Positions 1 through 64,000 of a stretch of 64,000 bases of DNA are shown piece by piece. The notes under the pieces were generated by a model. The model saw nothing but the letters and a program-made list of their open reading frames with translations, made no database searches and was not told the DNA's origin. Position numbers and translations under genes: made by a program. Origin of the DNA: Escherichia phage BF17; the sequence record MW822008.1; one strand, written 5' to 3'. Numbering within the stretch: position 1 is the first letter of the stretch; every line of letters begins with the position of its first letter.

Positions 1-276
1 TTGTATATCCAATACGCTACGGTTGATGCTGGAGAATATCTCTACAGTGAAATCTATCGTTCGGTATGGATAAAGTTTTTGGATGAATTACATGAATATT
101 ACCATGATTTGTGCATAGTTCGTGATAATAAAATATACAAATTCCGCGATATTGTTAGTCATAGCGGTAAGCTACGATTGGAATTAAGTACTGATAGTGA
201 TGTTGATTGGATTGGTGTAAATTTACTGGAGTTGGAGAATGAAAAACAACTTAAAGGAAATACAAGTATTTTATAA
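1..276 (+). CDS. hypothetical small protein, possibly 5' truncated by the window edge; small-paralog family
   Basis: ORF track. TTG at position 1 may not be the true start. Size and C-terminal half resemble the neighbouring ~90-aa ORFs. Confidence 0.45.
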   Translation: MYIQYATVDAGEYLYSEIYRSVWIKFLDELHEYYHDLCIVRDNKIYKFRDIVSHSGKLRLELSTDSDVDWIGVNLLELENEKQLKGNTSIL

Positions 277-523
277 ATTCTTATACTTGTCATATGTAAA
301 AGATGAGTACTATGAAAGTGTGTATTATTTTTTATGGCAACATTACCGTACTATAGTAAGAGATTTATATATAGGAAAATCTATCATATCCAATGGTGAA
401 AAATGTATATGTACGGATGTAGTTAGTTTTAATGGTTCTTTAACACTGTGTTTCAGATGCGATAATAATAGTGGGTCATTTTCATTAAACGTATATCAGT
501 TAGAAGGAATAAATTTTGAATAA
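239..523 (+). CDS. small paralog-family protein (Y-I-G-K-x-I core)
   Basis: ORF track. Contains RDLYIGKSIISNG, a motif shared with ORFs at 709, 6308, 7781, 10748 and others. Confidence 0.6.
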   Translation: MKNNLKEIQVFYKFLYLSYVKDEYYESVYYFLWQHYRTIVRDLYIGKSIISNGEKCICTDVVSFNGSLTLCFRCDNNSGSFSLNVYQLEGINFE

Positions 524-716
524 ATGTCCATATTGTAACAGTACTCAATTAGCTCGTTTCCGTTTAGATTCAGACTGGGCGACTGGTGCTGGTGATTTCT
601 TCCCTATTAATGATGATGCGGAATACACCGAAGAACAGCACAAAGATTTTGATAAATCATGGCGACCTGACATTGAGTGCATTTATTGCCTTAATTGTGA
701 GCGTGTTCATGACTAA
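516..716 (+). CDS. small zinc-ribbon protein
   Basis: TTG start overlapping the upstream stop. Two CxxC pairs (CPYC ... CLNC). Confidence 0.55.
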   Translation: MNKCPYCNSTQLARFRLDSDWATGAGDFFPINDDAEYTEEQHKDFDKSWRPDIECIYCLNCERVHD

Positions 717-972
717 AGCTGAACTAATAGTTCATACATATAAAATGATATCAAGTACTGAGTTATCATATAGTGCAGATAATCCAGTACTGGATTATTT
801 TGTTGAATTATTGAAAGAGCATTATATTGGTAAATCACTGATTCTTAATAATATTAATTTCACGGTAAAGGATGTAGCACCTGGAAAAAACGTACTAATA
901 GTATGTGTTACTTCATCTGATAACCCAGTATACCCAATATCAATAATTTTTGAGATATTAGGAGATTTATGA
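709..972 (+). CDS. small paralog-family protein
   Basis: Internal ATG at 709 of track ORF 586..972, overlapping the upstream stop at 714..716. Contains motif EHYIGKSLILNN. Confidence 0.6.
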   Translation: MTKAELIVHTYKMISSTELSYSADNPVLDYFVELLKEHYIGKSLILNNINFTVKDVAPGKNVLIVCVTSSDNPVYPISIIFEILGDL

Positions 973-1259
973 ATATCATTTTAATGCAGAAAACATATGC
1001 TATATTGGTGAAAGATTATTCCATTACTTTCGATTCACAAGAAAGTGCTCTACATAACCTATACAAAAACGTAACACAAGAATACAGAAATATGTTTTCT
1101 GACTTAGTAGTAGGAAGGTATTTCAGTACTAGAAAATACCCAAAACTTCAAATAGTTGATGTTTCTTTTTATTTCAATGGTCATATTACTATTCATAGTT
1201 TAGACCAAGATTCAACAACGTACTTAAACTTTTCATTTGATGAGGTAACATTTTTATGA
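969..1259 (+). CDS. small paralog-family protein
   Basis: ATGA overlap with the upstream stop. Contains SDLVVGRYFS, a variant of the family motif. Confidence 0.6.
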   Translation: MNIILMQKTYAILVKDYSITFDSQESALHNLYKNVTQEYRNMFSDLVVGRYFSTRKYPKLQIVDVSFYFNGHITIHSLDQDSTTYLNFSFDEVTFL

Positions 1260-1432
1260 GAACAGTATTTTTTATCTGGAGTCTTTTTTCATTGGCAGTA
1301 CTGACAGTATGTGGGATTTGTTTCCTTTCATCAATTAATACTTGGTATATCAATTTACTATTTCCATTTGTCGGTGTTGGTTTAGGGTTTACTTTGCATA
1401 GTGTATGTAAGGATTACAATGAGAACAAATGA
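1256..1432 (+). CDS. small membrane protein (58 aa, below the track cutoff)
   Basis: My own translation: MRTVFFIWSLFSLAVLTVCGICF...FPFVGVGLGFTL, giving two hydrophobic segments. ATGA overlap with the upstream stop. Confidence 0.55.
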   Translation: MRTVFFIWSLFSLAVLTVCGICFLSSINTWYINLLFPFVGVGLGFTLHSVCKDYNENK

Positions 1433-1697
1433 AGTACTTATTGCTGAAACAATGAAGATGATTTACAATATCACGTCAGCACAGAATATGCCCTATCCAA
1501 CTAAGTCTTTATTGAGGACTGTGTATCTGGGGATAGTACAGGAGTACTACAAATCCAAGCACCGAAGCATTATTAGTGTTTATCGTGATTATGAAAGGAT
1601 TCGTATTTTATTCTGGAACAAGAATCGAGTACGTTCTGAATGTGACCTAGTGGACTTTAAATTAGAGAATCTTTATTGCTATAAACAGGGACAATAG
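1419..1697 (+). CDS. hypothetical small protein
   Basis: In-frame ATG at 1419 of track ORF 1401..1697, overlapping the stop of the 1256 ORF. Confidence 0.55.
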   Translation: MRTNEVLIAETMKMIYNITSAQNMPYPTKSLLRTVYLGIVQEYYKSKHRSIISVYRDYERIRILFWNKNRVRSECDLVDFKLENLYCYKQGQ

Positions 1698-1715
1698 TTT
1701 AATTCATGATATAAT
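1687..1715 (+). promoter_or_regulatory. promoter: AGGGAC-N17-TATAAT with a TG extension
   Basis: -35-like element at 1687..1692. TGATATAAT at 1707..1715. Gene start at 1756. Confidence 0.55.
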
Positions 1716-1755
1716 AATGGGTAAGGAACAATAATTAACACAAGGAGTGTGTGAA

Positions 1756-2484
1756 ATGCTTGACCGTATCCGTTTCGCTACAGAGATGGCGAATGAATTA
1801 AACATGGCAAATTTCCAAATGTTAACATCAGTAATGGCTGAACATGCATGTGCTTATTCTGTAAGTGGTGTGCAGTGTGGTCAGGAGAATATGTTAGCAG
1901 ATGTTTATAGTGAAGTGCAAAGTAAGCAATATAGTGTGAAGACATATAAGGATAAGTTTGTTAGTCTTTATATGAACGAAGATATTGCCGAAGACCGCAA
2001 ATTCACTGATTTTATTATTGAACGCCGAGTATCAGGTGTATCTAATCCTAATGCATCAAGCGAGGAAGTTTTTGCAGAAGTACTGAAAGATATATACGAA
2101 AATGAATTAAAAAGTAAGAATCATTACAATGTACGTGAAACTAACACAGTGCTCTTGGGATATGATGAAGACGAAGAATACTATTATTTTCGTATGACTG
2201 AAGTTCCTTTTGAATACAAATCTCCATATACAACTACAGTGAAAGAATTTACTGAAAAAAGTAAAAACTTCATGAAGCATGAAGGAAATCGTTGTAGTAT
2301 AAATGGTTATGACGAAAATGGCATTCACATTTATGAGTGGGTTCACCCAAATTGTCAGACATACACTCGTTGCTTGAAAAAACGTTATAATTTAGAAGAG
2401 CATGAATCATTCTATTTTAAAGTTAAGAAGCAAGGTTATACTCGCCCCGCTGATTCTGAATTGTTGGGTATGATATATTTCTAA
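1756..2484 (+). CDS. hypothetical protein
   Basis: ATG at 1756 preceded by AAGGAG. Promoter-like element at 1687..1715. No domain recognised. Confidence 0.7.
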   Translation: MLDRIRFATEMANELNMANFQMLTSVMAEHACAYSVSGVQCGQENMLADVYSEVQSKQYSVKTYKDKFVSLYMNEDIAEDRKFTDFIIERRVSGVSNPNASSEEVFAEVLKDIYENELKSKNHYNVRETNTVLLGYDEDEEYYYFRMTEVPFEYKSPYTTTVKEFTEKSKNFMKHEGNRCSINGYDENGIHIYEWVHPNCQTYTRCLKKRYNLEEHESFYFKVKKQGYTRPADSELLGMIYF

Positions 2485-2494
2485 GGAAACGGCT

Positions 2495-2776
2495 ATGGAT
2501 TTTTATCTACACACATGGACATACGAACAATATATTACATTATATCTTGAAATTATTAACACAGAACCTAGGTGTGGTTGTTGGTTCGCAGATATCATAA
2601 AAGAGTATGCTGACGAGTTCGAGTTTGTGTATCTTGGGTCTGATATATTTGTAAAAAGTGTAGGTAAAACCGGACGAATCACTGATATAGATTACGACAC
2701 TGTTAGTGTTAATTTCTATGTTGATTTTCCTGATACTGGCGTTGATGGTGTATATTGTCTTTATGAAATAATTTAA
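2495..2776 (+). CDS. hypothetical small protein (paralog-family-like)
   Basis: ORF track. Followed by an intrinsic terminator at 2784. Confidence 0.6.
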   Translation: MDFYLHTWTYEQYITLYLEIINTEPRCGCWFADIIKEYADEFEFVYLGSDIFVKSVGKTGRITDIDYDTVSVNFYVDFPDTGVDGVYCLYEII

Positions 2777-2783
2777 ATTCTTA

Positions 2784-2807
2784 GGCCAGCGTTTGCTGGT
2801 CTTTTTT
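2784..2807 (+). terminator. intrinsic terminator
   Basis: GGCCAGC-GTTT-GCTGGTC followed by T6. Confidence 0.7.
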
Positions 2808-2820
2808 CGCAGGTACAAAG

Positions 2821-3123
2821 ATGTTCAGTATAGATTTAATTAACAGTACTATCAAAATGTTGGCTGATTTGGTGAGACAATCCAATGGAACTTTATATCC
2901 ATCAATGTATAAAATGTTTGACCGATACATCAAGGATTGTAACATATCATTATATGGACTTACTGTTGATATAGACGATTACTATGGAATTAATACTTCA
3001 TATAAAACAGGAATTTTAATTGGTATTAATATAAAGATGGGGTATTTCCCTTATTACTGTATAGGATTACCAGATAATACTTTGGTAGAATATCCAGCCA
3101 GTACTATTAAATTAAGAGGATAA
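2821..3123 (+). CDS. hypothetical small protein
   Basis: ORF track. No domain recognised. Confidence 0.6.
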   Translation: MFSIDLINSTIKMLADLVRQSNGTLYPSMYKMFDRYIKDCNISLYGLTVDIDDYYGINTSYKTGILIGINIKMGYFPYYCIGLPDNTLVEYPASTIKLRG

Positions 3124-3130
3124 AACTAAA

Positions 3131-3709
3131 ATGAATGTATTAGAATTAAGTACTAAGCTGATTAGTATGCGTAATGAGTGGTACGATTGGTTTTATAATG
3201 GTACTGATATGAATTTTTCAAAATATCCATTTATGGAATCAGGATGTGATTCAAGATACCGCTGGTTGAGCAAAAGTGATTCTGGTTTACATATTAGAAT
3301 CGATGATAGTGGTCGAGGAATTATACACGATTTACTTCAAGTTGATCAATTCGTCCATGACAATTGGTGTGATAACGATCCATACCTTGGAAATATGATT
3401 TATATAAGTGAAGATGATTGCGTATTCGTTATCCAGCGACATGGTAATTCTATGTTTTATGTAGCAGACAGCAGTACACCAGAAGGTGCAGCAGCCGATG
3501 GACTTATGCCTAAGATTGATATATTGGAATTTGGATTACCTGAGCACTTCCAGATTAGTACTTTATACGATATTCCACCACTTGAGTTCTTTGAAGAATT
3601 TAAATTGTACTTCAATGATCTTCAAAAATTGAGTACTGATAGACGCATTGAAATAACTGTTAAGTACATGGACGGAACGAAATTAACCGATACGGGGATA
3701 GAATTTTGA
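3131..3709 (+). CDS. hypothetical protein
   Basis: ORF track. No domain recognised. Confidence 0.65.
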   Translation: MNVLELSTKLISMRNEWYDWFYNGTDMNFSKYPFMESGCDSRYRWLSKSDSGLHIRIDDSGRGIIHDLLQVDQFVHDNWCDNDPYLGNMIYISEDDCVFVIQRHGNSMFYVADSSTPEGAAADGLMPKIDILEFGLPEHFQISTLYDIPPLEFFEEFKLYFNDLQKLSTDRRIEITVKYMDGTKLTDTGIEF

Positions 3710-4395
3710 TTAAAGATTTAGATAGAATTTTATATGTACTAAGGGGTGTAATTACATTACATCCACAAATCAATCGAATTGAAAGTACATTTCAGTTGGA
3801 GTCAAGAGAAACTCCATATTCACATATATCAAATGTAGTTGGTTCACTCAGTACTGAAGACTCGTCTTACGATATTTGTGTATGTGAAGTACAACCAAGT
3901 TCGGATCTTGGATTTGCTATTTTTGATAAAAATCAAAATCTCATTAGTATGTTTCAGTGCAATAATCCTTTTTGGAAAACATGCCTGTATCCAGAGTGGG
4001 CTATGCTTGATCCAACCAAGAGTACCATTAAAGTTTATGACTCTAAAAATGATGAAGTCGTTATTGATTTAGATGAGTCAATGTCAGAGGAAGAACACTT
4101 TCAGCTAATGATGATGCGTGCTATGCCTGAATACAATGCAATGATTAACACAGTGCAATACATTAAGGATACCATGCCAGCGTTGCGTACACATGAGTTT
4201 TGTCATCCGGTATTGTATGAACATCTAGATTTAGACTTCAGTACTATTAAATTTAAAGATAGTGTTAAAAAATATATTCAAGAGAATGTTAAATTTGATT
4301 TTATTAGTACTATGAACAATAATCCAAAAACTAATTTTAGGCATCAGTACAATGAATCTTTGTCTAATGGACGTGATACCAGTTGGTGGAAATAA
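3706..4395 (+). CDS. hypothetical protein
   Basis: TTG start overlapping the upstream TGA. The alternative-frame ORF 3839..4072 was rejected. Confidence 0.6.
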   Translation: MIKDLDRILYVLRGVITLHPQINRIESTFQLESRETPYSHISNVVGSLSTEDSSYDICVCEVQPSSDLGFAIFDKNQNLISMFQCNNPFWKTCLYPEWAMLDPTKSTIKVYDSKNDEVVIDLDESMSEEEHFQLMMMRAMPEYNAMINTVQYIKDTMPALRTHEFCHPVLYEHLDLDFSTIKFKDSVKKYIQENVKFDFISTMNNNPKTNFRHQYNESLSNGRDTSWWK

Positions 4396-4396
4396 T

Positions 4397-4660
4397 ATGA
4401 ATATTCAAGATAGATTACAATTACTGTACACACTTGAACAGGCTGCTTATGATCTTGTTCGAAAAATCTCAGATGAACTACCTAAAGGAACTAAAGTTCG
4501 TGTACGTGAGATGAATTATTTTTCTGGAGTAATTGAAGAACAAGTACTAACAGTGAATAAAGTAACATACTATGAATCTGAGTTGTCTATTCAGTGTGAA
4601 TCTGATGATGGATTAATATCATATTATGGAACTGATGTAGATATAGAGGTAATAAAATGA
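4397..4660 (+). CDS. small paralog-family protein
   Basis: ATG at 4397 after GGTGGA. Contains LPKGTKVRVREMNYFSGVIE, a variant of the family core. Confidence 0.6.
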   Translation: MNIQDRLQLLYTLEQAAYDLVRKISDELPKGTKVRVREMNYFSGVIEEQVLTVNKVTYYESELSIQCESDDGLISYYGTDVDIEVIK

Positions 4661-5799
4661 CCCTTTTGCAAATATATGAAGATTTAATGCACTTATGTAA
4701 TACAAACGATGCATTCTTTTATGTGGATCATAAAAGTCCTGCTGGTGGCACGTATCGTGTATTCAGTTATCGTCTAGCATCATACACTGATTTCATGCAA
4801 CCAAATGCGTTGGAAACCCGTGGCTCTATGTGGGAAATTGATGAAGAAGGTGACATGATACGTTGTGCAGCACGTACAATGAAAAAGTTCTTCAATGCTT
4901 ACGAGAATCCTGCTACAATGTTCCCTGCTAACACCACATGCGATGACATTGCGGTAGTGATGCCTAAGTTGGATGGCTCGATCATCAGTACTTATCGTGA
5001 TAATGATGGTGAGATTCGTTGTAAATCACATACTGCATTGTATTCTGACCATGCGATTAACAGCACTCGACTTATTAACGAGAACCAGAATTTGTATCAG
5101 TACATCGACGAAGCGGAACGTTTAGGTTACACAGTTAATATGGAGTATACAAGCCCAGAGTACCGAATTGTATTACCATATCAGGTAGAACAACTGTTTG
5201 TACTGAACGTTCGTCATCGTGTGAGTGGTGAGTTGCTTTGTGGTAAAGCACTACGTGATAAGTTTCCATGTCTTGCACAGTACAGTACTAATATGACTGG
5301 AAAAGATATTCATCACACTTTTCCGGTACGAAATACCTTCCGTGAAAGCGTGGAGGAAGTTCATAAAATGCTTGATATTGAGGGTTTTGTGTGCATCCTA
5401 AATAATGGGACAATGTGTAAAATAAAGACTGACTGGTACAGTTCATTACATCTTACAAAAGATAGTATTATTATTGATTCTCATTTATATGAAGCAGTAT
5501 TAAATGGTTCAAGTGATGATTTAAAACAATTGTTCAGTACTGATGAATATGCTATGCAAAAGATATTAAGAATGGAACAATTGGTATTTTCGTGCTATAA
5601 TGCATTACAAGATGAAGTAGAAAGCTTCGTCAAGGAACACAAGCACTTGGAGCGAAAGGAATTCGCAATGAAGGTTCAGGAGTGTTTAACTAATGAACTG
5701 AATCGTCAGGGCTTGGCCTTTGCAATGTATAACAATAAGAAAGTTGATTACAAAGAGACTCTTATAAAATACATGAAAATTGTACTAAAGGATTTTTAG
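4657..5799 (+). CDS. rnlA: RNA ligase 1 (T4 RnlA-like)
   Basis: N-terminus aligns with my recollection of T4 RnlA (YRVFSYRLASYTDF, ETRGSMWE, KKFFNAYENP). Also has the nucleotidyl-transferase motif I KLDGS and a later KIKTDWY motif. Confidence 0.88.
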   Translation: MTLLQIYEDLMHLCNTNDAFFYVDHKSPAGGTYRVFSYRLASYTDFMQPNALETRGSMWEIDEEGDMIRCAARTMKKFFNAYENPATMFPANTTCDDIAVVMPKLDGSIISTYRDNDGEIRCKSHTALYSDHAINSTRLINENQNLYQYIDEAERLGYTVNMEYTSPEYRIVLPYQVEQLFVLNVRHRVSGELLCGKALRDKFPCLAQYSTNMTGKDIHHTFPVRNTFRESVEEVHKMLDIEGFVCILNNGTMCKIKTDWYSSLHLTKDSIIIDSHLYEAVLNGSSDDLKQLFSTDEYAMQKILRMEQLVFSCYNALQDEVESFVKEHKHLERKEFAMKVQECLTNELNRQGLAFAMYNNKKVDYKETLIKYMKIVLKDF

Positions 5800-5829
5800 T
5801 ACTATCTAGCCTAAGCACAAGGAGAAGTG

Positions 5830-6084
5830 ATGGCTAAACCTAAGTATAAAAATGACGGTTCCCTTTCTCCGACTGAGTTCAGGAAAATACAAGAAGAAAT
5901 CGATGAATTACAGCACAAACGCTCAATGAAAGGTGTGAAGATAAGTAAGAAACGAATCGAGAATACCTTCGGATGTAGTAGTACTGAATACAAGAAGAAA
6001 AGGAAACCAAAAGGTGTTAAGCCGAGAATACATGATGTAACTCGCTATACATCGAAACGTGAAAATAAATTTGATCCACTATAA
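5830..6084 (+). CDS. small lysine-rich basic protein
   Basis: ATG at 5830 after AAGGAG. Highly basic composition. Confidence 0.6.
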   Translation: MAKPKYKNDGSLSPTEFRKIQEEIDELQHKRSMKGVKISKKRIENTFGCSSTEYKKKRKPKGVKPRIHDVTRYTSKRENKFDPL

Positions 6085-6093
6085 GGAGTTCAT

Positions 6094-6330
6094 ATGAAAG
6101 TTGAAGTTCAGCATAGTATTGTTCAGGATATGTCAGTAGTTAAATTTCTTTCTCTGAAAGATTACTTCAGATGTATCAAGTTCCTAGAAGAATCTCAATT
6201 ACAGTGGACCCCATTAAAGTACAGTTCATCCAATGATACTGCTAGTATTCGTTGTGATGAATCTGTACTTGTGAAAATCTCCAAGCGATTTGGAGTTGGG
6301 AAATATAATGATAAACAATGCACAAAGTAA
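6094..6330 (+). CDS. hypothetical small protein
   Basis: ORF track. AGGAG lies upstream. Confidence 0.6.
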   Translation: MKVEVQHSIVQDMSVVKFLSLKDYFRCIKFLEESQLQWTPLKYSSSNDTASIRCDESVLVKISKRFGVGKYNDKQCTK

Positions 6331-6619
6331 TTTACTATATATAAAGTCAGTAGAAGCTGAAATTAAAAATTCAGTACAAACTATCGTCGATGAAATGATT
6401 GACAAATACAAGAGCAATCTTATTGGGAAGAAAGTCAGATGTTGGGATTACACATTCAAACACTGGTACGATTCCGAGATTGTGAAAGTTGATGTGAATA
6501 CTGATAGTAATGGTCTAATTAATGGTATTGCGTATATTGGTGTTTTAATACGCAAGGGAACACCACAGGAATGGCTAACTTATCATAATATAGAGCATGT
6601 TAAATTTTTAGAGGATTAA
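6308..6619 (+). CDS. small paralog-family protein
   Basis: ATG at 6308. Contains motif KSNLIGKKVRCWDY. Confidence 0.6.
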   Translation: MINNAQSNLLYIKSVEAEIKNSVQTIVDEMIDKYKSNLIGKKVRCWDYTFKHWYDSEIVKVDVNTDSNGLINGIAYIGVLIRKGTPQEWLTYHNIEHVKFLED

Positions 6620-6622
6620 AGG

Positions 6623-7555
6623 ATGCCAACTATCACACTAACAGTTGGATTGCCTGGGTGTGGTAAAACTACATGGGCAGTGCAAGAGATTAAAAACGCC
6701 AAATCCAAGACTATCAACATCAACCGTGATGATATTCGTGAATCTATGGCTGGGTCACATGATGCTTACAAATTCAACGATGCTAATGAGCAGTACGTAA
6801 CTAATTTACAGTTCAGTGCAGCAAATTCAGCAGCAGAGAATGGTTGGAACATCATCATATCCGATACAAACCTTAAACAACATTTCCGTAATCTCTGGAA
6901 AGTATGGGCTAAAGATAATGGTTATGATTACAAAGAAAAGAACTTCTATGATGATTTTGTACCTAATGAAGACCGTGGTGCAGATGTTCATGAATTCTTT
7001 AAGATTAAAGAGTTCGTAAAACTTTGTAAGAAATATAACCTCCAGCGTGAGCGTTCAGTACAAGATGATATCATTGACACAATGGCAGATACGTACTATT
7101 ATAGTAAGGCATTACACATTGGTTACTATGGTAATTCACGCGAAGCTGCTATCATCGTTGATATCGATGGAACTCTTGCTCATAAATGGGGTCGTAATCC
7201 TTACGATGAAAGTACTGTTCTTCAGGATACACCTGATGAAGAAGTTATTTTGTCTATTATCGCTGAAGCAGTTTTTCATAAACGCAAGATTATCGTCATG
7301 AGTGGGCGTACTGAAGGGTGTCGTGCTGATACCGAACAGTGGCTTAAGAATTGGGGTGTTCCTTACGATGCATTGTTTATGCGAGATATCGATGATAAAC
7401 GTCCTGATGATGTTGTAAAATTCGACCTGTACATGAAAAATGTGGTTGATCATTACGATGTTAAAAAGGTATATGATGACCGCGATCAAGTTGTATTCAT
7501 GTGGCGTAAGCTACTTGGGTTGAAAGTTTTCCAAGTGGCTGAAGGAAATTTCTAA
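6623..7555 (+). CDS. pseT: polynucleotide 5'-kinase / 3'-phosphatase (T4 PseT-like)
   Basis: N-terminal P-loop GLPGCGKTT, then the HAD phosphatase motif DIDGTLA. Size matches PseT. Terminator follows at 7563. Confidence 0.88.
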   Translation: MPTITLTVGLPGCGKTTWAVQEIKNAKSKTININRDDIRESMAGSHDAYKFNDANEQYVTNLQFSAANSAAENGWNIIISDTNLKQHFRNLWKVWAKDNGYDYKEKNFYDDFVPNEDRGADVHEFFKIKEFVKLCKKYNLQRERSVQDDIIDTMADTYYYSKALHIGYYGNSREAAIIVDIDGTLAHKWGRNPYDESTVLQDTPDEEVILSIIAEAVFHKRKIIVMSGRTEGCRADTEQWLKNWGVPYDALFMRDIDDKRPDDVVKFDLYMKNVVDHYDVKKVYDDRDQVVFMWRKLLGLKVFQVAEGNF

Positions 7556-7562
7556 TACAAAA

Positions 7563-7590
7563 GGGATCATATATTGGTCCCTTTTTCTTT
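7563..7590 (+). terminator. intrinsic terminator after pseT
   Basis: GGGATCA-TATAT-TGGTCCC followed by TTTTTCTTTT. Confidence 0.7.
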
Positions 7591-7622
7591 TAAGGTACAT
7601 TATAGTGAATGTAACAACACAG

Positions 7623-7781
7623 ATGTTATTACAAAAAGACTACTTAGAAAATATAGAACGATACTATAGATTGTCTTTGTATGAAAATAAGCATAAAAAT
7701 TATAGTTTTGATAAACTACTAAATTCCAGTACTGATGATTATCTATTTTCATCAATGTTTTATGTGAGAGGTTTATTATAA
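7623..7781 (+). CDS. hypothetical small protein (52 aa, below the track cutoff)
   Basis: My own translation: MLLQKDYLENIERYYRLSLYENKHKNY... Its TAA stop overlaps the next ATG (TAATG). Confidence 0.4.
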   Translation: MLLQKDYLENIERYYRLSLYENKHKNYSFDKLLNSSTDDYLFSSMFYVRGLL

Positions 7782-8041
7782 TGGATAAATTTCACACAGA
7801 TATAACACAGATAGGTAATCTTATCAATAGTCTAATTACTGATTTAGAAGAAAAGTACTTAGGTCGAAATGTATACGTAGAAATGTATGAAACATATGGT
7901 GTTATTGATATGATTTATTACAGTGCATTGAAGTGTGAAATACGTTTAACAGTATGTTTGTTTGAAAAAAATACATTCAACAGAAGTACTGCAATTCGCC
8001 AAGTTGGAGTTGATGATATAGAATTATACGAGGAACAATGA
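7781..8041 (+). CDS. small paralog-family protein
   Basis: Contains motif EEKYLGRNVYVEMYE. Confidence 0.6.
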   Translation: MDKFHTDITQIGNLINSLITDLEEKYLGRNVYVEMYETYGVIDMIYYSALKCEIRLTVCLFEKNTFNRSTAIRQVGVDDIELYEEQ

Positions 8042-8292
8042 TGTTTGAGCAGGACTTAGAGATATTCAAAAGTCATATTGATTACTTGACTATATTAGAA
8101 AATGATTTAACTACAAAGTACAAAGGCATTCGTGTTCTGTGCTGGTATGATGATTGGGATTATAAACGTGAACTCACGATTGATCGAATTTATTTCAGTG
8201 ACGGTGTACTAAATGTACATGGTGTAAATGATTTTGGTCATTCATATACATATTCTAATAATGCTAAATTTAAAAGGATCTACAATGAATGA
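8038..8292 (+). CDS. small paralog-family protein
   Basis: ATGATG overlap with the upstream ORF. Contains motif TTKYKGIRVLCWYDD. Confidence 0.6.
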   Translation: MMFEQDLEIFKSHIDYLTILENDLTTKYKGIRVLCWYDDWDYKRELTIDRIYFSDGVLNVHGVNDFGHSYTYSNNAKFKRIYNE

Positions 8293-8587
8293 ATATTATC
8301 ATAATTTATTCGATTACATAAAACTAATAGATGATCTTTCTTTTGAATTTCTCAGTACTGAAAAAGTTCTTGAACCTCTCTATTATGATTGTATTAGTTC
8401 ACTATGTTTAGATGAAAAAGAGATATTAGCAAACAACTTACCATCCACGGTCTGTACAATCAATGGTTCCAAGGCATTAGTGTGCGAGGTTAATTTTCAT
8501 AAATCACTTAATACAATTGTTTACAAGTTCGATAACACTTGGGTAAATCATGTAACCAGTAATATTAAATCTGTGAGATTTTTATGA
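8285..8587 (+). CDS. hypothetical small protein
   Basis: Internal ATG at 8285 of the track ORF, overlapping the upstream stop. Confidence 0.55.
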   Translation: MNEYYHNLFDYIKLIDDLSFEFLSTEKVLEPLYYDCISSLCLDEKEILANNLPSTVCTINGSKALVCEVNFHKSLNTIVYKFDNTWVNHVTSNIKSVRFL

Positions 8588-8880
8588 ATATAAAAAAATT
8601 ATTTGAACAAGTAAATTTATTGTACTGGTGTTCAGACGGTTCAGATAAGGAATATAGTGAAGTTTATTTAGAACTGTTTAGAACTGAAATTCATCAAATT
8701 CGAAGATACCTAATTGATAACAAAACTAAAGTACAAGTAAGATACCATAACGGTACTTTAAAGAATGGTGTAATTATTGGATTGATAGTTACACGAATGT
8801 CTAATAATATTAAAGTTGCAGTTAGATTAATGACTGATGATGGTGTCTACACAATAGAAGCTAGTGAGATTATATATTAA
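8584..8880 (+). CDS. small paralog-family protein
   Basis: ATGA overlap with the upstream stop. Contains the KTKVQVRYHNGTLKNGVIIG core. Confidence 0.6.
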   Translation: MNIKKLFEQVNLLYWCSDGSDKEYSEVYLELFRTEIHQIRRYLIDNKTKVQVRYHNGTLKNGVIIGLIVTRMSNNIKVAVRLMTDDGVYTIEASEIIY

Positions 8881-9186
8881 ATGGATATACAAACATTCAA
8901 TAAACTTAAGTACTATGATGATGGTTTTGCATTAATAATTAACGAACTTGATGGAATACCATACGAATATCATAATCAAGTAATGAAGATAATAAAATGT
9001 ATATGTGAAGAATTAAAAAGTATATTTAAAAATGAATATGTTTATGATTTAGGTAATAATAGCAAAAAACTATACATAAAGAAATTCTGGGGAACGCATT
9101 GCGGTTTGATGGTCGATTTAGGTTTAAGTTTAGACGATAATTCTGAATCATGTTCATTATATATAGATGAAATGCGAATATCATGA
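8881..9186 (+). CDS. hypothetical small protein
   Basis: ORF track. Starts immediately after the upstream stop. Confidence 0.6.
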   Translation: MDIQTFNKLKYYDDGFALIINELDGIPYEYHNQVMKIIKCICEELKSIFKNEYVYDLGNNSKKLYIKKFWGTHCGLMVDLGLSLDDNSESCSLYIDEMRIS

Positions 9187-9212
9187 GACGTATCAGAATT
9201 CGGTGATATAAT
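9184..9212 (+). promoter_or_regulatory. promoter: TGAGAC-N17-TATAAT with a TG extension
   Basis: TGATATAAT at 9204..9212. Gene start at 9244. Confidence 0.55.
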
Positions 9213-9243
9213 TTGATTACATCACCAATAGGGAGAAGTTGAA

Positions 9244-9570
9244 GTGAATGGTTCGTTTTTAACAATATTAGAAAAGACAACCGAGATGCTTTCTAGCTCG
9301 TTAATGCAGATTTTCAGTACTAATAATTTATACAATACCCAGGTGTTAGATTCAATTAATAATAACTATGTGGTAAGTATATCTGATGAAATATGTCCAT
9401 TTAATGCGTATTCAATTTATAGTGTAGAAGAGTTTCATATATCCGAGATTCGATGTGGTTTTGGTGCTTGGTTAGTTCTAAATGAACGTTCAGGGTTGTC
9501 TTTATACATCGAAGAAGTTAGTAAATTTATATACAAAGGAGTAGAATATGTTAACCCCAATTATTCTTAG
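9244..9570 (+). CDS. hypothetical small protein
   Basis: GTG start after GGGAGAAG. Promoter at 9184..9212. Confidence 0.55.
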   Translation: MNGSFLTILEKTTEMLSSSLMQIFSTNNLYNTQVLDSINNNYVVSISDEICPFNAYSIYSVEEFHISEIRCGFGAWLVLNERSGLSLYIEEVSKFIYKGVEYVNPNYS

Positions 9571-10201
9571 CAGTGCATATGTAATCGGTATTATTATTTC
9601 TGGTATGCTTGCATATAACTATAACCGAAGTGTTCTAGGTTATGTAGTACTTGGTACAGTACTAAGTCCAGTGATTGCCATTGGTCTTCTTGTTATGCTA
9701 GGTGAGAAAAATACAAGCTTCTTTATTACTAAAGAACTTGATAAAATCACTCCAGCACCAGAAACAGTTATTCCAGAAGTTAAAGAAGAAGTTAAAGAAG
9801 AAGTTAAAGAAGAAGTTAAAGAAGTTGAAGTTCAAATGCAAGTTAAAGTGTATAATACACTTGAAGAAACTGATCCTAAAGTTGTAGTGAATGTAGTTCC
9901 AGTCGTTGAAGATGTGAAACCAAAAGCTCCTAAAGTACAGAAAAATACTAAAACTGCAAAGAAAGCTCGTTACACTAAAGGTAAGAACAAAGGTAAATCT
10001 AAGGATGAACCACAACTAGGTGTTCATGACCATACTGCACAAATTGCAACGGCAGCGACCGCAGCAGCAATCGTAACATCACCAATCTACAACAATGATG
10101 ATTACAGTGATTATAGCCGTCACAGCAGTTCTTCCTCTGATTCTTGTTCCTATGATAGCTCTAGTTCTGATTCAAGTTCATCGTCTGGAAGTTGTGATTA
10201 A
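9548..10201 (+). CDS. membrane protein with an EVKE repeat and a Ser/Cys-rich tail
   Basis: Two N-terminal hydrophobic helices. Contains (EVKE)n and a lysine-rich stretch. The C-terminus is SSSSSDSCSYDSSSSDSSSSSGSCD. Confidence 0.65.
   Translation: MLTPIILSSAYVIGIIISGMLAYNYNRSVLGYVVLGTVLSPVIAIGLLVMLGEKNTSFFITKELDKITPAPETVIPEVKEEVKEEVKEEVKEVEVQMQVKVYNTLEETDPKVVVNVVPVVEDVKPKAPKVQKNTKTAKKARYTKGKNKGKSKDEPQLGVHDHTAQIATAATAAAIVTSPIYNNDDYSDYSRHSSSSSDSCSYDSSSSDSSSSSGSCD
9776..9823 (+). repeat. 4 x 12-bp tandem repeat GAAGTTAAAGAA (codes EVKE)
   Basis: Read directly from the sequence. In frame within ORF 9548..10201. Confidence 0.9.
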
Positions 10202-10530
10202 TGTCAATGAAACCACTAATTCAACATAATATTTTTTATAGGTCATTATTCAAAATTCAAGATGATTTTTATCAGACGTTGAGTAATGATCTTATAGGTA
10301 AAACTGTACGATATTCGGAACAATACATCAAACGTATGACAAGTGAGTATATTGACCCTGAATACGAATACGACATTGAACACATTAATCCCAATACTAG
10401 AATGAAAATCATTGAGATATTTAAGAATGGGAGAACTATAGGTGCTGAAATTGAGTACTTGAATTGTGATTGTTACATAGATACCGAGTTAAGTTTGGAT
10501 TATCTTGTTTTAGTGGATGATGAGGAATAA
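10201..10530 (+). CDS. small paralog-family protein
   Basis: Contains motif SNDLIGKTVRYSEQY. Confidence 0.6.
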   Translation: MSMKPLIQHNIFYRSLFKIQDDFYQTLSNDLIGKTVRYSEQYIKRMTSEYIDPEYEYDIEHINPNTRMKIIEIFKNGRTIGAEIEYLNCDCYIDTELSLDYLVLVDDEE

Positions 10531-10532
10531 TT

Positions 10533-10748
10533 ATGATAACATTTTTTGCAATATATGGTTTTGTAGCATTTGTTACATTTATAACCAACTTTCTAGTACT
10601 TAATTGGGGTTGTTTTAAAGATGAAATCATGATTATCATGAATCTCCAAACAGCAGCACTGATGGCTATTATTTGGCCTGTAACATTAGTATATATTTTT
10701 ATTTCACTTACCCAAGATATTATTAACAAATATAAGAGAAAGAAATAA
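10533..10748 (+). CDS. small membrane protein
   Basis: Two hydrophobic segments (FFAIYGFVAFVTFITNFLVL; AALMAIIWPVTLVYIFISL). Confidence 0.6.
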   Translation: MITFFAIYGFVAFVTFITNFLVLNWGCFKDEIMIIMNLQTAALMAIIWPVTLVYIFISLTQDIINKYKRKK

Positions 10749-10999
10749 TGTTCAACACTGACTTATCACATTTGCGATATCTTATGTCTTTGGCTGATGA
10801 TTTTATAAATGATCTGAAGCCAAAATATATTGGTCAAGAAGTACGATTAATAAACTCCAGAGGGTATGGAAAGTATATTATTACTGATATGTATATTAGT
10901 GGTGGTGAATGGCGTTTTAAAATTAATACTTATCTTAAAGATGGTTCTTTTGCTGGAACACAAGTTACTAAACACACTAATATTATATGGTTGGAGTAA
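10748..10999 (+). CDS. small paralog-family protein
   Basis: Contains motif KPKYIGQEVRLINSRGYGKYIITDMY. Confidence 0.6.
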   Translation: MFNTDLSHLRYLMSLADDFINDLKPKYIGQEVRLINSRGYGKYIITDMYISGGEWRFKINTYLKDGSFAGTQVTKHTNIIWLE

Positions 11000-11001
11000 T
11001 A

Positions 11002-11745
11002 ATGAAACACTTCTTAGAAGTAACTGTACCTGATGATAAAGATTTATACATTGTAGGTGATTTGCATGGTAATGGTAAACTATGGGATGCTACAGTGAAA
11101 GAATTTGGTATTACACACAATGATTATGTTTTCAGTGTAGGTGATATTATCGACCGTGGAGAACAAAATTCAAAGCTCCTTTTTGAATTTTTGTTCGGAG
11201 AAAATCGTTACATGATTGCGGGTAATCATGAGATGATGTGCGTTGATTCGGAAACACTTCGAGATTGGTATCATTGTTGGATAAGTAATGGTGGTGATAA
11301 ATTCCTTGATGAAGTTGGAGGAACAGGCATTCAATTCTTTCGTCAGTACTTAAAGGATCTCCCTATGATTATCCAAATCAATCACCGAGGATTGAAGATT
11401 GGGTTAGTTCATGCTGGAGTTCCGTTGGAATATACAACATGGGAACGATTTGTTAATGGGACAAAATCACTTAGTGCTGATATAATTGATAAGTGCTTGT
11501 GGGATAGAAAAACATTCGATTATTGTAGAACTAATAATACATATTATGCACCTAAGTTAGATGGAGTGCATTGTGTCTTTAGTGGACATACAGCAGTTAC
11601 AGACCCACTCATTTACGGTAATCGCATTTGGATTGATAGTCAGTTCTTGACGGGTGACTTAACTCTCGCTACTCCACAAAGTGGTGGGATGAGATACTTA
11701 CGTAAAGAAAAAGATGAGTACTCATTCAATCGTTTCAAAAGGTAA
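11002..11745 (+). CDS. Ser/Thr protein phosphatase (lambda PP-like metallophosphoesterase)
   Basis: Contains motifs GDLHGN, GDIIDRG and GNHE. ATG at 11002 follows GGAG. Confidence 0.8.
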   Translation: MKHFLEVTVPDDKDLYIVGDLHGNGKLWDATVKEFGITHNDYVFSVGDIIDRGEQNSKLLFEFLFGENRYMIAGNHEMMCVDSETLRDWYHCWISNGGDKFLDEVGGTGIQFFRQYLKDLPMIIQINHRGLKIGLVHAGVPLEYTTWERFVNGTKSLSADIIDKCLWDRKTFDYCRTNNTYYAPKLDGVHCVFSGHTAVTDPLIYGNRIWIDSQFLTGDLTLATPQSGGMRYLRKEKDEYSFNRFKR

Positions 11746-11750
11746 TAATT

Positions 11751-12020
11751 ATGCATGATGTAGTTAAAAAATATTTGAATGATAGATATATTATGAAAAA
11801 ATCTATTAATTCTATCCTAAAAGACCATGCAAATCAAATACGTGAGATTCTATCAAATAAACTTATTGGTTGTTCAGTTGAGTTCAACTACAAAAAGAAT
11901 GTCGTGAAGGTTGGAGTTATTAAACGTGTAGTTGCTGTTTATGACCAAGATGTATATGTTGAAATAGAATATGATGGTAAATTATCACAATTAAGTACTG
12001 AAGATTTAACATTTTTATAA
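11751..12020 (+). CDS. small paralog-family protein
   Basis: Contains motif SNKLIGCSVEFNYKKNVVKVGVIK. Confidence 0.6.
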   Translation: MHDVVKKYLNDRYIMKKSINSILKDHANQIREILSNKLIGCSVEFNYKKNVVKVGVIKRVVAVYDQDVYVEIEYDGKLSQLSTEDLTFL

Positions 12021-12030
12021 GGAAATAGAA

Positions 12031-12258
12031 ATGAAAGTAATTCAAGTTATGGTAGAAAAATACCAAACTGAAGATGGTCGTATTTTTGATTCAGCTAAAC
12101 AAGCTGAACACCATGAACGTATTATTTCTGGTGCACGTAAAGTATGTCCTACATGTAATGGAACACAACAAGTACCGTCAGAAGATTACCGCAGCTTTTA
12201 TGCTTGTCCACACTGTGATGGGAAAGGCTACGTAGAAAAACAAGAGGTATGGAAATGA
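12031..12258 (+). CDS. small DnaJ-type zinc-finger protein
   Basis: Contains CPTCNGTQ and CPHCDGKG, both CxxCxGxG-like repeats. Confidence 0.6.
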   Translation: MKVIQVMVEKYQTEDGRIFDSAKQAEHHERIISGARKVCPTCNGTQQVPSEDYRSFYACPHCDGKGYVEKQEVWK

Positions 12259-12668
12259 AATTGTATTGCTTAACTAATATGTACTGCCAAGGTGTCCAAG
12301 CTGGTATTCAAGCATTCCATGCTGGTGTTAAACTAATTAAAGAATATGAAGGTACTGCTTTCAGTACTATTATTGATGAATGGTACTATGAACACGAAAC
12401 TATTGTAGTACTAAATGCTGGTGGACATGATAAGTTAAATTCTTATTATAACAACCTTAGCAAACAGGGAAAAGTTCCGTTTGCCAAATTCAATGAAGCT
12501 GGATTGAATGATGCTATTACCTGTGTAGCAGTACTGTGTACGTCTGAAATGATTGAAGACATGGCTGTTATGCGTATGAATCTTCCTGCTGGTGATCAAC
12601 TAATGCAAGTAAAATATGGTGCATTGTTTGACACATTAAAAGCAATCAGCACAATGAGGACAATTTGA
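12249..12668 (+). CDS. peptidyl-tRNA hydrolase 2 (PTH2)-like fold protein
   Basis: Pattern recalls PTH2: QGVQAGIQAFHAG...W...ETIVVLNAGG...DAITCVAVL. This is similarity by eye only. Confidence 0.45.
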   Translation: MEMKLYCLTNMYCQGVQAGIQAFHAGVKLIKEYEGTAFSTIIDEWYYEHETIVVLNAGGHDKLNSYYNNLSKQGKVPFAKFNEAGLNDAITCVAVLCTSEMIEDMAVMRMNLPAGDQLMQVKYGALFDTLKAISTMRTI

Positions 12669-13867
12669 TGGATTTTCCAGAGAAGTTATTTGTTGCACGT
12701 TCCTATGTAAACCACAACCAAGTTGATGGTTTTATTATCGATGCAACAAAATCACATACAAAAGCGTTTGAAACAAAGAAAGAGAGAGCAGAGTACTGGG
12801 CAAAGAAGAACAATCTTCCATCGTTATATATTGACAACGTTCCAACTACGGGATTTTGTGTAGTTGATAAATTAACAACTCATGCACGAGAAACATATTT
12901 CACGATCCGTCACCCAGAAGGATTTGAATTTATGATTAGTGCAAAAAACATGAATGATTTAATTATCAATAACGATATAATCAAAGGTGTTTTTGTAGAC
13001 CCAATGTTTTTCAACAATAACTTAGAATTAATTAATGGTAAAACAAAAACGTTTGCTAAGTTAGTTGAAAAAGAAAATAAAAAAGAACAACAAAAAGAAA
13101 CTGTAGCAGGTCTTAAAGTTGGTGATGGTTTCACTTATCTTAAAGAAGATTACTATTACTGCGGTAAAGTACATGCAATTTGTATAAAGAAAACTAAAGA
13201 ATTTGCATATCCCGACAAAAGTTCAGTTTATCATTTACTTTTTAACAGTACTCGTGGAACTTATGCATTGAATCAACGTTTGGATAATTACAATCTTGAA
13301 CCTCGTGCACTCTTGAATAAGAAGACTACGGCAGATGAAGAAATTAAACTTGCTAATGAATTTTGGCAAAGCTATAGAACAAACAGACATAACCCATTAG
13401 GTGAATCTAACATTCCAGTACTGGTACACAATAAATCATTTAAAGCAAAAGACCTTAAAATTAAATACGAAGAAATAAATGTTGATGATCTTATGAATAA
13501 TGGACGTTTCAACGAGAACGTACCATTTATGACTAAAGATAATGAACAAACATATCGCGTATTTTTTGGTGTAAGTAATAATACAACGCGTAGTTATTAT
13601 GGGCGTAGTGGAGATTATAATATCCATTATAATGATAAATTTGAACGCTTTAGTGCATATCCAGTTCAAATTGATGATAATGGGATTATGGTAATGGATG
13701 TTGATATTAATGAACACTCATCATTTAGTACATGGAATGGCTATCGTTCCCCATTCTTCCCACCAAATGAACGCAAAACATCAAGCACTCGTTACTACCA
13801 AGACAAACCATGTCACGTTCAACTATCAATTAGTAATCCACTTTATATTGGAAAGTATTATCTATAA
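12668..13867 (+). CDS. hypothetical protein (about 400 aa)
   Basis: TGATG overlap with the upstream ORF. No domain recognised. Confidence 0.65.
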   Translation: MDFPEKLFVARSYVNHNQVDGFIIDATKSHTKAFETKKERAEYWAKKNNLPSLYIDNVPTTGFCVVDKLTTHARETYFTIRHPEGFEFMISAKNMNDLIINNDIIKGVFVDPMFFNNNLELINGKTKTFAKLVEKENKKEQQKETVAGLKVGDGFTYLKEDYYYCGKVHAICIKKTKEFAYPDKSSVYHLLFNSTRGTYALNQRLDNYNLEPRALLNKKTTADEEIKLANEFWQSYRTNRHNPLGESNIPVLVHNKSFKAKDLKIKYEEINVDDLMNNGRFNENVPFMTKDNEQTYRVFFGVSNNTTRSYYGRSGDYNIHYNDKFERFSAYPVQIDDNGIMVMDVDINEHSSFSTWNGYRSPFFPPNERKTSSTRYYQDKPCHVQLSISNPLYIGKYYL

Positions 13868-13878
13868 AGGAATATACA

Positions 13879-15297
13879 ATGAGCATTTTAGCAATTCTTG
13901 AAAGCATTAAAAATACTAGCAGTACTCTGGGCAAAAAGGCTATTCTTGAACAAAATAAAGATAATGTAACTTTACAAAAAGTACTGAAATATACTCTAGA
14001 CCCTTCTATCGTTAGTGGCTATAAGAAGCTCCCTGCCGCTGATGACGTATATCAACATATGACGTTAGATGAAGCAATTGATAAGCTAGAATGCATTTAC
14101 AAGCGTGATGTGACAGGAAATGCGGGGCGTGATTTCATTGCTTCAGTACTGGGTTCTGTATCTGAAGATGATCAGGAAGTTCTACGTAGAATGCTCACTA
14201 AGAACCTTGATTGTGGTATTCAGGAGAAGAACTGCAATGATGTGTTTGGTAAAGGATTCATCAAAGACGAACCATATATGCGTTGTTCTTTGATTGACAA
14301 AAAGACTGCAAAGAACATCAACTTCAAAGATTATGGTTACGCTATATCAGAAGTGAAAATGGATGGTCAGTACTTAAACCACGTTGTCATTAATGGTTCA
14401 TTAACTTCTACATCCCGTAATGGTAAACTATACGACTTCCTGGGTTGTCGTGATGGTGAGATGGCAGGTCTTGCTCACATCATCCAAAGTAAAGATGAAC
14501 GTTTTAGTAGTGGTGTAGTCTTTATGGGGGAAGGTGTAGTACTGGACAATGATGGAGAAACCATTCTCCCACGCACTACTGGCAACGGTATAATTCAGAA
14601 AGCTGGTAAAGATAGCATCAGTCAGAATGAAGCAATGCGTACTGTATTCGTTCTATGGGATGTTGTTCCATATGATGCATTTTGTGAAGGTGTATGGGAT
14701 GTAAAACGTAAAGAACGTCGCGAGATCTTAGTAGATGCAATTAACGAACTCAATAGTGATTTTGTTCGTATGGTTGGATTCCGTAAAGTTCTAAACATCA
14801 AAGAAGCATTTGAGTACAATAGTGAACTAATGAACGAAGGTGAAGAGGGTTCAGTACTGAAATGTGAAGATGGTATCTGGAAATCTCATACTTCACCTAA
14901 GCAGTTGAAAATGAAATTGAAAATGCAACTGGACTTACGTATTGTTGGTTTCAATGAAGGTGAAGGTAAACGTAAAGGAAGCCTAGGTTCTTTACAACTG
15001 GAAAGTGCTTGTGGTTCATTGAAAGTTAATGTGGGTACTGGTATCAAAGAGAAAGATGCTGAATGGACATTTAAAACCATTTGGGAAAGAATGCAAGAAC
15101 TTATTGGTAAAGTGGTTACAGTTGAGTGTAATGACATTGTATTCGACAAGCGTACTGGTGAGCCATCACTGTTCTTACCAGTGTTTATTGAATTTAGATT
15201 TGACAAAAACACTTGTGATGATTATACTCGTATCTTAGAAATTCGTGAGAGTGCTGTTGAAGTGTTCTCAAACAGTATTATTGACGCATTAGGTTAA
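13879..15297 (+). CDS. ATP-dependent DNA ligase
   Basis: Adenylation motif I SEVKMDGQY. Later motifs EGSVLK and KLKM, and the size, fit the T4 gp30 class. Confidence 0.85.
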   Translation: MSILAILESIKNTSSTLGKKAILEQNKDNVTLQKVLKYTLDPSIVSGYKKLPAADDVYQHMTLDEAIDKLECIYKRDVTGNAGRDFIASVLGSVSEDDQEVLRRMLTKNLDCGIQEKNCNDVFGKGFIKDEPYMRCSLIDKKTAKNINFKDYGYAISEVKMDGQYLNHVVINGSLTSTSRNGKLYDFLGCRDGEMAGLAHIIQSKDERFSSGVVFMGEGVVLDNDGETILPRTTGNGIIQKAGKDSISQNEAMRTVFVLWDVVPYDAFCEGVWDVKRKERREILVDAINELNSDFVRMVGFRKVLNIKEAFEYNSELMNEGEEGSVLKCEDGIWKSHTSPKQLKMKLKMQLDLRIVGFNEGEGKRKGSLGSLQLESACGSLKVNVGTGIKEKDAEWTFKTIWERMQELIGKVVTVECNDIVFDKRTGEPSLFLPVFIEFRFDKNTCDDYTRILEIRESAVEVFSNSIIDALG

Positions 15298-15316
15298 CCA
15301 TTTATTGGAGGTGATT

Positions 15317-16108
15317 ATGAAATTTGTTGTAACATCTGATGTACACGGTGGGACTGATTACCTCCATAGTGGTGATTACAGTGATACAGTACTGATTATT
15401 GCTGGGGACTTCGATGAAGTTAAACGCAGTCGTTACCGTACTGGTATAGAATCACTATGTAAGCAGTTTAAGAATGTAGTACTGGTTCCAGGCAATCATG
15501 AATATTATGGTTCCAATATCCACAAAACGCATAAAGTACTGTCCGATATGCAAGATGAGATTCCAAATTTCATCTTTTTGCAAAACAAATTTGTATGGCT
15601 GGACGGAGTACTGCTTGTTGGTAGTACTCTGTGGACAGACTTCGATAAAGGTAATTCTTTGACGAAGTTTGATGCTCGTCTGAAGATGAACGATTACAAA
15701 CATATCCGTCATGGAACAACATCAGAGCCTTGGCGTAAGAAACTGACACCAGATGATACTGAGTTTATGCATCACAAAGATAAACAATTTATCAAAAATT
15801 CTATTGACACAGTTCGCTTTATGCATGATAATGATTTCAAGGTCATCGTGGTTACCCATCACGCACCAAGTTATCAAAGTGTTTCACCAAAATATAAAAA
15901 TGATTCACTGAATGGTTGTTACTGTTCCGATATGGATCAGTACATTGAAGATTTGGGTGCTGATGTTTGGATTCATGGTCATGTTCATAGTAGTTTTGAC
16001 TACCACATTGGTAAGACACGTATCATTTGTAATCCACGAGGCTATGAATCATACAGTGGAGCTTGTGAGAATTTTGATTACAATCCTAAATTTGTATTTG
16101 AAATTTAA
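15317..16108 (+). CDS. calcineurin-like metallophosphoesterase
   Basis: Contains SDVHG, AGDF, GNHEYY, THHAP and GHVH. ATG at 15317 follows GGAGG. Confidence 0.8.
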   Translation: MKFVVTSDVHGGTDYLHSGDYSDTVLIIAGDFDEVKRSRYRTGIESLCKQFKNVVLVPGNHEYYGSNIHKTHKVLSDMQDEIPNFIFLQNKFVWLDGVLLVGSTLWTDFDKGNSLTKFDARLKMNDYKHIRHGTTSEPWRKKLTPDDTEFMHHKDKQFIKNSIDTVRFMHDNDFKVIVVTHHAPSYQSVSPKYKNDSLNGCYCSDMDQYIEDLGADVWIHGHVHSSFDYHIGKTRIICNPRGYESYSGACENFDYNPKFVFEI

Positions 16109-16120
16109 TGAGAGGATATT

Positions 16121-16504
16121 GTGTCATTAATTTATTTTGAACTGCCAGAATATACCAATTATCCAAGCCGAGTTATTTGCTCAGTTTATAGTAATGCATA
16201 TCATCACTTGTTAGTGAATAGTAATAAAGCTGTGCATTATTATCGAAATAAAGAACCACGTACATTAAAGAATCGTTATGGGTTTGACCCAACTAACACT
16301 GAAGTTGAACTCTGTGATCTGTTCGGGGAAGTAATGGTGGTATTGAAACGAGATATTCATCTTTTCCATACATACAAACTTAATCAGTACTTTATGGAAA
16401 CACTGTCTATACGTTCCCATGCTCCGATGATTAAAGTTGATTTGAATTATGTTGATGATAAATTGAAATATGATTTCATTAATTCACTTGTTTATTTGGA
16501 GTAA
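16121..16504 (+). CDS. hypothetical protein
   Basis: GTG start after GAGAGGA. No domain recognised. Confidence 0.55.
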   Translation: MSLIYFELPEYTNYPSRVICSVYSNAYHHLLVNSNKAVHYYRNKEPRTLKNRYGFDPTNTEVELCDLFGEVMVVLKRDIHLFHTYKLNQYFMETLSIRSHAPMIKVDLNYVDDKLKYDFINSLVYLE

Positions 16505-16505
16505 T

Positions 16506-16910
16506 ATGAATATACGTTCAGTACGAATATTTTCATTTGTTGATATGAATAAAAAACACTCTTATGTGTTTGAAAATGTCAATAAGTTAAATCCTCATAC
16601 GGCAAAAATGATTGAAACCATGAAGAACTTGAGTTTACATATAGAAGTTTACTATCTTCATGACGATTCTGTTTATGTATATGATGATGGATGGTATGAC
16701 GGTGTGTTTTATGATGACATTAGCACTACTGCTGATTACTACTTTCTAGTGAGTAATCCACTATTCAGTACTAAAACTTTGTTTGACATTACCGATACAA
16801 GCGTGTATGATACAAGTCATGTTGAGTTACTTAAGTTTGATCCAGTATTATTCAACAAAGAGACGGCGTATTGGATGACTGATTTCTTTTCAAATATTCC
16901 AGTAAAATAG
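16506..16910 (+). CDS. hypothetical protein
   Basis: ATG at 16506 after GGAG. No domain recognised. Confidence 0.6.
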   Translation: MNIRSVRIFSFVDMNKKHSYVFENVNKLNPHTAKMIETMKNLSLHIEVYYLHDDSVYVYDDGWYDGVFYDDISTTADYYFLVSNPLFSTKTLFDITDTSVYDTSHVELLKFDPVLFNKETAYWMTDFFSNIPVK

Positions 16911-16911
16911 T

Positions 16912-16940
16912 TTGGACATTTTAAATCTTAGTGATATAAT
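16912..16940 (+). promoter_or_regulatory. promoter: TTGGAC-N17-TATAAT with a TG extension (clpP)
   Basis: TGATATAAT at 16932..16940. clpP ATG at 16975. Confidence 0.6.
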
Positions 16941-16974
16941 ACTCACAACAACGAAATAATAGAGGAAATTAATA

Positions 16975-17670
16975 ATGGTTGAACAATTCATGTTTGGTGG
17001 TTATGCTAATGGCGAAGTACGTAACATTTCTATTCCTTACGTAGTTGAGAAAGTTAATGGTTCAGAACGTACATATGATCTAGCATCTCGTATGATGCAA
17101 GACCGTATCATTTTCCTTGATACTGATTTCAATGATCAAATGGCACATATCATCAAACAACAATTGGTATGGTTAGACTCACAAGGTGATTCCCCTATTA
17201 CATTCTACATTAGTTCACCGGGTGGTTCAGTACACGCAGGTTTGGGTATTGCAGATGTTGCTAAGTCTTGTATTTCGCCAATTCGCACTGTAGTAATGGG
17301 CTATGCAGCATCAATGGGTTGCTATACACAATCTGTTATTGGGACTAAAGGTTTCCGTTTAGGTGGTAAACGCTCATACTTCATGTGTCACCAAGTAAGT
17401 TCTGGTACACAAGGTCTAATTACAGACCAGAAGATTTCCCTACAACATTCTGATGCACTGAATACATTGTTGACCAAAGAAATTGCAGAAGCTGTAGGTG
17501 TATCACATGAACAATTACTAAAAGATGCTGACCGCGATTTGTGGTTAAATGCAGAAGAAGCACTTGAATATGGTGAACATGGTTTCATTGATGGTATTAT
17601 TCTTGGTCCACGTAACGAAGAAGGCAAGTACTTAGTTAAGCGTCGCGGTGGTGTAGAAGAGTGGGTGTAA
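16975..17670 (+). CDS. clpP: ATP-dependent Clp protease proteolytic subunit
   Basis: Contains RIIFL, YISSPGGSVHAGLGI, GYAASMGC (Ser) and CHQ (His). Promoter at 16912..16940. Confidence 0.88.
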   Translation: MVEQFMFGGYANGEVRNISIPYVVEKVNGSERTYDLASRMMQDRIIFLDTDFNDQMAHIIKQQLVWLDSQGDSPITFYISSPGGSVHAGLGIADVAKSCISPIRTVVMGYAASMGCYTQSVIGTKGFRLGGKRSYFMCHQVSSGTQGLITDQKISLQHSDALNTLLTKEIAEAVGVSHEQLLKDADRDLWLNAEEALEYGEHGFIDGIILGPRNEEGKYLVKRRGGVEEWV

Positions 17671-17679
17671 GATAGATTT

Positions 17680-17707
17680 TGATGCCTCAATATGGGGCAT
17701 CATCTTT
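17680..17707 (+). terminator. hairpin / weak terminator after clpP
   Basis: TGATGCC-N9-GGCATCA followed by TCTTTG. Confidence 0.45.
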
Positions 17708-17718
17708 GTGGAGATTAT

Positions 17719-18009
17719 ATGAAAGTACTAGTACGTAATAATACGGAAGTAGCAAATGTATTAGAAGATTCCGATTTTATTAATGTTGCGTTCGATCAAA
17801 TTAGTGCAGTAGCACTTGAATTAAAAAATGTAGATGAATCTGAGCGTGTGCTGAATGGTTTTGCAATTGTACTTGAATTAATGAATGAAGTACTAATTAA
17901 AAAGAACATTAATCCAGTTGATGCGGTTCAACATGCAGAAGCTGTGCGTAAAGAACACGGTACATTCTCTGACAAAAAATACATTCAAACTGATGAGGTA
18001 AAAGAATAA
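17719..18009 (+). CDS. hypothetical protein
   Basis: ATG at 17719 after GGAG. The upstream part of the track ORF overlaps a terminator hairpin. Confidence 0.6.
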   Translation: MKVLVRNNTEVANVLEDSDFINVAFDQISAVALELKNVDESERVLNGFAIVLELMNEVLIKKNINPVDAVQHAEAVRKEHGTFSDKKYIQTDEVKE

Positions 18010-18010
18010 T

Positions 18011-18457
18011 ATGTCCAATGCACAATATAAAGATGGTTATGACGCATACAAAGCAAAAGTAGTTCTAAGTGCTGAACAGCTAAAAATGCAGCATCCATTA
18101 TATCGTCAGGGCTATCGTGCAGCACAAGCAGAAGCAATGAAGAAAAATAATGTAACTTTCCCTACTACACTATATGATATTCCAAAACGTCCACACATTT
18201 TTAAAGCTGAATGGACTGATATTATGGCAGCGACAAAGCGTCCACGCTTTGCTAAATTACACACCGATGAAGGTCGCTGGTTGCTAATGGGGATTATGAA
18301 AGCAGTTGAGAATCAATCTCATAAGATTGTTCGTTATAAAGATGTTGTTGCTATGGTTGATAAAGCATTTGACCTTGTACTTCAATATGGTTATGATGAA
18401 GGTGTTCTAACTGTTTCTGATTGTGAAAAATATCAGTACACCCCATATCAAAAATAA
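18011..18457 (+). CDS. hypothetical protein
   Basis: ORF track. Followed by a terminator at 18468. Confidence 0.65.
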   Translation: MSNAQYKDGYDAYKAKVVLSAEQLKMQHPLYRQGYRAAQAEAMKKNNVTFPTTLYDIPKRPHIFKAEWTDIMAATKRPRFAKLHTDEGRWLLMGIMKAVENQSHKIVRYKDVVAMVDKAFDLVLQYGYDEGVLTVSDCEKYQYTPYQK

Positions 18458-18467
18458 TATTGTGAAA

Positions 18468-18499
18468 AGGAATCCTATCATGGGATTCCTATTTTTATT
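18468..18499 (+). terminator. intrinsic terminator
   Basis: AGGAATCC-N7-GGATTCCT followed by ATTTTTATT. Confidence 0.7.
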
Positions 18500-18583
18500 G
18501 CTGTATATCAATTTTCCATTGATCATATTTTGATCTATATGAGCTAAATACCCAAGGAATCATTGTTACTAGGGTAGGTGAAT

Positions 18584-19132
18584 ATGCAGCAATATAATTT
18601 AACTGAAGAACAAAGTGATATTTTTTACCATCATATGTTTTTAATTGATGAATTTGCTTTAAAAATTAATTCTGAAGCAATTGATATATTGAAGAAATGG
18701 TATAGTTGTTATAATAAAAACAAAAAGTGGTATTGGTTTAATAGAAATATAAAATCATTTCTAAAAACAATCACATACACTGATAGTATTGAGTTAATAC
18801 ATAGTTCTATTGGATATAGTTACTTAACTAAACACAACAGTACTATGATGTTATCAGGGTTTAAAGTTGAAAGAATTTCCAAGTTAACAGGTTTGTCATT
18901 AGAAACAATTCTATATGATATTGAGAAAATTTGGAAAACTATAGAATTAATGCATAAAAATATGTCATTCATATATAGAAATTATGATATATTCACTGAT
19001 GTACGACAATATCATAATAAACCGTATGTATTGGATGAAAAGTACTATAATCATATGGAAGTTTGTTCTAAACTCGTTGATGATTGGAATCTAGAGGGAC
19101 ATAATGAAATACACACACCTAAGTATAGATGA
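18584..19132 (+). CDS. hypothetical protein
   Basis: ATG at 18584 after AGGTAGG. No domain recognised. Confidence 0.6.
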   Translation: MQQYNLTEEQSDIFYHHMFLIDEFALKINSEAIDILKKWYSCYNKNKKWYWFNRNIKSFLKTITYTDSIELIHSSIGYSYLTKHNSTMMLSGFKVERISKLTGLSLETILYDIEKIWKTIELMHKNMSFIYRNYDIFTDVRQYHNKPYVLDEKYYNHMEVCSKLVDDWNLEGHNEIHTPKYR

Positions 19133-19628
19133 TACTAATATCTGGTTAGATAACATAATCAAGACATTAGAATTAATTAAACTTACATTACAAAAAACTA
19201 CTGATATTGAAATTAATATTAAACAAGAAATATTAAACTATTATCATAGAAACAAATATAGCACGTTTATCTCTAAATTAATTTATGGATTATATGATAT
19301 TGAAGATATTTGCATCGGTTACAGTACTGGTATTTGCTTCACAGTTAATGGTTTAAAAAATGATTTAAATTTCAGACTTTCCGATGAAGAGCAAGATTTT
19401 CGTAGATTTTGTGATAATATTATGGATACAGATAAAATTACATTTGTTATTGAATTAAATCAAACGTGGTCTACATATGCAGATAAACCATTTGAAATTA
19501 ATGAAACAGATGTGTTAAACTATATTCGAGTTATGAAAATTCATGATTTGTGTAAAAACGCATTGTTAAGTATTGGAGCTTATAATGAAACATACGACTT
19601 GGTTGAAGATAGCAGAAGTAGTTGCTGA
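19104..19628 (+). CDS. hypothetical protein
   Basis: ORF track. No domain recognised. Confidence 0.6.
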   Translation: MKYTHLSIDDTNIWLDNIIKTLELIKLTLQKTTDIEINIKQEILNYYHRNKYSTFISKLIYGLYDIEDICIGYSTGICFTVNGLKNDLNFRLSDEEQDFRRFCDNIMDTDKITFVIELNQTWSTYADKPFEINETDVLNYIRVMKIHDLCKNALLSIGAYNETYDLVEDSRSSC

Positions 19629-20064
19629 GGAAAGTAAATGTATTTCACAAAAAGTTGGTTGTGTTATTGTTAAAAATAACCGAGTATTGAGTACTGGATA
19701 CAATGGTACTCCATCAAAACAACCAAATTGTTGTGATGTGAATCAACACTTAGTCAATGATGGACGTTTTCAAGACTGGGTTAGTGATGAAGCAAAGCAT
19801 GAACATCATGAGTGGAGTAATATTCATGAAATCCATGCTGAAATGAACGCTTTACTCTATAGTTCTCCTACTGAACGTCAAGGTGCTACTCTTTACACAA
19901 CACTACAACCATGTTATACTTGTTCTAAGTTGATCGCAGGTAGTGGAATTTCACGTGTAATTTATCTCAAAAATTATCCTCGTACACCACCAGAAGCTAT
20001 TAAAGTACTGGAAGATGCTGGAATTATTGTTAATTGCATTTATGATAAGGGTCTTGATAAATGA
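19585..20064 (+). CDS. cd: dCMP deaminase
   Basis: Zinc motifs HAEMNAL and PCYTCSKLI. ATG at 19585 follows GGAG. Confidence 0.85.
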   Translation: MKHTTWLKIAEVVAEESKCISQKVGCVIVKNNRVLSTGYNGTPSKQPNCCDVNQHLVNDGRFQDWVSDEAKHEHHEWSNIHEIHAEMNALLYSSPTERQGATLYTTLQPCYTCSKLIAGSGISRVIYLKNYPRTPPEAIKVLEDAGIIVNCIYDKGLDK

Positions 20065-20318
20065 CAGTAATAATTATTATTGCTTTTCTAATAACAGTGT
20101 TTTTCATTTTTATGTTATATATAGTTGCTATGGATGAACCTAATACTTCTTTTCGAAATTATGAAGTTCGTTTTTCTGCACAAAATAATAAGTACTATAT
20201 TGTAAACTGTATACACCGTAGTGAGAAAAGGGTAACAAGTAGATTTGGATTTACCATTTATTATAAAGACCGAGTAGAAGCTGATATGATTTGTCAGAAG
20301 CTTAATACTGTAGAATAA
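20061..20318 (+). CDS. small membrane-anchored protein
   Basis: N-terminal helix VIIIIAFLITVFFIFMLYIV. ATGA overlap with the upstream stop. Confidence 0.6.
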   Translation: MTVIIIIAFLITVFFIFMLYIVAMDEPNTSFRNYEVRFSAQNNKYYIVNCIHRSEKRVTSRFGFTIYYKDRVEADMICQKLNTVE

Positions 20319-20347
20319 AAAAAAGGAGCCGTATGGCTCCTTTTTTT
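20317..20347. terminator. bidirectional intrinsic terminator between convergent genes
   Basis: A8-GGAGCC-GTAT-GGCTCC-T7. Confidence 0.8.
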
Positions 20348-20348
20348 G

Positions 20349-20726
20349 TTAACCAGGGAGGTTACAATAATACAAATCCCAAGGGTGATATTTCATCGCA
20401 CCAGTACTCAATTTAATTTTATGAAACTGGAATGATTCGGCAAATGCACTATCGTCAATCTTAATACAAAAAGTGTTTTTGGCTAGAGTTGGTGCAATTT
20501 CCAATGCTGTTTTAGATGCATCTAATCTAATTTTATCTTTATCATAACTAGTGATAGTTACAAAACGATAAACATTAAAATCAGTATCAATGAGATCGTA
20601 AACACAACTAGAACGTTGATTAAAGATGTTCAAGTTATATTTCAATTCACCGTTTATATTAGCTGCGGTTACACAAAACCCGCCGATATTGAATGGTAGT
20701 TTACCTTGTGCTGCGATAGCTTTCAT
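20349..20726 (-). CDS. hypothetical protein; the only minus-strand gene in the window
   Basis: ATG with AAGGAAA upstream on the minus strand. Convergent with the 20061 ORF across a bidirectional terminator. No domain recognised. Confidence 0.6.
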   Translation of the reverse strand: MKAIAAQGKLPFNIGGFCVTAANINGELKYNLNIFNQRSSCVYDLIDTDFNVYRFVTITSYDKDKIRLDASKTALEIAPTLAKNTFCIKIDDSAFAESFQFHKIKLSTGAMKYHPWDLYYCNLPG

Positions 20727-20795
20727 ATTTTATTTCCTTTTTAAATATAAGTATGAAATATATTTGTTTTTTACATCAGATGCACCATGAACTAG

Positions 20796-20824
20796 TTGAC
20801 AAAACATCAGTGGTATGATATGAT
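20796..20824 (+). promoter_or_regulatory. promoter: TTGACA-N17-TATGAT
   Basis: Lies in the 210-bp intergenic region after the minus-strand gene. Confidence 0.5.
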
Positions 20825-20886
20825 CTGTTATAAACTGTACACCTTAAGTTTTATTTTTAAAAATTTGAGTTAAGTACAGAAAAAGT

Positions 20887-20915
20887 TTGACTTAAGTGTT
20901 TAAGTACTATATTAT
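20887..20915 (+). promoter_or_regulatory. promoter: TTGACT-N17-TATTAT
   Basis: Second tandem promoter upstream of the 20951 gene. Confidence 0.5.
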
Positions 20916-20950
20916 TTATATCTTCCTAAACAAAATTGAGGACTTGTTAT

Positions 20951-21559
20951 ATGAAAAGACTATGGCTTGAAGTGATACAAGCAGCAATGTTTCTATTGTT
21001 AATAAATTTTCCAGCCAGTGCTGGTATTGAAAGTAAAAATGTGATAAAGTATAATCCTGAAACCCGAAATGTATATTTCATATCAGATATTACAGATGGG
21101 TCACTCAAGAGAATGATAGAGTTGTATGATAAAGAACACTATGATACCATCACAATTACATCTCCTGGTGGTGATTTTGATGCAGGTATTCGAATGGCAA
21201 ACTTTGTTAGAGACAATGGGATAAATTTAATTGTTTCTAGGTATTGCAATTCAGCATGTACTGTGGTATTCTTTAGTGTATCTCCCGAAAAGCGATATAT
21301 GACAAATCGCTCAGTACTGGGTCTTCATAACATTTCGATTAAAAGTAATGTTACTGATGGTGATAATTCATTTGTGTCTGTAAGACAGTTATCAACTTTT
21401 ACCGAAGAAATGGCAACAAAGGTAGGTTTCCTTTTTTCACTATATGCAGCAAATGGAATCCCACCAGAAGTTCTATTTAGAGTTAGTCGTTCTCGTGGTG
21501 AAGATGTTGTAATATTAACAAAACCAGAACTGGTTTTTTACGGTTCAGTCAAACAATAA
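20951..21559 (+). CDS. secreted ClpP/SppA-fold serine-protease-like protein
   Basis: Signal peptide MKRLWLEVIQAAMFLLLINFPASAG. TSPGGDFDAGIRMANF and CNSAC align with the ClpP motifs SPGG and ASMG. Confidence 0.6.
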   Translation: MKRLWLEVIQAAMFLLLINFPASAGIESKNVIKYNPETRNVYFISDITDGSLKRMIELYDKEHYDTITITSPGGDFDAGIRMANFVRDNGINLIVSRYCNSACTVVFFSVSPEKRYMTNRSVLGLHNISIKSNVTDGDNSFVSVRQLSTFTEEMATKVGFLFSLYAANGIPPEVLFRVSRSRGEDVVILTKPELVFYGSVKQ

Positions 21560-21629
21560 AAATAATTAAAATAACAGGATGATTATGATGTACTTCCTTT
21601 GTTATTAATTATATTGAGATTATATAACT

Positions 21630-21890
21630 ATGACAAACATCCAAAACTTGACATCTATTATTTTTTATGCTACTGTAGTAATGTATGCTACAGTTATTTT
21701 TCTAACAGTTTTCATTTACAAAGATTATCGTAATGGCTTTATTGATTCAACTACAATGAAGTTCAATTCAAAATTCGAAGCAATAATTTATTATGTACTA
21801 TCAACTTCATACTTGGTGTGCCTAATGTTGTTAGGAGCACTAATTTATATCTTATACACAACATTATTTGCAATTGGAGCTATTTTATGA
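21630..21890 (+). CDS. small membrane protein
   Basis: Two to three hydrophobic helices. Confidence 0.6.
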   Translation: MTNIQNLTSIIFYATVVMYATVIFLTVFIYKDYRNGFIDSTTMKFNSKFEAIIYYVLSTSYLVCLMLLGALIYILYTTLFAIGAIL

Positions 21891-22480
21891 CCTGTATTAT
21901 TGCACACACTAACGGAGTAAGTTCTTTTATTGCTGGGGATAAGTTAGGAAGCAATGGATTTACAAAAACTGTTCAAACTGAACCAAAGGTATTCGAGAAA
22001 GAATTTATCAAGTTACATGATGATGGACTAACTAGAACTAAAGAAGTAATGGCATTGGGTTATACTACATCATTTCGTATGGGTCAGTTGTTAAATTATA
22101 ACCTTAATTTACCTGAACAAGATGCTAGTCAAACATTTTCACAATATTTGGTTCTTAAAGTTATTCCAATTATTCGTCAAATGTTTAAAGAAGAATGGGG
22201 TGCACGAGATGCATCACAAGATGTAGGTGGTGGACAATTTATCATTCTCCACAATCATACAATCTATGAAGTTCAAGAAGACTTTTCAGTACTACAACCT
22301 AAAACAAGAATTACCGCAGTAGGTAGTGGGACATATCATGCAATTGCAGCAATGCAAGCATATATTGAAGTTGAGAACGAATCTAAAAAACCACTACACG
22401 AACGTATCAAATCAATTTTTAAAATTGTTAGTGATAATGTAACAAGCGTAAGCGAAGAGTTTGATGTTTTAAAATATTAA
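21887..22480 (+). CDS. Ntn-hydrolase / proteasome-beta (HslV)-like protein
   Basis: ATGA overlap start gives MTCIIAHT..., a Thr next to the initiator Met. Contains GDKLGSNG and AVGSGTYHAIAAMQA, matching the proteasome-type pattern. Confidence 0.55.
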   Translation: MTCIIAHTNGVSSFIAGDKLGSNGFTKTVQTEPKVFEKEFIKLHDDGLTRTKEVMALGYTTSFRMGQLLNYNLNLPEQDASQTFSQYLVLKVIPIIRQMFKEEWGARDASQDVGGGQFIILHNHTIYEVQEDFSVLQPKTRITAVGSGTYHAIAAMQAYIEVENESKKPLHERIKSIFKIVSDNVTSVSEEFDVLKY

Positions 22481-22507
22481 AAGTACTAATATTATAAGAG
22501 AGAATAG

Positions 22508-22702
22508 ATGATGGCATACACAATTTATGAATGGGTTTTGAGTTTTTTTATAGTTTTTTCTATTGTTGTAATTTATAACAATACTAAATGCTTATATAGG
22601 GACTTGAAATCCAATGGTTATCACAAAGATAATAATTTTATGTATGCCTATCATATTGGAATCATTCTGTTATTATCAATATATTTAATTGGTTTTTTAT
22701 AA
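22508..22702 (+). CDS. small membrane protein
   Basis: Two hydrophobic helices. Confidence 0.55.
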   Translation: MMAYTIYEWVLSFFIVFSIVVIYNNTKCLYRDLKSNGYHKDNNFMYAYHIGIILLLSIYLIGFL

Positions 22703-22711
22703 GGATTGAAT

Positions 22712-23464
22712 ATGATATCAGAAAAATTTATAAGCAATGAAGGTAAAAAGCGATTACTGATTATATCAGGTGCAGGACTTTCTGTTGAAAGTGGTATGGA
22801 ACCTTTTCGATTTGATGATGGTTTGTGGGATACATTTAAAATTAATGATGTATGTAACATTGCTAGTTTAACTACAAAATATCATGTTGTTCATTCTTTC
22901 TATAATACATTACGTGTAAAATTGGGACAATGCGAACCGAATGCAATGCATTATTTTATAAAATCGTTAGAAGATCAATATGGTGATTGCTTCCTTCATA
23001 TGACTTCTAACATGGACGATCTTTATACTCGTATTGGTGGTCATGAGCTTAAACTTCATGGAAACTTGTGCGAAGTTATTGAAAATTATAGTATCAATTC
23101 CGATGATTATAATGTTATTAACTGCGGATACGAACCATACATACCAAAACATGATGTTTTTGCTAAACCAAATGTAGTAATGATTGGAGAATATCATCGT
23201 TATGTTGATGGTATTCGCTTACCAATTTACGAAGAACGAAATAATGTGTTGAAATCTCTTAATGAAAATGATACAGTTATTGTAATTGGTAGTAGCGATA
23301 CAGTACTGGTATGGTCGAGATTAGCAGCAGCATTACCATGTTATAGTGTTAATGTTAACATTCGTAAAAATGATAATGATTTTTTGTTTAATGAAAAAGT
23401 TATCAAGCCAGCAACCAAAGCAATACCGCATCTAGAGACTATAATTAAGGAACGTATGAAATGA
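22712..23464 (+). CDS. Sir2-family NAD-dependent deacylase / ADP-ribosyltransferase
   Basis: Contains GAGLSVESGMEPFR (compare GAGISxxSGIPxFR), TSNMDDL (compare TQNIDxL) and the catalytic LHGN. Confidence 0.8.
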   Translation: MISEKFISNEGKKRLLIISGAGLSVESGMEPFRFDDGLWDTFKINDVCNIASLTTKYHVVHSFYNTLRVKLGQCEPNAMHYFIKSLEDQYGDCFLHMTSNMDDLYTRIGGHELKLHGNLCEVIENYSINSDDYNVINCGYEPYIPKHDVFAKPNVVMIGEYHRYVDGIRLPIYEERNNVLKSLNENDTVIVIGSSDTVLVWSRLAAALPCYSVNVNIRKNDNDFLFNEKVIKPATKAIPHLETIIKERMK

Positions 23465-24012
23465 GTGTTAAAGAAGTTCCCTTTGGTGAATATGGCACAC
23501 GTGCAAATTTTGTATTTTGTTATTTCTTTGCAAGAAAATGCAACCCTTACAAAAACTATGAGTTGAATGATATACCAGAAGTAAATTTAGTATTACTGCA
23601 ATTACGATGGGATGGTCTTCTTGGTGGATGTGGTGGAACCGTAGAAAGTACTGATATCTCACTAGAAGATGCGTTGCGTCGTGAAGTTCAAGAAGAAATG
23701 GATTACAATATTTTTGTTTCCCATCTTCGACCACTCAAAACTTTTGAAATTTACCCAGGTGCAAACAGTCACAGTTTTAGCTATGAAGTAACCTATGACG
23801 AGTTGAAACACATTAGAGATGGATACACTAATGCTAAACATGCAAGTGCAGAAGTTGCTGGTGTAAATTTATGTCATATTTCTCGTTATTCTAAGGGACA
23901 AAATCGAGAAGCGGGATATAATAATCTTATGACACAGAACTTCATCGGTACAGCAAAACAAGAATTGGAGTATCTGGTTCAAAAAGAAAACTTACTAATT
24001 AGTTATCTATAG
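23461..24012 (+). CDS. Nudix-family hydrolase (slightly atypical box)
   Basis: Contains GGTVESTDISLEDALRREVQEEMDY. The REVQEE core is present, but the upstream spacing is one residue longer than in MutT. Confidence 0.65.
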   Translation: MSVKEVPFGEYGTRANFVFCYFFARKCNPYKNYELNDIPEVNLVLLQLRWDGLLGGCGGTVESTDISLEDALRREVQEEMDYNIFVSHLRPLKTFEIYPGANSHSFSYEVTYDELKHIRDGYTNAKHASAEVAGVNLCHISRYSKGQNREAGYNNLMTQNFIGTAKQELEYLVQKENLLISYL

Positions 24013-24021
24013 GAGTTTAAC

Positions 24022-24342
24022 ATGTCTTACTCAATGTTTTTGGATGATATTCGTGATGCAAATCTATATTATCCAAACCAAGATATGGTGGTATGTCGTG
24101 ACTTTAAAAGTGCATGTGAATATGTTATTGAAAATGGAATTCCAGCATTTGTATCATTCGACCATGACTTGGGTGATGTGAGCGAAGACGAAAAGACTGG
24201 ATATTCTTTTGCTAAGTTTCTTATTGATTATATGTTTGATAATAATATTAAAGAACCGTTTGAGTACTTTGTTCACAGTAGTAATCCTGTTGGTAAAATT
24301 AATATTGAAACATACTTAAACAATGGATTTAACGCATTATGA
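24022..24342 (+). CDS. cyclic-phosphate-processing receiver (cREC)-like domain protein
   Basis: FLDDIR...SFDHDLGD...TGYSFAKFL...VHSSNPVG matches my recollection of the cREC_REC family. I could not verify this. Confidence 0.45.
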   Translation: MSYSMFLDDIRDANLYYPNQDMVVCRDFKSACEYVIENGIPAFVSFDHDLGDVSEDEKTGYSFAKFLIDYMFDNNIKEPFEYFVHSSNPVGKINIETYLNNGFNAL

Positions 24343-24641
24343 TTCAAACACACATCAAAAGTCTTATTTGTACTGTTCTGTTAGGTGCAGGAGTTCTTTG
24401 GTTCGGACAGTATCACGAGAACACTAAGCGTACCAACATTCACTACAATACCGCAGAAGTTGTTAGTTTAGGACAATGTAGCGAGTCCAAATGTTCATTT
24501 ATGTATAAAACCCAAAGTGGTGAAGTACGTAATGGACTATCAAGAGAACCAGTTTCAATTGGTCAACTTGTTTACCAGGAGTGCTGGGAAGAAAAGGTTC
24601 GAGGTTCACGTTGCTATGTTGAATACGAACCAAATATGTAA
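24339..24641 (+). CDS. membrane-anchored small protein
   Basis: N-terminal helix LICTVLLGAGVLWFG. ATGA overlap with the upstream stop. Confidence 0.6.
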   Translation: MIQTHIKSLICTVLLGAGVLWFGQYHENTKRTNIHYNTAEVVSLGQCSESKCSFMYKTQSGEVRNGLSREPVSIGQLVYQECWEEKVRGSRCYVEYEPNM

Positions 24642-24701
24642 TAATCCGAGTCAATAACATTAGTCGAGTACAAGGATGTACTCATAACTCAAGGATGTTT
24701 T

Positions 24702-26141
24702 ATGAAAAAATATACAATTGACACAAACGTACTACTATCTGACCCGAATGCATCTATTGCTTTTGATGGTGCTGCAATCATTCTACCATTTACAGTACTG
24801 GAAGAATTGGATTCAATTAAGAGTCGTAATGTAGATGTTTCACGCGATGCTCGTGTTGCTATTCGTAACATTGAAGCAATTATTGCAGATGCATCACATG
24901 ATGAGATTAGTAGTACTGGTGTTAATATTGCTGATGTTCATACCAATATGAATCCTGATAGCAAATTGTTTGTTATTACAAACGAAGAAGCTGAAGCACT
25001 AATTCGTACTAAAGGTTCAGAAGAGAAAGTTCAAACCCTTCTCAAAAGCACAGTACCTGATGATAAAATCATTCTGGTAGCTTTAGCAACAGAATCAGTA
25101 CTGGTAACTCGTGATATCAACATGCGTATCAAAGCACTAAGTTATGGTGTCGAGGTACAAGATTATCGCCATGATATTGTTATTGGTGATAGTGATTTGA
25201 TTCACATTGGTCAACACCATTTGGAAATTAATTTTTGGGAAGTATATAGCAACTTATCCAATACTAATATTCAATCCGAACAAGTTGGTCGTCGTTTGTA
25301 TCATTACATTTCTAAAAGCTTGATTGAACATTTGCTTCCACAAAATCTATGCATCGGTGATTATCTATATGATGATGCAGACGTATTATTTGTGTACGAA
25401 GGTCAATCAGCAATTGAGGAAGATGATGGAACACTAACACCAGAAGATATTTTGGTATTCCAAGATATTGGACAATCAGTAGCTTTACGTGCTAAAGTAT
25501 GGGATATTAAAGCAAAGAATATCCAACAAGCACTCGCCATCAACAGTATTCTCGATCCTGATGTACATCTAACAGTACTGCTAGGTTCTGCTGGTACTGG
25601 TAAAACACTAATTACGATTGCTACTGCATTAGAATTAGTACTGGAAAAACGTAAATACGACCGAATCATCTTCTCTAAAACTCAAGACTCACAGTTTGAA
25701 GATATTGGTTTCTTGCCAGGTTCAGAAGCAGAAAAAGTGATTCCATTCTGTGGAGCCGCAATTGACGCGTTAGAGTTTCTTCATAAAGATGATGCTAACC
25801 CACAAGGTAGTATTGAAGAGATTATGAAACGTAATGTTATTCAATTTAAAGCACTAAACTTTGTACGTGGACGTTCATTCACCAACACTATTCTAGTAGT
25901 TGATGAATTCCAAAACATTACACCTGCACAAGCCAAAACAATCTTGACACGAGCAGGATTAAACTGTAAAGTAGTAATTATGGGTAACTTGAGTCAGATT
26001 GACAGTAAGTTTATTAGTCCTGTTAACAGTGGTTTGACATATGTAACTGAGAAGTTTAAAGATTGGGCAGGTTGTCGTGTCATCGAACTTGAAGGTGTTG
26101 TTCGCTCACCACTAGCTGAATTTGCTGAAGAAAATATGTAA
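24702..26141 (+). CDS. phoH: PIN-domain + PhoH-like ATPase (PhoH2/YlaK type)
   Basis: N-terminal PIN domain (YTIDTNVLL...LEELD). C-terminal P-loop LLGSAGTGKTL and Walker B VVDEFQN. Confidence 0.85.
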   Translation: MKKYTIDTNVLLSDPNASIAFDGAAIILPFTVLEELDSIKSRNVDVSRDARVAIRNIEAIIADASHDEISSTGVNIADVHTNMNPDSKLFVITNEEAEALIRTKGSEEKVQTLLKSTVPDDKIILVALATESVLVTRDINMRIKALSYGVEVQDYRHDIVIGDSDLIHIGQHHLEINFWEVYSNLSNTNIQSEQVGRRLYHYISKSLIEHLLPQNLCIGDYLYDDADVLFVYEGQSAIEEDDGTLTPEDILVFQDIGQSVALRAKVWDIKAKNIQQALAINSILDPDVHLTVLLGSAGTGKTLITIATALELVLEKRKYDRIIFSKTQDSQFEDIGFLPGSEAEKVIPFCGAAIDALEFLHKDDANPQGSIEEIMKRNVIQFKALNFVRGRSFTNTILVVDEFQNITPAQAKTILTRAGLNCKVVIMGNLSQIDSKFISPVNSGLTYVTEKFKDWAGCRVIELEGVVRSPLAEFAEENM

Positions 26142-26148
26142 TATTGTA

Positions 26149-26178
26149 TGGGACATTATGTCCCATACATGATATAAT
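26149..26178 (+). promoter_or_regulatory. promoter: TGGGAC(A) ... TGATATAAT with an inverted repeat in the spacer
   Basis: GGGACATTATGTCCC at 26151..26165. TGATATAAT at 26170..26178. Nearly identical to the element at 51371. Confidence 0.6.
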
Positions 26179-26209
26179 GTTGTTATCATACTACAGAAGG
26201 AGATATAAA

Positions 26210-26398
26210 ATGGCTAAACAACCTAAGAAAAAAGAACCAGTAGCAAAAGTTAAGAAAGAGAAAGTTATTCAATCTAAAGAACAACGTATGTACGAACAAC
26301 GTAAGAGTGAAACCCTATCCGGTCTACAAGCTCTACGCAAACAAGGTGTACTAACTCGTGCACAGTACCGTGAACTAGTAGCTCAGAAAGGTTTTTGA
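26210..26398 (+). CDS. small lysine-rich basic protein
   Basis: ATG at 26210 after AAGGAG. The upstream part of the track ORF overlaps the promoter at 26149..26178. Confidence 0.6.
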   Translation: MAKQPKKKEPVAKVKKEKVIQSKEQRMYEQRKSETLSGLQALRKQGVLTRAQYRELVAQKGF

Positions 26399-26503
26399 TT
26401 CATTTGAAGACATATTGTGGAGTTCTTAATAAATACTTTTATAAGAATAATAATACTTTTTATTAAATTAAAAAGAACTCCATGTGTTATTTCAGTTTTT
26501 CGT

Positions 26504-26528
26504 CCCTGTCTTTTGGCAGGGATTTTTT
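26504..26528 (+). terminator. intrinsic terminator
   Basis: CCCTGTC-TTTT-GGCAGGG followed by ATTTTTT. Confidence 0.7.
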
Positions 26529-26624
26529 ATATCTATATCTTGACAAAAGGAACAAATCATGAGAACATGTATTAAAGGAAGAATGACTTTCCATTAGGTT
26601 ATTTTAACTTAAAGGAGATTTCAT

Positions 26625-27182
26625 ATGTTTTTTGACCAAACATTTACGTTGTATCACGATTCTGGTAAAGTTGAGATTATTGATAATCTGTTAGAGTACA
26701 TTGCGGAACATGACGGTATAGACCGTTTCCACAGTAAGATGAAATTCGATTTAGCTGAATTCAACAAAAAGAATCGTGAAACATTTTGGAAGAACCGTTT
26801 CTATTACGAAATGTATCCAGAAAAGTTCGTAGGTTATTATCTTTGTACTGAAAAAGGATTACTTGTATCTCCTGATTTACTTATGGGTGAATACATGATA
26901 CTCTATAATGAGTACTGGGAACATAAACGTAAAGCTCGTGATAAGGAATGGCGACATAAGCGTTCGTATATGTACAAACATAACCACTCCCGATACAAGC
27001 GTCCTAAGACTCAGCAAGAGCGTCGTATGGCTTGTGCAGTACTGAAGGATGAGGGGGAACCTGAAATACGTGGAAGACGTAAGATGCGTTCATTACCATC
27101 GTATTGGGACGATATCAGAACAAGACACAGTACTGGCTGGAAATACAGTACTAAACGTAAACATCAATACAAAGGGAGCTAA
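26625..27182 (+). CDS. hypothetical protein with a highly basic C-terminus
   Basis: AAGGAG upstream. No domain recognised. Confidence 0.65.
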   Translation: MFFDQTFTLYHDSGKVEIIDNLLEYIAEHDGIDRFHSKMKFDLAEFNKKNRETFWKNRFYYEMYPEKFVGYYLCTEKGLLVSPDLLMGEYMILYNEYWEHKRKARDKEWRHKRSYMYKHNHSRYKRPKTQQERRMACAVLKDEGEPEIRGRRKMRSLPSYWDDIRTRHSTGWKYSTKRKHQYKGS

Positions 27183-27209
27183 TGCTCCCTAATTTTATAG
27201 GTGAACTTT

Positions 27210-27539
27210 ATGAACAAAATTGACGTTACTGTAGTGATTGGTTATATTGAAATTGAACCGTGTGGCATTGATACCTTTATTGACACTCTTAATAAGTATC
27301 GTGCTGAATATAACGGTCCCATTAGTCTTTCACCCGACGGTGGTTACGGCGGTTTTCATGGATACAATGTAATTTGGACCAGAGAAGAAACTGACGAAGA
27401 ATATAATACACGAATTGAAGCTGAATCTAAAAAATGTGAAGAAATTGAACGTCAAGAAATGAAACACTTAATGAACAAGAAATCATTAAGTACCGAAGAG
27501 AAATCTAAACTGCTAAAATATATCAAGGATTACATGTAA
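27210..27539 (+). CDS. hypothetical protein
   Basis: ATG at 27210 within track ORF 27201. Confidence 0.6.
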   Translation: MNKIDVTVVIGYIEIEPCGIDTFIDTLNKYRAEYNGPISLSPDGGYGGFHGYNVIWTREETDEEYNTRIEAESKKCEEIERQEMKHLMNKKSLSTEEKSKLLKYIKDYM

Positions 27540-28189
27540 TGAAAAATGTAACTCAAGAAAAGATTCTGTACCTTGCAAAGTACAATGGTGGTTTCAATAT
27601 CATTAGCCGTGAGTACAGTGGTAATTTGGCTAAGTTGATTGACAGTTTGTTAGAATTTGATTTCATTAAATGGGAAACTAATGAACTTTGGTACGAATAT
27701 GCTGGTCAGAAATGGGAAAGTGATTATGATAATGCAATACATTCATACACTATCACCAAAGCAGGTGAAGTTCGATTAGCCATTATGCGTTGTGCATATA
27801 CTTACAAAAATCATAAAGGTGAAGAAAAACATATTCGCAGAAATGAAGAGCTATTACTTCTCATGGAAGCAGCAAAAGTTACAATGCATGATTTGTTCCA
27901 CCACCCACGTTGGTATGAAAATCTAACAAAAGCAGAGTACAAAGCTTTACGTTACATTGATGAACAAAACAACACCCCAGTTGAAGTTGATGATGTTAGT
28001 GATGATGAACTAAGCCTCAAAAATGTATTTGAAAGTACCAGTACTGAAAGTATTACAGACATTTCTGTACAGATGGCCCTAAAAGCAATGGAACTTTTCA
28101 AGACACAATATGAAGGACACAGTGCTGAAGAAGTAGAGCGTGAGTTCATCACACGCGTACAGATTGCATTGTTCCAATCGAAAAAGTAG
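27539..28189 (+). CDS. hypothetical protein
   Basis: TAATG overlap with the upstream ORF. Its C-terminal ~40 aa are repeated, in degenerate form, downstream. Confidence 0.65.
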   Translation: MKNVTQEKILYLAKYNGGFNIISREYSGNLAKLIDSLLEFDFIKWETNELWYEYAGQKWESDYDNAIHSYTITKAGEVRLAIMRCAYTYKNHKGEEKHIRRNEELLLLMEAAKVTMHDLFHHPRWYENLTKAEYKALRYIDEQNNTPVEVDDVSDDELSLKNVFESTSTESITDISVQMALKAMELFKTQYEGHSAEEVEREFITRVQIALFQSKK

Positions 28190-28202
28190 GATGATATGAA
28201 AT

Positions 28203-28397
28203 ATGAACATCCGTGATGGGTTATCATATAAAGAAGCAGGTAAAGATGGTGTCAAAGGTGAAGCTGTAGATCTTTGCATTTGTGCACTTGACATGTTCGC
28301 TTTGTAATGCGATAATATGAGTTCAGAAGAGATGGAACGTGAGTTCCTTACTTACATGAATGTTAAACTAGCCAAATGGCGTAAATCAATTCAATAG
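28203..28397 (+). pseudogene. degenerate duplicate of the 3' end of the upstream gene, interrupted by an in-frame TAA
   Basis: One frame reads MNIRDGLSYKEAGKDGVKGEAVDLCICALDMFAL*CDNMSSEEMEREFLTYMNVKLAKWRKSIQ*. The TAA is at 28305..28307. SSEEMEREF parallels SAEEVEREF in the upstream ORF. Confidence 0.5.
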
Positions 28398-28406
28398 GTA
28401 TTTTAA

Positions 28407-29378
28407 ATGAAAACTAAAATTATTTCTGAACAAAAAATTGGCAATACTACAGTACTGAATCTTGAAGTTCAAGGTCTTAGTAATGTTCGTTCTCTTACGG
28501 TTTGTACTCAGAGAGATGATTTGACTGATTTCTATAGCTCAGAATACATGTCAGAAGAACCTTGGGATATGGGATGGTTGGACGGTAGTAGTTATATCAG
28601 TTCACGTTATAGTTTTGGTTCTCATGAAAATATTGAACAATTAAAAAATGAGTATATTAAACTCAGTGATACTATTGAAATGAAAGAAGAAGATTGTGTA
28701 GAACTTTTCATTTTTGAATTCGATGCCGGAAATGGTAATTCATTACTAGTAAGTAATATTGAAGAACATTTAATGTATCATGAAATTGAAGATGTAGATT
28801 TTGAAAGTATTAAAAATGTTGTTCATATGGTTGGTGGTAGTATTACTGATGATTCAGATATCGGTCATAATATTTCACTGTGCTTAATTTCTCATCCAAA
28901 AACTCGTGGTTTTAAAGTTCCACAAGATGAAACTTACGTGTCTGAAACTGCTGATGAAGGAATTTATCCTTGGAATGATTATGTAGAATACTATGGTCAT
29001 TTCTGTTCTGATACAAAAGAACTGAAAAAAGGCGAACAATATTTTGATATGTTCCGTGCTGCACAGCGTTTAGTACTGAATAATACTGAACTATTTCCTG
29101 ATCGCGGCGAAGAAAATATGATTGATATTATCTTCAAGAACTATGATTATGTACAGAACATTCCTGATAATGTACATTTGGAATATGTTCACAGTTCTTC
29201 AAACAAATTCTATAATATTGAATTGAATGCTCCAGTGTGTGAAGTAATTATTGAGTACGGTGCTATTGGTAAAACCAGTACTACTGATGGTGAAGAATTC
29301 GAAACTATTGAAGAAGCACGTAAGTTCTTCGAGAAGAAAGTAATTTCCAAAATTAAAAGTGGTTATAGCCCAAAATGA
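28407..29378 (+). CDS. protein with a C-terminal WGR domain
   Basis: C-terminus is SSNKFYNIELN...IEYGAIGKTSTTDGEEFETIEEARKFFEKKVISKIKSGY, a WGR-like pattern with YGAIG in place of WGRIG. Confidence 0.6.
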   Translation: MKTKIISEQKIGNTTVLNLEVQGLSNVRSLTVCTQRDDLTDFYSSEYMSEEPWDMGWLDGSSYISSRYSFGSHENIEQLKNEYIKLSDTIEMKEEDCVELFIFEFDAGNGNSLLVSNIEEHLMYHEIEDVDFESIKNVVHMVGGSITDDSDIGHNISLCLISHPKTRGFKVPQDETYVSETADEGIYPWNDYVEYYGHFCSDTKELKKGEQYFDMFRAAQRLVLNNTELFPDRGEENMIDIIFKNYDYVQNIPDNVHLEYVHSSSNKFYNIELNAPVCEVIIEYGAIGKTSTTDGEEFETIEEARKFFEKKVISKIKSGYSPK

Positions 29379-29755
29379 AAATCACACGCTTTGGTAAAAC
29401 CTTTGAACTAAACATTGTTTCTGTTTATAAAAAAGGAAAATCAGGAAAGTTAAGCACTGATAATATTAGATTTGTTATTAGTGATTATTATGATATGTTT
29501 AATCAGGCATTTGAAGAAAATAAATTTGGTTTGATTTTATGTAAACCACAAAAACCGGAATTAGGTATTTTGGATTTAAGAACTGATAAGTCTGATTTTA
29601 TTGGTAATCTTGATATTATTGAATTTAAAGTTGATATATCAAAAGAACATTTTAGAGTTAAAAACTATAATTATTACAAAGTTGATATTAATTCTATCGA
29701 AGTACAAAACGTACTTGATGAACTTATCAGTAATAATTCGTGTTTTACTAAATGA
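29375..29755 (+). CDS. hypothetical protein
   Basis: ATGA overlap with the upstream stop. No domain recognised. Confidence 0.6.
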   Translation: MKITRFGKTFELNIVSVYKKGKSGKLSTDNIRFVISDYYDMFNQAFEENKFGLILCKPQKPELGILDLRTDKSDFIGNLDIIEFKVDISKEHFRVKNYNYYKVDINSIEVQNVLDELISNNSCFTK

Positions 29756-29767
29756 GAAAAAAATATC

Positions 29768-30001
29768 ATGAAAAATATATTCATTACATTAACAATATTT
29801 GTATCCATTATTCTCTGTGGTTGTGCTCCTAAAGTTGATGAGATGGATGCTGAAATCATCCGTCAAGGTTTAACAAAACTAAATCACCAAGGAACACTAT
29901 ACGCATGTCATACTATGCGTCATGGGCAAGATCTTAATCTCATGTGCAGGAAGATTGTGAATCGCAAACGTCTTAATACTGTTCCGAAGGATGCACAATG
30001 A
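29768..30001 (+). CDS. putative lipoprotein
   Basis: Signal-like MKNIFITLTIFVSIILCGC. The lipobox L-C-G-C is slightly atypical. Confidence 0.55.
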   Translation: MKNIFITLTIFVSIILCGCAPKVDEMDAEIIRQGLTKLNHQGTLYACHTMRHGQDLNLMCRKIVNRKRLNTVPKDAQ

Positions 30002-30168
30002 AAGAAGTAATTGACTACAAATGTAAAAATTGTGGCAAAGATAAGGGTAAGCATTCAGTACAAGGGATGGCTTGCCCGAATCCAGGTCGTGGTAATTTCA
30101 GCGGGTTCAGTACTGAAAAGTCTTACGAACCGGATCATACCAAACCTGTAATGGGTTATAAATTATGA
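29998..30168 (+). CDS. small Cys-containing protein (56 aa, below the track cutoff)
   Basis: My own translation: MKEVIDYKCKNCGKDKGKHSVQGMACPNPGRG... ATGA overlaps at both ends. Confidence 0.5.
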   Translation: MKEVIDYKCKNCGKDKGKHSVQGMACPNPGRGNFSGFSTEKSYEPDHTKPVMGYKL

Positions 30169-30524
30169 GTGATTATGTAGCATTTCTTCATCGCTTTGGA
30201 GAAGCTAAAGAAAAACATATTATCCGTATGCCATTATATGGTGAAAAAGACTGGTACAAAAGTACTATAAGTGTAGGTGCATTTCGTGACCGTGAAGCTG
30301 GATTCTTTCTGGGTAAGCAACATGAACGAGAGGTACTTTGCTCACTGTGGCGTTTGGATGAATGGGATAGTGAGAACGTAAGAACTGCTGAATCAATGCT
30401 GGCTATTGTTGGTATTGCGAACTATCAGCACCCATATGACCTATTACCTACATTTGAACATGCTTCTTTGTTTGATTTTTACAAAGCAGTAGGGTATGAT
30501 TATAAAAAGAAACGTTACATTTAA
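30165..30524 (+). CDS. hypothetical protein
   Basis: ORF track. Followed by a terminator at 30529. Confidence 0.65.
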   Translation: MSDYVAFLHRFGEAKEKHIIRMPLYGEKDWYKSTISVGAFRDREAGFFLGKQHEREVLCSLWRLDEWDSENVRTAESMLAIVGIANYQHPYDLLPTFEHASLFDFYKAVGYDYKKKRYI

Positions 30525-30528
30525 TATC

Positions 30529-30556
30529 AGTACTACCACAGTGGGCAGTACTTTTT
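30529..30556 (+). terminator. intrinsic terminator built from two AGTACT copies
   Basis: AGTACT-A-CCA(CAG)TGG-GC-AGTACT followed by TTTTT. Confidence 0.55.
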
Positions 30557-30570
30557 AATTGGAGATTACT

Positions 30571-31185
30571 ATGACTACATCTGAAAAGTACTGGTGGATT
30601 TTGGCTCATCCTAAATTCATAAACAAAGATATGGTTCCAGCTAGGATTGATATAGAACCTCATGATGTGTGTCCAATGACAAATCGAATTGAAGATTTCA
30701 AAGCATTGAATACAAAGACTCAATTTTGGGTAGAATTTCTTTCACCAATGTATATTGAGCAAGACGACGAATGGGTACAAGCACATGATTATCAATTGGA
30801 TTGTGGTGGTGATACGTATGAAGAGGCGATTGATAAATTATACAAAAATGTGCTAAACACATATGGTGATTACACCCAACAAGAAGCAGATAACACATTT
30901 AATAAGATCCATGCATTCAAATCTACTCCATCAATTTTTAATCCTACTAAAACTGTTTGGGAGGAACGACACAGTTGGAGTTCATGTGTAATCGATGAAG
31001 AAACCAAAGAAAAAATCATCGATGATATAAAAAATTTAAAAAATACGATAGAAGCCTTGCGTGAATTCATAATGTCTTGTACAATAGAACAACAGAAAGA
31101 GGCAAAGATACATTTGGAGAGTGAAGAATGTAAACTTTGGGTTCTAGAGAAATCTATTGAAAAGGGTATAGACTTAGACTTATGA
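30571..31185 (+). CDS. hypothetical protein
   Basis: ATG at 30571 after GGAG. Confidence 0.65.
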   Translation: MTTSEKYWWILAHPKFINKDMVPARIDIEPHDVCPMTNRIEDFKALNTKTQFWVEFLSPMYIEQDDEWVQAHDYQLDCGGDTYEEAIDKLYKNVLNTYGDYTQQEADNTFNKIHAFKSTPSIFNPTKTVWEERHSWSSCVIDEETKEKIIDDIKNLKNTIEALREFIMSCTIEQQKEAKIHLESEECKLWVLEKSIEKGIDLDL

Positions 31186-31550
31186 ATAGTAAATTGGAGA
31201 AACTAATCGAAGAATTACGCCAGATGCCACCTATTGAACAAGTAGGAAATTACAAACGGTATCGTGTTATTGCTCGTGCACTTGATAAAAAAGGTAGAGT
31301 ACTGGCAACTCGCACAAATTCTTATACACAGACTCACCCAGTACAGAAGGGTTTCGCCATTCGTGCTGGGCGACCGCAAGGTGAGTTTCTTCATGCTGAA
31401 ATTTCATGTTTACTGGCTGCTCGTGCTGATGTTCATACTTTACTGATTGCACGGATAAGTAAAGATGGAATTCCTGTTCCGGCTAAACCATGTGAAATTT
31501 GCTCATTAGCAATAAAAGAATATGGGGTGAAAGAGATTATCCACACATGA
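31182..31550 (+). CDS. cytidine/deoxycytidylate-deaminase-fold zinc enzyme (second deaminase)
   Basis: Contains HAE (FLHAEISCL) and PCEIC zinc motifs. The protein is compact at 122 aa. Confidence 0.7.
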   Translation: MNSKLEKLIEELRQMPPIEQVGNYKRYRVIARALDKKGRVLATRTNSYTQTHPVQKGFAIRAGRPQGEFLHAEISCLLAARADVHTLLIARISKDGIPVPAKPCEICSLAIKEYGVKEIIHT

Positions 31551-31768
31551 AAATTGAAAGATATGCTAAGCATACTGTTGGGTGTGTAAATGATATATTC
31601 TATTATTATATTTTTGCACCTGAACTACGTTTTCAAATCACAACATACAATGATGGCAGATTTAAAGATACAAACTTCCTCATAACCGACTTAGCAAAGT
31701 ATGCGAATACAGAACATTTTAATCATTTAGTATTTGTGTACTGTATACCAAACCCAAATAAAAAGTAG
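31547..31768 (+). CDS. hypothetical small protein
   Basis: ATGA overlap at 31547. Confidence 0.55.
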   Translation: MKIERYAKHTVGCVNDIFYYYIFAPELRFQITTYNDGRFKDTNFLITDLAKYANTEHFNHLVFVYCIPNPNKK

Positions 31769-31778
31769 GAGATTAAAA

Positions 31779-32138
31779 ATGGCTAAAACAATTTCTTTAA
31801 AAAATGAAAATGTAGGACAACGCAAAGATGGTTTCTTTGGTTTTTCTTGGACAACATTATTCTTTGGACCGTTCCCTGCATTGTTTCGTGGTGACTTTAT
31901 TACGTTCATCGGTGCATTCGTAATTTACTTCATCCTCAACGCAGTGTCATTTTGGATTGTGGGTACAATTGCAATGGTTGTATGGGCATTTCTTTATAAT
32001 AAGTACTACACCGTGAATCTCATCAAGAATGGGTATAAATTCAATGGCACACATGAAGAAAATGCTGAAGCTGCAATGGCTTTGCAAATTGATTTGAATA
32101 AAAACAACACAGTTGATAAAAATAAAGATCCTGAATAA
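31779..32138 (+). CDS. membrane protein
   Basis: ATG after AGGAG. Two hydrophobic helices (FGFSWTTLFFGPFPALF; FIGAFVIYFILNAVSFWIVGTIAMVVWAFL). Confidence 0.65.
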   Translation: MAKTISLKNENVGQRKDGFFGFSWTTLFFGPFPALFRGDFITFIGAFVIYFILNAVSFWIVGTIAMVVWAFLYNKYYTVNLIKNGYKFNGTHEENAEAAMALQIDLNKNNTVDKNKDPE

Positions 32139-32357
32139 ATGGAAAAATACGATATAATTTACGATTATTATGGTAAGGCTTATATGAAGTGTGGGCGTTA
32201 TGTTGAACTCTCTAATAGAGAATCAATAGACCCCCACACTCTTATAACAATTCATAATTCGTACTATAAAAAAGTTACAATAGCTAATTTTGCAACATAC
32301 GTAAATAATCCTTTATTTCCTTACATTATTCAGTACTACTGTAGAGTTATCAAATAA
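32139..32357 (+). CDS. hypothetical small protein
   Basis: ORF track. Confidence 0.55.
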   Translation: MEKYDIIYDYYGKAYMKCGRYVELSNRESIDPHTLITIHNSYYKKVTIANFATYVNNPLFPYIIQYYCRVIK

Positions 32358-32368
32358 GGTAAAAAGAA

Positions 32369-32779
32369 ATGTTAGCTGATGAATTTATGTCACTAAGTAT
32401 CAAGATATTTGATATACTAGGTGATGAAACAGATTTCAATCTAAGCGACAAAGATATTCCATTGGAAGATGGTGGATACTTTTTTGCGATTGGAACTACG
32501 TATAATCTGGATCTTTCAAAGCCTATCAGTGATGATAGTGATTATAATGCAACAACATATTTTGATTTCCAGCTTGATGGACATAAAGAGCGTTTACTAA
32601 CGTACAGACGTAAAGGTAGTTTCAATAGAACCGAGATTACAATAATGGATTTTGAAAAACGCATTGAACTAGCTAAGAAACATCCATTCATCAGTACTCA
32701 TACATTTAATAGACTAATCGATCTATTAGATAATTATCCATATACAATCCGAGGGTCGTTACGTTTAAATGCAGAATGA
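32369..32779 (+). CDS. hypothetical protein
   Basis: ORF track. Confidence 0.6.
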   Translation: MLADEFMSLSIKIFDILGDETDFNLSDKDIPLEDGGYFFAIGTTYNLDLSKPISDDSDYNATTYFDFQLDGHKERLLTYRRKGSFNRTEITIMDFEKRIELAKKHPFISTHTFNRLIDLLDNYPYTIRGSLRLNAE

Positions 32780-32954
32780 AATCTTCAAAAAAGAATACGA
32801 TGGTGAAAGTCTCTATGATATTCAAAGAGACGTACATGAAGCATTCGATTCAAGATTTAACCCATTAGCTGAACAAATCCCACAAGATGAGTTTGGTTTT
32901 CAGGAAGGCACTTTCACAGTGACTATTACATGGAGTCCAGATGAGACTAGCTAA
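32769..32954 (+). CDS. hypothetical small protein
   Basis: ORF track. Confidence 0.5.
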   Translation: MQNEIFKKEYDGESLYDIQRDVHEAFDSRFNPLAEQIPQDEFGFQEGTFTVTITWSPDETS

Positions 32955-33057
32955 ACTTGTCATAGGTTGTAGTGCACTTGCTGCATATATGCTTTTTTCC
33001 GCACCAACCAATGTATTACTGTTAATTTGGGCAGTTGTTATATTAGCAGTACTTTAA
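32941..33057 (+). CDS. very small hydrophobic peptide (38 aa)
   Basis: My own translation: MRLAKLVIGCSALAAYMLFSAPTNVLLLIWAVVILAVL. It ends at the terminator at 33057. Confidence 0.4.
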   Translation: MRLAKLVIGCSALAAYMLFSAPTNVLLLIWAVVILAVL

Positions 33058-33079
33058 AGCACCCTAGTGGTGCTTTTTC
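33057..33079 (+). terminator. intrinsic terminator
   Basis: AAGCACC-CTAGT-GGTGCTT with a T run. Confidence 0.7.
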
Positions 33080-33113
33080 TATTTGTGCAAATAAAAACCA
33101 ATGTGACTTTTCC

Positions 33114-33127
33114 TTGATATAGGTCAA
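33114..33127 (+). promoter_or_regulatory. FNR/CRP-family box TTGAT-ATAG-GTCAA
   Basis: Matches 9 of 10 positions of TTGAT-N4-ATCAA. Centred at 33120.5, which is 41.5 bp upstream of the start predicted from the -10 at 33150..33155. Confidence 0.55.
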
Positions 33128-33149
33128 GAGAAATAACCTGTTCTGACGC

Positions 33150-33155
33150 TATAAT
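33150..33155 (+). promoter_or_regulatory. -10 hexamer TATAAT of the nrdD promoter (no good -35)
   Basis: Perfect TATAAT. The -35 region is poor, as expected for an activator-dependent class II promoter. Confidence 0.5.
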
Positions 33156-33216
33156 GTTGTCTGGTGATATTAAATATCTTCACCCCCAGATGATTTCAAA
33201 ATACAAGGAATGTACA

Positions 33217-35022
33217 ATGCAATTAGATAAATTATATACTGACGTAACGAATTTCCTCAATCAGAGCAATACTGATCTTACCAACGAAAATGCGAACAAA
33301 GATGCGAAATGCGTCAATACACACAGGGATTTACTTGCAGGTATCCTATCTAAGCATTATTCACAAGATGTTATTCCAAATGAGCTAATGCAGTGGCATA
33401 ATGATGGTTATGGTCATATTCATGATTTAGACTACTATATCAGCCCATTAACCAACTGTTGCTTAGTTAACTACCCAGATATGCTAAAAAATGGATTTAC
33501 CATTGGTTGTGCCAAAATTGAAGAACCAAAGAGTTTTAGTGTAGCATGTACAGTACTGACACAGATTGTACAAGCTGTAGCTAGTTCCCAATACGGCGGT
33601 CAATCGTTGGCTCACATTGATGTCGGTTTAGAACCTTACGTTCAAAAGTCATGGGATAAGCTGTTAGAAAAACAAAAGAAATATAATCTAAGTGATGAGT
33701 TCATTGAAGAAGAATTACGAAAAGAAGTATACGATGGATGTCAAACATTACTTTACCAGACTAATTCAATGATTAGCACTAATGGACAAGCTGCATTCAT
33801 TTCTCTTAGTTTAGGGCTTAATACTTCTAAATTTGGTAAATTAATCACTGAACAGTACTTAAAAGTTCATGAGAATGGTTTAGGTAAAGATAAGATTACT
33901 CCAGTGTTTCCTAAAGTAATTTTCTTTTTACAAGATGGTATAAACATGAATACCAATGATAGTAATTATGACCTTAAACAGTTAGCTATGCGTTGTGCAT
34001 CAAAACGAATCTACCCAGACTTTGTTTCAGTTCCATTAAATCACAAAGTGACGGGAAGTAGTAGTACTGCTGTAACACCGATGGGATGTCGTTCATTCTT
34101 AGGAAAATGGGAAGATTCAAATGGAAATGAACAATACAACGGTCGTTTCAATTTAGGTGTGGTTTCTATCAATTTACCTCTAATTGCTCTTGAGAGTGAT
34201 TCTGATGGAGAGTTTTTTGATAAGATAGACGAGCATATGAATATTGCATATCGTGCTCAGATGAACCGTGTGGAGCGTTTAAAAGGCACTAAAGCGAAGC
34301 AGAATCCAATTTTGTTCATGGAAGGTGCATTAGCACGTTTAGGTGCAGAAGAAACCATTGACAAGCTATTTTACAATGGTTATGCTAGTATTAGTATTGG
34401 TTATGTTGGTCTTGTTGAATGTTCAGAAATCCTCACTGGTTCTATCAGTAAGGAGTTTTGTATGTCAGTACTGAATTATATGAAAGTAAAATGTGATGAG
34501 TTCAAAAAAGAAAGTAATATTGCTTTTAGTCTATATGGAACTCCAGCAGAGTCGCTTTGTTATAAATTTGCACGTTGCATTGAAGCAAAATATCCTTCAG
34601 TACTAAAACGTGATTACATCACAAATTCCTTCCATCAACCAGTATGGGTAGAAAGTTCTCCATTTGATAAATGGAGTTATGAAGAAGGGTTTGCTTACCT
34701 AAGTAACGGTGGAAACATCAGTTATGTTGAATCTCCAAACTTAGCAAACAACATTCAAGCACTTGAAACATTAGTTAACTATGCGTACACTAAGATACCA
34801 TATTTTGGTATTAACCAACCAGTTGACCATTGTTATGAATGTGGCTTCCAGGGTGAGTTCAGTGTAGATAAACATGGTTTCCACTGTCCTGTATGTGATA
34901 ATCGTAATGAGAAGACAATCTCAGTGATTCGTCGTGTTTCTGGGTACTTGGGTAATCCTTCTTCGCGTGGCTTCAATAAAGGCAAGCAACAAGAGTGTTG
35001 TGAGCGTATTCAGCACAAATAA
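33217..35022 (+). CDS. nrdD: anaerobic ribonucleoside-triphosphate reductase
   Basis: NENANKD...RDLLAGI...HIHDLDYY parallels the T4 NrdD N-terminus as I recall it. The C-terminus has the Zn site CxxC...CPVC and the glycyl-radical motif RRVSGYLG. Start moved to ATG 33217 (AAGGA upstream) because track start 33154 overlaps the -10. Confidence 0.9.
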   Translation: MQLDKLYTDVTNFLNQSNTDLTNENANKDAKCVNTHRDLLAGILSKHYSQDVIPNELMQWHNDGYGHIHDLDYYISPLTNCCLVNYPDMLKNGFTIGCAKIEEPKSFSVACTVLTQIVQAVASSQYGGQSLAHIDVGLEPYVQKSWDKLLEKQKKYNLSDEFIEEELRKEVYDGCQTLLYQTNSMISTNGQAAFISLSLGLNTSKFGKLITEQYLKVHENGLGKDKITPVFPKVIFFLQDGINMNTNDSNYDLKQLAMRCASKRIYPDFVSVPLNHKVTGSSSTAVTPMGCRSFLGKWEDSNGNEQYNGRFNLGVVSINLPLIALESDSDGEFFDKIDEHMNIAYRAQMNRVERLKGTKAKQNPILFMEGALARLGAEETIDKLFYNGYASISIGYVGLVECSEILTGSISKEFCMSVLNYMKVKCDEFKKESNIAFSLYGTPAESLCYKFARCIEAKYPSVLKRDYITNSFHQPVWVESSPFDKWSYEEGFAYLSNGGNISYVESPNLANNIQALETLVNYAYTKIPYFGINQPVDHCYECGFQGEFSVDKHGFHCPVCDNRNEKTISVIRRVSGYLGNPSSRGFNKGKQQECCERIQHK

Positions 35023-35030
35023 GGTAAATT

Positions 35031-35363
35031 ATGGATTTAAAGCCAATTGTGGTTAACAAATACAAAGAACCGTATGATGTGTATATTGGACGTGGGTCTA
35101 AATGGGGAAACCCATTTACCCATATTAAAGATAAACAAACCAAAGCCGAGTTCATTGTTAGTACAAGAGAAGAATCAATTGAAAAATTCAGAGAATACAT
35201 TATTGAACGTATTTCTTGTGGAGAAGTTAAGATTGATGAATTACTTGAACTCGCAGGGAAACGCCTTGGTTGTTTCTGTAAACCAAAATCATGTCACGGC
35301 GATGTTCTTGTCGAAATAGTGAGTGCAATATTAGATGAATTACCAGACGATAATCAAGGATGA
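35031..35363 (+). CDS. DUF4326-like protein
   Basis: YDVYIGRGSKWGNPF...LGCFCKPKSCHGDVL matches my recollection of DUF4326. Confidence 0.6.
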   Translation: MDLKPIVVNKYKEPYDVYIGRGSKWGNPFTHIKDKQTKAEFIVSTREESIEKFREYIIERISCGEVKIDELLELAGKRLGCFCKPKSCHGDVLVEIVSAILDELPDDNQG

Positions 35364-35805
35364 TTTAGTAAATGGAGAGGGCGTTCGCTGCTCTTTATTT
35401 GTTAGTGGGTGTTCGCACGGATGTGATGGTTGCTTCAATGAAGAAGCATGGGATTACAGAAGTGGTCAATTGTTCAGTACTGAAACAGTTGAGATTATAC
35501 TACAGGAACTAAAAAAACCATATGTTAGTGGTTTGTCACTTCTAGGCGGCGATCCATTAATGAAAAAGAATATAGATGAAGTTTTAAATCTATGCAAAGT
35601 AGTTAAAGAAACTTATCCTAGTAAAACTATTTGGTGCTGGAGTGGGTATACTTTAGATGAGATTATGAAAAATCATGCTAAAGATATACTTCAGTACTTA
35701 GATGTATTAGTTGATGGTAAGTTTATTGAGTCCGAAAAGAATTTAAAATTACCTTTCCGTGGTTCAAATAATCAAAGAATACTATATAAAAATAAAGATT
35801 TTTAG
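35335..35805 (+). CDS. nrdG: anaerobic ribonucleotide reductase activating protein (radical SAM)
   Basis: Contains DLVNGEGVRCSLFVSGCSHGCDGCFN, the CxxxCxxC cluster. Confidence 0.88.
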   Translation: MNYQTIIKDDLVNGEGVRCSLFVSGCSHGCDGCFNEEAWDYRSGQLFSTETVEIILQELKKPYVSGLSLLGGDPLMKKNIDEVLNLCKVVKETYPSKTIWCWSGYTLDEIMKNHAKDILQYLDVLVDGKFIESEKNLKLPFRGSNNQRILYKNKDF

Positions 35806-35809
35806 CATA

Positions 35810-35832
35810 AGCACCCGTTGGGTGCTTTTTTA
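35810..35832 (+). terminator. intrinsic terminator after nrdG
   Basis: AGCACCC-GTT-GGGTGCT followed by T6. Confidence 0.75.
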
Positions 35833-35881
35833 TTATGTATATAAATACATTAACTAATATCTAATTTATAAGGGATATATA

Positions 35882-38578
35882 ATGTCAAAGAAAATATATG
35901 GTGGCTTAGATGTCACACATAATGTGACAGTTAATGGTAAAAGAACAATTCAAGGAATAAATGAACAAGTTTTTGATTCCAACGGTAACTTGGAATTAGA
36001 TACTTATTCCAGAGATGAAGTACTAGATATAGTAAGTATGATGCCAATCTCCCATTATGGTTCACAAAACTATCTACCTGCGGGTGTTTCTGGGGATTTC
36101 AATGGTGCATCAGAAAACCAGTCACAACGTAGAAATAAAATTTTATTAGAAAACGATGGTACACTAGTACTTTTACGTAGTGGGACAAACGGTAGTGTTG
36201 AGGGATTATTTTATTCATATTTGGCTAACGCATTATCAGTTGATGACATGAGCCGTACAATTAACACTAGTCGTCAATACAAGCCTGGGTTTTTTGGTTC
36301 AAATAGAGTTGCGATTGGTTTATACAATACTGATCCAAATATTTTACTCGGTAGATATATTGATACTTCTAACAGTACTAATGGTTTGTTCATATCAATT
36401 ACCAATGGTACATTAGATGATAAATTGCATACTGGTTTTTTCGTTAACCAAGCAGATATATCACCTGAAGGTGGTATTGAATATGCTATGATGGCAGAAG
36501 ATGGTTCTATATATGTTTTTAACGTACTTAATGAAAATAACCAACTACAATTAGTTGTTGTAAAAGTTGTTTATAATATAAGCAATGGTACTTATACTGC
36601 AACTCGAATTACTGGATGGACTACTAAAACATTTTATAACACGACATATTCTGCACAAAATAATATGGTTATTACTAATCAGGTAACATCAACAAATATT
36701 GCTGATAAACCTTATGTGTATGTTCCACAAAATCTACGTGGTATTGGGATTTACATGACATCAATTGATTTATATGTTGCACAGCAGCCAGGAACGCAGA
36801 ATTTCCGCTTTAGAATGAACGGGGACGCTTGGTTTACAATGGCAACATATAATACACGTCCACAGCATAGTTACAGTTTTGTGTTCAATATGAGTACTAA
36901 ACAATGTACATTAGATGCGGGTAACGATATTGGTTCATATCAAGCACCATTAGTTATAACTAATACTGGTTCGGCATTAGTTCCTACTGGTAACGTTTTA
37001 AATAACGATCCATTGTATAACCATGCAAATGCAAGAAACATTTATAGTTCATATTTTTATTTGAATTCTGGTGAAGCTTTTTGTACTACATGTCCAAACT
37101 TAGCAGAACCATTACTTATGCAAAAAGCTAAGTTTCCTATTCAAATAGTTTATAGTATGCTGAATGTCCGTGCTGTACTTTCTACTGACTTCAAAGGTGG
37201 TATAGTTCGCCCGTCTTTTGGTTCAGCGGTTGGTTCATTTATTAATGGTGTAGAATTACTACCAGATAACAGTACTAAACAATATTCACGTGCATCAGGT
37301 AGTGGTGGATTTAGACCATCATATGCAGTTCATAAAAGTACTCCTAATTTTACATTTAAATCATTATCTTTAGGAACAATACAAGGTTATGAACCTACAG
37401 TTGAACGTGCTAATGTTGATGATAATGCAAATAATAGAATTTTTATTAGTAGTATTTCTGGGTCAACTGTCACAACCAATGGTGGTATTTTTATGGTTGG
37501 GCAACGTTATTCACAATCATTATCCTATGATAAAAACTTAAATGGCACAGGAATTATAAGCGTTACACAATCAGTACTGGACAATTTTAGAAATACTGAA
37601 TATGCCAAAGTTCTAAGTGATTGGAATTTATCAGCACAAGCATACCGTGATATGACACTATTTGTTCCACAACAAACAGACATTCCAGCTTTTGTTATGT
37701 TGAGTACAATTACTAATGATTATAGAAACTATATTAGAATTGCTGAAGTTAATGTCAATACTAGAGTTGGTAATATTACATCTATTACATTTAAGCGTTT
37801 AGTACTTGAGAATACGTATGGTGATAACTTTACACCAACTGGGAATGGTTCGATTGCATCTTCTTCTGTTGGTTTGACCATATATGATGGTGGTTCATTC
37901 TACTTCATTGGTGGTTCTGACCCATTATCACATCCAACAATAGGTAATACTGCAACTCATCAATTTAGAGCATATGTAACTAAATCAACTGCACAATTTA
38001 CAAGTTTTATAATTACTGGATCTCATGCCAGTTATGAACAAGGAAGTCAACCAGCAGCATTACCTGGTATTGGTTTTGGAATTTTTGAACCAATGGATTA
38101 CTCAAATAAAATGACATTCAAAAAATATGGAACAACGATTGCAGACTATAATAACTGGACTGCACAAGGTAGCCCAATTAACGTAGTATCCCAGGACGTT
38201 GCTCAAGGGTTTATTGTATATTTTACAGAGGAAACACCAGTTATTCTTTCAGGTAAGTCATTTTCACTACCAGTTTCAAATATTGATTTGAGAACTATTA
38301 AGTCTAATCCAGCAAATACAACATTTTATGTATATGTTAAATTGGAACAAGGATTGGCAAACTATTACATAACTACTGATGTTATTTCTGAAACAGGGAC
38401 AACTGCATATAATATTTTTTGGATAGGTACAATTCAAACTAATGCAATTCAAATCGAAACAATTAATATACAAAAACGTTCCCGTTTAGATATATTTGGT
38501 GCTTCACTTGAATCAGCAGGTTCATCGTTCCCAGTTAGCTACGGTCTACCATCACAAACAGGAACCATAAACTGGTAA
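35882..38578 (+). CDS. tail fibre protein (long paralog 1)
   Basis: 898 aa, rich in Gly/Ser/Thr/Asn. Shares N-terminal, sub-terminal and C-terminal modules with 38590 and 39194. Confidence 0.7.
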   Translation: MSKKIYGGLDVTHNVTVNGKRTIQGINEQVFDSNGNLELDTYSRDEVLDIVSMMPISHYGSQNYLPAGVSGDFNGASENQSQRRNKILLENDGTLVLLRSGTNGSVEGLFYSYLANALSVDDMSRTINTSRQYKPGFFGSNRVAIGLYNTDPNILLGRYIDTSNSTNGLFISITNGTLDDKLHTGFFVNQADISPEGGIEYAMMAEDGSIYVFNVLNENNQLQLVVVKVVYNISNGTYTATRITGWTTKTFYNTTYSAQNNMVITNQVTSTNIADKPYVYVPQNLRGIGIYMTSIDLYVAQQPGTQNFRFRMNGDAWFTMATYNTRPQHSYSFVFNMSTKQCTLDAGNDIGSYQAPLVITNTGSALVPTGNVLNNDPLYNHANARNIYSSYFYLNSGEAFCTTCPNLAEPLLMQKAKFPIQIVYSMLNVRAVLSTDFKGGIVRPSFGSAVGSFINGVELLPDNSTKQYSRASGSGGFRPSYAVHKSTPNFTFKSLSLGTIQGYEPTVERANVDDNANNRIFISSISGSTVTTNGGIFMVGQRYSQSLSYDKNLNGTGIISVTQSVLDNFRNTEYAKVLSDWNLSAQAYRDMTLFVPQQTDIPAFVMLSTITNDYRNYIRIAEVNVNTRVGNITSITFKRLVLENTYGDNFTPTGNGSIASSSVGLTIYDGGSFYFIGGSDPLSHPTIGNTATHQFRAYVTKSTAQFTSFIITGSHASYEQGSQPAALPGIGFGIFEPMDYSNKMTFKKYGTTIADYNNWTAQGSPINVVSQDVAQGFIVYFTEETPVILSGKSFSLPVSNIDLRTIKSNPANTTFYVYVKLEQGLANYYITTDVISETGTTAYNIFWIGTIQTNAIQIETINIQKRSRLDIFGASLESAGSSFPVSYGLPSQTGTINW

Positions 38579-38589
38579 AGGATTACATA

Positions 38590-39177
38590 ATGGCATATAA
38601 AATAAGAGCAGACCTTAAGGCAATGCAACAAGTTACAGTTCAGGGTAAAAGTACTGGTCTTGGTGTATTAGGTAATAATATGACTTATTACCCAACAAAT
38701 TCAAATGGGGAATGTACATTCCCCTCTATTACCAAAGATGAAGTTAACTTTATTGTCAATGGATTACCACTTACACAATACGGAGAATTGTATGATGACG
38801 CTAGTCTAAATATTACTTCATCAGGCTATAGTCTTACATTTAATAGACAGATACCATCATTTATTGGTGGTTATCTTTATAAATTTCCAGCAGTTTCTAT
38901 TTTTGCTTCAACTGTTTCATCTGGAACACAAACACAATACGTATATGCAACGTTAGTTCTCGGTGAACCAATTTATAAAATATCACCAACACAAATACAA
39001 GAATCTGAAATTATAATGTTTATTGGAACACTGACCGTTGGTACAAGTGGTATTACAAATATAAACATTAATAAAGTATCCAGATTTAGTACATATAGAC
39101 CTAGTGTTACACAAAAAGGTTCTTCATTCCCAGTCAGTACTGGAAAACCATCAGAAACTGGTACAATTGGTTGGTAA
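38590..39177 (+). CDS. short tail-fibre paralog (195 aa 'mini-fibre')
   Basis: N-terminus (ITKDEVNFIVNGLPLTQYGE) and C-terminus (SRFSTYRPSVTQKGSSFPVSTGKPSETGTIGW) match both long fibres. Confidence 0.6.
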   Translation: MAYKIRADLKAMQQVTVQGKSTGLGVLGNNMTYYPTNSNGECTFPSITKDEVNFIVNGLPLTQYGELYDDASLNITSSGYSLTFNRQIPSFIGGYLYKFPAVSIFASTVSSGTQTQYVYATLVLGEPIYKISPTQIQESEIIMFIGTLTVGTSGITNININKVSRFSTYRPSVTQKGSSFPVSTGKPSETGTIGW

Positions 39178-39193
39178 ATTAAGGAAAAGAAAG

Positions 39194-41923
39194 ATGTCAT
39201 CAAAACGAATTATAGGAAGTGCCGAGATCCTTGGGAACTTGGCAATTGGACAAAGGTACGCTATGCGTACTTTTAATGGAACCTCACCGAATGCCAATAC
39301 TGGAATTGTTCAATATCCAATATATAAGCGTTCAGAAGTTCAAAGTATTTTAGATATGTTGCCTATATCACGTGTAGGAGAAATGGATTACTTACCATTA
39401 AACGTAAGTGGGTCGTATGAAGGTGCTACACCTATGTCAAGTGACCAAGTAGTTCAGCCAACAATTATTGAAGATGATGGAACCGCCGTTGTTCTGCGTA
39501 GCGGAACCAATGGTAGTACTAAAGGTTTTTATTATTCATTTATACGAGAACTCCGAAATATAACTATGATTTCACAAGAAAGTGTTATTTCAACCAATTC
39601 AATGTATAAACCTTCAATTATGAGTAGTACTGAAAATATTAAGTATTTTATTGGCTCTAATGGTTATGAGATGCTTGGATGTTTAAGTACTGAAGATAAT
39701 TATATTTTTACTATAACCAATGGCACATTTAACGAAATATCACATATTCATGCTAAAGTGCCAAGTACTTCTTTTGGTAATGATATGCCAATATATACAC
39801 ATATTGTTGGGACAAAGGTTTATATTTGGTGTAAAGATAAAAGTGTTTCTAATTTAGGATTAGCACTTTCAATTTATACAGTAGAGCTAAGTGATGTGAA
39901 AGCAAGCTCAATGGCATCATTAACAAAAGTTACTGGGTTATCAGGTCAAACTGTTCGAAACACAAGTTATTCTGCATCTAATAACATAAGAGTGTTCGAT
40001 AAATTATATAGTGTTGGTACTAGCTCGGATTCATTATTCGAAGTTACATCACCAGTATCACGTGTAGAATTTTCAGACTATACAGACTTTAACATTCAAG
40101 CCAACGTTAGTCCTGATTTATCAAAAATACGTGTAACTTTATATCCAACACATCGAATGGTTACACCTTTGTATATTTCAACAGTTTATGGTACTGGAAT
40201 AAGTTTTGTTTATAATATAAACTCAAAATCTATGTCACTAGATGGTAGTGCTCGTGCACCTGCAACTGTTTCATATAATAATGGATTTCAAGTTTCTAAC
40301 CCATTTGAAATTAATATGGTCAACTTCACAGGGACAACTGCTGCTGGTGTATTAGGAAACGCAGGTGGTTTATGTCAAACTAAAGATGGTTTGGTATTTG
40401 CATCTAAATTTAGATGGAGTTCAACTGAATTTTATGGTCTACAACGATATAAGGTTAGTGGTACACCGTTTGATTCATGGGTTGCCAGTACTAGAACCGC
40501 AAGTAACGTTATAAATGCAAACGTTTTACCAGTTTTTGGTAGTGCTGTTGGTGCAAACCTTTTAGGTGTACGTTTCATCGATAATAGAAAAATATTATTA
40601 GCATGTTCTGGTACGTATGATGATGTAACATATAATTATAATAATACTGTTTTTTCTGAAATAGGTTCACAACCAACATATCAATATAACTCAGTTCAAA
40701 ATAATACTACATTAAATGGTTTTGCACCACAATCTAATCGTAAACAAATAGGCGATGATTTTACATACACTGCTATGATTTCTCTTGTTGATACCGATGG
40801 TAGTGTTAGATGCTATGGAACATCATTCATTGAAGGTGTATATAAAACAAGTGGTGGATTATTAAACCCAGATACTTTAGAATTTGATGAAACATATACA
40901 ATAGAACCAACGGTATTAGAATCATTAAAACAAGATATTTTTGCTAATATAGGAAACTCTGGCATTGTTGGCACACTATCTGGACAAATTGTATTATATT
41001 ATGTACCTGATAATACTTTTTCTAAATCCATCGCAGTAGTTTCAGCATATAATCTTAACAATAACCAAGGTTATGCAATCTATGCCGAAGTTGATGTTGT
41101 ATTATCTGGAACTAACATAACTTCAGCTACATTGGTGAGTACTAGATATGAGACACTTAGTTCTGTTACAGGAATTATTACTGAAGCATATATGAAACGT
41201 TGTACTGGTCTAACAGTTGCAAAATATTCAGGATTTGGTTACATTGGTGTTGATGCTGTTCATCAATTTTCACAACCAGGTAATGCACAATTTAAGATGA
41301 TGATAGCTAAAACAGTAGATGGTGTCATAACATCAAATCGTTTTTTATCATCTAGTTACATCCAACTTGGTGCAGCATATCAACATGGTGTTATTCCTGG
41401 TGTTGGTTTTGGATATTACAATTTTCAAGATTCTGACTATCAAACCAAATCTGTATTCAGCGTTTTTGGTACAACATCTGCTGAAATGGATGGTTTAATT
41501 AGTGGAAATGGTAGCGTTAAAGAAAAGATTGTGGTAGTATCACAAGACGTTGCACAAGGATTCTCAGTGTACTTTACACGTGAAGTTCCGGTGTTTTTAG
41601 GTGGAATTTTCGACAGACTACCTATACAAAGTGTTGATTTAAGTACTGTAAAAAGTAACCCAGCTAATACTACGTTCTATTTGTATATACAAATGAACAG
41701 GAATACTAAGAAAGCGTCATATGTTATTAGTACTGAAACAATTGATGAATCTTTAACTAGCACTTACATTGGTAAGATAGTTACTGGAACTTCAGGAATA
41801 ACTTCAATTGATACAGAAAAAGTAACTCGTTTTTTGACATATCGTCCAAGTACAACGAAACGTGGTTCAGCGATACCTGCCAGTACTGGTGTACCATCAG
41901 GTCCAGGTACACGTTGGAAATAA
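39194..41923 (+). CDS. tail fibre protein (long paralog 2)
   Basis: ATG at 39194 after AAGGAAAAG. VVSQDVAQGFSVYFT...SNPANTTFYLY parallels 35882. Confidence 0.7.
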   Translation: MSSKRIIGSAEILGNLAIGQRYAMRTFNGTSPNANTGIVQYPIYKRSEVQSILDMLPISRVGEMDYLPLNVSGSYEGATPMSSDQVVQPTIIEDDGTAVVLRSGTNGSTKGFYYSFIRELRNITMISQESVISTNSMYKPSIMSSTENIKYFIGSNGYEMLGCLSTEDNYIFTITNGTFNEISHIHAKVPSTSFGNDMPIYTHIVGTKVYIWCKDKSVSNLGLALSIYTVELSDVKASSMASLTKVTGLSGQTVRNTSYSASNNIRVFDKLYSVGTSSDSLFEVTSPVSRVEFSDYTDFNIQANVSPDLSKIRVTLYPTHRMVTPLYISTVYGTGISFVYNINSKSMSLDGSARAPATVSYNNGFQVSNPFEINMVNFTGTTAAGVLGNAGGLCQTKDGLVFASKFRWSSTEFYGLQRYKVSGTPFDSWVASTRTASNVINANVLPVFGSAVGANLLGVRFIDNRKILLACSGTYDDVTYNYNNTVFSEIGSQPTYQYNSVQNNTTLNGFAPQSNRKQIGDDFTYTAMISLVDTDGSVRCYGTSFIEGVYKTSGGLLNPDTLEFDETYTIEPTVLESLKQDIFANIGNSGIVGTLSGQIVLYYVPDNTFSKSIAVVSAYNLNNNQGYAIYAEVDVVLSGTNITSATLVSTRYETLSSVTGIITEAYMKRCTGLTVAKYSGFGYIGVDAVHQFSQPGNAQFKMMIAKTVDGVITSNRFLSSSYIQLGAAYQHGVIPGVGFGYYNFQDSDYQTKSVFSVFGTTSAEMDGLISGNGSVKEKIVVVSQDVAQGFSVYFTREVPVFLGGIFDRLPIQSVDLSTVKSNPANTTFYLYIQMNRNTKKASYVISTETIDESLTSTYIGKIVTGTSGITSIDTEKVTRFLTYRPSTTKRGSAIPASTGVPSGPGTRWK

Positions 41924-41929
41924 ATTTAA

Positions 41930-41957
41930 AGCTCGTCTATTGACGGGCTTTTCTTTT
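41930..41957 (+). terminator. intrinsic terminator after the tail fibre genes
   Basis: AGCTCGTC-TATT-GACGGGCT followed by TTTCTTTT. Confidence 0.7.
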
Positions 41958-41968
41958 ATGTGTATAAT
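41940..41968 (+). promoter_or_regulatory. promoter: TTGACG-N17-TATAAT with a TG extension, with -35 inside the terminator hairpin
   Basis: TGTATAAT at 41961..41968. Gene start at 41991. Confidence 0.55.
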
Positions 41969-41990
41969 TGAATAAAAATAGGAGGAAATT

Positions 41991-42557
41991 ATGGTCAAAT
42001 CTTTATTACCGCCACCAAAACGTCACAAAATCAAAGAAATGAAAGAACAACGTACATTAAAGATGTACATCAATTTAGTTAAGTTACTGTGTAAAAGTCC
42101 ATCGCTCAAAGCAGAGTTTAAAACTGATGATGACCGCAAAGCACTAATTGAGATGAAGTATATGCTCAGTAAAATGTCCTTTTACAAATTTGTAAAAGAA
42201 TACGCATCTGACCCATTTAGTCCTCGTTGGAGAGCCAAACCAAGAGAGTATTTTTACGGTGGTTCATATACGGATCTCATTCAAGACACAGTGATGGGAG
42301 TTGAATTTGAAATCGATTATGAGCCGAATGGTGTGGAAAGCTGGCCGATTGAGAAACGTTTACCAAGTGAAGAAGAAATTTATGTTTATGCAAGAAAACT
42401 TTCAAATTTCAGTTCAAGAATTACTCTAGGCAATTTAGATTCATTTATTATTTTCTATACACGTGTTGGTGTAGATAAAATGGTAACTAAACTCAATGAA
42501 CTTTCATTACAACAAAAACAGATTAATGCATACAAAGACATTACTGATTTATACTAA
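41991..42557 (+). CDS. tandem-paralog protein A
   Basis: AGGAGG upstream. Shares the (D/N)DxR(K/R)x(L/I)I(E/D)xKYxLSK motif with the next two ORFs. Confidence 0.65.
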   Translation: MVKSLLPPPKRHKIKEMKEQRTLKMYINLVKLLCKSPSLKAEFKTDDDRKALIEMKYMLSKMSFYKFVKEYASDPFSPRWRAKPREYFYGGSYTDLIQDTVMGVEFEIDYEPNGVESWPIEKRLPSEEEIYVYARKLSNFSSRITLGNLDSFIIFYTRVGVDKMVTKLNELSLQQKQINAYKDITDLY

Positions 42558-42563
42558 TGAGGA

Positions 42564-43085
42564 ATGGATATGTTTTTTGGATCAGTTGGAAAACAAAACA
42601 GTACTTTAATTTGGCATGAAATTATCTTTAAAATTATATCTAAAAGCTACTCACTAAAGGATATTATCACCACAGATAATGATAGACGTATCCTGTTAGA
42701 TGCAAAATATAAATTGAGCAAACACCCTTTACTTTCTTTAATCATTGATTACGTTAATGATTATGAATCTAGTCGTTGGAAGTGGGAAGACGGCGGTTTA
42801 TTTCGTGGAAAAACATTCTACGGTGCGGAACGATATGTTTTCAGTGATACATCAAATGGCGTTAAGTTTGCTATTAGAAACTTTAACTCCAAAGAAAATG
42901 ATTATCTTGAAAGTGGAGTGAAAGTATATATCGATAATAATAGCAATGTACTAACATATGACGAATCACTAATTATGTTACAAATAATGCGTGGAGTTGA
43001 AGGTGTAAGAAACAACCTTACTAAATTGAAAATCCAGCAAAATGATATACATAATAGACAGAAAATTAAGGGTTTATATAAATGA
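42564..43085 (+). CDS. tandem-paralog protein B
   Basis: Contains TDNDRRILLDAKYKLSK. Confidence 0.65.
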   Translation: MDMFFGSVGKQNSTLIWHEIIFKIISKSYSLKDIITTDNDRRILLDAKYKLSKHPLLSLIIDYVNDYESSRWKWEDGGLFRGKTFYGAERYVFSDTSNGVKFAIRNFNSKENDYLESGVKVYIDNNSNVLTYDESLIMLQIMRGVEGVRNNLTKLKIQQNDIHNRQKIKGLYK

Positions 43086-43591
43086 TTTCATTTTTCAAAA
43101 AGAAACAAAAAGTTGATGAAACCGGATTAGAATCGTTTCTGTGGACTCTTATCATCAAAAAAAGCCCATTGATGAAAGAATATGCTATCAATGATGCTAA
43201 TAGAAAAACTATCATTGAATACAAATATGAATTATCTAAATGTGATCCAATTGTTTATCACTTTGCGAAGTACTGTTCAAAAAATTTATCGGATATCACA
43301 ATCGACCACGAGTCAGTCCCGATGAGTTTTCCTTATGGTGATTGGGTAGATACTTTTGATATTTTTGATGGGTCAAATGGTTTCAGTTTCTTTTACTCGT
43401 CAAATAAAGCAAATGTTCGTATTAAAACAGACATAGGTTGGACACAGCATAGCTCAAATAAAGAAGATTATAATTTATTAGCTGACGTATACCGAAGTGT
43501 GAAGAATTCAAAGGATATTGATGAAAGAATTAAAAAGCAAAATCGTATATCTTTATCACTTGAAACATACAAGTCAAAGTATGGTGGTTAA
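43082..43591 (+). CDS. tandem-paralog protein C
   Basis: Contains NDANRKTIIEYKYELSK. ATGA overlap with the upstream stop. Confidence 0.65.
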   Translation: MISFFKKKQKVDETGLESFLWTLIIKKSPLMKEYAINDANRKTIIEYKYELSKCDPIVYHFAKYCSKNLSDITIDHESVPMSFPYGDWVDTFDIFDGSNGFSFFYSSNKANVRIKTDIGWTQHSSNKEDYNLLADVYRSVKNSKDIDERIKKQNRISLSLETYKSKYGG

Positions 43592-43593
43592 CT

Positions 43594-43995
43594 ATGACTA
43601 CAGTTGATGATATCTATAGCACTATACGCAATATGAGTACAGATAGAAAAGTATTTGGCGATAAAGAAAAATCTAAGTGTTATGGTATTGATTCTTTTGA
43701 TATAATTTCTTATGAGTACAATACAAGTGGAAATAGTTCACTGAATATCGTCTGTCCTCGTGACCCAGAAAATAATTTTATGTATGTTGAAATTAATAAT
43801 GATGGAATGTTTTTTACAAAAGTTTTCAAAGGTGGAATTAATTACGAACCTATTGAATGTATGAATGAAGAAACTTTCTTTCAAGAAGATACAATTATCA
43901 ATTTAGGTTTTAGTTTTGATGATTATAAAACATTAGAACATGACTTTAATCGTTATTATAATGGTTTCTTAAAGGAGTTAACAATTTATCTATGA
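43594..43995 (+). CDS. hypothetical protein
   Basis: ORF track. Confidence 0.6.
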   Translation: MTTVDDIYSTIRNMSTDRKVFGDKEKSKCYGIDSFDIISYEYNTSGNSSLNIVCPRDPENNFMYVEINNDGMFFTKVFKGGINYEPIECMNEETFFQEDTIINLGFSFDDYKTLEHDFNRYYNGFLKELTIYL

Positions 43996-45224
43996 ATAAC
44001 CAATATATTGAACAAACAATAGTGAAACACTTGGCTGGGTCACAAGCCTACGGAACCAGTACACCGGAAAGTGATACTGATTATCGTGGTATTTTTCTTG
44101 CTAATAAAGAATTTATTCTTACACCCTTCTATAAGGTCAAAGAGGTAGCTGACAAAAGCGAAGAAGATACTAAATTCTATGAGTTGAATCAGTATTTAAA
44201 ATTATACACTGAAGCTAACCCTAATATTCTTGAATCACTTTGGGTTGAACCTGAACACATTGTGGAAAGTACTGAAATTTATGACTATCTTCGTTCATTT
44301 AACCAAAAACTTCTTAGTTCCAAGATTGCATTTTCATACACTGGATATGCATATAATCAGATTAAGCGTATGACAAATCATCACGGTTGGATGGATAAAG
44401 AGCGTATTGCTGAAAAACGATTAAATGAGATTTTAGAAGAACACCCTGTCGATGAGGTTCTTGCGTGGATGTATGATTCATTCCCACAGTATCTTGTTGA
44501 ACGTTTAGATACATCCAACTTACATCCATTTAATGCTAAAAAGATTGATTTTGAAAAATATATGCGTGATACATCATTGCAGTTAGTTTCGAAAAATCCA
44601 TTAAAGCAATATCATTTCGTAAGATTAGTGCATAACTACACTACTGAAAAAATTCTTGATCGTGATTTCAATTTATTGAATTTTAATAATGGTTATGAAC
44701 TAATTCATTACGGAGAAAACATTTTTGCGATTGTTAAGAATCCTAATGAAAGCACTATTAACCATGATGGTTCATTGCGTTATTTTTCAAAAGAACGTAG
44801 TACTGAAGAGTTGAAAACCAAACCAGAACTAATTGTCAAATTTAACGAAAAAGAATATCAGGAAAATAGTGAGAATAGGAAAAGTTATCATAAATGGAAA
44901 GAAAATCGTAATGCCAAACGTGCTATTTTAGAATCACAACACGGATACGATTGTAAACATGCTATGCACACAATCCGACTTTTGAATAGTGCAGAAGAAG
45001 CGTTACAAAGTGGAATTATTCAAGTTAAACGACCAGATGCACAAATGTTGATGGATATTCGTAATGGTAAATGGAAGTATGAAGAAGTATTAGAATATTT
45101 CGATGATAAAGTACAATACATTCGTGATGTTCTATATAAGAAATCAGTACTTCCTAAAAAACCAAACATCAAGTTAGCATCAAAAATTATCATTGATATT
45201 AGAGAAATGCAATGGTATAAGTAA
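43992..45224 (+). CDS. Pol-beta-superfamily nucleotidyltransferase (RlaP-like)
   Basis: N-terminal LAGSQAYGTSTPESDTDYRGIF is the GS...D.D nucleotidyltransferase motif typical of the PF10127-type family. Confidence 0.65.
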   Translation: MNNQYIEQTIVKHLAGSQAYGTSTPESDTDYRGIFLANKEFILTPFYKVKEVADKSEEDTKFYELNQYLKLYTEANPNILESLWVEPEHIVESTEIYDYLRSFNQKLLSSKIAFSYTGYAYNQIKRMTNHHGWMDKERIAEKRLNEILEEHPVDEVLAWMYDSFPQYLVERLDTSNLHPFNAKKIDFEKYMRDTSLQLVSKNPLKQYHFVRLVHNYTTEKILDRDFNLLNFNNGYELIHYGENIFAIVKNPNESTINHDGSLRYFSKERSTEELKTKPELIVKFNEKEYQENSENRKSYHKWKENRNAKRAILESQHGYDCKHAMHTIRLLNSAEEALQSGIIQVKRPDAQMLMDIRNGKWKYEEVLEYFDDKVQYIRDVLYKKSVLPKKPNIKLASKIIIDIREMQWYK

Positions 45225-45233
45225 CATATACAA

Positions 45234-45262
45234 GTGTAATGGTACTAAAAATGCCATTACAC
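45234..45262 (+). other. 9-bp perfect hairpin between the nucleotidyltransferase gene and the next ORF (no U tract)
   Basis: GTGTAATGG-N11-CCATTACAC. Confidence 0.5.
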
Positions 45263-45301
45263 TCAATAAATACTCAATATAAATTAACACAAGGATTAAG
45301 T

Positions 45302-45430
45302 ATGGCACAACAAATTTTCACAGATATCCACACTACCGGAGTTATTAAATTTCAAAATAATTTTTCTGGTGCTACTGGTGTAGACATTAAAAATGATGGT
45401 TTTAACATTGTCAGTACTCGGATCTATTGA
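45302..45430 (+). CDS. short ORF, possibly the 5' part of a frame-split gene
   Basis: ATG after AAGGA. It stops after 42 codons. The downstream ORF overlaps it in the +1 frame and has no SD of its own. Confidence 0.4.
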   Translation: MAQQIFTDIHTTGVIKFQNNFSGATGVDIKNDGFNIVSTRIY

Positions 45431-45929
45431 TGGTGAAGATAGTTCTCTTAGTGATTCTGTGATTGCATCATTCGGAACTAATAAAAACAGTTCTTTTATT
45501 ATATCTGGATGGACTGGAATGACTGATTCTGAAAATAATGTTAAGATAAAAGCTAAAGCTACTAACGAGAATCATGAAACAGAATGGGTAACATTATATG
45601 ATAGTGCAAGTAATAAGTTATATAATGTATTAAGTTCTAATAATATTTTAATTAATCCACTGTCGGGCAATTCTGTTTTTAATATTAATTTATCTGATAG
45701 AAATACTACTATTTCGATTGGTGCGGCTCCTACTGAAGTTTATTCAATTACCATCCTATTAACACAACAAACAGGTTCAAACCTAGTTAATTGGGGTTCT
45801 AATGTTAAATGGTCATATAACAGACCAGTTGTTCTTTCTTATGAAATTGGTGAAAAAGATATTATTTCATTAGAAACATATGATAAAGGAGTTACATGGT
45901 ACGGTGCATTAATTAGAGCAGGAGTATGA
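45393..45929 (+). CDS. hypothetical (structural-like) protein, possibly continuous with 45302 through a frame change
   Basis: ORF track. No obvious RBS before ATG 45393. Confidence 0.5.
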   Translation: MMVLTLSVLGSIDGEDSSLSDSVIASFGTNKNSSFIISGWTGMTDSENNVKIKAKATNENHETEWVTLYDSASNKLYNVLSSNNILINPLSGNSVFNINLSDRNTTISIGAAPTEVYSITILLTQQTGSNLVNWGSNVKWSYNRPVVLSYEIGEKDIISLETYDKGVTWYGALIRAGV

Positions 45930-45930
45930 T

Positions 45931-48720
45931 ATGTTAAACAATAATATTGATAATATTGTACAACTTCTTTATGGGCATCACAAATTTATTGAAAGAAATA
46001 CTGGTGATACAATAGACCCAACAGTACAACATTATGTGGTGAATAATCAGGGTGTTTTGGCGAACAACCGTCATTTTATTAACTATTCTGCAATGGAAGG
46101 TCAACCAAACGGTGACGGGACAACAGAAGGTCAAAGTCTATTAATTTTAGGATACATTTATGCGTATCTGGCAACAAATGATCCAATGTTTTTAGATAAG
46201 GCAAAGTGGTACTGGGACGCATATCATCAGTACTTTTATGCTGGACGTGAATTACCAGATCCACCTACACCACTACAATGTAACTGGATAGTTAATGCCA
46301 AAGAACCTATATTGGCTAACTGGCCTTTAGCTGATGATGGCTGGCCCACACATGGTGGTTTCAAGGGAGTAGAATTTACATTTACTAATGGTCAATGTAA
46401 AATACCACATGGTGCACCATATTATGGTCAGTTCTTGGATAAAGTGACATTTGCATTCAAAGGTGCGTTAGCATGGAACCAAATAAATGCTTCAGTAAAA
46501 GCATTATTACCAGATGGTAGTGTTGATTGGGATACACCAGGTGAACAATATGATGTTGACTGGATTATCGATTTCATGGGTAGAAAAATCGACTGGGATG
46601 GTAATATTTTAGAAGAAGGTTTTGACGAATCTGAAAAAGGAACTGTTCAATTAAAGAATACAACAATTAATGGTGTATATAAATTAAATTTTGCAAATCG
46701 TCAACCAGTAGAATATGGTGGTGTGATAATTCAACGAAATGAAATGCAACACAACCGCCCTCTTCATGTTCCAATTGATTTGGAATTTGCTGATAACGCA
46801 TCAGATGCAGAATTATGGTTTAGTGATGCTTCTTATTTGTTATATAAAATAACAAAAGAAAGAAAACATTATTTGGGTTGGAAATGTTCACTACTAACGT
46901 GTTATGCTTATGGTGATATTGACTCCAGAGATAAATTTTTCAGACAAAGTACAATTGTAACCACACCATTCACTGATGGTATTTCCTATGAATATTTTTA
47001 TCCTAGTGATGCTATTGCTAAGTTTGGTAGAAATTCTCTAGGATATATTACTATCAGGCAAGACCAAAGTGCACAAAGTACTATGGAACAACAAGCTATT
47101 TGGTTCAGGGTCAATGCTGATTCTAAATTACTTGTAGACTATGGTGGTGTATGTGATGATGGTAAGCCGTTATCATTTAAACCAGTACTGGAATTGTCAA
47201 AAACAAAAAATGACCATGATGTTGTTCGTTATCGTTGTGGCTTACCGGAAAGTAAAGACCAAAATATCACACATTCATTAACACCTTTAAGTGCATTTGT
47301 TAGAGAAAAGAAAGCAGATGGTTCCCCTTATATAATTGCTGATAGTAGAATTGTTGTTCCTTATGGTGCAGCTACGTCCGAAATGATATATAGTACTGAT
47401 ATATTAGTTACACGCCGCGATACCATTAATCAGTTAGTTTGTGGTGAAGATGATGGTGCTGTTATTGGATTTTGGCTATTAGCAACAAATAAGTCTGAAG
47501 TTAAATCTTTTACCTATCGTTCATATGAAGATGATTACAATATAAGAATTGTAGATGATAATGGTTGGAGATGGTGGTGGATGATTCCTGCAACACACGG
47601 GGAATGGACTACAATCACACTAAGTTCCGATACATTACGTTTATCTGGGTATCAGCCAAATCATCCAAGTTCTGACCCAAGACCAGATGCACCAGTTTAT
47701 AGTGAACTAGAAGATATTACTATTTTACCTGATACAACCCCAGTAGATGGTGTTGCTGCAATAATTGATTGGTATTGTATTAATGACATTCCAGAATTAT
47801 ACACGGATGCTGACGGTGATGACTATACTATGACATTTTCAATAACAATTGCAGGTGAATCACCATATACTGCACAGTTAGGGGATTGTGTAATCAAGGA
47901 TTATTTGTTAAACTCATTGCATTACACACCAGGAACAATACCATTTTCTAACATCACTGACCCGTATGCGAACCAGTATTCAGGATGGCGTGGTTTACCG
48001 TATCCAGGTTATCAATATCCTGTGATATATTGTTTTAAAGACCAGCCAGTAGATAACACACGCTTAGGAAACATGTTAAGCTTTATGAAAGATTCCCAAA
48101 CATGGTTTACTCAACAATTCGGTACTGTTGGTCCGTGTGCACAAGCATATGTTTGGAACCGCTGGGATAACTTAAAATATGGTGAACCAGATACATTTAC
48201 TATGCTACATTGGGGTGATCAAGCATGGAGTGGGTATGAACCACGTGCGTTCTTTGGGGCTGCCAGAGCATGGCAAGAACTCGCAGAGAGAGGAATTGAA
48301 CCACCAGCAGATCTTGTTGAATTTTGTGAGAATTGGATTCACTTTTTAATTCAATTTCAAAAAGATAATGATGGTCGTTCACCAACAATCTTCAATAAAG
48401 ATGGCACAGTTGAAGGTCCAGATTGGGACTTTACAGGTCATATGTGTGGGTTGTGGTTAGCTGGGGCTTGTGCTGCTGGATTGGCTGGATGTAAAATAGA
48501 AGGTCTAACAACACTCGCTGATAACTTAGTTCTCGAACTTCAAAAGAATTATGTTATTGTAAATCCAGGTTCACCAATGAATGGTTCATGGAGTCCAGCA
48601 GTTAGAGAAGGTACTGATAATGGTATGTTTTTTGGTTTCTGGGCAGGTGAGATTATGCGTGGATTGGGATTATACTCAATGTACCGCTTAAACACACCAA
48701 ATCGTTTCCGTGATTTATAA
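45931..48720 (+). CDS. large (929 aa) protein in the tail-gene block; function unknown, possibly tail-associated or carbohydrate-active
   Basis: Long Trp/Tyr/Gly-rich ORF directly after fibre-like genes. No motif I can name. Confidence 0.6.
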   Translation: MLNNNIDNIVQLLYGHHKFIERNTGDTIDPTVQHYVVNNQGVLANNRHFINYSAMEGQPNGDGTTEGQSLLILGYIYAYLATNDPMFLDKAKWYWDAYHQYFYAGRELPDPPTPLQCNWIVNAKEPILANWPLADDGWPTHGGFKGVEFTFTNGQCKIPHGAPYYGQFLDKVTFAFKGALAWNQINASVKALLPDGSVDWDTPGEQYDVDWIIDFMGRKIDWDGNILEEGFDESEKGTVQLKNTTINGVYKLNFANRQPVEYGGVIIQRNEMQHNRPLHVPIDLEFADNASDAELWFSDASYLLYKITKERKHYLGWKCSLLTCYAYGDIDSRDKFFRQSTIVTTPFTDGISYEYFYPSDAIAKFGRNSLGYITIRQDQSAQSTMEQQAIWFRVNADSKLLVDYGGVCDDGKPLSFKPVLELSKTKNDHDVVRYRCGLPESKDQNITHSLTPLSAFVREKKADGSPYIIADSRIVVPYGAATSEMIYSTDILVTRRDTINQLVCGEDDGAVIGFWLLATNKSEVKSFTYRSYEDDYNIRIVDDNGWRWWWMIPATHGEWTTITLSSDTLRLSGYQPNHPSSDPRPDAPVYSELEDITILPDTTPVDGVAAIIDWYCINDIPELYTDADGDDYTMTFSITIAGESPYTAQLGDCVIKDYLLNSLHYTPGTIPFSNITDPYANQYSGWRGLPYPGYQYPVIYCFKDQPVDNTRLGNMLSFMKDSQTWFTQQFGTVGPCAQAYVWNRWDNLKYGEPDTFTMLHWGDQAWSGYEPRAFFGAARAWQELAERGIEPPADLVEFCENWIHFLIQFQKDNDGRSPTIFNKDGTVEGPDWDFTGHMCGLWLAGACAAGLAGCKIEGLTTLADNLVLELQKNYVIVNPGSPMNGSWSPAVREGTDNGMFFGFWAGEIMRGLGLYSMYRLNTPNRFRDL

Positions 48721-48721
48721 C

Positions 48722-48750
48722 TTGACATAGAAAAAGTAATTATGTATAAT
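48722..48750 (+). promoter_or_regulatory. promoter: TTGACA-N17-TATAAT with a TG extension
   Basis: Consensus hexamers. Predicted start near 48757 lies inside the 5' arm of the terminator at 48752..48782. Confidence 0.65.
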
Positions 48751-48751
48751 C

Positions 48752-48782
48752 AGAGAACTTCATATGGAGTTCTCTTTTTTTT
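48752..48782 (+). terminator. intrinsic terminator
   Basis: AGAGAACT-N8-AGTTCTCT followed by T8. Confidence 0.75.
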
Positions 48783-48795
48783 ATAAGGTGATAAA

Positions 48796-49215
48796 ATGTT
48801 AAATGAACGTATTAAAAATGCACTACATGTATTGAACCAAGAAGTCAATTCTATTCATAAAAGTACTGACCGTTATAAAGTAATGCATGAAATCAAACAA
48901 GAATTGGAATCTATTAATAAGGGAGAGTGGTGGTATCTTCAGCCCGAATATCAAACTCGTGAATTAAACGATGTTGAAAAAGAAATTGTCAAATTCATCA
49001 CTACTCGTTATTGTGATACATCAGAGAATGATGTATCAGCGAACTTCAATCTTACTAAATTGGAAGTCGAAGAAAAATTCCATTTTGATTGGCTTGATTG
49101 GATTGAAATGGTAATGGAACTAGAAGAAAAATTCAATGTTGAAGTTGATGAAAAGTTCGAGAATAATGAAACTAAGCTGTATGAACTAGTAGAACATATT
49201 CAAAAAATGTTGTAA
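48796..49215 (+). CDS. acyl-carrier-protein-like protein lacking the phosphopantetheine serine
   Basis: The C-terminal 75 aa align position by position with E. coli ACP. FHFDWLDWIEMVMELEEKFNVEV matches [23 protein letters not shown]. The DSL serine is Trp (TGG at 49090..49092). Confidence 0.65.
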   Translation: MLNERIKNALHVLNQEVNSIHKSTDRYKVMHEIKQELESINKGEWWYLQPEYQTRELNDVEKEIVKFITTRYCDTSENDVSANFNLTKLEVEEKFHFDWLDWIEMVMELEEKFNVEVDEKFENNETKLYELVEHIQKML

Positions 49216-49218
49216 AAC

Positions 49219-49232
49219 TATACAATTGTATA
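49219..49232. promoter_or_regulatory. perfect 14-bp palindrome TATACAATTGTATA upstream of the spanin genes
   Basis: Self-complementary. Overlaps the extended -10-like TGTATACT at 49227..49234. Confidence 0.35.
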
Positions 49233-49268
49233 CTCTAAATAATATCATCAACTATAGGAGATATTATT

Positions 49269-49643
49269 ATGAGTATGTTAGAAATAATTGTTTCAAAAAT
49301 TCTTATTCCATTTTGGAAACCAATTTCTTTTGTATTATTAATTGGCGGTTCAGCTTATGCTGGTTGGGAAGCTAATACTTATTACAGTGGATATCAACAA
49401 AGCATAGAGCAACAAATAGCTAAAAAAGTTGATACCGCCTTGGATAAAATGCAACAAGAAAATGCAAAAAATTACCTTGAAACTAAAAAAATCATGGAAG
49501 ATAATGCTAAAGTTATTGAAACAAAGGTTCCTTTTATTGTAGAACGTGAAGTTTATAAGAATGTATGTTTAGATGAAGATGGTGTAAAAGTACTGAATGA
49601 ACTAAAACAAAATTCTCAAGCAGCGAGGAATAAATTCAAATGA
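49269..49643 (+). CDS. i-spanin (Rz-like)
   Basis: N-terminal TM helix followed by a charged helical periplasmic part. Overlaps the downstream lipoprotein gene through ATGA. Confidence 0.6.
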   Translation: MSMLEIIVSKILIPFWKPISFVLLIGGSAYAGWEANTYYSGYQQSIEQQIAKKVDTALDKMQQENAKNYLETKKIMEDNAKVIETKVPFIVEREVYKNVCLDEDGVKVLNELKQNSQAARNKFK

Positions 49644-49948
49644 AAAAATTATTAGTTCCAATGATTTCTTTTTTAATTATAAGTGGGTGTGCCGAGCAAG
49701 TAAAACTACAATCCCCCGCACCAATTAAACAAGAAATTCTGTTAGAAAGATGTGATGATGATACACCTCTACCACAAAAAATTATGATTGACAAAAATGG
49801 TTTTAAAGGTTATGATGGTGCAGAAATTCTTAAAGTACTTACTCGTTGGGATGCAGTCTACAATGAATGTGCTTTAAAACACGACGCATTGATTAAAACT
49901 ATTCGTGATTTACAAGGTAAAGATATTAAAATCAATATCAAGGAATAA
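49640..49948 (+). CDS. o-spanin (outer-membrane lipoprotein)
   Basis: Signal plus lipobox MKKLLVPMISFLIISGC. Confidence 0.6.
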   Translation: MKKLLVPMISFLIISGCAEQVKLQSPAPIKQEILLERCDDDTPLPQKIMIDKNGFKGYDGAEILKVLTRWDAVYNECALKHDALIKTIRDLQGKDIKINIKE

Positions 49949-49949
49949 A

Positions 49950-50561
49950 ATGAACAAATATCATGTTTACTATACGACAAAATTATCACTTCTTGAAGAA
50001 TTAAATCAACGAAGTACTAAGATGAAACGCTACACTTTAAATGGTATTACTTTTCGATATTTCCCACAAAAAGTTCTTACTTTTGTTAAGAATCCAAAAT
50101 GCGTGGCATGTGGGATTGAAGCTACTGAAGTACGCATTGAACGTTCATTATGTTCTGATCCAGTATATGGTAAACCACATTTAAATGTATATGCTGTATG
50201 TGGTCTTTATGAAGTTTTAATGACAGTTGACCATAATCATCTGGCATCTAAGGGTGGACCTGATTTAGAGTCAAACTTTAATACTATGTGCTCCAGATGT
50301 AATCAACTACGTTCGAATAAAACTGAAACAGTTGATGAGTTTCTTGAGAAAGTTAAAGGTCGTAATCTTCTCCAAGAACATATGAATAATTTCTTTAATG
50401 TACAAAAAAAGAAAAATAACATTGACAAGTCGAAACTACTAGAAGAACGTAGGTTACGTCAAGAATTATGGGAAACCGATCATCTATGGCATGTTCGAGA
50501 GTTTGGTCGTCATATGAAAGCTTTGAAAAAAGAACAGAAGAAATTGAATAAACATGATTGA
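49950..50561 (+). CDS. free-standing HNH endonuclease
   Basis: Contains VDHNHLASKGGPDLESNFNTMCSRCNQLRSNK (HNH with Cys pairs). ATG at 49950 follows AAGGA. Confidence 0.75.
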   Translation: MNKYHVYYTTKLSLLEELNQRSTKMKRYTLNGITFRYFPQKVLTFVKNPKCVACGIEATEVRIERSLCSDPVYGKPHLNVYAVCGLYEVLMTVDHNHLASKGGPDLESNFNTMCSRCNQLRSNKTETVDEFLEKVKGRNLLQEHMNNFFNVQKKKNNIDKSKLLEERRLRQELWETDHLWHVREFGRHMKALKKEQKKLNKHD

Positions 50562-50572
50562 TATGATATTAT
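50544..50572 (+). promoter_or_regulatory. promoter: TTGAAT-N17-TATTAT with a TG extension
   Basis: Predicted start near 50579 lies inside the 5' arm of the terminator at 50574..50602. Confidence 0.55.
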
Positions 50573-50573
50573 A

Positions 50574-50602
50574 GGGACTTGAGTATTCAAGTCCTTTTTT
50601 TT
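50574..50602 (+). terminator. intrinsic terminator after the HNH gene
   Basis: GGACTTGA-GTAT-TCAAGTCC followed by T8. Confidence 0.75.
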
Positions 50603-50613
50603 GGAGAAAATAA

Positions 50614-50970
50614 ATGAAATCTAAAATCTTTTTACCACAATTAATGTGGCATCTAGCAGAGTTAGATGAAAATGATGAATATACTGACTATGGTGCATGG
50701 GATGACAGTACTGAAACTTTTAAACCAGATGTAAAATATAAAATCATCTGCAATGAAAGCAAAGGGCACAGAAGGTGGACTGAAGAATTTGATCTCGTAT
50801 TTCTTGACATGAGCACAAATAAGTTTTATCATTGTACTTATGAACGAGGTTTAACAGAAGATAGACCAGTACAACCATTCAGTACTGAAACTGATGGTGT
50901 TAAGTGCAATGAAGTTTCTGTTACCAGAGAAGAAATTATCACTTATCGAACTTTGTGGAAATATTTGTAA
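50614..50970 (+). CDS. hypothetical protein
   Basis: GGAG upstream. Promoter/terminator element at 50544..50602. Confidence 0.6.
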   Translation: MKSKIFLPQLMWHLAELDENDEYTDYGAWDDSTETFKPDVKYKIICNESKGHRRWTEEFDLVFLDMSTNKFYHCTYERGLTEDRPVQPFSTETDGVKCNEVSVTREEIITYRTLWKYL

Positions 50971-50971
50971 A

Positions 50972-51370
50972 ATGCTTAAAGAATTAGATTTTTCAAACTT
51001 AGAAATTATCAGTGCTGTAAAAAACATTTCCGATATGGGAGATGAGAAAGCAGTTCTTGTTACTATTACTTTTGTAAAAGAAAAAGATAGCTATAGCCAT
51101 TTAACTGGCATTGAAGAACTAATTCATAAAACCAATCTTGAGAATGATGGTAAACTCATCAAGCTTCAGGCTTCCTATACGCAAAAAACGTCAAATTTTA
51201 TAGACCTAAATAATGTAGTCAAGGTGGTATACAATCATCCTGAACACACATATAGGAACACGACAAGAAATGAAAATGTTGCTAACGATTCGAATATTAT
51301 CGAAGATGTTGAATTCATAAACACAATTTTTGATCGTTGTTCTAAGGATTTAAAAAAAGTATACATGTAA
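50972..51370 (+). CDS. hypothetical protein
   Basis: ATG at 50972, immediately after the upstream stop. Confidence 0.55.
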   Translation: MLKELDFSNLEIISAVKNISDMGDEKAVLVTITFVKEKDSYSHLTGIEELIHKTNLENDGKLIKLQASYTQKTSNFIDLNNVVKVVYNHPEHTYRNTTRNENVANDSNIIEDVEFINTIFDRCSKDLKKVYM

Positions 51371-51399
51371 TGGGACATTATATGTTCCAATGATATAAT
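51371..51399 (+). promoter_or_regulatory. promoter: TGGGAC-N17-TATAAT with a TG extension, driving the noncoding locus
   Basis: TGGGACATTATATGTTCCAATGATATAAT is nearly the same as the element at 26149. Confidence 0.6.
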
Positions 51400-51677
51400 G
51401 TATATAGAAAATGACAACGGACATTGAAAAATGGACACTGAGAACCTACTTCTCTTGAAAATGTAAAGGATAGATGAGCTTTACCGTTGTAGCGAACAGC
51501 AGAAGAAACCTGTTAGAGTACTGGCATTCAAACAAACACGATGTAAGACCACGAATCACGGCGACACGGCTGTATAAAGAACTCCGATAAGCATACAGAG
51601 AGTTCCTAGATAGATGTATAAGGTTCGCACCTTACCAGATTTGCTAAGGGAGTTCAAGAATAGCGGACGCAATTTTT

Positions 51678-51706
51678 ACAAGAAAGTTGCGTCCAAAATT
51701 TGAGAA
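51678..51706 (+). repeat. internal repeat module A of the noncoding locus
   Basis: ACAAGAAAG-TTGC-GTCCAAAATTTGAGAA. Matches 27 of 29 positions of 51830..51858. Confidence 0.85.
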
Positions 51707-51829
51707 CAAGTACTACTTTGATCGAATAGAGTTAGTACTGAGTGCTGTTGATGAAAAGACCAGCGACCGTTGCATATGACTGCGATAGAGAGAAACCGAG
51801 CAACCCGCTTTCGCTCTCTAAATTTTGGT

Positions 51830-51858
51830 ACAAGAAAGATCCGTCCAAAATTTGAGAA
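51830..51858 (+). repeat. internal repeat module B of the noncoding locus
   Basis: ACAAGAAAG-ATCC-GTCCAAAATTTGAGAA. Confidence 0.85.
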
Positions 51859-51894
51859 ATTCGCAATTCGATAATATCCGATGCCATCATCGTC

Positions 51895-51920
51895 AAGAGA
51901 GACTTAATTGTCTCTTTTTT
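51895..51920 (+). terminator. intrinsic terminator closing the noncoding locus
   Basis: AAGAGAGAC-TTAATT-GTCTCTTTT with a T run to 51920. Confidence 0.65.
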
Positions 51921-52060
51921 ATTACCTTCATTCCCCTGCGGGGGGATGTAATAGTCCTCAACAAATCCCGTCAAGTTTTTAAAGTACATTATCATTTTCA
52001 GAAGGAACTAGTTTACGAAGTAAACGCAGTGACTTCTTGAGTTACGAGAGAACGAAGTGA

Positions 52061-52489
52061 ATGAGTAACACAACGAAAATATCCGATAAATCCGAATTAA
52101 CACAAATGTTATTCAAAGAATATTTTGAGTTTCAGATAAAAGACGAACATCAATTACCACAGCAATATTTGAAAAGAATTAAAGATCCGTCAGTAATTAC
52201 TAAAGAAACTAATTTTTATAATAGTATTTTGGATTTCGTTAAATCAGTTCATACAACAAGACCTATTGTAGTTTTGTTTTTTGATAAATCTATTCCTTTA
52301 GTAGTTCCTGAAAATGTATTTTTTATTTCAGAAACTGATTTAAATAATCAAAGTACTGTAAGTAGATTAAGAAATTGCTTACTTGTAGTATGTGATTCTT
52401 CTTTGTATAATAACAGAATACTATGGGATAGAAGTAAACGCAATGCAGTTTCGGAAATGAATCCTGAAATTACCTTTATTATTAACTAA
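52061..52489 (+). CDS. hypothetical protein
   Basis: ORF track. Weak RBS. Confidence 0.55.
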   Translation: MSNTTKISDKSELTQMLFKEYFEFQIKDEHQLPQQYLKRIKDPSVITKETNFYNSILDFVKSVHTTRPIVVLFFDKSIPLVVPENVFFISETDLNNQSTVSRLRNCLLVVCDSSLYNNRILWDRSKRNAVSEMNPEITFIIN

Positions 52490-52521
52490 ATAATAAGAGA
52501 ATAACTCTAAGGAGAGATATT

Positions 52522-52962
52522 ATGGAAGATATTAATGATTTACGACACGTAATGGACTTTATCGGAAGTACTGAAGAAGATAATTCATATGATGAAGTAC
52601 TATTAACTTTTATTGAAAATAGTTTGTTTTTAAGTTCTGCTGCACATAACTGGCACTTACAATGTCATTTTTATACAAAGCATTTACAATTAGATGAACT
52701 ATATAAAGAATTACCAGAATATGTAGACGCATTTGTTGAAGGTATCATGAATAATCGTGGTGCTTTGCAAGTTGGGACTGGTAATAGTTATCGTTTTACA
52801 CCAATTGAAGATTGTGTACCAATTCTTGAAGAATATGTTGAGCAATGCAGAGCAATTCATGATATGCTTGAAGAATCGGGTGATTACGGCAGTGTAAACA
52901 CATTAGAAGATATTATGAGTTTTGTTGAAGGAACACTTTACAAACTTAAAGTTTTACAATAA
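52522..52962 (+). CDS. Dps/ferritin-like four-helix-bundle protein
   Basis: AAHNWHLQCHFYTKHLQLDELYKELPEYVDAFVEGI parallels the Dps pattern HW...F..LH..F.E.Y.EL....D..AERI. Confidence 0.6.
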   Translation: MEDINDLRHVMDFIGSTEEDNSYDEVLLTFIENSLFLSSAAHNWHLQCHFYTKHLQLDELYKELPEYVDAFVEGIMNNRGALQVGTGNSYRFTPIEDCVPILEEYVEQCRAIHDMLEESGDYGSVNTLEDIMSFVEGTLYKLKVLQ

Positions 52963-52969
52963 ACTATAT

Positions 52970-52999
52970 GGTGAGTCGCTATGACTCTCCTTTTCTTTT
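52970..52999 (+). terminator. intrinsic terminator after the Dps-like gene
   Basis: GGTGAGTC-GCTAT-GACTCTCC (one mismatch) followed by TTTTCTTTT. Confidence 0.6.
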
Positions 53000-53010
53000 G
53001 GAGAAATAAT

Positions 53011-53628
53011 ATGAAATCGCATGAGTTAGCAAAATTACTACTATCTCAACCAAATCTAGAAATTTATCATTATGATGCAGAGAGTGACTTGCATTATCAG
53101 AATTTTGATAATAGATTAATGGTTACACCATCTGGTATTTTCACAACGGTAAAACCTACATCAGTTTCTGAAAATGTACTTACACCATACGAAACCCCCC
53201 TCTTGGGTCATGTGCAAATTTTCTTTAAGGATGGTACTATTACTCCAAAATTGGAGGGTTCACATATTCAAACTGTTCTTAGCTTAGAATATGGGTTGGT
53301 ATTTAACATTCCTTATGAAAAGCCAATTGTTTTATTAGGTAAAAATAAATCAACACAATTCTCTAATCAACATGCTGTTTGTTATACATCTGATGATATT
53401 GATTTCATTTCAGTACTGACAGAATATGATCCTAATACTTGGCATGAAACATGGGAAAATATGTCATATGATGAAGCAATTGAATGTGGTAAAAATTTAG
53501 CCAAAATGTTATTTCCACCGAAAAAAGAACTTTCACAAGAACAAAATGAATCATTTTCTAAAGATTTTCCTGATTCTGAATTCAATGTTAAAGTATCACC
53601 TTCTATGATTGATAAAATTGAAAAATAA
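53011..53628 (+). CDS. hypothetical protein, paralog of 54364
   Basis: MKSHELAKLLLSQPNLEIYHY parallels MKAKDLAALLLQNPEMEVYHE. ATG follows GGAG. Confidence 0.65.
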   Translation: MKSHELAKLLLSQPNLEIYHYDAESDLHYQNFDNRLMVTPSGIFTTVKPTSVSENVLTPYETPLLGHVQIFFKDGTITPKLEGSHIQTVLSLEYGLVFNIPYEKPIVLLGKNKSTQFSNQHAVCYTSDDIDFISVLTEYDPNTWHETWENMSYDEAIECGKNLAKMLFPPKKELSQEQNESFSKDFPDSEFNVKVSPSMIDKIEK

Positions 53629-53640
53629 AAGAGGTTGAAC

Positions 53641-53994
53641 ATGAGTGATTACCGCGTAACATCTGGACTAATGGCACGTCTTATTGAAGCAGTTCCTGAA
53701 GATGATTATGAAGCTATTTCAGATCGTCTTTTTGACGCAGATTCTAAACTCCATATTACATATGATGGTGCATTGATTTACAGTACTGATATTGATATGT
53801 CTAGTTATGAATTTGAGATTTCTTTTGGTAACAAACTAACTACTGAAGAATTCGCTCGAAAATGTGAGCGTGAAGGATTCTGTATTGATATTAGTTCAGT
53901 TCAGCCATATACATCACTGTGGTATGATGGTGCTGATAGTCCAATGTCTACTACATCTTTACAGGATTTTCTAAATGCAAATCAAAAAGATTAA
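53641..53994 (+). CDS. hypothetical acidic protein
   Basis: ATG at 53641 after AGAGG. Confidence 0.6.
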   Translation: MSDYRVTSGLMARLIEAVPEDDYEAISDRLFDADSKLHITYDGALIYSTDIDMSSYEFEISFGNKLTTEEFARKCEREGFCIDISSVQPYTSLWYDGADSPMSTTSLQDFLNANQKD

Positions 53995-54367
53995 ATTCCA
54001 CCAGCATTGTTCTATACATGAATGTGATGATTGTGGTATACAAATGAGTGACATTTATACAGTTTCCTGTAAAGGTTTCAAATTCACTCACGGTGAACCT
54101 GCTTATTGTTATGGTACAGAAGAAGGTGATATCGAAGTAGTACTGAAAGAATTGTTCCAGTACTTGCAAAGTGTAGGTCATGATGTTACAATACCCACAT
54201 ATTATGAAGATGATTATGATGCACATGTAGAAGAAAATACATATTATAATCAATTCGTTTATGGTAATGGTTTTATCACATACCTACATGAGAATGGTAT
54301 TGAGGTAAAAACTAAGTACACCAGTGATGATTATGATGATGATAATTCTATGGAGATTGTAGATTGA
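53975..54367 (+). CDS. hypothetical acidic Cys-containing protein
   Basis: ORF track. Confidence 0.55.
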   Translation: MQIKKIKFHQHCSIHECDDCGIQMSDIYTVSCKGFKFTHGEPAYCYGTEEGDIEVVLKELFQYLQSVGHDVTIPTYYEDDYDAHVEENTYYNQFVYGNGFITYLHENGIEVKTKYTSDDYDDDNSMEIVD

Positions 54368-54951
54368 AAGCAAAAGACTTAGCAGCACTGTTGTTGCAGA
54401 ATCCTGAAATGGAAGTGTATCATGAGCACATGCACATTGATGACATGTGTGACGCTTACTATTCACCAGAAAATGTGTCTGGTATTGAAATTACCCCTAG
54501 TGGAGTATTCATCAGTACTGAACATATTGATTTCGATTCCCAGCAAGAAATCAAAACTCCACATAATAAGCCTCGCATTGGTGCTATTGACCTAGTATTT
54601 CATCAGGACCGTTTGGTGGAATATGATGAAGACGATGGTACTACCCGAACTGATGTTGAGAACATTGTTTTTCCTTTTTATAATGCATACGGAGACTCAA
54701 CAACAGGTGAAGATTTCTTCAGTGAACTATTAAATGATGGGGAAGTTTATGGTCAGAATGGAACAGTTTTTGTACTAGATCCTAATTATGAGCCAGACCA
54801 TAATACATGGCAATTCTACACACCTGAAGATGTAATGGAAGTTAAAGTACTTACAGATCTTGACGATAATTGGAACCCAGTATATACTTCAATGACATTT
54901 GAAGAAGCAAAAAACCATTTCGTTTCTAAACTAAACATTACAAAAGAATAA
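54364..54951 (+). CDS. hypothetical protein, paralog of 53011
   Basis: TTG start. The N-terminal alignment with the 53011 paralog supports this start. Confidence 0.6.
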   Translation: MKAKDLAALLLQNPEMEVYHEHMHIDDMCDAYYSPENVSGIEITPSGVFISTEHIDFDSQQEIKTPHNKPRIGAIDLVFHQDRLVEYDEDDGTTRTDVENIVFPFYNAYGDSTTGEDFFSELLNDGEVYGQNGTVFVLDPNYEPDHNTWQFYTPEDVMEVKVLTDLDDNWNPVYTSMTFEEAKNHFVSKLNITKE

Positions 54952-54964
54952 GGATTTGAAATTT

Positions 54965-55246
54965 ATGAAAATTGTCGCAAGTGCATGGATGAAACTACAA
55001 GATGGTACTACTGCTTTTGAAGAGTATGGTTTTGTTGAAAGTGTAGAAGAATTAAATCGTTTTAAACGTGAAAATGATGATGATGTATTTGACATTGTAT
55101 TCACCTATCACCATATTCCAAATGATACAGATTATGAACATTATTATTACAATCCAGATCTGCTGGAAACTCTAGTTTGCGACAATCAACATGAAATTGA
55201 TGAAAACACTGCTCTACTAATGCTGAGTACCGTATCTCCGGTATAA
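54965..55246 (+). CDS. hypothetical acidic protein
   Basis: ATG at 54965 within track ORF 54956. Confidence 0.55.
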   Translation: MKIVASAWMKLQDGTTAFEEYGFVESVEELNRFKRENDDDVFDIVFTYHHIPNDTDYEHYYYNPDLLETLVCDNQHEIDENTALLMLSTVSPV

Positions 55247-55254
55247 GGAGTTAT

Positions 55255-55734
55255 ATGTATAACCTTACAATTATCCGCGAACCAAATGATTATGAAGGTA
55301 ATACAATCTATGGTGAAGTTTTGGTATTTCAAAGTACTGAACAAAGTGGTATTGAACATAAATTAAAAGATTATTTACGTGATCATTTATATCTGCACCG
55401 TACTGATGCAAATTGTAATTATGGTGATATAATGTTTATTGTAACGCACAATGGTGCGGTAATTGAACATGTGAACATGACAAATGTAATGGATTTTTAT
55501 AATTACACTGACACTTCTTTTCCATTGGATAACTATTTCAGTACTGTTTTTGATGCGTTACGTAAGAACGTTGCTAAAAATGATAGATTCTGTACTAATT
55601 TTAGATTATTAGAAACAAATACAAGAAAGAATCTTTCTAAGAAGTATGATGAAGAACATAAGAAAAATCAGGAAATTCAACGTTTACATGAGTTAATGAA
55701 GAAATATCCCAACGAGGTCAAATATGGCTCTTAG
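55255..55734 (+). CDS. hypothetical protein
   Basis: AGGAG upstream. Confidence 0.6.
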   Translation: MYNLTIIREPNDYEGNTIYGEVLVFQSTEQSGIEHKLKDYLRDHLYLHRTDANCNYGDIMFIVTHNGAVIEHVNMTNVMDFYNYTDTSFPLDNYFSTVFDALRKNVAKNDRFCTNFRLLETNTRKNLSKKYDEEHKKNQEIQRLHELMKKYPNEVKYGS

Positions 55735-56062
55735 AGGACAAACTCAATATAAGTGTATTGAAGAAATCAGAAAGAAAGATGGAACACTTTTTGACAGGAA
55801 ATTAAAACAAGAATATAAAGACCTAAGAGATGTTATCCGAAATGAAAGTTTCGGTGGGAAGCGTAGGCAGAAGATTTATGAATTTCTGAAGAATGGTGTA
55901 GAAATTCAAGTCAATGGTCTTCATTGTGTACAAACCAAAAACGATCCAGATATTTTACGTCTTTTAAAAGAGGGTAAAATAGAAATGTTCAATATCCCAA
56001 TTTCATCCTATGGTAATAGATTAAAATGTAAGCACACGTACTTAAGGATTAAAAATGGGTAA
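55724..56062 (+). CDS. hypothetical basic protein
   Basis: ORF track. Confidence 0.55.
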   Translation: MALRGQTQYKCIEEIRKKDGTLFDRKLKQEYKDLRDVIRNESFGGKRRQKIYEFLKNGVEIQVNGLHCVQTKNDPDILRLLKEGKIEMFNIPISSYGNRLKCKHTYLRIKNG

Positions 56063-56639
56063 ATTAGTATATTACTATGGTAGTATGTCTAGTGGTAAAA
56101 GTACTCATCTTTTACAAAAAGCATATAACCATAAGAAAAATGGAATGAAGGTAATTTACTTAACCAGTGCACTTGATGATCGTTATGGAACAGGAAAGAT
56201 TACTTCAAGAATTGGCATCGAAGCTGTGGCTGAAGTAATTCCAAAAAATGACATTAGTGTTCTTCTTAAAGTTAAAGAAACACTCAAAAATGACGTTGAC
56301 ATTAACAGTATCTATGTTGATGAATGTCAATTTTTAAACAGAGAACAGATTGACCATTTAGCTGATATAGCAGATAATTATGGTGTTGATGTTTCCTGTT
56401 ATGGAATACGAACAGATTTTGAATCCAATCTATTTGAAGGTTCACAAAGACTGTTCGAAATAGCTGATGACATACATGAACTTAAGAACGTGTGTGAGAA
56501 TCAGAAGTGTGGCAAAGAAGCCACGATGAATGCCCGTATAGTTGAAAGTACTGATAAAGTCTTTATTGGTGGTGATGAATCATACAAGAGTCTATGCAGA
56601 ACTTGCTATATGGATTATATGAGGAATAAAAATGGTTGA
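56055..56639 (+). CDS. tdk: thymidine kinase
   Basis: P-loop GSMSSGKST, Walker B YVDECQF, and C-terminal Cys pairs (CENQKC ... CRTC). Confidence 0.88.
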   Translation: MGKLVYYYGSMSSGKSTHLLQKAYNHKKNGMKVIYLTSALDDRYGTGKITSRIGIEAVAEVIPKNDISVLLKVKETLKNDVDINSIYVDECQFLNREQIDHLADIADNYGVDVSCYGIRTDFESNLFEGSQRLFEIADDIHELKNVCENQKCGKEATMNARIVESTDKVFIGGDESYKSLCRTCYMDYMRNKNG

Positions 56640-56856
56640 TTCATTTATGAAACGCGTTTTGAATGATGTACTATCTGGATTTAAAAAAGCGACTAGTCTT
56701 ATTTTTAGTTCAGTAGTGATGGTTATTACCGTAATGGCATTTGCACTTGTACTGCATTTTGTACCATTCTGGTTAGTATTCATTGTACTCATTGTTCTTC
56801 TAGGTACGCATGTTTATTATGTTTACCGTGAAGCTTTGGATGATGATAACGTTTAA
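56632..56856 (+). CDS. small membrane protein
   Basis: Two hydrophobic helices. Terminator at 56865. Confidence 0.6.
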   Translation: MVDSFMKRVLNDVLSGFKKATSLIFSSVVMVITVMAFALVLHFVPFWLVFIVLIVLLGTHVYYVYREALDDDNV

Positions 56857-56864
56857 AAGTGTTT

Positions 56865-56888
56865 GACCTCACTATGTGGGGTCTTTTT
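56865..56888 (+). terminator. intrinsic terminator
   Basis: GACCTCAC-TAT-GTGGGGTC followed by T5. Confidence 0.65.
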
Positions 56889-56899
56889 AAGGTATCTAT

Positions 56900-57343
56900 A
56901 TGCATAACGAAACTGAAGTCTTCAAACGTTTCATTGATATTTGTTTACACACGAATTTGGTATATTTGGGTCCAGGAGCAAACTTCAGAACTTTATCTTC
57001 AATTTTAGGATACACTGAACCATCATGCTTATATTGCGATGGGAACATGATCCATCTCACTGATGGTGATTTTAATGTTCAGTACATTTCACAATGTGAT
57101 ATGTATGTGTTTAATACGCCAGAATATAATATTATTATTGAAGAACGTACTAAAGATAATTACCCAACCCAATATGTAAGTTGGGATAGAACAGATTGCG
57201 TATATGCCACTGGTCCAGTACAGAAACCTATGAACTATCCTACTATTCATTTGAATGTTATCCATGATGAATTGAAAGATTACTGTAACAGTATTTCAGA
57301 TTCGGAAACAAAATACTTTCCTATTATATTTTTTAAGGTTTGA
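56900..57343 (+). CDS. hypothetical protein
   Basis: ORF track. Confidence 0.6.
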   Translation: MHNETEVFKRFIDICLHTNLVYLGPGANFRTLSSILGYTEPSCLYCDGNMIHLTDGDFNVQYISQCDMYVFNTPEYNIIIEERTKDNYPTQYVSWDRTDCVYATGPVQKPMNYPTIHLNVIHDELKDYCNSISDSETKYFPIIFFKV

Positions 57344-57345
57344 TT

Positions 57346-57735
57346 ATGAGATGGCGTAAACGACATGTAACAAGATTTAATAAAATAATCAAAAAGTATT
57401 TCTCGCATAAGTTAGATCCAATCATACTTCAACTAAGAAGTAGTATGTTTGATAGACGTTTCCCACAGTGTTTAGAATCGTACAGTCGTAGACGTTCCAA
57501 GAATGAATACCTGGTATATCGTTATGATTTATCAGAATTCTTTTTGAATACTCGTGTATCTGTACCCATAAAACTGTACTCAAGGGTAAAACGAAGTAGG
57601 ATTCAAGATATCACGTATGGTTATCTTATGCTTGAAATCAGCGAACTAAATGAAAAAACAGGTAGAAATTTCAGTACTTTATGTCTGGAAAACAATGATA
57701 CCATAAAAAGAATTATAGAAGATTTGGGCAAGTAG
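57346..57735 (+). CDS. hypothetical basic protein
   Basis: ATG at 57346 (TGATTATG). Confidence 0.55.
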   Translation: MRWRKRHVTRFNKIIKKYFSHKLDPIILQLRSSMFDRRFPQCLESYSRRRSKNEYLVYRYDLSEFFLNTRVSVPIKLYSRVKRSRIQDITYGYLMLEISELNEKTGRNFSTLCLENNDTIKRIIEDLGK

Positions 57736-57753
57736 GATTTTTTATGCTATAAT
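57725..57753 (+). promoter_or_regulatory. possible promoter: TGGGCA-N17-TATAAT with a TG extension
   Basis: Good motif, but the predicted start (about 57760) would remove the GGAG RBS. The message would then be short-leadered or leaderless from ATG 57759. Confidence 0.35.
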
Positions 57754-57764
57754 TGGAGATGAGT

Positions 57765-58109
57765 ATGAAATACATCGACAAAGGTACAGTTGAAACGCAG
57801 TACTGGAATATTCATATTGCTGGTGATATCCAAACAGCAAGAGAGTACACAAGAAAGTTCACATTCAATCTTGGTTTTTGTGTACAATTGATTCCGTGTG
57901 AATACATCTACACGGGTGGTCTTGAAAGTGGAATGTGTGCTCGTATTATTCAGTACCCACGCTTTCCAAAAGAAGAAGTATATCTCAACCGAGATGTATT
58001 AAACTATGCTAAGGGTTTAGCTGAAGAGTTGTGTCAAAAGAGTTTTACTATTGAGCGAAACAATGATACAATCTATTATGAAAGTGCCAACCCTTTACAC
58101 AAGAAATGA
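57765..58109 (+). CDS. hypothetical protein
   Basis: ATG at 57765 after GGAG. Alternative in-frame starts at 57753 and 57759. Confidence 0.6.
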   Translation: MKYIDKGTVETQYWNIHIAGDIQTAREYTRKFTFNLGFCVQLIPCEYIYTGGLESGMCARIIQYPRFPKEEVYLNRDVLNYAKGLAEELCQKSFTIERNNDTIYYESANPLHKK

Positions 58110-58120
58110 AAGGAAAATAT

Positions 58121-58252
58121 ATGAATGGACTAAAAAAGTTTGGTAAAGATTTTCTAAAGTGCATCCGTTATACATACGATGCCAACCCTGAAATGACTGC
58201 CATCGTGGGTGTGTTTATTACACTCGTTGTATTAAGCTTTATTGTGGTGTAA
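58121..58252 (+). CDS. small tail-anchored membrane peptide (43 aa)
   Basis: My own translation: MNGLKKFGKDFLKCIRYTYDANPEMTAIVGVFITLVVLSFIVV. AAGGAAA upstream. Confidence 0.5.
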   Translation: MNGLKKFGKDFLKCIRYTYDANPEMTAIVGVFITLVVLSFIVV

Positions 58253-58255
58253 AAT

Positions 58256-58459
58256 ATGATTGAAATTAATGCTGATGTATATTGTAGTGCATCACCCAAC
58301 TACTTCATTTATGCACTAAGTACATTTGGGGAAACTGAAGGTGAAACTTTTGTTTTAGTAGATAATACTACATGGTACAAAACAAGTAATAAAATTCCGA
58401 AAGATGTTTTGGAAACTTATGTTCGTATTGAAAATAAAAACATATATGTAAATTTATAG
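58256..58459 (+). CDS. hypothetical small protein
   Basis: ORF track. Confidence 0.55.
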   Translation: MIEINADVYCSASPNYFIYALSTFGETEGETFVLVDNTTWYKTSNKIPKDVLETYVRIENKNIYVNL

Positions 58460-58466
58460 GTAAAAT

Positions 58467-58877
58467 ATGATTGAAATGGAAGGAACTCTGGTGTATGATC
58501 CAGATCGTGGCACTATGAAAAAGAAGAAGGACTTCTGGTTAGTACTACAACTTCCATTGCAGTTGGTTCGATACTACCAGTACTTCATCAGAACTAACTT
58601 ACATATTGATATTAAAGACCCACAATGGGGAGCACATGTCAGTATCGTTCGTGGTGAAGTGCCACCAAATCCAGAGTACTGGAAAAAGTACGATGGAATG
58701 AAAGTTAAGATTAAGTTCGATCCTTTCATCGAAGAAGTAAAAGACAATAAGAAACCTGGGTCATTCTTTATCATAGAGTTTGAAGATGATTTCATTGCAC
58801 AAATTCGTGATGAACTTGGTTTAGCATCTAAATATTTCAAATATCACATCACCATTGGTAGAACATACTACGATTAG
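58467..58877 (+). CDS. 2H-phosphoesterase superfamily protein (LigT/cyclic-nucleotide phosphodiesterase-like)
   Basis: Two H-x-[ST]-x motifs with appropriate spacing: GAHVSIVRG and KYHITIGRT. Confidence 0.6.
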   Translation: MIEMEGTLVYDPDRGTMKKKKDFWLVLQLPLQLVRYYQYFIRTNLHIDIKDPQWGAHVSIVRGEVPPNPEYWKKYDGMKVKIKFDPFIEEVKDNKKPGSFFIIEFEDDFIAQIRDELGLASKYFKYHITIGRTYYD

Positions 58878-58900
58878 TGTGGATATTTGGTAAATAGGTC

Positions 58901-58929
58901 TTGATATAACTAAAAAGTATGCTATACTA
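58901..58929 (+). promoter_or_regulatory. promoter: TTGATA-N17-TATACT (endolysin, ~110-nt leader)
   Basis: Hexamers with a 17-bp spacer. Confidence 0.5.
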
Positions 58930-59044
58930 CTTAAATGTTCCAAAGAACAACTGAGTACTGTAGAAAGTCCAATGAGGCTTTTGCAAATGGCCTCTTTGCC
59001 CTCTTTGTGATTGCTCATTGTTAACAACCAACAAAGGAGGCGTT

Positions 59045-59971
59045 TTGAAAAAAGCGAAAAAAGCACTGAAAACTAAAATTGCCATAGGCGTGTTAGTTTC
59101 ATCAGCCCTATTCGCTGCGATTGGATTTTATGGTTTTTCTCAAAGTGATCGTGCATCATCATTAGACGAAAGTCAGGTGCATAATTTAAAACCACAAGTT
59201 ACGCAAATTCAAAAGCAGGAACTACCACAGGTATCAGTACCAAAAGCAGTTCCAAGCAGCGAGAAACATTATACGGTTCAACCTGGAGATAGTTATTATT
59301 CTATTGCACAGAAATTTAAACCTAAAAATGTACAGATTGAAGATTATGTCATTTTGTTGAAGAACATCAACTTAAATGCAACTCTTCATACTTCTCAGGG
59401 TATCTTTATCCCAACAAAAGAGGATTTGAAGAACGTATTGTTACCAGATGTGACTGTACTGTTTGATTATAAAGATCCAGAAATTGTCAATCACATCAAA
59501 GAAGCTGAAGGTTCTATTGAATTTCAGTCCAAGAACAAACGACGTTTACTTGGTGGGAAAGTTGGAGTTCCTTTCCACAATTCTAAATTTCATCCCTATA
59601 AGGACATGAAAGGTAATTATACAATTGGTTATGGGCATTATTTGGGTAAGAAAGATTCTGATGCAATGAAGTACAGAAACGGGATTACCAAAGCACAGGC
59701 CAACAAACTTTTAATGCAAGATATGAAAAGGACTTACGAGGACTTTACACTATTGATGCAGAAGAAAGATGCAGTTAATCTGACAAAAGAACAGCAGCGT
59801 ATCCTGTTTGAAATGTCATACACAATGGGCGTTGATAAGTTGGCAACATTTAACAAACTATGGAAAAGTGTTAAAATGGATAACCCTAAGAAATTCAAGA
59901 AAGAAATCATGAATTCCTTGTGGTATCGCCAAGTTACAAACAGAGCGGATTTGTTGTTAAGCTCACTCTAA
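59045..59971 (+). CDS. endolysin with N-terminal signal-anchor, LysM and GH24 (T4-lysozyme-like) domains
   Basis: TTG at 59045 is 4 nt after AAGGAGG. TM helix IAIGVLVSSALFAAIGFYGF. LysM HYTVQPGDSYYSIAQKF. Catalytic KEAEG and YKDMKGNYTIGYGH. Confidence 0.8.
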   Translation: MKKAKKALKTKIAIGVLVSSALFAAIGFYGFSQSDRASSLDESQVHNLKPQVTQIQKQELPQVSVPKAVPSSEKHYTVQPGDSYYSIAQKFKPKNVQIEDYVILLKNINLNATLHTSQGIFIPTKEDLKNVLLPDVTVLFDYKDPEIVNHIKEAEGSIEFQSKNKRRLLGGKVGVPFHNSKFHPYKDMKGNYTIGYGHYLGKKDSDAMKYRNGITKAQANKLLMQDMKRTYEDFTLLMQKKDAVNLTKEQQRILFEMSYTMGVDKLATFNKLWKSVKMDNPKKFKKEIMNSLWYRQVTNRADLLLSSL

Positions 59972-59986
59972 AAAGGTAGGTAAATT

Positions 59987-60319
59987 ATGCTAAATCTAGT
60001 TATCCAAGGTAATGTTGATATTACTCCAGCAATCAATGACGCAATTCATGCTGAAGCAAATGCACTAACGAAGTTTAGTGATTCTTCAGTACTGCATATT
60101 GGTGTTCATGTGAAGAAAGAGCATAAGAATCAATATTTCGTAACTTTAACATCAGGCGGTAAGAGTGTTACAGCCGATGATGCAGATTTATACAAAGCAA
60201 TTGGTGATTCATTTGAAAAAATGGAAACTGTCTTAGGTAAAGACAAAAGCATCAAATTGTATCGCCGTAACCACCCCGAACATCCAGTTCAAGAAGACTT
60301 GACTGAAGACGAAGAGTAA
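59987..60319 (+). CDS. hpf: ribosome hibernation promoting factor / RaiA family
   Basis: MLNLVIQGNVDITPAINDAIHAE...LYKAIGDSFEKME aligns with E. coli HPF (MQLNITGNNVEITEALREFV...MYAAIDGLIDKL). Confidence 0.8.
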   Translation: MLNLVIQGNVDITPAINDAIHAEANALTKFSDSSVLHIGVHVKKEHKNQYFVTLTSGGKSVTADDADLYKAIGDSFEKMETVLGKDKSIKLYRRNHPEHPVQEDLTEDEE

Positions 60320-60327
60320 GATATAAT
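60299..60327 (+). promoter_or_regulatory. promoter: TTGACT-N17-TATAAT, overlapping the hpf stop
   Basis: Predicted start near 60334 lies inside the 5' arm of the terminator at 60331..60358. Confidence 0.55.
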
Positions 60328-60330
60328 AAA

Positions 60331-60358
60331 GGGACAGAGATTATTCTGTCCCTTTTCT
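60331..60358 (+). terminator. intrinsic terminator after hpf
   Basis: GGGACAGA-GATTAT-TCTGTCCC followed by TTTTCTT. Confidence 0.7.
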
Positions 60359-60373
60359 TATGGAGTTTTAATT

Positions 60374-60790
60374 ATGAATTATGTTTGGGCAGATGTAGTA
60401 AAATCTCTCGTATCAACACATGATGTTGATTTACCAGATAGTCTGGTATTTAACAGATGGTACTATCCAAACCCAGAGGACTGTAACGTTGGAATTGGAT
60501 TTTTTATTAATGATAAATCTAATTTGTTTGGATTAATTGAAGATGAGACAAAATCCAACCTTATATTCTCGATTGAGTTGAATGCTGATCACATAAAATA
60601 CTACACCAATAAAATGGACGAAGACGATGGAGATGTTATAATCCCAGCAGAAATAGACGAAGCTTCATTTTTTCAGTTATCATTGATTTATGATCTATCT
60701 AACATTACTTATGATAATGTGAAAGACCTTTTTATATTGTACAATAAAATGTATAATTACTTTTTAAGACCTTTTTATATTGTACAATAA
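60374..60790 (+). CDS. hypothetical protein; C-terminus altered by a 43-bp tandem duplication
   Basis: GGAG upstream. The last 7 codons (RPFYIVQ) come from the second repeat copy read out of frame. Confidence 0.6.
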   Translation: MNYVWADVVKSLVSTHDVDLPDSLVFNRWYYPNPEDCNVGIGFFINDKSNLFGLIEDETKSNLIFSIELNADHIKYYTNKMDEDDGDVIIPAEIDEASFFQLSLIYDLSNITYDNVKDLFILYNKMYNYFLRPFYIVQ

Positions 60791-60809
60791 AATGTATAAT
60801 TACTTTTTA
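60724..60809 (+). repeat. perfect 2 x 43-bp tandem duplication
   Basis: AGACCTTTTTATATTGTACAATAAAATGTATAATTACTTTTTA occurs at 60724..60766 and again at 60767..60809. Each copy carries TGTATAAT. Confidence 0.95.
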
Positions 60810-60825
60810 TAACAGAGGAATTGTA

Positions 60826-61011
60826 ATGGAATATACCATATGTGTAATTGTATGTATCATAGCCTTACTCGCAGGAGTTGGTGTGATGATTTACTGTGAT
60901 GCGGAACCAAGTACTGAAGTAGGTACAACCATCACACTTAAACCTGGTGTTAAAATTAATGATACCTATTGCTACAATCCAAACACAAACCGCTATGAGA
61001 TTTGTTTATGA
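60826..61011 (+). CDS. small membrane protein
   Basis: GAGGA upstream. Helix ICVIVCIIALLAGVGVMIY. Confidence 0.6.
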   Translation: MEYTICVIVCIIALLAGVGVMIYCDAEPSTEVGTTITLKPGVKINDTYCYNPNTNRYEICL

Positions 61012-61415
61012 GAACATTCAACATTGATTATATAATTGATTCGATTGCAGAACATATGAAAAACATAAGTAAAAACGAGCCTGGTTTTTACTTCAACTTA
61101 GATAAACTCCATCGCAATACCAATGTATCTAGTTTTAATCGTGCTAAGAAACTTTACATCCGTATACATAACCTTTGGTACAGTGACGATACGTTGATGA
61201 TAGATATTACTGTTGATGAAGACATAACATTAAGATACATTGACGATTTTAAATCAGATGATATTCGTGCTGGATCATTACCAATTGATGCTTCATATGA
61301 AGAATATCTGCAATACCAGTTCATTGATGACACATTTGGATTTGACTTTGATCTATATAATAGTATAATGAACGTATACCATATATACGAAAGGAATTTG
61401 AATGGACATTCGTAA
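61008..61415 (+). CDS. hypothetical protein, paralog of 61402
   Basis: ATGA overlap at 61008. QFIDDTFGFDFDLYNSIMNVYHIYERNL parallels MFIDDTFSIDYPSFQCILAIHKKYYDRL. Confidence 0.6.
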   Translation: MRTFNIDYIIDSIAEHMKNISKNEPGFYFNLDKLHRNTNVSSFNRAKKLYIRIHNLWYSDDTLMIDITVDEDITLRYIDDFKSDDIRAGSLPIDASYEEYLQYQFIDDTFGFDFDLYNSIMNVYHIYERNLNGHS

Positions 61416-61824
61416 AATACCAAATTTCCACAGTACATTAAGGTTCTTTTCTGAACAAGAAATCAGTACTGAAAGACGTGGCTTGATTTCATACAATCAT
61501 CATCGTGTTATGTACACTAATCATTTCCAGGGTACAGTTCGTATTAAATTTCGTAATGCACTCGACGACAATGATGAATTGTTAATTTTACTACGAAAAA
61601 GTAAGATAGAATTGACATACGCAACTCACCATATTGAAAGTGAGTTGATGTGGCACACACTATCAAAAAAAGAAGGGTCATTACCAGTTGATGATAATGG
61701 ACCAGAAACACTTGATCAGTACATGTTCATTGATGATACATTTAGTATTGACTATCCATCATTTCAGTGTATACTAGCTATACATAAAAAATATTACGAC
61801 CGTCTACGTGACAGATTAATTTAA
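61402..61824 (+). CDS. hypothetical protein, paralog of 61008
   Basis: See the 61008 entry. Confidence 0.6.
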   Translation: MDIRKIPNFHSTLRFFSEQEISTERRGLISYNHHRVMYTNHFQGTVRIKFRNALDDNDELLILLRKSKIELTYATHHIESELMWHTLSKKEGSLPVDDNGPETLDQYMFIDDTFSIDYPSFQCILAIHKKYYDRLRDRLI

Positions 61825-61835
61825 TTGGAGGCATT

Positions 61836-61958
61836 ATGATTGCTATGTTAGAAGAAGATTGGGGTGTTTCCGAGCAAGGCACTGATGAATATGAATACCC
61901 AGAATATAAGCCTAAAGGCTTTTGGGAACGTTTGCGTGATTGGTTGATGGGGGAATAA
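61836..61958 (+). CDS. small acidic peptide (40 aa, below the track cutoff)
   Basis: My own translation: MIAMLEEDWGVSEQGTDEYEYPEYKPKGFWERLRDWLMGE. GGAGG upstream. Confidence 0.45.
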   Translation: MIAMLEEDWGVSEQGTDEYEYPEYKPKGFWERLRDWLMGE

Positions 61959-61959
61959 C

Positions 61960-64000: not shown

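Follow-up and report, generated by a model that had tools for sequence, protein, structure and literature searches.

Does a large virulent phage carry a protein that manages the ribosomes of its host? The question is raised by a 110-aa open reading frame of Escherichia phage BF17 (record MW822008.1). It lies in a 64,000-nucleotide stretch of DNA, termed the window here, and a preliminary description of that stretch had read it as a short ribosome hibernation promoting factor (HPF). The reading favored here, to which a probability of roughly 55% is given, is that jumbo enterobacterial myophages have long carried a lineage-specific member of the HPF/RaiA family (RaiA is also termed YfiA or protein Y). 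This protein would act as a RaiA-like factor in the decoding cleft of the 30S subunit, giving silent, protected 70S ribosomes and not 100S dimers. If this is true, a working phage hibernation factor would mean that the management exerted by large virulent phages extends beyond the supply of tRNA and nucleotides to the state of host ribosomes. This would bear on the infection of starved or dormant cells and on resistance to translation-targeting defenses. The points added by the present analysis are the RaiA/YfiA-like layout of the product, purifying selection on its gene, a fixed gene order, a conserved cassette at the 3′ end of the gene and the absence of RMF from phage records.

Identity of the Gene and Its Product

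The gene and its ribosome-binding signal are located as follows.

59987 to 60319, plus strand: gene of the HPF/RaiA (Ribosomal_S30AE) family, 110 aa, from ATG to TAA
59973 to 59981, plus strand: Shine-Dalgarno-like sequence of this gene, AAGGTAGGT, read directly from the sequence

The open reading frame is a real gene of the HPF/RaiA family, as had been proposed, and an above-threshold Pfam match, the predicted fold and the structural neighbors agree on this. The product matches Pfam PF02482 (Ribosomal_S30AE) with 41 bits, compared to a gathering score of 23.7 (E = 3.2e-10), and residues 8–87 fall on positions 5–84 of the 88-position profile. This match is far beyond chance. No second Pfam domain was found in the 110-aa product. 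In a phmmer search of the PDB, the best match is a 183-aa HPF (9t0z_9, E = 7e-8), and other matches include the HPFs of T. thermophilus (6e-5) and E. coli (0.03). No RaiA chain in the PDB was matched at E ≤ 1.

The AF2 model contains the elements of the HPF fold, namely a strand at residues 2–8, a helix at 14–30, strands at 36–46, 49–56 and 59–65, and a second helix at 68–85. When this model was compared with the PDB by Foldseek, the best 36 matches were all HPF, RaiA or pY chains, with E values down to 1e-6 and TM scores of about 0.6–0.76. In the model, a core domain (residues 1 to ~90) is followed by a disordered tail (residues 90–110) with DLTEDEE at its end, and at its C-terminus the product reads ...HPVQEDLTEDEE. 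The acidic C-terminal extension that had been described is present, with ~20 residues and a charge of -7.

Family membership does not extend to the narrower equivalog models. NCBIfam TIGR00741 (HPF/YfiA equivalog) gives 32.2 bits, under its cut-off of 40.9, and NF007780 (short HPF equivalog) gives 18.8 bits, under its cut-off of 125. The HPFs of the Asteriusvirus clade have a PHROG of their own, phrog_34864. Membership of the product in the HPF/RaiA (S30AE) family is secure, as judged from its profile match and modeled fold.

Previously Known Phage HPFs

The observation of an HPF in this phage is correct but already known, since orthologues are annotated and phage HPFs were published in 2019. 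The novelty implied by the preliminary description does not survive, as an HPF/RaiA annotation is already present in RefSeq and in several GenBank records. In RefSeq (121Q, PBECO4) the orthologue is termed “HPF/RaiA family ribosome-associated protein”, and other records use “ribosome-associated inhibitor A” or “ribosome hibernation promoting factor”. The label “Sigma-54 modulation protein”, found in several records, is a historical misnomer of the HPF family and was set aside. The genome paper of phage Sharanji counts the orthologue among translation factors (PMC11895373).

Mizuno et al. 2019 described HPF genes in rV5-like phages as well as in the jumbo phage GAP32 and suggested that host factors might face competition from viral HPF (PMC6375957). 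When the rV5 HPF was expressed in E. coli, it was not found in purified 70S or 100S ribosomes and the levels of 100S were unchanged, in an experiment that used stringent salt washes (PMC6375957). The rV5 HPF is the only phage HPF homologue with a published ribosome-association experiment, and the searchable literature yielded no expression or binding experiments on HPFs of the Asteriusvirus clade.

The HPFs of rV5-like phages (Vequintavirinae) are also S30AE proteins of large virulent E. coli myophages, labeled HPF or “sigma 54 modulation”. However, they are host-like, with ~43% identity to E. coli HPF, whereas the Asteriusvirus clade appears as a deep, phage-specific branch, and the negative ribosome-association result concerns the rV5 lineage only. 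With E. coli HPF as the query, tblastn returned about 130 phage records, mostly rV5-like, and the Asteriusvirus clade is not among the matches listed. The GAP32 HPF, in turn, is not among the phage-record matches of the Asteriusvirus HPF and its relatives. Because the Asteriusvirus clade appears deep, phage-specific and RaiA-like, evolves under purifying selection and sits in a fixed gene order, it should be a better experimental candidate than the rV5 type with its negative result.

Lineage, Selection, and Gene Order

With Escherichia phage vB_Ec-M-J the region shares 98.4% identity, and with ~35 other Asteriusvirus myophages of E. coli and Salmonella (~350–380 kb), 121Q and PBECO4 among them, it shares 80–97%. 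By these matches, the window belongs to an Asteriusvirus-type lytic jumbo E. coli myophage. The earlier assumption of a virulent phage holds up, given the match to Asteriusvirus records and the description of one Asteriusvirus relative, fEgEco12, as strictly lytic in its paper.

In a word-indexed search of 5.8 billion proteins, the 13 clusters obtained all came from the phage clade. Relatives beyond this clade were reached not through the word index but through a full HMMER scan with the clade profile, which gave 59 matches at E ≤ 1e-3 among 1.84 billion representatives. The nearest outgroups (P0015–P0018 and P0020) are proteins of 103–116 aa with 25–35% identity, located on contigs of 78–351 kb. 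Matching proteins occur in Salmonella phages Munch, 7t3 and SE_PL and in Klebsiella phage fENko-Kae01, under the label “ribosome-associated inhibitor”. All clade and outgroup proteins terminate with a hydrophobic residue, T or V, and an acidic run. Judged from these searches, the Asteriusvirus HPF clade is a deep, phage-specific, long-branch subfamily. One further candidate relative, a 1605-aa Diplonema “kinesin” with 29 repeats (P0014), was treated as a low-complexity artifact.

The HPF gene evolves under purifying selection. Among eight phages, its dN/dS (Nei-Gojobori) is 0.12–0.27 in unsaturated pairs, slightly more relaxed than the 0.09–0.26 of the lysozyme gene. Moreover, the gene has a constant setting, with a kept order of 2H phosphoesterase, (a 190-aa ORF), lysozyme, HPF, (small ORFs), CCA-adding enzyme, NUDIX, glutaredoxin and a T4 gp13-like neck protein. 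This order is seen in 121Q, in Erwinia phage Hallingskeid (46% HPF identity) and in two metagenomic jumbo-phage contigs (28–35%), and an RNA ligase lies upstream in two of the genomes that share it. Conservation of the order at 28–46% HPF identity indicates that the HPF is old in the lineage and vertically inherited, with no recent capture from a host.

Four Salmonella “SD” records of Asteriusvirus deviate in having an HPF gene that is internally deleted or reduced mainly to its 3′ part, for example at 2499–2651 in Salmonella phage SD-1_S14 (L011) and 2501–2725 in SD-15_S21 (L012). In these records the lysozyme gene is also split into fragments. The shortened copies are probably a problem of assembly quality rather than biology, and they were set aside as evidence of dispensability because the adjoining lysozyme gene is fragmented too.

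A recombination signal, seen as mosaic divergence, is present at 59045–60319 in comparison with three relatives (L001, L009 and L010). Against Ecwhy_1, dS is 0.12 for HPF and 0.51 for lysozyme, and the pattern is reversed against 121Q and SP27 (0.7–1.0 for HPF, 0.44 for lysozyme). These opposite patterns point to recombination between lineages inside the 1.3-kb lysozyme-HPF unit.

Comparison with RaiA, Short HPF, and Long HPF

The sequences of E. coli RaiA and HPF were checked against PDB chains, to which both proved identical, and were then aligned with the phage proteins (alignment A2). The product had been said to align along its length with bacterial short HPF. This is so for residues ~3–88, but nothing corresponds to the final ~20 residues in the E. 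coli protein (YhbH, 95 aa), which ends with helix 2 and has no tail. Identification of the product as a short HPF is not upheld: it has 110 aa with a 20-aa tail, scores 18.8 instead of 125 with NF007780, and has a core equidistant from HPF and RaiA.

E. coli RaiA, at 113 aa, is near the phage product in length, and the stretch beyond helix 2 is built alike in both proteins: an RR pair is followed by ~10 residues, these by a hydrophobic residue and V or T, and the last element is an acidic run. The run is NFVEEVEEE in RaiA and DLTEDEE in the phage product. The RaiA tail is disordered in cryo-EM maps, as is the phage tail in the AF2 model. RaiA and the phage product also share several basic residues of helix 2, an aromatic residue at position 30 and T53. 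They differ in that R83 of RaiA corresponds to T81 in the phage product, and R17, R23 and K26 correspond to N17, E23 and A26. The regional charge resembles that of both E. coli proteins, with +2 in helix 2 of all three and a tail of -7 compared to -5 in RaiA.

The cores do not separate the two families. In hhalign comparisons, the RaiA core has ~30% identity to the phage product (score 36, probability 84.9%), while the core of short HPF, which has the same fold, has 30% identity (score 43, probability 93.7%) and is marginally better. Assignment to RaiA or HPF by profile comparison was therefore rejected, the core being equidistant at ~30% identity to each. This means that only the tail layout tells the two apart, and since short HPF stops at helix 2 while RaiA and the phage product share the tail pattern, the layout is of the RaiA type. 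The phage product is thus described by its sequence as RaiA-like in layout, and RaiA orthology is not claimed. Acidic tails are common in members of the HPF/RaiA family with 105–125 aa, so the likeness of the tail to that of RaiA may be convergent. In the host protein, the end of the YfiA tail has never been resolved but points toward the RMF site (2025 cryo-EM preprint, bioRxiv 10.1101/2025.10.07.680626).

The long HPFs of Firmicutes and Thermus (~180–190 aa) provide the best PDB sequence matches of the phage product through their N-terminal domains. Their C-terminal dimerization domain is absent from the phage product, which ends at residue 110. Short HPF, on the other hand, is an RMF-dependent 100S factor, and its partner RMF is not encoded by any phage record: a search of 50,697 phage records with a verified RMF query sequence found no homologue.

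Ribosome-Contact Positions

In structures of HPF and YfiA, the ribosome is contacted by the β-sheet face, the aromatic residue 30, Thr53 and the basic residues 80, 83, 87, 89/91 and 93/95 of helix 2, and Arg83 contacts m4Cm1402 (bioRxiv 10.1101/2025.10.07.680626). Many of these positions have counterparts in the phage product (alignment A2). K80, K87, K89 and R95/R96 correspond to K78, K85, K87 and R93/R94, and in addition Y/W30 corresponds to F30, T53 to T53 and I40 to V40. Most of these kept counterparts are invariant in the phage clade. Three others are lost, with R83 replaced by T81, K91 by I89 (with K90 adjacent) and K93 by L91. At the Arg83 counterpart, no clade member and none of the P0015–P0020 relatives has Arg, and one clade member has Lys.

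Conservation within the clade is 0.82 at contact-mapped positions compared to 0.81 at other core positions (permutation p = 0.43). The contact-mapped positions are thus not preferentially conserved, which gives support neither way. The clade has an invariant motif, VHVKKEHKxQ, in the β2-β3 hairpin, and its most conserved segment is the tail. Taken from sequence, canonical ribosome binding by the phage HPF is plausible.

The Probable Lysozyme-HPF Transcription Unit

The HPF gene appears to be the second gene of a two-gene unit with the following features.

58901 to 58928, plus strand: sigma-70-like promoter TTGATA-16-TATACT with TG before the -10, 10/12 matches in a consensus scan
58935 to 59044, plus strand: conserved 5′ leader of the lysozyme gene, with a hairpin (58974–58979/58989–58994) and a helix between 58998–59008 and the Shine-Dalgarno region at 59032–59041
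59045 to 59971, plus strand: lysozyme gene with LysM and Phage_lysozyme domains (Pfam PF00959, E = 2.4e-11) and an N-terminal hydrophobic segment
60299 to 60327, plus strand: sigma-70-like promoter TTGACT-17-TATAAT, 11/12 consensus matches
60328 to 60361, plus strand: intrinsic-terminator-like hairpin with T-run, an 11-bp stem (60328–60338/60345–60355) and the loop GATTAT

Transcription of the lysozyme-HPF unit probably begins at the first promoter, and a promoter-like site is present at the equivalent position in most relatives. The ORF listing begins the lysozyme gene at 59018, while a TTG start at 59045 behind AAAGGAGG fits the 308-aa orthologues. The gene is a probable endolysin, based on its domains, and its orthologues are annotated lysozyme or endolysin in relatives. 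In phAPEC6, one of two predicted lysozymes (Gp293) was undetected in virions. The HPF gene directly follows this gene, as had been stated, with the lysozyme stop codon 15 nt before the HPF ATG and no terminator between the two genes.

The lysozyme leader is better conserved than the adjoining coding sequences, and its core, AAAGTCC..GAGGCTTT, does not vary among 9 loci, some of them from phages with 28–46% HPF identity. The leader structure predicted by RNAalifold has 3 compensated pairs. In this model the leader looks like a device that masks the lysozyme start from translation. The arrangement is presumably reminiscent of that of T4 gene e. A scan of 58800–60450 with Rfam gave no family, even at E ≤ 1. 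The leader motif GTAGAAAGTCCAA was also considered as a repeated phage promoter and was rejected, having one exact copy and near matches at chance level.

At the other end of the unit, the nested promoter and terminator that had been reported are present, with the promoter at 60299–60327 and the hairpin at 60328–60355 followed by a T-run. The -35 hexamer of the promoter coincides with codons Leu105-Thr106 of HPF and the -10 lies just past the stop codon. In relatives that have Leu at this position it is always encoded by TTG, and the DNA probably places a constraint of its own on the Leu-Thr pair. A promoter of this type is kept in Asteriusvirus relatives, in Erwinia phage Hallingskeid and in a metagenomic contig (L002). 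In another, distant locus (L004) the promoter lies wholly 3′ of the HPF stop codon and the protein still ends in IVEDDE. The acidic end is thus kept without an embedded promoter, which argues that it belongs to the protein itself.

The hairpin has a folding energy of -17.6 kcal/mol (z = -5.4, RNA fold) and is directly followed by the run TTTTCTT. Its stem is kept in other lineages with different sequences, and it would end the lysozyme-HPF unit. Given the spacing that usually follows a -10, transcription from the promoter at 60299 would start inside the 5′ arm of the hairpin. With such a start, the hairpin could stop the lysozyme-HPF transcript and not the transcripts initiated at the promoter.

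The cassette may resemble the PeSL cassettes of T4-type phages, which combine a promoter with a stem-loop. The likeness lies in a near-consensus sigma-70 promoter adjoining a T-run stem-loop between genes, and the difference is that the -35 hexamer of the HPF cassette is embedded in coding sequence. Across the window (1–64000), strong sigma-70-like sites, defined by at least 5/6 matches in each hexamer, number 41 on the plus strand and 13 on the minus strand, many of them with 17-nt spacers. Two promoters in the window are directly followed by a perfect hairpin and T-run (48722–48790 and 60299–60361), and the one at 48722 matches the consensus at 12/12 positions.

Proposed Function and Alternatives

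In the proposed mechanism, the HPF would be produced as the second gene of the lysozyme-HPF unit, between a sigma-70-like promoter and an intrinsic terminator. Its folded core (residues 1 to ~90) would dock in the cleft of the host 30S subunit between head and body, where it would lie over the places of tRNA and mRNA in the A and P sites. Contacts would be made by the β-sheet face, F30, T53 and the basic track of helix 2 and its extension (K78, K85, K87, K90, R93 and R94). The disordered tail of ~20 residues, ending in DLTEDEE, would be arranged like that of E. coli RaiA, which runs to the RMF site. By homology to a RaiA-type mechanism, the expected products are vacant, silent, nuclease-protected 70S monosomes and not RMF-dependent 100S dimers. 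That the protein binds ribosomes, at which site, how it affects 70S and 100S, when it is expressed and what the phage gains from it are all inferred here.

The same binding site could serve an opposite end, although this is doubtful. If binding were weak and reversible, the phage protein could be an anti-hibernation placeholder that outcompetes host HPF, RMF and RaiA, and the ribosomes of starved or stressed hosts would stay as easily reactivated 70S, on which phage mRNAs are translated. The lost counterpart of Arg83 and the lost basic residues of helix 1 fit weaker binding, the tail is laid out as in RaiA, where it points to the RMF site, and phage records contain no RMF. The idea was raised by Mizuno et al. 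2019 (PMC6375957), and an IF3 homologue, reported in the relative Sharanji, could help to clear the factor. However, any occupant of the A and P sites would also block translation while bound. It is likewise unlikely that the S30AE fold has been neofunctionalized, binding some other phage or host RNA or protein with no action on the decoding center. The absence of rV5 HPF from ribosomes would agree with such a change, but that protein belongs to a different HPF lineage and was examined after stringent salt washes (PMC6375957). The scores under the NCBIfam equivalog cut-offs, the loss of the Arg83 counterpart and the lack of preferential conservation at contact positions also point this way, whereas F30, T53 and a large part of the basic track on helix 2 are kept and the structural neighbors are all ribosome-bound factors. 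The clade's own VHVKKEHKxQ motif and its highly conserved tail could reflect a new role, yet the embedded promoter explains part of the tail conservation.

That promoter also suggests a reading in which the ORF has no protein function and is kept solely as a carrier of the promoter/terminator cassette. The -35 in codons 105–106, the invariable TTG for Leu and the four Salmonella phage records that retain mainly the 3′ part of the gene would fit. This is nevertheless very improbable, as dN/dS across the whole gene is 0.12–0.27, the fold and many core residues are kept down to 28% identity, and in L004 the gene and its acidic tail persist with the promoter outside the gene. The shortened records, moreover, have a fragmented lysozyme gene too, suggesting poor assemblies. 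The RaiA-like factor in the 30S cleft remains the preferred reading. A further reading is speculative and rather improbable: the HPF would be part of a conserved jumbo-phage module for translation maintenance, together with RNA ligase, 2H phosphoesterase, RlaP, CCA-adding enzyme, NUDIX and, elsewhere, IF3. In such a module it might shield the 16S decoding center and 3′ end from abortive-infection nucleases by which the host targets ribosomes, or hold 70S for selective release by a phage factor onto phage mRNAs. The leader that sequesters the Shine-Dalgarno sequence would let HPF be made from the transcript common to both genes while lysozyme is held back.

Neighboring Genes in the Window

Several genes of the window are related to RNA. 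An RlaP-type RNA-repair nucleotidyltransferase is encoded at 43992–45224, and its presence gives the HPF neighborhood a flavor of RNA maintenance. A 2H-SAK phosphoesterase at 58467–58877 has a weak Pfam match, below threshold. A CCA-adding tRNA nucleotidyltransferase is encoded at 61960–63075, followed by an ORF (63182–63595) at the position of the annotated NUDIX hydrolase of relatives. No tRNA genes were found in the 64-kb window. Upstream, on the same strand, are a PIN-PhoH fusion (24702–26141) and an anaerobic ribonucleotide reductase, NrdD (33154–35022), and a WGR-domain protein is encoded at 28407–29378. Between the HPF and CCA-enzyme genes lies a block of small ORFs (60374–61958), which is missing in the distant locus L004 and variable among Asteriusvirus. 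Within this block, the ORFs at 61002–61415 and 61402–61824 are tandem paralogues with 43% identity over 42 aa (E = 5e-9).
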